The notes beneath the pieces were generated by a model, which searched no databases, had not been told where the DNA came from, and saw only the letters and a program-made list of their open reading frames with translations. A stretch of 64,000 nt of DNA from NCBI GenBank assembly GCA_951406725.2, contig OX597843.1, forward strand, positions 18,972,001 to 19,036,000, read 5' to 3'. Within the stretch, counting starts at the first letter, position 1. Each line of letters begins with the position of its first letter. Of the stretch, positions 1 to 64,000 are shown in pieces. The translations under genes and the position numbers were made by a program. The stretch comes from Octopus vulgaris. Taxonomy: Eukaryota.

Positions 1-13430: not shown

Positions 13431-13800
13431 AACCACCGTATGAATCTTTCCTGTGACATTCTAATCACGTGTTCAAAGTCAAAGCTTGACCTGGAGAGAC
13501 TTCCTAAGACTACAGACATTACCCAACCGTTCTGTTCGTGGCCTACTCCTACGACTGCTGACGGTTCGCTCGACTTGAAGAATCCGTTTTGCGATTCTTT
13601 CCCGCTTGTCGATTCCATTTGAAGAATTTATCAGGCAATTCTTTCCAGCGGTATTTTAATCACATGTCTATAGCACCAGAGAAGTGACATTCTAATGCTG
13701 AGAAGAAGAGGCTTGACTTTGGTCTACCGTTAAGTTTTCTGACCCTATATATATATATAAGTATATATACGTACGAATATATATTGTCTTTGTCTTCCAG

Positions 13801-13881
13801 GCGAATTTGATGTACAGCCAAAGGAAATTCCGTCAATTTACCAAAGATATCAGCCACTATTCAGACGAATTCATCACAATG
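13801..13881 (+). CDS. TRPC-like channel exon (ANLMYSQRKFRQFTKDISHYSDEFITM)
   Basis: Acceptor tgtcttccag, donor ATG/gtaagt, 81 nt, phase 0-0. Confidence 0.7.
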
Positions 13882-13892
13882 GTAAGTTAACC

Positions 13893-13960
<68 letters not shown>

Positions 13961-14057
13961 TTTCCGTATTTCTTTAGTTTTGTTTTTGTCTGTTTTGGCG
14001 GTTTCAGAAGAGGAAGGCAAAAGGTCGCGGGATCTTCAGTGAATCATTTTTCAAATT

Positions 14058-14472
14058 ATACATACATACATACATACATACATACATGCATACATACATA
14101 CACATACATACATACATACATACATACATACATACATACATACCTACATACATACACATACATACATACATACACACACACATACATACACACATACATA
14201 CATACATACATACACACACACATACATACATACATACATACACACACACATACATACATACATACATACATACATACATACATACATACATACATACATA
14301 CATACATACATACATACATACACACACATACATACATACATACATACATACATACATACACACACACATACATACATACATACATACATACATACACACA
14401 TACATACATACATACATACATACATACACACACACATACATACATACATACATACATACATACATACATACA
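14058..14472. repeat. (CATA)n/(CA)n microsatellite
   Basis: Read directly. Confidence 0.95.
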
Positions 14473-14939
14473 TTCTAGACTCCATATCCAAACCATCATT
14501 GGAACTGTAAAAATCTGTGAAACTTTCCAGAGTTTTATCATTTAAGTATACATGAGTGTCTTGATACGCAATTATATGCATGAGAAGACATACATAAAAC
14601 CTAACTTACAAATCTGCACGTATATTCAAATACATACACACATGCATTCAAATACATACACACATACATATATGCATATATGTGCATGTATATGCGTATG
14701 TATATGTGTGTGCATGTGTGTATAGGTGTTTGCGTATATGTGTGTGTCTTTGTTCCCCCACGGCTTCACAACCAGTGTTGGTTTGTTTACATCCCTGTAA
14801 CTTAGTGGTTTGGCATAACATATCGATAAACTATGTACCAGACTTGAAAGTGTAACTACTGGAGTTGATTTAATGACCAAAACCCTTGAAAGGGCCGCGC
14901 TCCTCGAACTTAGAACTTCCTTCTCTTTCTTTTCGACAG

Positions 14940-15098
14940 CAAAATGATGACGTGATCGAATTCATTGAGAAATCCGAATTAGGGGATTATCCGGGGCTGG
15001 TCCGTCTTTTCGAAAGGAACCCAGATATTGACGTGAACAGCGTCGATGCCCTGGGGCGGAACGCCCTCACCCTTGCCATTAAGAACGAACATCTCGAG
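14940..15098 (+). CDS. TRPC-like channel exon, first ankyrin repeats
   Basis: Acceptor ttttcgacag, donor GAG/gtactg, 159 nt. Encodes ...IDVNSVDALGRNALTLAIKNEHLE, the TRPC N-terminal ankyrin motif. Confidence 0.9.
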
Positions 15099-15136
15099 GT
15101 ACTGTATTATTGTCATCGTCGTCGTCGTCGTCGTCG

Positions 15137-15174
<38 letters not shown>

Positions 15175-15190
15175 GTCGTCGTCGTCGTCG

Positions 15191-15231
<41 letters not shown>

Positions 15232-15233
<2 letters not shown>

Positions 15234-15420
15234 CTCCGAGCAAAATGCTTAGCGGTATTTCGTCCGTCCTTACGTTCCGAGTTCAAATTCCGCAGAGGTT
15301 GACTTTGCCTTTCATCCTTTCGGGGTCGAAAAATTAAGTACCAGTTACGCACTGGGGTCTATGTGATCGATTTCCTCCCTCCCTCCAAATTTAAGGCCTT
15401 CTGTCTATACTAGAAAGGAT
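15232..15420 (+). mobile_element. tRNA-derived SINE family C
   Basis: gagttcaaattccg...gactttgcctttcatcctttcggggtcga...aagtaccagt, shared with 41400-41730 and 49890-50090. Confidence 0.75.
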
Positions 15421-15430
15421 TCTGCTTCTT

Positions 15431-15479
15431 ATCATCATCATCATCATCATCATCGTCATCATCATCATCATCATCATCG

Positions 15480-15550
<71 letters not shown>

Positions 15551-15551
15551 G

Positions 15552-15604
<53 letters not shown>

Positions 15605-15644
15605 GTCATCATCATCCTCCTCCTCCTCCTCATCATCATCATCG

Positions 15645-15703
<59 letters not shown>

Positions 15704-15704
15704 G

Positions 15705-15769
<65 letters not shown>

Positions 15770-15891
15770 GTCATCGTAATAATCATCATCATCATCGTCA
15801 TCATCATCGTAATCATCATCATCATCATCATCATCGTCATCATCATCATCGTCATCATCATCATCATCATCATCGTCATCATCATCATCGT

Positions 15892-15925
<34 letters not shown>

Positions 15926-16010
15926 GTCATCGTAATAATCATCATCATCATCGTCATCATCATCATCGTAATCATCATCATCATCATCATCATCGTCATC
16001 ATCATCATCG

Positions 16011-16060
<50 letters not shown>

Positions 16061-16119
16061 GTCATCATCATCATCATCATCATCGTCATCATCATCATCA
16101 TCATCATCGTCATCATCAG

Positions 16120-16174
<55 letters not shown>

Positions 16175-16224
16175 GTCATCATCATCATCGTCATCATCAT
16201 CATCATCATCATCGTCATCATCAG

Positions 16225-16261
<37 letters not shown>

Positions 16262-16262
16262 G

Positions 16263-16309
<47 letters not shown>

Positions 16310-16350
16310 GTCATCATCATCATCATCATCATCAATCATCATCATCATCA
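15431..16350. repeat. About 0.9 kb (CAT)n microsatellite inside a TRPC intron
   Basis: Read directly. It produces the poly-M and poly-D ORFs. Confidence 0.95.
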
Positions 16351-16383
16351 TTATTACCATTATTTCTGTTGATATTTTAACAG

Positions 16384-16881
16384 ATCGTCGAATTCTTGCT
16401 CGACCGCACAAAACTGGAAGACATCCAACAGGCAGCCCTTCTAGCCATCAACCTCGGCCACGTGCAGGTAGCCCAGGGGATCTTGACACACAGACGCTAT
16501 CTCCAAATGTGGAACCAACGCAAAAAAATCGGTGCCGACGAATACGATTTTTACCAAATGTCTTCCGATTCGGGTCTCCATTTCTCCGAAGAAACAACCC
16601 CCATAATCCTTGCTGCCCAGAAAAACATGTTCAAGGTCGTGCAATTGTTATTAGATCGTGGCGAATTTATACATATCCCGCACAAATATAATTGCCAGTG
16701 TACAGAATGCTTGAATCGGGTGAAGTTTGACCATTTGAGGGCGGCCAAAATCCGGCTCAACAGCTACAAAGGTTTGGCCAGTGAAGCCTATATATCTCTG
16801 TCCAGTAAGGACCCGATTCTCAGAGCTTTTACTTTGTCTAAGGAACTTCGCCATATGGCAGACATGCAGAAATTTTTTAAA
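16384..16881 (+). CDS. TRPC-like channel exon: ankyrin repeats and TRP_2 zinc-binding motif
   Basis: Acceptor ttttaacag, donor AAA/gtaagt, 498 nt. Encodes TPIILAAQKN...PHKYNCQCTEC...RLNSYKGLASEAYISLSSKDPILRAFTLSKEL, diagnostic of TRPC/TRP/TRPL. Confidence 0.95.
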
Positions 16882-17273
16882 GTAAGTCCGTTTCTGGTTT
16901 AGCACATAATCTCACCATGACCACCACAACCACCACCACCACCACCACCACCACAACCACCACCACCACCACCACAACCACCACCACCACCACTACAACC
17001 ACCACCACCACCACCACCATCACCACCACCCCACCACCACTATCCCATCTCCACACACAATCTCCCTTTTCTTCTTTCTCTCTTCATTCCCTCTCTTCCT
17101 CGCTCCTTCACTCAACCCTCTTTCTATCCCCTCCTTCTTCTCCCCCTCTCTACTCATTCCCTCTCCACCAACATAAACCATGCCCATTGCCCATTGCCCC
17201 TCCGACCCGTCCTAGATCTCCTAATCCCAGCCGCAATTCCATCCTTAACCCAAATGTCCTCCTAACCTTACAG

Positions 17274-17447
17274 AAAGACTACAATGAGTTGGCTGCCAGA
17301 CTCAGTAGCTTCGTGGTTCTGTTGCTCGACCAGATACAAACACAGGAGGAACTTGAACTGATTGTCAACAAAGTTGGCAAAAGTGAAGACGAACTTTACG
17401 AACAGTTTGGTCGCTTGAAGCTGGCGCTTCGCTATGGCGAGAAAAAG
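17274..17447 (+). CDS. TRPC-like channel exon (linker helices)
   Basis: Acceptor ccttacag, donor AAG/gtaagg, 174 nt. Encodes KDYNELA...LLDQ...EELELIVN...RLKLALRYGEKK. Confidence 0.92.
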
Positions 17448-17686
17448 GTAAGGATTTCTCTCAGAGTGGGGCTGGTGCCTAGTGGTTGTTTTAAGAACCT
17501 TACCGTTGTAGTGATATGTGTTCACATATATGTATGAATATATTGCAGAATATTTGATGAACCGCTAAGTTTTGTGGACATAAACATACCAACTTCGGTT
17601 GTCAAGCGATGGTGTGGGCACAAACACTGACACAAAGAATTACACATTAATAAATATACATACATATATATACACACATATGTATG

Positions 17687-17721
<35 letters not shown>

Positions 17722-17723
<2 letters not shown>

Positions 17724-17915
17724 CGGGAAGGTTTACGAAAATAAACAAAAGACGTAGGCAGGTGGAGTACAAACAAACAATGTGTTAGTATGGCGCTCAG
17801 GAATAGAAATAAAACAAGTCTTTTACGTTTCGAGTCTACGCTCTTCAACAGAAAGATACACAGAAAAGAAACAAGGCGAGAAAAAATGCGTGTAGGAGCT
17901 AACGATCCAACATGG

Positions 17916-17917
<2 letters not shown>
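17722..17917 (-). mobile_element. Solo pLTR-like copy of the 3' end of the PLE at 1905-3590
   Basis: Reverse complement matches 3460-3590 (ctgttgaagagcgtagactcgaaacgtaaaa...ttttcgtaaaccttccc) and is flanked by (TA)n. Confidence 0.7.
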
Positions 17918-17967
<50 letters not shown>

Positions 17968-17969
<2 letters not shown>

Positions 17970-18180
17970 TCTTTTACTTGTTTCAGTCTTTTGACTGCGG
18001 CCATGCTGGAGCACCGCCTTTAATCGAGCAACTCGACCCGGGGACTTATTCTTTGTAAGCCCAGTACTTATTCTATCGGTCTCTTTTGCCGAATCGCTAA
18101 GTGACGGGGACATAAACACACCAGCATCGGTTGTCAAGCAATGCTAGGGGGATAAACACAGACACCCAAACATACACGCA
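17968..18180 (-). mobile_element. SINE family A, 3' half
   Basis: Near-identical to 8911-9130. Confidence 0.9.
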
Positions 18181-18185
18181 CACAC

Positions 18186-18251
<66 letters not shown>

Positions 18252-18289
18252 TTATCTAGTTTCAGCTCACAAGCTGTGGCCATGCTGGG

Positions 18290-20580
18290 GCTCCGCCATT
18301 TGGTGTTGCTACATGATTTTACTTCACGAGTGCTTTTTAGCAATTGCCATTTGGTGCATGAGAGAGTACGATGCAGCTGCTCTCATCTGCACCTCCTGCC
18401 GTGAAGTTGGTTCATCTGGGACACCTGACAGGAAGAGATCCAGTTTCATTTTAAAGACATCTGCGTCCACCCCATGCATGTCTCTTAGGTTCTTCGGGAG
18501 GATATTGAAGAGCTGTGGGCCTCGGAAGCCCAGGCTATCACAGTATCTTGTCCTACATCTTGATGGCAAATTTGGAGTCCTTGGCTCTATGCAGTGGCGC
18601 CCAGTTCTGGCATTTGTGTAACTCTCGATGCCAAAGTTTGGGACAAGTCCCTCCAGGATCTTCCAGATGTATATTATGGCATATCTTTCTCGCCTACGCT
18701 CTAAGGAATAGAGTCTCAATCTCTTGAGTCTTTCCCAATAGCATATATACTACACAGAGGCTATCTTCTTCGTGTAGCTTCGTTGGATCGCCTCAAGTTC
18801 TGTGATTAACTTGACACTGGATGGTGACCATAGCTGAGAGCAATAGTCAAAGTGGCTTAGGACAAGTGTCCTCCAAAGGACCATCATGGTTTCCTGATCT
18901 CTTGTTCTGAAGGTTCTAAGAATCCATCCGGTCAGCCGCCTACATTTCATTGCCAATTTAGCAACATGCACATGAAAGGTTGCATCATCACTCATGTAAA
19001 TACCCAGGTCTCGCACTGATTGTGCCTCTGGGATTGTAGTCCCTCTAGATCCAGTGTATTTATTGGGTATTGCATTTAGTTTTGCGTGCTGATAGCATAG
19101 AGCTTGAAACTTTTCAGCATTGAACTGCATGCTATTCTTTTCAGCACACTTGTATATTTTGTCCAGCTCACATTGCAGGTGCTTCATGTCTTCAGGGTTC
19201 TGTATTGCCTGTGAAACGTTTGTATCATTTGCATAACTTGTGATTGTGACTCTCTGCGTGACTGAGGGCATGTCTGAGAGGGCCATTATGAACAGTAGTG
19301 GTCCCAAAACAGTGCCTTGCGGAACACCGATCACTATTTGCATGTTAATACTACCACCTGACTTCTATCCTTCAGAAAGTCATGAAGCCATTCTCCCAAT
19401 TTTCCAACTATGCCAAGATCACGCAGTTTGTGACATAGCATTCCGTGATCGACTTTATCAAAGGCCTTTGCAAAGTCGAGATATATGACTTCCACATTTG
19501 AGTGGTTGAGCAGTCGTTCCAGCACCCAGTTATAGTGTTGTAGGAGCTGAGTTAAGCAGCTTCTTCCTGATCGGAAACCATGTTGGGTGTCCGGCAGCGA
19601 GTCATTTTCTTCAAGGAAGGTGATTAGTTTCCTTCTGACTATTCGTTCCATGACCTTGCTGATGTGTGAGGTCAGAGAGATAGGTCTGTAGTTCTTGGCC
19701 TCCGCTCTGTTACCTCCTTTATGAATAGGGCATATTTTACCTTCCTTCAGTTTTCTTGGAAGTTTGCCAGTTGCAAGGAAGCTCTGAAAGAGGAACTGCA
19801 ATGGTCTTGCTAGGACTCTCTTACATACTTTTAGAAGGATTGCGGGGAATCCATCGGGGCCAGTAGCTGAGTTTGTTTTCATTTCATCTATAGCCTTTAT
19901 TACATCGTCTTCCTTTATATTGATGTAATCAATCATCGCTGCCTCTGATTCTATATCTGCAGTGGTAAAGAAGTCAGTTGGATTGCTGACTTGAAAATGC
20001 CCAAGGGGTGGCGTGAAAATACTCTTGAATTGCTCATTTAGTATTTCACTTACCCTCATTGGATTTCCTGTGAGTGTGCCATCCTTTTCAAGGAGTGGCC
20101 CTATCCTACAGTGCACCGTAGCTGTTTCTTTGGCATACCTGTAGAAAGCTCTGGGGTTAGATTTTATGTTGTCTATAGCCAAGGCTTCTTTGTCTGCTCT
20201 TTCTTTTTCATGGGAGAGTTGCAGACATTTTTCAATTTCCAACAGTTTTATTTTCAGGCGGGACTTTTCACTGCTTTCAATTTGTTTGTTTAGACAATTT
20301 GAGATTTTTGTACGCCGTCTCATTAGAATTTTCCTCTCTCTGGGGATTTTGTTCTTGTGTACAGTGGCCTTTCTCTCTGGGACACATTTGTAGCATATGG
20401 CTTGCATTACAGACATGAATTGTTGAAGTTTCACGTCGATGTCTGGCGAGGAGAGACATTCAGGCCAGTTTTGTTTGAGGATCTCTTTCTCAATTTGTTT
20501 CCAGTTTGCCTTATGGAAGTTCAAGCTGGAAAGATTCTGAGAGTTTCTTGTAGGCTGCATGTCCATGCTTTCCTTTGGCC
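18290..20580 (-). mobile_element. CR1-like LINE, 5'-truncated and frameshifted (RT and 3' end)
   Basis: GPDG...NYRPISLTSHISKVMER...QHGFRSGRSCLTQL...YLDFAKAFDKVDH, GVPQGTVLGPLLF, YAND (decayed YADD), YSLERRRERY. Confidence 0.92.
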
Positions 20581-20930
20581 CGTATATACACATATACGAC
20601 GGGCTTCTTTCAGTTTCCGTCAACCAAATCCACTCACAAGGCTTTGGTAGGCCCAAGGATACAGTAGAAGACACTTGCCCAAGGTGCCACGCAGTGGGAT
20701 TGAACCCGGAACCATGTGGTTGGTAAGCAATCTACTTAGCACACAGCCACTCCTTAATATATATATACATATATACGACGGGCTTCTTTCAGTTTCCGTC
20801 TACCAAATCCACTCACAAGGCTTTGGTAGGCCCAAGGATACAGTAGAAGACACTTGCCCAAGGTGCCACGCAGTGGGACTGAACCCGGAACCATGTGGTT
20901 GGTAAACAAGCTACTTACCACACAGCCAAT
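20581..20930 (-). mobile_element. Two tandem 5' halves of SINE family A
   Basis: Near-identical units at 20595-20753 and 20774-20928. Confidence 0.9.
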
Positions 20931-21591
20931 CGTGATGCACCCTCGTGCATTAAATACGGTGATGTACCCCTGAAATGGCCATAGAGAATGTAAATATGGT
21001 TTCTTTTTGCTTGGACACTGGCTTTTAACAATAGGTTTCTCTTACCTTGAAAAGTAATTTTTAATCGAAAAAATTTCTAAACGATGAACTTTTATCTTAC
21101 CTTATATATTATATATTATTTATTTATATACTTCCTATATATATATGTATTTTTATATCTGTATATTTATATATTTCTTTATATTTTTATGTATTTATTA
21201 TTCTAGATGTTGTAATGTTAAAAGAAAATATATTTTTTAGTCGCTAAATTATTAATCATTAACTTTTAACCGCGATGGACTGTATTCACACATTTTTCTT
21301 CTATTTTTCTTATATACTTGTATTGATGAGTTGTGCTTCATCTTCCGTATATTCTACGTGAAAGAAGAAGCATTATGTGATTAAATGTTGGAGATATGAA
21401 ATGTTACGTGGATGACCCTGTATTTGTTATGTTCTGCAACCATAGTTTAATATATTTCTCTCGTTCAATTGAGCACTTCTATAGCAGTCCTATTAAACAT
21501 TTTGTTCCTTATAAGAAACAATCACTTTATTATTAATATTATATATACATATATATATTTACACGTGCACACATATATATGTATGCATGTC

Positions 21592-21645
<54 letters not shown>

Positions 21646-22512
21646 TATATATACTAATTCATATCTATAATGTATAATTTATAAATTTTAATTCTTGATA
21701 TTACAAAGTATAATTTTAATTTTTAATTTTTTTTTAATCTTTAACGCTTAATTGTATTGCTTATTTTTTAAAGGGATGTAAAATTAGATATATAATATTT
21801 TGAAGATGTGTTGGAAAAATTGTAAATCTGACGATTGCATATATGTATTTATATATGTATATATATATATATATGTGATAAATAAAAATATATGCATACA
21901 TACAAACATATATGTACGTACCTACATCTACATGTATATATATACATGCATATATAAATAATTATACGTGAGTACAGGACACCACAACAAAACGTAGAAA
22001 CGGGAAAAACAAGAAAACAGTTACAGGACGTGCTACACAAGGAAAAACACCGTCATCAGCTGTCGCTAGTAGACTCAAGCGTGTTTCGAAGGCAAGACAG
22101 AACACTAATCCACTAGGCCTTCCTGCGAGAGAATTAAAATAAAATTCCAAGCAGCGGGGTAAAATGAGTACGAACACGAACAGGACGTAACAATAAAACT
22201 GTAAAAATAAAAATGTACAAAAAAATACAAATAAATACAAAACGAGAAAATAAAAAGAGAATACGATACGGGAAATCAAACACACAAGTGAACAAACGAA
22301 AAGCTTTTTTTCTGGCATAGACGGAAGATATTGTGGCAGCGCGTGGCAGGCAGTCTTTTCAGTAGTAGCAGCAGCGTGTGAAAGAAATTTTTATAGGCTG
22401 GCAGTAAGGAAGAAGGAAGGAGGAGGGGGACACGCGGCTGAGAGAGAGAGGAGGAAGAGTGGGAGGGAGAGAGAGTGGAGAGGGTAAAGCAAAGGGAGAG
22501 AATTCCGCGTCT

Positions 22513-22559
<47 letters not shown>

Positions 22560-22578
<19 letters not shown>

Positions 22579-24077
22579 TATATGCCATCCAAAACCCTAC
22601 AGGAAGAAGAAATCTCGAAGGCACCCAAGAGCAAATGTTGGGGATGACGGCAAAAACTGCCGGTTTACCCACCCGACACCCTGCCAGATCTACAGGGGCC
22701 TTAAAGAGAAAAACATTACTGAGGAAAGGCAAGAAATGTCTCCCAGGAAAACATTTAGAAAAAAGTGTGCTCTTCGGATGCTCTGCGCAACGCAGCAGCT
22801 GAGCAAGAGTCTTTTTTGTGCATGGCGCAAAGGATTGTCCAGCAGCTGACCTGGCTACGTCAAGCACAAACAAGGAACCTTGCCCAGCACTACTCAAGAC
22901 CACCACAGTCAACAGACACGGGATGGCCTCCCCTAACGCCTGCACAGTCGTCACCCCAATACTTTTACTAAATATTGGGGGCCTGTTGCATCAAAATAAA
23001 AGCAAAATTTCTTTCCTGAGAGATCTTAGTGCATGCAATCAAGCCCTATGCATAGCACTTATGGAAACTCCCCTCAGCCCTGATATAGAGGACGCAGAAG
23101 TACACATACCAAACTATGCCATACTGCGAACAGACAGAAGGGAAAGGAGCCATGGTGGAGTTGCTGTATACATCCGAGATGACCTCACACCCCAGGTCTT
23201 GATGACATACTCAAATTCGGTATGTGACACCTTAATTGTATACATAAGACAACATAATATAGTCATATGCAATACATATTGCCCACCGGATGCCCCAAAT
23301 CACATAGGCAAGTTTGAAGATTGCCTCACAAGAATTAATTAAATCCTAATGAATCTGGAACACCACGTGACCATATTTCTTATGGGTGATTTCAACTTCC
23401 CCAACGTCAAATGACCCGAAGGTCTCATACTCTCAGGAATGAGACTTTGCAAGCAAGCACAGGTGGAGTCCCTGTTCAACCTCATCAATGCCCTATTCAT
23501 GGAGTAAGTTGTACTCAAACCAACTAGGGCGAATAACATTCTGGATCTCTGCTTCACGAACAATATGGACATCATTCATGATGTGAAAGTGACACTGACA
23601 TTAGTCTCGGATCACAAAATAATAGAGCTGTCAATGTTTGGGCCGAAAGTAACCAGAGACATACAGCCTAAAGGAAGCACTCGAAATCTCTCCAATCTGA
23701 ACTTCCACAAAGCAGATTGGAAATCGATCCAAAAAGAGATCCTCAGAGAGGACTGGCCGAAATGTCTCTCCACACCAGACATTGACATGAAACTAGAATG
23801 TTTCATGTCTTCTGTGCAAGCCATATGCCAGAAATATGTCCCAGAGGACAAGGCCAAAACAAATAGGAGCAAGATTCCAAGAGACAGGAAGATCCTCATG
23901 AGACGACGGACGAAGGTTGCAAATCGTCTCATCCAACATCCTAAAAGTAGCGAAACGTCCCGCCTAAAAATAACACTGATGGAGATCGAAAAAAGGCTGC
24001 AACAATCCTATGTGAGGGAGAAAGCAGACAAAGAAGCCTGGGTTATAAAAAGGCCTTCTTTCATTACGCGAAAGAAA
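22560..24077 (+). mobile_element. CR1-like LINE 5' part: Cys/His-rich ORF1 remnant, apurinic endonuclease and linker, disrupted
   Basis: GKNCRFTHPTPC; LLNIGGL...IALMET...RTDRRERSHGGVAVYI; MGDFN; NILDLCFT; SDHKII; NFHKADW. Confidence 0.88.
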
Positions 24078-24448
24078 CGGCCCAAGGTTATAGTTGAAGA
24101 CACAAGGTGCCACGCAGTGAGACTGAACCCAGAACAGTGTTGTTGGGAAGTAAGCTTCTAACTGCACAGCCACGCCTGTGTCTATGTACACACACACACA
24201 CACAGATTTGTTTAATTAGTATTCAATACTTAGTGGTCTTTTGGGTGGGGAAGGAAAGGAATTTTTGTATTTGAATTAGTCAAGGATTTTTATTGAAAAC
24301 CCAGATGTTTTTTACTTTCTTCAGTAAAAATTACAATTGCATTTCCAGGTCTTGTTTTTTATTCGTTTGTAAAATTAAAGAATTGATGTATTGATTTTTT
24401 TTTTATTGAAATTCTAGATGTTTTTGAAGGAGTGATTTTTTAGTATAC

Positions 24449-24496
<48 letters not shown>

Positions 24497-25364
24497 GAGC
24501 AATTATATACATATATATACATCCTCAAAGACATCTATATATGTACATGTTCATATTTATACACACATACACACACCACATATGCATAAGTGCACATTAT
24601 GATTTTTAAAAAATAATTAATATAATTAAAGATTAACCTCTGTGGCTAAAAAAACTTGGAAAGTTTTGCTCATATCACTCACTCCTCTTCTTAATTTTTG
24701 TCCGAGTCTTTCAGACGGCAAAATGGAATTTTAAGAAAGCAATACACATCGCTGTCACAATTATATTTGCAAATCCATATTTTTCTGGTTGGCTGTTTTG
24801 TTTTCAATATATTTTAAAGCTCCAACCTAGAATTTTCTGAAGGAGAAAGAGAGCCAAATACAGAAGAGGGAAAGCAGCAGTTCTTAAAGAATTTCGGAAT
24901 CTGGAGTGTTTTGCAAAGTCCATCAACAATGTGGCAAAAAGGTTTTAGCAATGGTTGAGGTCATCTTTGACATATATTCAATCAAATTCCCTTCACATAT
25001 TCCCAAATGTTTCCCTTTCTTCATCCGTTTAATTTTGGTGAGAACTTCTTTATGAAGTGTAGCTCCATTGTTTTTCGGAAGTTTGGGTCGTTCCTTGAGC
25101 ATTTGTAGAAGGAGAAAATCTTCAGTTTTCCTTCTCCACTTATTTCCAAATGTTTGCTCAGTGGAATTTTCCAGAGTTCCTCTTGTCGGATGTGCTGTCT
25201 GTGGATTCTTGCGCATTGGCAAAGGGGATGATTAGTTCGCTAATATAATTCTCCTTGCATTTGGGGCAACTAATGCAGTATATGAGGTTTTGTGTCTTGC
25301 AGCTCATATTGTGCTGGGGGAGAACCTTCCCCGCCCCACCCTCCAGAAATGAATATATATAACA

Positions 25365-26039
25365 CTAGCAGTATCGCCCGGCGTTGCTCGGGTTTGTAAG
25401 GGAAATAACTATATAAGCATTTTTAGAGAGTTACTTCCCTTATAGATGCCAATTTGGGCTTTCTTAGCCATTTCTGTTTTGGTGTCTTCAAGCCATGAAG
25501 TCGTTGTTCTAAAAGAACGCTGGGAGGGAACGAGGGAGGGAAGAAGGGGGAGAAGCAAACAGGTGCAGCTGTGACCATGGACGCCAACTCCGCCGCCATC
25601 GACACACGAAAAATTATGCATTAAAATGGAATAAAAAATGATGTTAAATTATTTTTAAAATCGTAGACTCATCGTAGACGCGCGCTAATACTCAGACGGG
25701 CTTGATATGAATCACGACTATAAGATACCAGAATTTGGTTAAACTGCACCGCAAAATGTGGGAGTAGTTAGGAATCTAAATCGAAGGGGACAGACACTCA
25801 CACAACTACAGTTTTATATATATAGATTCTGCATTAAAATGAAATAAAAAATGATGTTAAATTATTTTTAAAATCGTAGACTCATTGTAGACGCGCGCTA
25901 ATAGCCAGACGGGCTCGATATGAATCACGACTATAAGATACCAGAATTTGGTTAAACTGCACCGCAAAATGTGGGAGTAGTTAGGAATCTAAATCGAAGG
26001 GGACAGACACTCACACAACTACAGTTTTATATATATAGA
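25365..26039 (-). mobile_element. Non-autonomous Helitron with a tandemly duplicated 210-bp 5' end
   Basis: Minus strand starts A/TCTATATATA and ends with the hairpin cccgagcaacgccggg followed by CTAG/T. 25617-25826 and 25830-26039 are near-identical. Confidence 0.85.
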
Positions 26040-26551
26040 TCTCTTCCAAGATGCTATATGCTAGGATCGAACCAAAGATCACACGGTTGCAAACTCGGTT
26101 TCTTAATCATTCTGCAATTATCTGTTAATGCGCGCATGCATCCACACACTTCTTCGTTTACCGCGTGAAATAAGGCCGTTATGTCACACACATATGTTGG
26201 TTAATTGAGCATTTTGTTTAATTGAGAATTATTTTAGGTTAATTTTATTTTGTTACGCGTCACAAGTGTTTTTGTGGCTTATTAACGCGGTTAGCTCGTG
26301 TGTGCATTCGTTTTCATGAAATACATTATGTTTGCATGTGTCTGTGTATATATACAGGCACGCATACACACATGCATAGATAAATAGATATACATATACA
26401 CACACACATGTGTATGTATGTATATATATATCTATATATATATATATATATATAATGTAATATATACACATATATTACATTATTTACATTCGAAACTATC
26501 CGTCCAATGAAAATAATGTCCATAATTCCTCATCTCTAAAATATAGAACAC

Positions 26552-26840
<289 letters not shown>

Positions 26841-26850
26841 ATATATATAT

Positions 26851-26887
<37 letters not shown>

Positions 26888-26974
26888 GAGAGAGAGAGAG
26901 AGAGAGAGAGAAAGCGAAAGGGAGAGAGAGAAAGAGTGAAAGTGACAAAGATAGATAGATAGATATATAGATAG

Positions 26975-27130
26975 ACGACAGGCTTCTTTCAGTTTCCGTC
27001 AACGAGATCCACTCACAAGGCTTTGGACGGCCTGGGGCTATGGTAGAAGAAACATGCCCAAGTTGCCACGCAGTGGGACTGAACCTGGGACCGTGTGGTT
27101 GGGAAGCAAGTTTCTTACCACTCAGCCACG
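26975..27130 (-). mobile_element. SINE family A, 5' half
   Basis: acgacaggcttctttcagtttccgtc...gccacgcagtgggactgaacc. Confidence 0.8.
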
Positions 27131-27719
27131 TGTTTGTTTCGCCTTGTCTTGATTGTCGTGAATGAACGTCTTTCGTTTTCAGTGTTCTGCAGAGGCAGGT
27201 CTGGCCCTGGGCTAAATAAGGCTTCGCTTGGAAGCGACCCGTCCAACCCTTACAAGCGAATCGGGGGGGGGAACACATGATGTTACAACGATAAAGATGT
27301 GTGTGTGTGTGTGTATGTGTGTATGTGTATGTGTGTGTGTGTGTGCGTAGTGTGTGTATGTGTGTGTGTGTGTGCGTAGTGTGTGTATGTGTGTGTGTAT
27401 GTGTGTGTATGTGTGTGCGTGTGTGTGTATGTGTGTGTGTATGTGTGTATGTGTGTGTGTATATGTGTGTGTGTATGTATGTGTGGGTGTATGTGTGTGT
27501 GTGTGTGTATGTGTGTGCGTGCGTATAATTATAATCACTGTCGTCATGCTTTCACGTTACCAACACCGCCGCCGCCACCACCGTCATCCCCCCACCCGAC
27601 CCTATGATACCCCACTCAGTCTGATTACTTTAATTACCGTCATCACAACCATCTTTTAATTAGCGTTTATTTACATCAAAGCTTTCATCTCATTGTCTAC
27701 CTCCACCACCACCACCACC

Positions 27720-27781
<62 letters not shown>

Positions 27782-27803
27782 CATATAATATATGTATATA
27801 TAA

Positions 27804-27835
<32 letters not shown>

Positions 27836-27844
27836 ACATATAAC

Positions 27845-27885
<41 letters not shown>

Positions 27886-27907
27886 TTATATGTTATATAT
27901 ATATATG

Positions 27908-27979
<72 letters not shown>

Positions 27980-28034
27980 TTATATGTTATATATATATAT
28001 ATATAAAGCGTGTGTGCGTGTGTGTGTGTGCCAG

Positions 28035-28078
28035 GGATTAAGGTCTTTCATCTCCAGATAATCCGTAGCATTTAATCC
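28035..28078. promoter_or_regulatory. Cluster of three K50-homeodomain sites (GGATTA/TAATCC) in a TRPC intron
   Basis: GGATTA at 28035-28040, TAATCC at 28059-28064 and 28073-28078. Function is inferred only. Confidence 0.35.
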
Positions 28079-28339
28079 TCGCCATGATTGTGCCGGTGGT
28101 GGTGGTGGTGGTGGTGGTGTCACAGCGATCTTCTGCTGCACAGTAATCGCCGGGAGTGGTGGTGGTGGTGGGGGGGCGACTGAGTTCTATTCTTCGGGTA
28201 TTCGCTGCACACACGCACGCATACGTGCGTACATACATAGACGCAAACACATACGCACACATACACAGAGATAGGCACGTGAATACGACATATGCATAGT
28301 ACACACTTGCATATACAGACACACACACACACACACACA

Positions 28340-28472
28340 TTGTGTGGTAAGAAGCTTGCTTTCCAACCACATGGTTCCAGGTTCAGTCCCACTGCATGGC
28401 ACCTTGGGCAAGTGTCTTCTACTATAGCCTTGTGAATGGATTTGGTAGACGGAAACGGAAATAAGGCCATCG

Positions 28473-28528
<56 letters not shown>

Positions 28529-28683
28529 CGTGTGTGTGTGTTTACGTGCGTGTATATCGCTTGACAACCGACGCTGGTGTGTTTATGTTCCCGTAACGTA
28601 GACCGATAGACTAAGTACCAAGCTTGCAAACAATAAGTCTTGGGATCGATTCCTTCGACTAAATCTCTTTAAGTGGGTGCTCC

Positions 28684-28685
<2 letters not shown>
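28340..28685 (+). mobile_element. SINE family A, near full length
   Basis: tgtgtggtaagaagcttgc...gtagacggaaac...(TG)n...cgcttgacaaccg...gaccgataga. Confidence 0.85.
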
Positions 28686-28768
<83 letters not shown>

Positions 28769-28773
<5 letters not shown>

Positions 28774-29125
28774 ATATTGGCAGGGCTGGCCTGCTAGGTA
28801 GCCGGCCAGAATGCTAGAAGAAGATCATCAACGATCAAACTACAAGGGAAATTCTCTGGGGTTAGTTTGCATCACGAGGACCGAATGTACTGAAGAAGTC
28901 ACGGACACTTGAATTATGCAAGTAATTCTTTTGTTAAGACCGAAACCGAGGTATGCATTTAAGTCTGTTATTTATTTAATTTTTCATATGTCCTGCCCGC
29001 CAAAGTTGGTTCTGGTGTTCGCTGAATTCTTCTTCTAGAGAATTTCCCTTGTAGTTTGATCGTTGATGATCTTCTTCTAGCATTCTGGCCGGCTACCTAG
29101 CAGGCCAGCCCTGCCAATATACACA
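28769..29125. mobile_element. Foldback element with 89-bp inverted arms and a hammerhead motif in the spacer (PLE pLTR-like)
   Basis: 28769-28857 is the reverse complement of 29037-29125. Confidence 0.85.
28884..28959 (+). ncRNA. Type I minimal hammerhead ribozyme
   Basis: Stem I aatgta/tgcatt, core CTGAAGA, long stem II (gtc...gac, with internal gaatta/taattc), GAAAC, minimal stem III cgag, GTA cleavage triplet at 28951-28953. Confidence 0.65.
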
Positions 29126-29218
29126 TATATTTGAATTTTCTCTGACTCCTCAGATTTTTTGAATGCTGGACTACTGGTTTTAAATTGATATTAAAATTAA
29201 TATTAATTTATCTCCCTC

Positions 29219-29256
<38 letters not shown>

Positions 29257-29264
<8 letters not shown>

Positions 29265-29662
29265 GTTGTATACTGTCAATCTAACAAGAACGTGACAGTA
29301 GGGGGTACACCACCGCTGTATAGCCCTAGGAAGCATCGAACGCCTCCTGATAGCTTTGACACATTTTTTCCCTGTGTCCTTATATAGATATACGAAGGGG
29401 AGACAAACACCTCCGGCTGCCGGAACTGCATCTAGGGACACCGTGTTTCAGGATCGTTGTCCTTCATCGGCCTAGAGTAGCAGTATATAAGGACACAGGG
29501 AAAAAATGTGTCAAAGCTATCAGGAGGCGTTCGATGCTTCCTTGGGCTATACAGCGGTGGTGTACCCCTACTGTCACTTTCTTGTTAGATTGACAGTATA
29601 CAACCATTCTATCGCCCCACCACCGTACATGTCTCTACGAGAGATTTAGAAATTCAATATTT

Positions 29663-29664
<2 letters not shown>
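29257..29664. mobile_element. Foldback element with 130-bp inverted arms and a hammerhead ribozyme in the loop, inserted in (TA)n
   Basis: Arms at 29257-29386 and 29484-29612. The same sequence occurs unfolded at 60886-61163. Confidence 0.88.
29431..29476 (-). ncRNA. Type I minimal hammerhead ribozyme, U4C core variant
   Basis: Minus strand: tctagg CCGATGA agga caacga tcct GAAAC acggt GTC cctaga. Perfect 6-bp stem I, 4-bp stem II, near-palindromic stem III, GUC site. Confidence 0.75.
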
Positions 29665-30162
<498 letters not shown>

Positions 30163-30166
30163 GTAT

Positions 30167-30422
30167 ATATGAGTACAGGATGTTACCAACGGTGCAAATA
30201 GCATGAAATACAGAAACAAACGAGGGAAAAAATGTAAAAACAGGACAAGTAAACCCAGAGAAAGGAGCCTTTGTCAGTTGTCAGCTCCTCATTTCCAGCC
30301 CCTAATTTAACTTGTCCCCTTTTCCATTTTCTTCTCGTTGTTTATATATTTCACCCGTTTTTCTCGCGTTTCTTTATGCATGTCATGTCATTTGTACCTT
30401 TGGTGACGTCCTGTACCCATAT
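30167..30422. repeat. Imperfect inverted repeat with arms of about 60 bp, between microsatellites
   Basis: atatgagtacaggatgttaccaacggtgcaaat versus atttgtacctttggtgacgtcctgtacccatat. Confidence 0.65.
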
Positions 30423-30476
30423 TCATGTATATATACATACATATATACATACATACATGTACATATATATTTTTTC

Positions 30477-30863
30477 TTTTACTCGTTTCAGTCATTTGAC
30501 TGCGGCCATGCTGGAGCACCGCCTTTAGTCGAGCAAATCGACCCCGGGACTTATTCTTTGTAAGCCCAGTACTTATTCTATCGGTCTCTTTTGCCGAACC
30601 CGCTAAGTGACGGGGACGTGAACACACCAGCATCGGTTGTCAAGCAATGCTAGGGGGACACACACATACACACAAACACATACACACACATATACATTTA
30701 TACTACAGGCTTTTTTCAGTTTCCGTCTACCAAATCCACTCACAAGGCATTGGTCGGTCCGGGGCTATAGCAGAAGACACTTGCCCAAGATGCCACGCAG
30801 TGGGACTGAACCCGGAACCATGTGGTTGGTTAGCAAGCTACTTACCACACAGTCACTCCTGCG

Positions 30864-30866
<3 letters not shown>
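30477..30866 (-). mobile_element. SINE family A, full length
   Basis: Co-linear with 8911-9321. Confidence 0.9.
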
Positions 30867-30913
<47 letters not shown>

Positions 30914-31218
30914 TGTATGTATAGCTGAAATTTACAGAAAAACAAAAGACGAAGACAGGTGTATGAACAACAAGCAGGTGTATTAGTTTGATGTTCGGGG
31001 AAAGTCTTTTATGTTTCGACCCTACGCTCTCTAACAGAAAAGATTTAATTGAACGCGATGCCTCCATTTCCAAGTTTATATACATACATACATACATACA
31101 TTTTTACCGGTGATTGTGTTACATTATAAGGCACAAAAAGAAAATGACTCTCCCAGACACAACAGAATATGCTTCAACACACGAACTCATATAAAGAATC
31201 TTTCAAACCAAATCCCAA

Positions 31219-31272
<54 letters not shown>

Positions 31273-31566
31273 CTAGACAGGTAGCAATCAGATAGAATAA
31301 GCACCATAATAGAACATAACACACACAAAGACACACATACGACAGGCTTCCACGTAATTTCAATTTGCCAAACCCACTGACAAGGCATAGAGCGGTCCGG
31401 CTCTATAGACACTTGCTGAAATTGAATCTCAGGGACTGCGAAGCCCACACTCATGCTAGTCATGCGTGTTCCTATGTTGTCATATATTTTCATTAATTTG
31501 CGGAAGTTCATCTTTTTTTCTGTGTGTTTATTTCTTTTATTTTATTCTCAGTGAATTTTTCGATGA

Positions 31567-31618
<52 letters not shown>

Positions 31619-31772
31619 GTTTTCTTTGCTTATTATGAATCTCCGTACAATTGCTTAATGTGTTTTATTGATTGTTCATTATGAATCTCTATACATTTGC
31701 TAATGTCTGAATTTATGCTTTCCTCACCTTCGCTAATTGACTCATTTGTCTCCCTCACCCGTGTTTTATCAG

Positions 31773-31937
31773 TTTGTGTCTCACCCATCGATACAACAAA
31801 AGCTAGACCAAACATGGTACGCTGGTCAACATCGTCTGGAACATTCTGCCCTTCCTCAGAAAATCCTCGGTGTAATGCTCATCGTCTTATTCTATCCCAT
31901 ACTCCTCGGCTGCTATCTAATCCAACCAAAGTCACGG
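31773..31937 (+). CDS. TRPC-like channel exon (pre-S1 region)
   Basis: Acceptor ttttatcag, donor CGG/gtgagt, 165 nt. Encodes FVSHPSIQQKLDQTWYAG...YPILLGCYLIQPKSR, the FVAHPNCQQ.L..WY motif that follows ...YEQKK in TRPC channels. Confidence 0.92.
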
Positions 31938-32184
31938 GTGAGTACTCATTATTTTGTTTTTTATTTTGATTTTTGTTTCTCTTGTTGAAGATTTCGTCCC
32001 GGTCCATGCATTTTTAGTATATAAGTCAAAAGCCTGTCTGTCTGTCAGTCTTTGTCTATATATGTACATACACGCATTTCATCTTCATCATCTTCATCAT
32101 ATCATCGCCATTATCATCACCCTCGTCGTCGTCGCTGTCGCCGTCCTCCTCTTCTTCCTATTCATCATCATCATCGTCATCACC

Positions 32185-32239
<55 letters not shown>

Positions 32240-32242
32240 GTG

Positions 32243-32930
32243 CTGTTTATCTTAATATGAGATCACCATGTCGCGCACATGGTTGTGATGCATGTGCCTA
32301 GTGTATCCTTATCAGACGGTATACTGATGGGTATACTGGGCTTCGTATATTTTACCCCAGTGTCACTTTGATACCAGGCAGTGGCTCTCATGGCTTCTGA
32401 TCTTAACTGATTGGCAGTGTTATCATGTACATTGTTTTGTCTTGGTATAAAAGAGGGGCTACAGCAAATATTCTGCTCAGTACCACAGATTTGCTTGTCA
32501 GTTGTTTGACCTTAACCAGTTGAGCATGTCCCTTAGTGGCTGACGATATGTGCATCTCTGATCATGAGCAGAAGTAGTGGAGGAGCATCATAGCCGTGTG
32601 TTGAGAGGAATTCTTTGGGGTTTGAATAATTCACCTTTGGAAACATGGGTGGTTCGTTCAACATCCTTCAACAATCCTTATTCAGAGACCCTTTGAGTGG
32701 GATGGGCTACTCGACCAGAAGAAAATTCTAACTGGGCCCCCACCTGCAAGGTCATGTTCTGTTTATCTTGATATGAGACCACCATGTCACGCACATATGG
32801 TTGTGATGCATGAGCCTGGTGTATCCTTATCAGACAGGTAGTCATGATGAGTATACTGGGCTTCGTATATTTTATCCCAGTGTCACTTTGATGGCATGCA
32901 CTGCTCTCTCACTCAATAATAATAATAAAA
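32243..32930. mobile_element. Retroelement-end composite with 130-bp direct repeats and an (AAT)n tail
   Basis: 32243-32372 is repeated at 32759-32892. The inner part 32372-32512 matches the reverse complement of 40178-40320. Confidence 0.6.
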
Positions 32931-32931
32931 A

Positions 32932-33261
32932 CGGGTAAAGACCCCCTTCGGTCATGAATGACCATGGGATTGCACCTAGAAAGTTACCCTCCTAGACACA
33001 AGTCCGGGCAAGGTTGTTTATGGAAGACCAGCAGTCTCCCATGCATACCAGCCTCCCCTCTCTGCGCCACCAGTGTTATCCAAGGGAAAGACAAAGGTTG
33101 ATACAGCTTGGCACCAGTGACGTCGCAACTCATTTCTACAGCTGAGTGAACTGGAGCAACGTGAAATAAAGTGCCTTGCTCAAGAACACAACACGCAGCC
33201 CGGTCTGGGATTCGAGCTCACAACCTCACGATCGTAAGCTCGACGCTCTAACCACTGAGCC

Positions 33262-33262
<1 letters not shown>
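32932..33262 (-). mobile_element. SINE family B variant, full length, inserted in (AAT)n
   Basis: Near-identical to 29711-30045. Confidence 0.9.
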
Positions 33263-33316
<54 letters not shown>

Positions 33317-33444
33317 TAAAATAATTTTTTCTTGTTCATTATATATCTCCGAACATTTTCTGATGTGTTTGAATTTATGTTAATCTCAGCTTCGGTTATA
33401 AATTTAGTTGTTTTTATCATTCGTTCATCTGCCATGCTTTATTA

Positions 33445-33544
33445 NNNNNNNNNNNNNNNNNNNNNNNNNNNNNNNNNNNNNNNNNNNNNNNNNNNNNNNN
33501 NNNNNNNNNNNNNNNNNNNNNNNNNNNNNNNNNNNNNNNNNNNN
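33445..33544. other. Assembly gap (100 N)
   Basis: Exactly 100 Ns, typical of a scaffold join of unknown size. Confidence 0.99.
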
Positions 33545-34076
33545 GTTATTTTAAACATTCCACTAAAATGTTAAAACTTGCAAAATGTATCATGTTGATT
33601 AGATTTACGATCATTTATCTAATTAGTATTATCAGGTCATTCAACTGTCATTGTTCAAGTAATCAACATTTCACAAACAGCTACGTTCCAATCAAAGCAC
33701 CGGACGTAGATTTGTCTTCTACACGTTCATGTCTACTTTCACTCCAACAATGTTACACTAACACGAGACTGCGCACGCCTCCATGTCTTCAATGAAGTAG
33801 TTTCTTAGTTATATTCTCTACATGATATTCAGGCCCATTAGGCCGCAGTCTCTCTCAGTATCCAACATATTCCAACACCCGGGGATAGAAGACACCCCAC
33901 TAAAAGAGATGCCAGTCTGTTGCAAGTTTAACCCCTGGTTGTTGCTGGTATTTCTTCTCAGATGAGTGCAGTGGAAGTGTTTTCTAGTTGACAGAACTCT
34001 CAGAGCCAATAGTCTATGTGCCTATATAAATATATATATATATATATATATGTATTTATGTATACATATATGTATA

Positions 34077-34118
<42 letters not shown>

Positions 34119-34137
34119 TATACATATATATATATAT

Positions 34138-34225
<88 letters not shown>

Positions 34226-34912
34226 GTATGTGTGCTTTTTAGCTTCTTCTGTCTTCCGGATCTTTGGTCGCTCTCTTGTCAACCGGAACACAACTACTTT
34301 CTTCTTTTCTACTCTGCTTGGTGTTGTTAAATGAAATATAGCTTTGTATCGTCATAGCTCAGTCAATTCTACTACTAAGTCTGTCTATTGCGTGGCCTGT
34401 GGTTTTAGAAGTCTTTATACAACGCCTTAACTAATGTATTATTCTGTTTCCGTCTTATATAAAATTTTGTATGGATACAACTGCTTACAAAAATAGGGAT
34501 TCATGTATAATTTCTTTCTATCTTCATAATTAAATCAATATTTCAATGATTAGACAGAGGTCCAATAGAATAGCTCTCAGAAAAAGACTAAGTACAATTT
34601 CGTTCTTCATAACACCTGAACCTATTTTCTGACAATGGTGGGGATGTCAGGAATTGTTCCTACAGCCGGAGGCTCCAATTGAAACAGGGGACCCGAAATT
34701 AGAAGTTTGAGAAAGATTATAATATGTAAGCATTAAAAACATTATTTTTATGTGGTAAATGGCAATAAATTTTACAGAGGTTTTCTGCTGCTGTTAACTT
34801 TCAACAATTCAACAAGTTGTTTTCTGTTGATGTTGATGTTGCTGTAGTTAGCAGTAGTCGTACTAGTAAATATTGTGTTTGTAGTATATACTTTTCATAC
34901 CTAATATTACAG

Positions 34913-35096
34913 CCAGTATGTCGGTTCGCATTATCAACGAACGGTGTTACACTGAAGACTGAAAAGTCCTGCAGCACATACAGGAAACGAGTTCAAGCTA
35001 TGGTAGACAATATCTTTACATGCATTAACTGGACCAAAGGTATTTCTTGTGATGGTTGCTGCGTCGGAAACTTATGTAACGGGAATGATTTCATTG
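34913..35096 (+). CDS. Cysteine-rich exon, probably the C-terminal part of a Ly6/uPAR (three-finger) domain
   Basis: Acceptor atattacag, donor G/gtaagg. Encodes PVCRFALSTNGVTLKTEKSCSTYRKRVQAMVDNIFTCINWTKGISCDGCCVGNLCNGNDFI, ending in the CCxxxLCN motif. Confidence 0.6.
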
Positions 35097-35278
35097 GTAA
35101 GGGTTATTTATTGCCTAATATAACACCACCACCAGATTTATCACAAATTAATAGTTAATAAGAACGTTGTATTGTAGTTAATATAAAGGAAGATATTTTG
35201 ATGCGTGTATACGTGTGTGCATGTGTGTATATGTGTGTATGCACCTGCGGCAGTGCATTCACACATACATACTCACAG

Positions 35279-35309
<31 letters not shown>

Positions 35310-35699
35310 CGTGTACGCGTGTATATATGTATTGGTTTTTCATTCGTTTTAGGTCCATTATCCACGCATGCACCTATATTAATGAAATATCTTGAAGCCA
35401 GCATTTTTTCTGAATTAGAATGAAATTGAAGACTGCTGGTATTTACACAAAGGATTCTTCGCTACATGCATACAAGACACTAACTGTTCCGTTCCTTTGT
35501 TCCATCTATAAGAAGCTGAGACAAAATTCTTAATTTTCGCTCGAAGCCCCTGTTCCTATACGATTGCCAGTCTATCTATATAAACCACTACAAAACCAGG
35601 ACACGTTTTCTATAAGTGCAGACAAATGAATGTCTATGCATATAAAATCGATGTTTGAATGGTAGTTCCGTTGCCCAATATATATTTTAGGTTCATCTC

Positions 35700-36996
35700 C
35701 ACAGTATCACACAACCTTGGCACTGAATGCAATTAACTTTGCCAGAGAGTTACCATCTAGGCAGCTGTTCTCACGAATTCTGGGCTGCAGGTTATTTTGC
35801 GGCCAACGCTTTCCATCTTTCTCCCATTCAGCTCCACACACTCATAACCTTAGATATAGCTCTAAAAATGTTGTCCATTCTTCAGCTAAAACAGTCTCCG
35901 GTTCTTGTTGTGATGATGGTGGAGGATATCGATTCCTTACTTGTTTTTCTAAAATGCACCATAAATGTTCAATAACATTGCGATCTGAAGTCTGTGATGG
36001 CCAAGTAAGATTTTCAGCTTCACTAGAATGTTTCTCAGCCCATTCGATATCAACTTTGCCTTTGTGAATTGGTGCATTATAATCCTGAAAGATTGTGTTT
36101 CTCTCCGGAAACAGTTCCGCAAACATAGGTTGAATTTGATGCGATAAAATGCTTAAATAGACTTGACAATTAATTCTACCATGAAGGGAAACCATTGGGC
36201 CGGCACATTTCCAAGATATACCTCACCAGATCATCACTGATACTCCTCCATGTTTAACAGTTGGAAGAAGGCAGTATGGGTTAAATGCTTCTCTTGGCTG
36301 TCTCCACACGCATACTTGGCCGGTGGTCGGAAATGAAGTAAAGGATGACTCGTCTGAGAAAATAACATTCTTCCACTGCTCTAGGGACCAATTCTGTAGG
36401 TTTTTACTTCACTCTAAACGCTTTGCAGCTTTTGATTTTGAAAGTAGCGGTTTTCTGATTGCGGCCCTCCTGTCAGATCCGGCTTTGTGCAGCTGCCACC
36501 AAACAGGTTTTGTGGAAATCGGGTGCTTGATGTGGTCATTAATTTCTGCGGCAATTTTGGGAGCTGTACTTTTGTGGTCCTTTCTAAAAATTCGCGTAAG
36601 AGTCCGACGGTCTCTATCTGAAAGTTTTGGTTTTCTTCCGGAGTTTTGTGCCGACGAGCAGGTTTTTCTCTCTTTCTCAAAGGCTGTCATTACTTTCGAG
36701 ATAGTACTTCTTCATGCACCAAACATTTCGGCTGCTTTCGTTACGCTAGCGCCTGACATATGTGCACCAACAATTTGTCTTCTTTGAAAGTCCGATAAAT
36801 CTGTTACTTGAATGAATTTTAATTACCTTTTTCTTATGATATCTGGAAAGAAACAGCAATTTTAGCAGAACATATTAAGCAACACTAATAATAAATCAAA
36901 ACACATAAAAATAAACAAGCTTTTGATGTTTTATAGGTATTTCAAAATTATGATGCTATGATGCTAGGTGTTTCCAATTATATTATCCAATCCCTG
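35700..36996 (-). mobile_element. Tc1/mariner DNA transposon relic with a disrupted transposase
   Basis: GRKPKLSDRDRR, RKPLLSK, FSDES, FQDYNAPIH, WPSQTSDRNVIEHLW. One TIR-like end (TA/CAGGGATTGGA...GAAACACC) at 36967-36998; the other TIR was not found, so the left boundary is approximate. Confidence 0.88.
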
Positions 36997-37633
36997 TAGA
37001 ATTTTATATAAAAGCTACAGCATGGCAACGTGGAGAACGTTTAAAGAAAGATACCCAAAGCATGTACACTTATTCTGAAGCGTACATCAGTGTAATACAA
37101 TATCTGCTGTCTGAAACGTACAAAGATATAATGCAATCCTTTCGGGGTGTAAACATGAAGATAACCTGGGAAATAATAAATATGCCATCCACTTATGTAA
37201 GTTGTTCAGGGAAATGAAGTCTATGAACGTCGAAACATTTAATATTGTATCACAAAGTTTAATTGCTCCAAAAGAAAAATTAGATTTTTACCAAGAGAAG
37301 ACGTCGAAATTGTTTAATATTAAAGATTGACGTCGAAGAGGTAGAACGGAAAACCATAATACTATTCAACAAACAGCTACTAGTGTAGCAAATAACTATC
37401 CATTAAAACGCACTGAACAATGAAAACGAACCTCAATTCTAATAGATGTGGGAATAAACACTCTGTACCATGTATTCATTATAGTTCTCTTTCGTTTACA
37501 AACTGTAACATACATACATGCACATATATGGACGCAGTGCTTGTGTGTTGGATATTGTCGTAATTATCCTCCTAAGGTACTACGAAATCTGTTTCGGAAT
37601 ACGTGTTCACATCAAGAATCTTGCAAACCAACT

Positions 37634-37679
<46 letters not shown>

Positions 37680-38700
37680 TTGGAAAATGACCCTACAGCA
37701 ATACTGTACATACAGCTACATATACATTCATGTATAGAATACAATGCATCCATTGAGAGATGTAGATAAATATACATACATCCTTTCATAAATCCATGTT
37801 ACTATGCACACTTTCAAATCTACAACAATAAACATCTTTAACAGAATAGAATGAAACAATCCATTCTTTTATACAGTATAAATATGGTTATTCCTTTCAG
37901 AAAATAATCCAGAACCAAAATTGCTAATATTTTACAAAATAGTTCTGCAAACTTATTCGGTAACGTTAGTTTATGAAACTATTGTATTGAATATAAATTG
38001 CAATGTTCATCCATAATATTTGTATAGAGACATCTTTTTACGTATAAAAAAATAGTTCATAGCAATTGCTGGCTTTGAATATATAAATACATAAAGTATA
38101 CTACCCAGGAATTAATGCGCTTAAAATTTAATATTTTATATGATTTTGTCATTGTGTTTCCAGGTTCAAGTTCTGGTTATGAAATAGAGGATAGAACAGC
38201 AGAAATAAACTTATAAGTGGAAACTGAAAAAGTGCTTCGAAGAATCGGCTTAGTATTTTACGCCATACAATAATGTTTTCTCCATATATAATATTGAATA
38301 TATTTCCTTGTTAAGAAAATATATTTGTACCTTTCAAGGCAACACTATGCAACCGAGACATTGTATAACCTGCAATAATTCGATTTAGACAAGTTTCAGG
38401 GCCTCACTATTGCTTAAAACAGAGGAAAATAGAAAATGCTGTTACCTTGCGCACGTAAACGAAAGCAATTTATTCTAATCACTTGCCTTTGTCTGTTATC
38501 TGTGTTCGTAAAATTGCTGGAAAGCGGATGAACTGATTTTTATCACGTTTGGCAGAAATACTCATTGTGTGAGTGGCTCGAAATGATGAACATTTCGTTT
38601 GATTATCTTTAAAAACAAATCGAACTAATTTCCAGATAAGCAACCGGTCATATTATTTTGCTCACTTTCATTTTTATGTGAATCGAACCTCCTTTGAGTG

Positions 38701-38786
38701 TGTACGTATGTGACCATGGTGTACGTATGTGACCATGGTGTACGTATGTGACCATGGTGTACGTATGTGACCATGGTGTACGTATG
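38701..38786. repeat. 19-bp tandem repeat (tgtacgtatgtgaccatgg) x4.5
   Basis: Perfect units start at 38701, 38720, 38739 and 38758. Confidence 0.95.
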
Positions 38787-39387
38787 GGCCTAGATATTTG
38801 TGGGTACATACAAAAATGCAAACATAGATATGCAATTCTGAGTGTGTGTGTATGTATGTACAATGATGGATACGAGTTTTTGTTTATTTACGACTTGATT
38901 TATTGATTTCAAGGGAGTATAAATACCTAATAATGTCGATACTTAAAAACAAATTAAAATAAGTCGAACTTACAAATTTCCGGATAAGCAAGTGCTCACT
39001 TTTTCTTCTTTATTTTTCCAAATATGATTCGCTTCTAATACATCTTTAGTCAAACACTTACAAAGCTTAATTCGGTTCAATTTAAAAGCATAGGTAAGTA
39101 AGGCATTGTAAGCCACACTAAAATAATTAACTGCGTGTAGCGTCCCTCCGATGCCTTTTTAGTTTCATTTGATTTCAAGCTTTATCGATATTCTTTCCTA
39201 TTTCCAATTTCATGATATCAATGTAAGCTTTAAATTTGTTAAATAAAGGGTTTAATTTTACTTGTGGCTAATTTTACTTGTGGCTATCTTCGTTTTTTAG
39301 ATATAATACTGGAATTCTACAGTCTAAGTTCAAATACCACCCTAACAGGCAGTGATTTTATCAGTTATTTTAAACATTCCACTAAAA

Positions 39388-40158
39388 ACACTGAGCCGCT
39401 TCTTTGTGGATATAATCAGTCCATTAACAGGAAAGTCAACATCGTACGTGAAGAATTCCACGCATTTCACAGAATTGATCAAGGATACCCCCATTGAATC
39501 CAACCAGATGCTGAGTCTAGATGTGATAAGCCTGTTCACCAAAGTCCCAACTGGTGAAGAACTCTCGGTGATACAAGAAAAACTAGTGACAGACACCCAT
39601 CTAAACGAACGCACTAGTATACCAATAAGAAACTTGATGGAAATGTTGACCTTCTGTGTAGAAACTACCTACTTCAGTGTGGACACTGATATATATCGAC
39701 AAGAGGAGGGTTTAGCTATGGGTTCGCCGTTATCACTGGTAATAGCCAATATATACATGGAATACTTTGAGAGTTTGGCTTTAGGATCAACATCACTAAA
39801 ACCAACACCATGGCTACTATATGTTGATGACACCTTTATACTCTGGCCCCACCAGGAAGATGTCCAAGTGCTGTTAGATCATGTGAAGTCAATAAAGCCA
39901 TCCATAGAGTTAACAATGGAAAAGGAAACAGACAATCAGTTGGCATTCTTGGACGTATTAATAACACGCACCAAGTATGGATTCAGGACATCCGTATACC
40001 GTAAGCCGACCTTTAATGGACGATACTTCAACTTCAATTCTCCCCATCCATACAGTGTAAAGAGAGGGATTGCTCAGTGTTTAAAACATCGTGCAAAAAA
40101 TATAAGTAGCGATCGTGATAACACCAAGCTCAATAACGATCTGTTAAGCAACAACTAA
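39388..40158 (+). mobile_element. Penelope/Poseidon-type RT fragment
   Basis: SLDVISLFTKVP, GLAMGSPLSLVIANIYME, YVDDTF, FLDVLI, VYRKPT, SPHPYSVKRG. No endonuclease is present. Confidence 0.9.
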
Positions 40159-40713
40159 GGAACATGCTCAAGTGATTAAGGCCAAACAACTAACAAGCAA
40201 ATCTGTGGTATTGAGCAGAATATTTGCTGAAGCCCATCTTTTATACCAAGACAAAACAATGTACATGATAAAATTTCCAATCGGTTAAGTTCAGGAGTCA
40301 TGAGGGCCACTGTCTGGTACTGCATCAAGGCATTTATTATTATTATCATCATTATTATTATTATTATTATTATTATTGGAATTTTTTTCCGGCTAAACTT
40401 TTCACTCACTTCTTCACAGTAAAACTACGTCATTTAATGCAATCGTTAATGTGATATTCCCTCCAGTTTCATATTAAAGAAATGCTTAGGCAGGGTTATG
40501 TATCTAATTGCATCACACACACAGGCACACACACACGCACACACTCACAAACGTACACATCAACCCTCCTCCCCTTCTTTCCCCTCTCTCTCTCTTCCAT
40601 CACTCCCTCTCCCCCTATCTCAATGTAGGTCTTCCACTTCCACCGCCAATCATCATAAACTGCTGACTGAAACATTTCAAATCGAAATTATATAATTAGA
40701 AATACAGATGCCA

Positions 40714-40783
<70 letters not shown>

Positions 40784-40784
40784 C

Positions 40785-40835
<51 letters not shown>

Positions 40836-40856
40836 CCTACCTATCTATCTATCTAC

Positions 40857-41088
<232 letters not shown>

Positions 41089-41141
41089 GCATAAATGTGT
41101 GTATTTGTGTGTATGTGTGTATAGATATGTGTATGTATAAG

Positions 41142-41172
<31 letters not shown>

Positions 41173-41730
41173 GCATGTATATATATATATGTATATAGTT
41201 ACATTGAGATATATATACATATATACACGCACGCACACACACACATCCTAACCCTAACTCAACCCATATACATTGTTTTCATCCCTAGTACTTATTATTT
41301 TAGTGTCGTTTACCGAGACGCCAAGTTAAAGGGACATAAACACACCAGTACCGGTTGTGAAGCTTTGCTAGGTGACAAATACAGAAATTTTGCAAGAAGG
41401 ACAGCAATTTTGAATGAGGGGATGAAACGATTACTTCGACCCCAGTGTTCAACTGGTACTTATTTTATCGACTCCGAAAAGATGAAAAGCGAAGTTTACT
41501 TTGGCGGAATTTGAACTCAGAGCGTCAGCTCCAGACGAAATACATCGAAGCACCCTGGACGTAATGATTCGCTGTATTTCGTCTGCAAAGACGTTCTGAA
41601 GTCAAATCCCAACCAGGTTAACTTCCATCGGGGTCGATAAAATAAGTACGAGAAAAAACATTAGGGTGGATGTAATCCACTCAGCCCCCACCCCTAGAAT
41701 TGCTGACCTTTTTTTGGCAAAATTTGAAAC

Positions 41731-41776
<46 letters not shown>

Positions 41777-41912
41777 TTGAAATTTTTTCCGGCTAAACTT
41801 TTCACTCACCGCTTTACAGTTAAATTGTCATTTAATATAATCGTTAATCTGATATTCACTTCAGTTTTATATTAAAGAAATGCTAAGGCAGATTTATGTA
41901 TCTAATTGGATA

Positions 41913-41944
<32 letters not shown>

Positions 41945-42849
41945 ACACACACACACAAACACGCACAAAGCCCTTCTTCTCTCCCTTTCATACCTCTCTC
42001 TCTCTCTCGTTCTCTCTTTCTTCCACTTTCTCTCCACCTCTCATTTTAACACTTCCAAAACCACCGCATATCTTCTTTAACTGCTAATTCAAACTTTTCA
42101 TTTCGAATTTTATAGACCCATGTCTATATCTATCTCTCTATATATATATAAATAAACACTCGCTCACTTTACAAAGGCGAAACCACATCTTGGGTAAGTT
42201 ACGGTTTTTATTATATTATATCGAAATTTATTGACAATTGTGTAGCCACCTCAACAGCATTTAGCTTGGGGTAAAAGCGGCCTCTACCGTCAAGGCCTCA
42301 TAAATTTGTGTCCCCGAATTACATAACTGTTCTTTTATACATTTATATTTACTTCAGTAACTTCCTGTCAGCCCTTTAGCATTAAAACTGACCAGGTCAG
42401 ACCCAAATATTCTCCCTGTTTTGTGTTGAAACTAACCAGATCAGGCCTCTCACACCCACCATGCAAAGTCATTTTGAAAGGTAAAAGTCACATCATCAAA
42501 ATCTCAAAACCCACATGATAATGTAAGATTAATCTTTTTCATTTGACTGCAGTCATGCTAGGCACCGCCTTTAAGGGTTTTACCCAAACAAATCGACCCA
42601 AGGACATATTTTTAATGTCTACTACATATTCTGTTGGTTCATTTGCCGAACCGCTAAGTTACAGGGGACAGAAACACACTCATACCAGTTGTCAACCGGT
42701 GGTGGGAGACAAACACAGACACATGCGCGCACACATCTTGATAGATATTTATATAGATATATAGATACAGATATATAATCGCCAGACTTTCACTTGATAT
42801 AATCGATCCCTACCACATCTGAACGTAAATTTTGAAATAAATCCAGTTT

Positions 42850-44400
42850 CTTGAAAGTGAGGCGGATAGACGTATCATGTCAATTATCCATTGTCAGGGA
42901 ACTTTTCGGGTCTAGGGACCTTGTTTTGACTTATGTATCTATGCACGCTGTAGTTACTCTCAATAGATGCACACGACAAGGTCCACTACGTACTGGCTCT
43001 CGAGCCATTGCTCCCGAAGTTGGAGGTTTCAAGAGTCATCCCGAATGTCTTAGAACGCGGAATGTTCGTATCAGCTAACAGGGACTACATCACCATAATA
43101 CTGTCCACGAAGCGGTGACAGGAGCAAAGATTATCCAAGAGAAATCGGTAGGCCTGCAGCTCGGCAGATGGAGAGGCAGATCCATACCAACCGACAGTTT
43201 GTAGGGCACTGGACGGAAAGACAGGTTAAACTGCTTGGGGTCTGGTTTGGTCAAGACCTCCAGGTTGTTGTTATTTGTTCCTTCACGAGCCATGCTTGGC
43301 TCATAAGGGCCGGTTTCCCGGTTTCTTGGCATATAGGTTCCCCACCTGGACGGGACGCCGGTCCGTCGCAGTTGAGCTGCAAGATGCAGGAGGAAAGAGT
43401 GAGAGAAAGTTGTGGCGAAAGAGTCTCGTGAAGCTTAGGTGTTTCACTCATAAACACACACATCGCCCAGTCTGAGATTCGAACCCGCGAGTCCGCTGCT
43501 CTAACCACTAGGCCATGTGCCTCCCAGACCTCCAGGTGGACAACAACTGGTGTGAGGTGACGTGCAGAGTAGTCAATCTCACCCAGAAATGGGCAGAGAG
43601 GAAGCTGTTCGTGAAGGGTCGGGTGGAGGTGGCGAATGCGTTCATCGCTTCCCTCATCTAAGACAGCCTGAATGTAGTCCCATGCCCGATAAAGTTAGAG
43701 CATTTGTTATTCCGCTTTCTAAAGAAGGGACGTGTTCCGCTCATCAGACGGTCCATCTGCTGTCAACAACCTCTCAGTGGAGTACTGGACATGCCGTTGC
43801 TAATGATTCGCAGACATGCGCTGAGACTGCGACATCTCCTGCATTTCTTTAACGGTGAGCATGGGGGATTGACTGTTTCTGAAACGGGACTTTCCGCAGG
43901 TCGACACATTGATGAAGTTACAGTACTGAGTCAAGCGTTGGCCAAGAAAGGGCTCTTGGCACCTGGAGTGTCGGCAAGCTTTCACAGCTTTCTGCCAGTC
44001 GGGCAACGCAGGCGTTGCAAGTCCACCATGGATTTCTATAGGGGATTAGTAGAGGGGAAAGAACAACGACGAAATCGGGGTAAATTCTGGGCGTAGGTGG
44101 AGGGTATCAACTAACTGGACTTTAACTTACAGAAATCCCTGGCCTGGCAGTGCTACCGGGGAGCTCTGCCCGTTCAAGACAAGCTCTACAGATACGAAGG
44201 TGTTGTCGGGCGGATATGTCGGGGGTATGCGCAGACCGATGAAATAGTCCTGCATGCACTCGTCCGTCCAGTTTACGAGCCGAGTTCATTGTAAAGATCG
44301 CCCCGCCACCTTCTTTAGGCCGGGAAGGAAAAGCAGTTTCTTCTGCCCGGTGGCTAAAGAAGTAGTGTGGTGGACGAGACTGAAAACATTGAAGACTAAA
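42850..44400 (+). mobile_element. Tx1/L1-like LINE relic (RT to C-terminus), interrupted by a SINE
   Basis: TGAKIIQEKSVGLQLGRWRG...VKLLGVWFGQDLQV, LFRFLKKGRVPLIRRSICCQQPLSGVLDMP. Heavily decayed. Confidence 0.7.
43266..43525 (-). mobile_element. tRNA-derived SINE with a 12-bp target-site duplication
   Basis: agacctccaggt at 43254-43265 and 43526-43537. Head gggaggcacatggcctagtggttagagc...gggttcgaatc, (AAC)-type tail. Confidence 0.9.
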
Positions 44401-44532
44401 CCTCCTTCACAATAACATTATGTCATTTAATATTACCGTTTAATATTATCATTAATATTCACTTCAGTTTTATATTAAAGAACCACTTAGGCATGGTTAT
44501 GTATCTCAGTGCATCACACACAAACACACACA

Positions 44533-44593
<61 letters not shown>

Positions 44594-45299
44594 AGATACT
44601 GGCAGATAATTAGCTTTATAATTTCAATTTATTTTTATCTTTCACTTTTTGCGGAAGGCATCCTGAATACTGGAGACTATCTGAGATACAAATACATTAA
44701 ACAGTTTAGGAGGCCACTGCATGTCTTCCTCTCCCTCTTCCCATCACTCCTATCAAAATAGGACATCAAGCTATTGAAGGTTTGGGTACAGATGAGCTGT
44801 TGAAGTTTGGAATATAATTATGTGTCAATTATTATAATCGTTAAGTGGTGTTCACTTCCGTTTTATATCAAAGCAATACTTAGGCGGAGTTATATATCTC
44901 AGTGCTTCACAAACACACACACACACACACACACCAGGACATATACACTTGAAGACCCTTCACACCACAAAATCCTCGCCTGTCATCCTTCATTCGTGTA
45001 AAATATTGCTACTTTGATAACGAAAATTATTTTCCCATAACTTTAAAGCTGCTAAAACCTTTAATTCCTCTTCAGAAATGTTATAATTTCTCTATCATAT
45101 ACTTTATTTTACGAACGTATTTTTCTGAAACGAACTATTGTTAAACGAATTTGTATCGTTTGTTTCCATTTCAATCATTATATATATCATTTAAATTGTT
45201 ATCGTTATTGATAACGTGATTTTCTGAAGTGACACTATCGTTAAATGAATCTATCGTCTGCTCACAGGAAAGATTTGGCTGCTATTTCTAGCACATCCA

Positions 45300-45990
45300 G
45301 CTTAAACTTCAGAGAGATTCTTCGTGAAGAGAATGGTGGATGATAATGTGAACACTGGAGGGTCTAACAAAGAATTTAGAAATGTACTTCATTTTAATGT
45401 TGACTTTAGACGTTGTATTTGGGAAGAGATCGATGATCAATAGTTATCGAGCAAAAGTGAGATGATTCTAAAACATGAAAAATCTGTCGTCTGTTCGTAT
45501 AACAATATTTTGATCATTTCCGGTTAATGTCGCTTTTAAACGATTTTTCTCAAATATTTTTTGTTTCTTCCTTTGGTTCTGACGTTATTTCTTTCATACG
45601 AAAGTTTCTTGAGAGTATTGCTTTTGCTCTGCCCCTCCACTGTTCATAAGTGTTGGCTAGGTTTTCCTTGTTTAGGGCTCTGAAATATGCTTGTTTTCTT
45701 TTATTTAATATCTTAATCCGGATGTTTTTCATTTGATTTCTCTTTTTGTATGTCTCCTTTTCCAAGCTGAGTTCATTCAATTCTTTTAGTACGTTTTGTG
45801 TGATTGAATTTAGGTTGTGGATATCCGTTTCTGGAGTTCTTGTTTGTTTCTCATTTTGTTGTTGGTATGTAAGAAGGGAATAAAGTGTTTCTATGTAGAT
45901 TTTCCTCTTTTGTGCCATTTCATGGAAGGCATTCATTTTTTTATCATGGTCGAAAGTTTTTGAAATTTCTTCTAATAATATTTCAGATTT
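45300..45990 (-). mobile_element. Unclassified decayed ORF, probably retroelement-derived
   Basis: About 150 non-repetitive codons (KILNKRKQAYFRALNKENLANTYEQWRG...) with no splice signals, bounded by microsatellite. Family not determined. Confidence 0.35.
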
Positions 45991-46039
45991 CAGTGATTTG
46001 GCACACACACACACACACACAAATGTGCATGAATGTATA

Positions 46040-46121
<82 letters not shown>

Positions 46122-46122
46122 G

Positions 46123-46168
<46 letters not shown>

Positions 46169-46703
46169 GTACATGAATACATACATATATATCATTCTGA
46201 TAACTGTGTGTGCGTGTATATACATACACACACTTAGATTATTTCAAGTTAATTTCAGTTACGCAGATGCACACAGTCTCATACAGTTACGCATATACAC
46301 ACACACATACACACACATACATATACACACACGCACACACACACACACACGCGCGCACCAGCAGACAGTGACATAGTTTCCATTTCTCCATTTCCGCTAG
46401 AATGCTAATGCCGGGGAAGAAGGAAGGTATATCGAGTAAGTGAAGGGGATTGACACGTATCAATCCCACCAAATGCTTAGAACGGGGTTACGTAAATAAT
46501 AGCATCACACACACACATACACACACATACACACACACACACAAAACTCTCTTCCTCCTCTTTCTCCGTCTCTCTCTCTCTCTCTTTCTATCACTTCCTT
46601 TCCCCTCTCTCATCTACACTCTTCCACTATCACCGCCCATCTTTGACTGCTAACACAAACTTTTCATATCGCATTCATATAATGAGAAATAAAGACGCCA
46701 ATC

Positions 46704-46758
<55 letters not shown>

Positions 46759-46825
46759 GCATTATTGTGTGCGTTGTGTTCCGCTACTTCAATGAAAAAA
46801 TGTATGGTAAATAAATAAATGACTC

Positions 46826-46889
<64 letters not shown>

Positions 46890-47913
46890 CGCACATATAT
46901 ATATAATCATTCACTAACTCTTACGAACAGAGGCGAAACGACTTCTCTGGTAAGTTACGGTTTTCATTATATTATATCGGCCATCTATTGGCCATTGTCT
47001 AGCCTCCTCAACGGCATTTAGGGTGGGATAAAAAGGGTCTCCACTGTTAAGACTTCATAATTTTGTATCCCCAAATTACCTAATATGTTTTTTTTATGCT
47101 TTTATTTTTACTTCAGTAATTTTCAGTTAACCCATTAGCATTGGCACTGGCCACGTCTGGCCCAGATATTCTTCCTGTTTTCTGTTGAAACTGAACAGAT
47201 CAGCGCTTTCACAACCACCATGCAAAGTTATTCTAAAAGTAAGCAATCACATAATCAAAATCTCAAAGCTAGAAGATAACGTATGATTAATTGAAATCGA
47301 TGTGAATAAATAAGTAATTCCTTTGAATGTTAAAGGAGTAATGTCAACACAAGTATTAGAAACTAGTACACTTATGAAACAGAAATTTCATCTCAAATTA
47401 CAACAAGTGGGGTCTTTCTTTAACGACACATTTAAGGTACAGGGGAGTGGTTAAGAATGTTAGTAGTACAAAAAATTGGGTCGGTATTTTTCTTAGTAGT
47501 TGAGTTTTGTTAAGTGTTGTTTGAGGCCGAGAAGGGTCAAATGATAGTAGAGGCGGTTAAATTGCAAAAATTTGAAGAAATTTGTGATGTGTGTTGGTGA
47601 GATTTAGGAGTCTGAGAGGAGGATGAAAAAGCGATTGATCATAATACTCGGAATAAATTTGGAATGCGTGTTATATATATTTATATTTCTGTGGGTATCT
47701 ATATATATGTTAACTACTTTATGTTATTAATACTGTGTATTAATGTAGGAGTTTATATTTTTATATATGTGCGTATATGTGTGTGTGTTTGCATGTATGT
47801 ATGTAAGCACTTGTTTGTATATATTATGTATTTGTAAATGCAAGTTTGGATATTTCAGATTTATTGCATATGCTCATATATATATATATATATATACATA
47901 TATGCACACATAG

Positions 47914-47946
<33 letters not shown>

Positions 47947-47949
47947 AGC

Positions 47950-49870
47950 TATTTGGAAAGTGTTGACTTGTCGATTGTCAGGTTGACTCTAGTTTTACAT
48001 TACAGCTTTGATGGGCCTCGGGGCTTGCTATAGGATTATTTAGAATTAGTGAAGTGCATGAATGTCGGGCAGTATTTATGCTTAAATGAATAAATAACGT
48101 CAGAGAATTTAACAGCGAGGAGTTGTGGAGGCGAAGAATAGTTAATGGCCCTTTTATACATAATATACATTTACCTATATTTGTGTTGTAGAGGGGAGCT
48201 TCACATACCATGGACCACGATAGAGCGTATTGGACATTGTTTTGAATTGAGGTTGTATATGTGTATTGCTAAAGATTGAAATAGTTTATATTTGGGATTA
48301 ATGAAAGAATACATATGAGCACGACAACGGCATTCAAAATCCTCAGTGCCACAAATATACACCCTTGCCTGGTGGGTGCATGGAGTCATCACGTGGCACT
48401 TATAGATTACGCTTTTGAGGAGACAGGAGCCTGCATACCGTATATTTCAGAAGCGCGACAGTTGCAAGTGGTTGGGGTTTACTATTAGTAATGTTGATGT
48501 TGGTTGGTTTGTTGTTAGTGGGGAGAATCTAAATTAGGATTTATATTAGTATCGGATTGGGAGGTTGTAATGGAACTAATATTTGTCGTCTCGTAGATAG
48601 GGTTTGAGGTGGCTTATTGAGGTTTGTATTATTGTATTGTCAAAGCTAGCTTGGGATGCAGTGCAAGAGTTTGGATTCTTAAAGGACTGTTGTTGGAGTT
48701 CATGGTTTTTCGAGGAGGCTATTATATAGTTATATGTATAACTATAGTTAGGTGCAGTACAATAGGAGATCTTCACTGATGATTTGTTAAAGATAGGATA
48801 AGATATTTATGTTGTGGACAAAAATTAGATTTTATAATTTTGAAAAATAATTTTGCAAGAGATTTAACTTGGTGCGAGAACGGTGATAAAAACCATAGGA
48901 GTTCCGGTTTCCTAGCCTTTGATTGTTTACAATGTGTGAATGAAGTTCGCTGATTCGAAAATGGAGGTTTGTAGTTGTTATAGGCTCGAGGTGGCCAACG
49001 ATGCGAAGGAGTTAAGGTTAGTTTTTTTGTGCAGTTGCTGGATTTGTGTCAAGTTGAAGTAATGGCCTTTGAATCAGTGGAAGAGATTTGCTATTTCAGT
49101 TTTAAGCTTCGTGTTATTTATATAATAGGTATTTCGAAAAATTCTATTCATTTTGAGGGCCTGATTATAATGATAGACATGTAACTACGCTATAAGGGGA
49201 TAAGTTTTGGATGATTAGAGCGGACATTTAAGTATTGTAAAGATTGGTTGGGTTTATAGAAAGAACGGTATAAGTTAGTGTTTAAGTAAAAGAGTAAGGT
49301 CCAAAAAATTTGTTTCAATTTCGAATGAAATACTTAGGATGAAGATTTTGAAGAGTTTGCGTAGGGCTGTCCTTGTGTGCTCTACTGAAGGTTCAGTTAA
49401 TCCAGTTACTCGAAGAATTTGCATCATCCCTGTATAGTCTACCGGTTAAGTTAGGGAAGCATTGTTTAATCTGGGAGATGAGGAACAAGCCCACAAGGTA
49501 TGTGCGTGGGCGGAGTCCGATGAGTCCATTGTTATATAGAAGTAATCTATAGATTCGTTGTGCGTTCAATAATTACACTTAGATTAAATTAAAGTTTTCT
49601 TCATTGCCAGAGTGATATTCATATCCGATCTGCGGATGGTAGCATAATTTCGGGCAAATATTAAGGTTTTATCCAAAAGTATTTGTGATATTGACGGGTA
49701 ATCATTTGATACTGTTTTATAATTTAGAGTTGAGGAAATATGTATGATATTTGAATTGGACGGGTAGATGTCTACACTTTATTGTTAACAGGACACCTGA
49801 AGAAGGCTGGAGAATACCTCAGCCGAAACGTTGTAGTAACAACTAACAAGATGAGGACACCTGTCTGTCG
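47950..49870 (-). mobile_element. Highly decayed Penelope-like element (GIY-YIG region recognisable)
   Basis: Minus-strand fragments WFLSPFS, KISYCTAPN, CLLKSVIYKCHV, VYICGTE, APLYNTNIGKCILCIK...LLNS. Confidence 0.65.
49782..49843 (+). ncRNA. Minimal hammerhead-like motif at the end of the PLE relic
   Basis: CTGAAGA a ggctg gagaatacct cagcc GAAAC gtt GTA. Stem I is imperfect. Confidence 0.5.
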
Positions 49871-49889
49871 ATTGTAAATATTCTTTTCT

Positions 49890-50090
49890 ACTCTAGTCAC
49901 AAAGCCCTAAATTTTGGGGTAGGGCCCAGTTGATTAAATAGACCCCACTAGTCAACGGGTACTTAATGTTTCAAACCCGAAAGGATGAAAGGTAAAGTCG
50001 AAATCGGCAAAATTTTAAACTCAGAACGTAAAAACAGAACGCTAAGCATTTTGCCCTGCGTGCTAACGTTTCTGCCAACTCGGCGCCTTG
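49890..50090 (-). mobile_element. SINE family C
   Basis: Reverse complement of 15232-15420-like sequence (aaaggatgaaaggtaaagtcga...tttaaactcagaacgtaaa). Confidence 0.7.
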
Positions 50091-51202
50091 TCCATTGTAA
50101 ATATTGCAATAATTTGACATGTCAAACTGAAGGAAATTAGTGCGTTTATGGTGGAGAGAGGGAAACCAAAAATAACGTCTCATGTGCAATTCCATAGCGG
50201 GAGCTCAACGTTATTCCTGACACGGTGTATAATACGGTCAATAATGTATTAACAAATTCGACCTAAGTCGGATTTTCTGGGGCAAATGAGTTGTGTACAT
50301 GACTGTTACTTTGTTGAAAGTTGCATACATATTCACATATATGTGAATATGTATACATATATGTGTACATATGTATACATATATGTGAATATGTATACAA
50401 CCTTCAACAAACAGTCATGTACACAACTTGGACGGACACATGCCAGTACACGGACATACGTTCACATACACATACACATGTACACACTCTCACAGACACG
50501 TCTGCCCATTCTCCTAGACACTCACATACATACGTAGCACATGAGTACAAACATACATACATACCTACGTATGGGCATACACACGTACATACGCACGTAC
50601 ATGTACGCACACACATACATGGGCACATGCATACGAGCGCGTATACATACATACGCACATGCGTACGTATGTACATACACACACACATACATACATACAT
50701 ACATACATACATACATACATACATACATACATACATACATACGCACATACATACATACATACGCACAATAGTAAAATAAAAGTTCTGTGATATAGAGATA
50801 AATATATGATAATAGGTTTTAGGGTATAGTTCTGGGAGTGAGGGTTGTAAATCACTTCCTGGCTTCGGCGGGGCGGTGAGTTGAAATTTGATATTATTGT
50901 GATGAGTGGTCACTCTACATCTATCCATCACTACAGGTTTATAGCTTTATGTTTATAGTGTGTATGTGCGTGCATACACACACACATACATACATACATT
51001 CATACATACATACATACATACATACATACATACATACATACATACATACATACATACATGCATACACAGGCGTATGTATGTACATGCATACATACATGCA
51101 TACACATATACATGCATACATATGTGTATGCATACATACACACATACATACGTACATATATATGACGAACTAAATGTTACTTTCTCAGATGCAGCACGGA
51201 TT

Positions 51203-51252
51203 TTTGTCAGTGAAGAGGTCGCGGATTTTAGCGACGAAAATATTTTGACAAA
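51203..51252 (+). ncRNA. Degenerate hammerhead-like motif in a probable solo pLTR
   Basis: tttgtca GTGAAGA g gtcgc ggatttta gcgac GAAA atatt t tgacaaa. Stems I and II are intact but the core C3 is mutated. Confidence 0.45.
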
Positions 51253-51329
51253 TTAAACTTAAATGTTGAAGTGAATCGAACGGCTTTTGTGTGTTTCTTA
51301 AATGGCTTATAAACACCTTCCACGCTGCA

Positions 51330-51405
<76 letters not shown>

Positions 51406-51408
51406 AAC

Positions 51409-54400
51409 AAATCACCAAAACAATTAAAACCATCCACTCTCGCCTCAACATTTTTGCTTAATGCCCAAGGCATCAGCCCTTCCACCAATACCCAAAAATG
51501 GAAGATATAATTCCTGGAGGACTGGGTCGATGCCCATCCAAACCACATCCCTTTCTTCGTCCTCACTGAAACCCATCTTAGTAACCTTCACTTGGAAGCC
51601 GAGGTGAAAGTTAAAAATTTCAAAGCCATTCGTGCTGATCGTGCTGGCAGAAGAAAGGGTGGGACTGCCATTTATGTTCATGATTCATTCTCAACAGAAG
51701 CTATGAACATATTTTCCAATGGATACTGCGAAGCAGTCGCTATATTCAGTCAAACCAACAACTTAACAGTAGTTGGGCTCTACAGACCACCCCAAACGCC
51801 CCTACCATGCTTCAAGGAATGCCTCAACAACATAAAGTGTTTCATTCAGCAGTGTCAACCTGACATCTTAATGATGGGGTGACTTCAACCTCCCCGGGGT
51901 TGATTGGTCTACAAACAGTCTGCCGCCAGGTTCTTATGTCTCAACCTCTGACAGGGAGGCAGCGGAATCGCTTCTTGGCTTCATGGATGATTTCTTCCTG
52001 TCCCAACTGGTGCTCGAACCAACGAGATGTCATAAAAACGTCTTAGACTTAATTTTCAGCAATCACACTGATACTATCCACAATATTGCAGTGGAGAAAA
52101 CCCTACTCTCCGACCATGACATGGTTCTCTGTGATCTGAGATTTCACCGGCCAAAATGCAAAACAAATGTCATCCCTCCTGTCCATCCATTTGACACTAT
52201 GGATTTCCACAATGCAAACTGGGAAGCGATCAATAATGATCTTGCACAAGTCGATTGGTCCTTCACGCACACATACACACCCACTAACATCAAAAAGTCC
52301 TGGCAGTCATTTGTAGACACCATTACGAACATATGTGCAAAACACACCCCATTAAGATCTGCAAACACATCTAAGTGTCGAATCCCTAGAAATAGAATAT
52401 CTCTCATCAGGAAAATTAAAAGAATTAACAAACAAATCAACAAGCTGAAATACTGTCAACAGCAACGCACCAACCTGACTGCCATCTCGTCGCTTGAGAT
52501 TAAAAAACATAAACTCCAAAACAACATGATGTCTATCATCAATAGTCAGCGAAGAGCTGAAGAGGCCTGGGCCATTGAGAAGATCAAACTCAATCCCAAA
52601 GTGTTCTTTTCATTTTCAAAAAAACACAGAGTCACTGGTTCTACTGTTGGCCCTCTGATTGATGAAAATGGTACTCTTCAAGACAATGCCAAAACAATCG
52701 GAGAGATATTGCAGAAACAATATTGCTCTGTTTTCAGCAATCCTGATATGACTGATCTGGGCTGTATCAGTGATGTTACCCCCCAATTCACTTTATCGGA
52801 CATAACTTTGGCGCTCCTGATGTCTTAGCAGCAATGAAGGAAATGAAACATAATTCAGCAGTAGGTCCAGTTAGGTTCCCTGCTTGTGTCTTGAAGATGT
52901 GTCAAAACCAACTTGCACACCCTCTAGCCAATCTGTGGCGGAACTCACTGGATACTGGATATATACCAGAAGACCTTCTATTCCAGTCTCTTGTCCCAGT
53001 TTTCAAAAAAGGAAACAAATCGCTTGCCGTGAATTACCGTCCAATCTCACTCACCTCTCATATCATTAAAGTATTTGAGAGAGTGCTGCGATCGCGTATG
53101 ACTCACTTCCTTGAGAGTGAGTCATACTGCATCATTTTGATGACATTTTGAGAGCCTTGGGAGAAGGTTCCAACACTGATGTCATCTACCTTGATTTCAG
53201 CAAGGCCTTTGACAGGGTTGATCATAAGATCCTTCTGAGAAAGCTGTCCAATATTGGTGTCACTGGAAAGCTGCTGCAGTGGATCAAGTGCTTCCTGTCT
53301 AACAGAACCCAACATGTTGTAGTCGAAGGAGTCAAATCTAGCCCAGCCAAAGTCAGCAGTGGTGTCCCAAAAGGCACTGTGTTGGGCCCACTTCTCTTCA
53401 TCATCTACATAAAAGATATTACTGACACCATCGAACACAGTAACATCAGAACCTTCGCTAATGATTCCAAGCTCCAGAAGGTCATCAATGGCGTGGATGA
53501 CCGAATAAGCCTTCAGTCAGACCTACTGACTGTTGTCCAATGGGCGGAAAAGAACATGTTGCTAAACGAAGACAAATTCGAACTGATCCATTTTGGAAGG
53601 GAGGACGCTCTGAAACTCCCATACTCCCTTCCTTCTGGAGAAATTCTCATGGCGTCCAACAACATCAGAGACTTGGGAGTAACAGTGGACAACAACATTA
53701 GCTTGGCTACACATATAAGCAGCAAAGTTGACATGGCCCGCAGAATGTGTTCCTGGATCCTCAGAACTTTCCAGTCGAGAGATTCCCACACTATTATCCT
53801 TCTCTTCTCCACTTTTGCCCGACCTCACCTTGAATACTGCTGTCCACTGTGGTCTCCCTACACAAAACAAAATATTATGAGAATTGAAGCTCCCCAAAGG
53901 TCAATCACAAAAAGGATAGATGGCATGTCAGACCTTGACTACTGGGGTAGACTAGAGAAGCTGAAACTGTATTCACCCCAACGACGCCGTGAACGCTACA
54001 TTATCTGTATGATGTGGAAAATATTCCATCAGCACTGTCCGAATGATGTTGGCATCACCTTCAAAATACATCCAAGGCTTTGACCACGTGCCCTCCGTCC
54101 ACAACAAAAATCCAAATCGCATCACATAACGACAATACGGCACAATTATTTCATCTCAATTGGACGCGCTCTCTTCAGCATTACACCAGGACAGGTCAAA
54201 ACAGAGACTGACCACACTAAATTCAAGAAGTCTTTGGACAACTTCCTTCAAACAGTCTCGGACAAACCACCCACACCCGGATATATCTCCGCAAACAATA
54301 ACTCTCTGCTCCAATGGGCCTCGGTGCCCAAATCCTGAGTTGAAAGACTTCGCCAGGTGGTGCTATTAAGTTAGACATGACCTGGGTCAATACTGGCCAA

Positions 54401-54415
54401 AACCTTTCTAAGTTA
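51409..54415 (+). mobile_element. CR1-like LINE ORF2 (endonuclease and RT) with frameshifts and an internal deletion
   Basis: LTETHL, RADR..KGGTAIYV, GLYRPP, GDFN, SDHDMV, NYRPISLTSH, YLDFSKAFDRVDH, GVPKGTVLGPLLF, RRRERY. Confidence 0.92.
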
Positions 54416-54429
54416 TTTTAAGTCATATA

Positions 54430-54511
<82 letters not shown>

Positions 54512-54559
54512 TATGTATATATATATATATATATGTATATATCTATATATATATGTATA

Positions 54560-61200
<6,641 letters not shown>

Positions 61201-61254
61201 AATTGTATATATGTATATTCAGTGAAGTCTATTCACTGATTATCAAAATAAGAA

Positions 61255-61287
<33 letters not shown>

Positions 61288-61289
61288 CT

Positions 61290-64000
61290 TCACTGAAAAT
61301 TAGATATATATATTTACGAAACCGAGACAAATATCTGCAGCTAGCAAGTCTTTTTGAATTTTTTCCTCGGATTACGGCAAACATTTTTCTGTTGCTACAA
61401 GCCGTTGTGTGAGTTCGATTCTGTTAGTCTCTTTGTTTTGTGTTACACGTGAAAATTTTTTGAACTGTTGTTTTTTGACCCAGTAATTTTCGCCCTTCGG
61501 GGTAGAAAGTTTCTGTGTTTTTTGTGTAAACTTTTAACCTGTATAGGTTATTTTTGAAAAATTCCCTAGTCATTTGTGACAAGTTTCTTGTTTTCTATAA
61601 TGGAAATTGACTTAAATTCAAAAAAGATTTTCCCGAAATGGGAAAAGGCACAAACGTTAACAAACAAATGGTTACACAGGCAAAACCAAGTTTCTCTGAT
61701 TCCGTAGGCGGCAACGTGGTAGAACTGGAAGTAGCAATGGAGAAGCTCTTCCAGTTCAGAAAGTTAATTAAAAAAAAGCGGTGAAGAAATGCGATTAATA
61801 CCGCCCCTGAAACTATGCAGGCAATTCGAGAAAAGACGGTTACTTATAAAGTCTATAATATAGAAGAAAAAAGAATAACCGACGTGAAAAATGATATAGT
61901 GGAAAGGTGTATGGCGCCAATATGGAGTAAGGTTCGCTACGTCAGCCGAGGGGCGAGAAGCGCTACAATAGAAACTCATTTCGAGTCGGCCGATGTAGCG
62001 AAGGAACTTTCAACACAAACTTTGAAAAGCGAGCATATCCTATTACTACCCTTGTATTTGGGGCGTAGGATGGCGAAAGTTTCACTGGATGACATACCAA
62101 GGGGCTACGAAGTGATGTGGGCGGCAACAGCGGTCATATTTGATGTGGAGGAAAAATTAATAATATTGAGCATGAGGAAGAAAAGGCAACGAACTGGAAA
62201 GGCCAACAGTTTGAGATGATTATTCAAGCAGAAAATTCAACTCTGGAAAGCTTGCCAGATAGGGTTTCGTGGGAGAGGGGCATACCATACGTGTATCGGT
62301 AGAGGGACGCAGGCCCAGATGTTTCAAGTGCGGGCAAAAGGGCCATGTTCGCTCCGTATGTACGAAAAAAAAAACGGTCAACGCCCCTCCTCAAAACGCT
62401 GGAAAAAACACAGAGAACAAAGCAGACAACACAGCAACAACAAAAGGAAACGCGGAAAAGAAAAAACAGACTGAGTTTCAAAAAGAGGAGAACAAGAAGA
62501 GGAGAAACAAAACGAAAAAGAAAAGGAAGAGGAAAATAATCTAACAAAAAAAATGAGCAAGAAGAAATGGAATACACGACTGTGAGAAACAAAAGAAAAA
62601 AATCTAACACCCCTAACTCCCCACCCCAAACAAAAAACAAAATCAATGATGCAGACGAACAACATAAAAAAATTTTCCAATCCCATCCCGCTGGTACTAC
62701 TTTTGTAGGACAGCAATTCAATAAACCCCACCCCCCAACTTTAAAAGGGTTTAAATCAAATGATAAGTGTATAGCTTATAATACGAGAAATGAGAGAGTT
62801 GTGAGGTTCGTGAAAAGAAGAACTCAAATCAAATGCTTTAAAACGACAGAGAAGGACCCGGAATGGAGATAGGCAAGAGTCGGCGAGGAAGAATTCACGG
62901 AGAGACTCTTCCAACAACATGGAAAGGACGGTTTCATTAAGGATGTCACCCAGGAGGTGATAGTTGGGAGAGTGCATATCGGCCCGGCAGCCACACCAAC
63001 CCAGAGCCCGGTGGCAACGCCGGTGAAATGCCCAGCAACAACGGAGAGTGTGGGGGAGGCAGGCAGACATAACCTGTCATGCTCCCTCCCGCAACCGTAA
63101 GTAAGTTATTTTTCTTTCTTCGATGATTAAGTTAGGCTGTATAAATGTGGGTGGAATGGGGTCGAAATGGAAACAGGATTTGTTTGCTGGACGACCTCAT
63201 TTCACATAGAATCGATGTGGCTATTGTTACCGAGTCCAAGATGAAAAGACCCCAAGCGTTCTCGCCACATCTCAATGGTTACGAGAAATTTATTTCTCCT
63301 AGCCGAGGGGGAGGTGCAGGCGTGGCAATCCTTATCAGGAAGAACTTGCACTTACAAGTAAGTCCTGTCTTTCTAGACCCAGAAGGTAGGCTGGTTGTCC
63401 TAGATGTGACTCGCATGAGTAAGCAGTCCTTCAGGTTGGTTAGCTGTCTATGTTCCTTATGGGTATTGGCAGACCGGTTTTTATCGGGACCTGGAGCACT
63501 TTCTCGTGACGTCTAAAACGGTAGTCTTGGTAGGGGATTTCAACACTATTCTCGATGCGCGGGTTGATAGTGTAGGCTCGAACGTTAGGAGAGGGAATCC
63601 TTGCCTCAAGGCTCTACTAGCGAGCTTTAATCTAGTAGACTGTTTTCGACTGGATGAGCCGAACGTTCCACAGTGGACGTGGAGTAACAACGACGGCTCA
63701 CGCAGATCGTATATAGATAGAGTATTTGTTAAGGAACGAGATAGGAATAGCGTTAGCTGTCCACAATTTTCTGTTGTGCCTTACACGGATCACAAACTCG
63801 TGACGTGTGAGGTACATGTAGATAAATGCCATAGACAAGGTCCCGGGTACTGGAAGATGAACAAGTCTATTTTGACTTGTGAAGCTTTCCGTACCCGGAT
63901 TAAGGAATTAGTACAGAAGGCATTATGTGGCACCATCATTAATAATAGATGGTGGCTCGCCCTCAAAAGAGCCATCCGTTTGGAGTCCATTAGATTTAGC
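61290..64000 (+). mobile_element. Tx1/L1-clade LINE 5' part: ORF1 with CCHC knuckle and ORF2 endonuclease, frameshifted, running off the window
   Basis: CFKCGQKGHVRSVC in ORF1. From about 63123: KLGCINV...VTESK...GAGVAIL...DPEGRLVVLDV...GDFN...YIDRVFV...TDHKLV...GPGYWKMN. Confidence 0.9.

What the first reader, a model, noticed from the sequence alone, without database searches (positions are those of the whole stretch)
29257..29664. Non-coding, ribozyme-carrying foldback element inserted in (TA)n, with a second copy 31 kb away
130-bp inverted arms flank a 97-bp loop holding a cleanly paired type I hammerhead with a U4C core (CCGAUGA). The ribozyme is identical in the solo copy at 61112-61157, while nearby bases differ (ctccggctg versus ccccagccg). 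Both 3' ends face outward into (TA)n and the right arm is longer than the left. This is the same architecture as the full PLE at 54694-59523, but with no ORF. Inference: a minimal non-autonomous PLE-dependent or retrozyme-like element family; best candidate here for an undescribed system.
Basis: partly seen in the sequence, partly recalled or inferred. Interest (0 to 1): 0.72.

Follow-up and report, generated by a model that had tools for sequence, protein, structure and literature searches.

The report
Retrozyme copy with Penelope-style insertion
This hairpin is one truncated, two-armed insertion of a 364-base protein-less jumping repeat with many young copies in the genome; each unit carries a predicted self-cutting RNA with an unusual core letter, and the shape of the insertions suggests that a Penelope-type enzyme likely copies one small RNA from two fixed start points.

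Summary
It is one insertion of a 364-nt head-to-tail unit (2062 first-look candidates). A direct arm (unit 183-364) is joined 5'-to-5' to an inverted arm (87-312). The 'solo' copy is one full unit plus 8 nt. In 29 of 36 folded insertions the outer ends sit at unit 304-313 and 364, a 52-nt Penelope-type tail, while inner junctions vary. Arms reach about 3.3 units, carry no long ORF, and share one haplotype per insertion (88-92% concordance versus 12% between loci). The type I hammerhead covaries at 14 of 16 pairs across five subfamilies; the U4C core is in 86 of 91 segments. One hybrid joins the unit to a coding PLE end at both predicted cut sites. No coding PLE with this repeat was found; RNA, circles and cleavage are untested. 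This is a non-LTR retrozyme, a known class, here with a variant core and a PLE insertion footprint. This scan had already reported similar retrozymes, and the LINE that targets them, elsewhere in this genome.

The parts
29257..29483 (-). Inverted arm: unit positions 87-312, ending at the inner fixed end (312) against (TA)n; contains the hammerhead
29483..29664 (+). Direct arm: unit positions 183-364, ending at the outer fixed end (364) against (TA)n; 1-nt overlap with the other arm at the junction
29613..29664 (+). 52-nt tail between the two inferred reverse-transcription start sites (unit 313-364)
   Evidence: tail model from PMC11167929
29427..29482 (-). Type I hammerhead: core CCGAUGA (U4C) at 29470-29464, stem II AGGA/UCCU, GAAAC, predicted cut after GUC at 29437, bulged stem I
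60887..61258 (-). Second copy: one full 364-nt unit (61250-60887) plus an 8-nt terminal repeat (61251-61258); single-armed
61066..61212 (-). Long extended stem I rod capped by the hammerhead (core 61151-61145, predicted cut after 61118); fold z = -6.2
61283..61351 (+). Fragment (19-86) of sister subfamily B, the 5' flank of the LINE
61352..64000 (+). APE/RT/zinc-knuckle LINE inserted in a subfamily-B retrozyme; it ends about 2.9 kb beyond the window and is followed by B 73-297
54692..59523 (-). Coding PLE (RT + GIY-YIG) with the same two-arm, one-tail (54 nt) layout; not sequence-related; comparison only

Best explanation
The hairpin is one 5'-truncated, two-armed insertion of a 364-nt head-to-tail non-coding repeat with a predicted type I hammerhead in each unit (a non-LTR retrozyme), likely pasted in by a Penelope-like element's enzyme acting in trans. 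Shown by sequence: unit length, tandem arrays, two fixed outer ends 52 nt apart, variable inner junctions, TA/AT-rich targets, 8-12-bp target duplications, one haplotype per insertion, covariation of the ribozyme fold. Inferred: arrays are transcribed and cut at GUC (position 133); monomers are closed into circles, probably by an RtcB-type ligase as shown in vitro for mussel and axolotl retrozymes; a PLE GIY-YIG/RT protein nicks both strands of TA-rich DNA and starts cDNA at unit 364 from one nick and at 312 from the other; each cDNA runs a variable distance, often through the cut site and past one unit, and the two are joined 5'-to-5'. When both stop short of one unit, the result is this foldback. 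I put the class at about 0.9, PLE mobilisation at about 0.8, a circular template at about 0.6 and in vivo cleavage of the U4C core at about 0.7.
For: Head-to-tail 364-nt units and 2062 candidates. 36 of 52 distinct loci folded, 29 of those 36 with outer ends at 304-313 and 364. In the sample less biased by length, 18 of 26 distinct insertions were folded and 7 of 26 had both arms shorter than one unit like this one. Target duplications of 8-12 bp in 4 of 6 loci checked. Diagnostic non-CpG variants agree within a locus in 120 of 136 same-strand and 131 of 142 opposite-strand comparisons against 12% between loci; 15 variants private to one locus are shared by two or more of its segments (61 loci). 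Longest arm about 3.3 units among 40 scored of 2278 candidates, so no long master array was seen. 5' ends do not pile up at the cut site: 23 of 30 loci examined (of 73 matches) start anywhere from 132 to 157. Hammerhead covariation: 14 of 16 pairs changed on both sides, 95% of cells paired, versus at most 55% paired and 3 such pairs when slid. Circular fold z = -8.5. Hybrid L180 joins unit position 133 to a coding PLE's repeat at that repeat's predicted cut site. Two PLE start sites giving a tail: PMC11167929.
Against: No coding PLE sharing this repeat or its ends was found, so the helper is unidentified. No raw RNA reads were available, so transcription, cleavage and circles are untested. U4C considerably lowers activity in vitro in a viroid hammerhead (PMC3088659 passage), pair 10.1-11.1 is A-U here, and the predicted lowest-energy fold mispairs the core. 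The antisense strand also folds well (z = -6.0), so the fold score does not fix the strand. In the anole PLE, uncleaved RNA was the main template and ribozyme mutants still inserted. Eight of nine Xenopus retrozyme dimers did not cleave in vitro. One haplotype per insertion also fits homogeneous linear multimers or later gene conversion. The cut-site hybrid is a single event, and the relatedness of the 19 aligned hammerheads inflates the shuffle control.
Confidence: 0.8

Rival explanations
1. Same non-autonomous PLE-dependent repeat, but the template is an uncleaved linear multimer and the U4C hammerhead is slow or idle.
For: Uncleaved RNA was the dominant template for the anole PLE. No pile-up of 5' ends at the cut site. 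The core is mispaired in the predicted fold. Homogeneous short arrays would also give one haplotype per insertion.
Against: With linear templates and 5' truncation, arms can only shrink, yet 2-3-unit arms recur in several haplotypes and no array above about 3.3 units was seen. The fold covaries across subfamilies. The hybrid lies at both predicted cut sites.
Confidence: 0.3
2. The copies are truncated ends of an ORF-bearing PLE whose body was not found or has been lost.
For: The layout is that of a PLE. Xenopus retrozymes are related to PLE pLTRs. Only the best candidates are scored in own-genome searches.
Against: Upstream of one unit lies the next unit, not an ORF. The longest ATG frame in a 2.8-unit array is 70 codons. 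No shared continuation after the tail in 29 + 97 atypical ends; one pair was near-identical.
Confidence: 0.07
3. The APE/RT LINE that sits inside these repeats is the helper that moves them.
For: 15 of the 30 best LINE 3' ends run straight into subfamily B, several LINE-plus-retrozyme composites end at the two retrozyme ends, and LINE sequence precedes one family-A copy (L219).
Against: The LINE also inserts on its own, ending just after its own AATAAA-type signal, and has a 16-nt duplication in L156 and 17-19-nt duplications inside retrozymes. The TA targets, inverted arm and tail match the coding PLEs here.
Confidence: 0.06
4. A discrete foldback or MITE-like DNA element with fixed 130-bp inverted arms.
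For: Perfect-looking hairpin at this one locus.
Against: Arm lengths and inner junctions differ among the 36 folded loci, 16 of 52 loci have one arm, and the two ends are different positions of the unit.
Confidence: 0.01

Closest known systems
Metazoan non-LTR retrozymes (Cervera and de la Pena 2020, PMC7229834; parts 2-4 of 6 read; supplement not readable). Mussel family 350-390 bp; axolotl HHR_Amex2 with a U-U at the base of stem II
   Same: Short tandem non-coding unit (364 nt, 44.5% GC), type I hammerhead in each unit, highly self-paired predicted circle, target duplications over 4 bp, PLEs proposed as helper.
   Different: U4C core nearly fixed; arrays short (about 3 units at most) and dispersed; two-armed insertions with two fixed ends, which the parts read do not describe; RNA not shown here.
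Li, Clavereau and Pollet 2026, bioRxiv 10.64898/2026.07.22.740005 (parts 1-3 of 5 read, abstract to discussion)
   Same: Animal retrozymes as non-autonomous PLE derivatives, found as monomers, dimers and multimers.
   Different: Their link is co-occurrence and pLTR homology, mainly in vertebrates; here it is the insertion footprint, and no homologous coding PLE was found.
EN+ Penelope-like elements (PMC8557442, passages; PMC11167929, parts 1-2 of 4 read; PMC4209133, part 1 of 4 and passages)
   Same: Partial tandems, inverted 5'-truncated copy, tail on one end, AT/microsatellite targets, two internal RT start sites, hammerhead in the repeat; non-autonomous head-to-tail forms are noted for Chlamys (MRC1).
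   Different: No ORF; tail 52 nt rather than 30-40; full three-stem hammerhead rather than a minimal one.
Natural U4C hammerhead of a viroid (PMC3088659, passages only)
   Same: Same core substitution, reported to lower activity in vitro but to suffice in vivo.
   Different: There a variant; here the majority state of two high-copy genomic subfamilies, and also seen in subfamily D.

Membership tests
Non-LTR retrozyme | Short (150-450 bp) head-to-tail repeat unit | tested here: met
   364-nt units in tandem, up to about 3.3 per arm; 364-to-1 joint also in contigs of 3 of 4 runs
Non-LTR retrozyme | Type I hammerhead in each unit | tested here: met
   Three stems with covariation; departures U4C (86 of 91 segments) and A-U at 10.1-11.1
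Non-LTR retrozyme | No protein coding, GC under 50% | tested here: met
   44.5% GC; longest ATG frame 70 codons in a 2.8-unit array
Non-LTR retrozyme | Target duplications longer than 4 bp | tested here: met
   8-12 bp in 4 of 6 loci checked; one in an AAT repeat, one none
Non-LTR retrozyme | Self-cleavage of the RNA | tested here: inconclusive
   Only indirect: one hybrid at both predicted cut sites; no excess of 5' ends at the cut
Non-LTR retrozyme | Expressed as linear and circular monomers | not testable with these tools
   Only contigs were on offer and no run was on record as RNA
Non-LTR retrozyme | No PBS or polypurine tract | not tested
   No tRNA-primer search was run
EN+ Penelope-like element (autonomous) | ORF with RT and GIY-YIG | tested here: not met
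   No ORF in the unit, none attached in the loci read
PLE-type insertion | Partial tandem plus inverted 5'-truncated copy | tested here: met
   36 of 52 loci folded
PLE-type insertion | Tail on one end from two fixed start sites | tested here: met
   Ends at 304-313 and 364 in 29 of 36 folded loci
PLE-type insertion | Repeat shared with an identifiable coding PLE | tested here: inconclusive
   None found; no exhaustive PLE survey was possible
MITE / foldback DNA transposon | Fixed terminal inverted repeats and constant structure | tested here: not met
   Variable arms and unequal ends

The most novel reading that the evidence does not exclude
A family of small circular RNAs with a deliberately damped (U4C, self-mispairing) hammerhead is written into DNA by a PLE enzyme rolling round one circle from both nicked strands. 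Cut RNA ends of different ribozyme elements are sometimes joined in cells and fixed in the genome. LINEs that insert just upstream of the ribozyme are then carried along as PLE-type cargo, making a three-layer parasite system.
Probability: 0.35. Interest if true: 0.68.

Novelty: new variant of a known kind. Interest (0 to 1): 0.44.

Why it matters
How animal retrozymes get back into DNA has been proposed rather than shown: PMC7229834 names PLEs as a strong candidate, and the 2026 preprint says the mechanism remains open. This young family gives a concrete footprint (two start sites, two arms, one haplotype, read-through of the cut site) and exact coordinates for a bench test. A near-fixed U4C core at a CpG site, in a high-copy mobile element, also tests whether slow cleavage is favoured in these circles. 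The class itself is known, so the gain is mechanistic.

Tried and rejected
Rfam at gathering score: no match. The repeat finder was swamped by microsatellites. L092 looked like a PLE ending in retrozyme sequence, but the fragment lies beyond a (TA)n run after the PLE end, so it is a neighbour. The search for a coding continuation after the tail found none; the first pattern largely missed family A and was redone. Three insertions start at the cut site (L172-L174), but the positional control showed no excess (30 of 73 matches scored by script, 7 of the 30 were longer copies and set aside). L182 is a microhomology deletion, not a cut-site hybrid. RNA: no RNA holder listed; four runs guessed to be RNA hold contigs of the unit, which shows neither expression nor ends. 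A 369-nt contig that closes on itself in run X20 fits a DNA tandem just as well. One unit (L051) entered the alignment in the wrong orientation and was ignored. Literature searches for a cephalopod description and for a described two-armed retrozyme footprint found none in the held library; the supplement of PMC7229834, which shows more invertebrate retrozymes, could not be read, and Repbase was not available. Look-ups of earlier findings near this place and by sequence were empty.

Full report
Observation. The hairpin is real. Arms 29257-29386 and 29484-29612 differ at 3 of 130 columns, the loop is 97 bp, the right arm has 52 extra nt, and both ends meet (TA)n. The minus strand holds CCGAUGA, a 4-bp stem II, GAAAC and a predicted cut after 29437. 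The second copy is longer than reported: 61250-60887 on the minus strand, with its last 8 nt repeated at its start.

What the unit is. That 364-nt stretch has 2062 first-look candidates in G000 (2.8 Gb; 40 scored), with many 96-99% full-length hits lying head to tail. I number the unit from window 61250. The finding is then an inverted arm 87-312 joined to a direct arm 183-364. Of 52 distinct loci, 36 are folded and 16 single-armed; 29 of the 36 end at 304-313 on one side and 364 on the other, while the inner junctions vary. That set is biased toward long copies. In the sample from a 64-nt query, 18 of 26 distinct insertions were folded and 7 of 26 had both arms under one unit, as here. Where the target is not a TA run, duplications of 8-12 bp are visible in 4 of 6 loci checked. 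The unit is 44.5% GC with no long ORF. Contigs of four runs under four other organism labels cover the unit, and no change at the U4C position reached the 8% listing level.

The ribozyme. Relatives were found at about 80% (B, 355 nt) and about 72% (C, 354 nt) identity, plus more distant D and E; one pattern shared by B and C has 756 exact hits. Over 19 hammerheads, 14 of 16 pairs show changes on both sides and 95% of cells pair; slid controls give at most 55% and 3 pairs. Relatedness inflates the shuffle control, but the slide control keeps it. The bulge U residues and two loop-II A residues are invariant; from memory these are the loop I-loop II contact positions. Family A has CCGAUGA in 86 of 91 segments and CUGAUGA in 2. 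B is mostly C4, C mostly U4, D mixed. A natural U4C variant is known from a viroid, weak in vitro but sufficient in vivo (PMC3088659, passage). Against activity: pair 10.1-11.1 is A-U, and the predicted fold prefers core CCG paired with loop-III CGG by 5.4 kcal/mol.

Indirect sign of cutting. Of 7 matches ending at position 133 with a non-C next base, 4 were point variants, 1 a microhomology deletion and 2 were the two arms of one insertion, L180. There the unit is joined to the end of a PLE repeat with 1433 hits, which flanks an RT plus GIY-YIG ORF in L208. The join falls exactly where that repeat's own minimal hammerhead (U3-A8 type, described in PMC4209133) is predicted to cut, with a 5-bp stem I. 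This is one event. Insertions starting at 134 are not in excess, so cDNA usually runs through the cut site.

Template. Across 61 loci, diagnostic non-CpG variants agree in 120 of 136 same-strand and 131 of 142 opposite-strand comparisons inside a locus, against 12% between loci. With rarer variants included the figures are 83% and 75% against 8%. Fifteen variants private to one locus occur in two or more of its segments. The longest arm among 40 scored of 2278 candidates is about 3.3 units. One RNA sequence therefore seems to template all units and both arms. A circle explains this most simply, since linear templates could only shorten arrays; homogeneous linear multimers or gene conversion are not excluded.

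Helper. The inverted arm, one-sided tail and TA targets are PLE hallmarks (PMC8557442, passages), and the tail equals the distance between two internal RT start sites in a purified PLE (PMC11167929). The coding PLE in this window has a 54-nt tail and the L208 family about 41 nt. None of three coding PLEs compared shares more than short, mostly TA-rich words with the unit, and no common continuation follows the tail. The helper is unidentified.

Side finding. An APE/RT/zinc-knuckle LINE starts at window 61352 inside a subfamily-B unit. Fifteen of its 30 best 3' ends run into B at about position 68 (two pairs are not independent), and 3 more end about 31 nt before a different hammerhead. Full copies carry 17-19-nt duplications of the target in B (L093, L097, L140, L141) and in D (L148-L151). 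L091 and L137 hold LINE plus retrozyme on both inverted arms, ending at the two retrozyme ends, which suggests PLE-type carriage of the composite. Earlier notes of this scan report the same targeting and propose promoter capture; I did not test that.

Comparison and verdict. The family meets the sequence criteria of non-LTR retrozymes (PMC7229834, parts 2-4 of 6 read) and fits their proposed PLE origin (10.64898/2026.07.22.740005, parts 1-3 of 5). Expression, circles and cleavage could not be tested. I found no description of a cephalopod family or of this footprint in searches, with the caveat that one key supplement was unreadable. The scan has reported similar retrozymes in this genome several times. 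Verdict: a new variant of a known kind; interest 0.44.

Noticed in passing
window 61283-64000 and L097: LINE inserted at a fixed site about 35 nt upstream of the hammerhead core of subfamily B, with a target duplication; sister LINEs do the same in subfamily D, and LINE-type 3' sequence precedes one family-A copy (L219).
   Followed up: partly
L091, L137: LINE-plus-retrozyme composites with inverted arms ending at the two retrozyme ends, suggesting that whole LINEs are moved as PLE-type cargo.
   Followed up: partly
L094 2986-4662, L102: Short ORF1-only LINE derivatives inserted at the same retrozyme site.
   Followed up: no
L180 1500-1720: Two-armed hybrid joining the family-A unit to a coding PLE repeat at both predicted ribozyme cut sites.
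   Followed up: yes
L234/L245: Two-unit hybrid tandem of about 505 nt: family A from about 132-134 to 283, alternating with about 350 nt of another hammerhead-like repeat.
   Followed up: partly
window 28770-29125: A second, unrelated small foldback (arms of about 85 bp, hammerhead-like CUGAAGA motif in the loop) 130 bp left of the finding; related sequence in L190.
   Followed up: no
window 54694-59523: The coding PLE has one in-frame stop at about 56327, a long Asn-rich insert, and a hammerhead-like CUGAUGCG motif in its repeat; it sits between inverted CR1-like LINE pieces (53203-53964, 59700-60461).
   Followed up: no
L092 3076-7235: Another PLE family with an RT-linker-GIY-YIG-like ORF, no Pfam hit and a much longer tail.
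   Followed up: no
L183-L208: High-copy PLE family (1433 pattern hits) with a U3-A8 minimal hammerhead and a tail of about 41 nt.
   Followed up: partly
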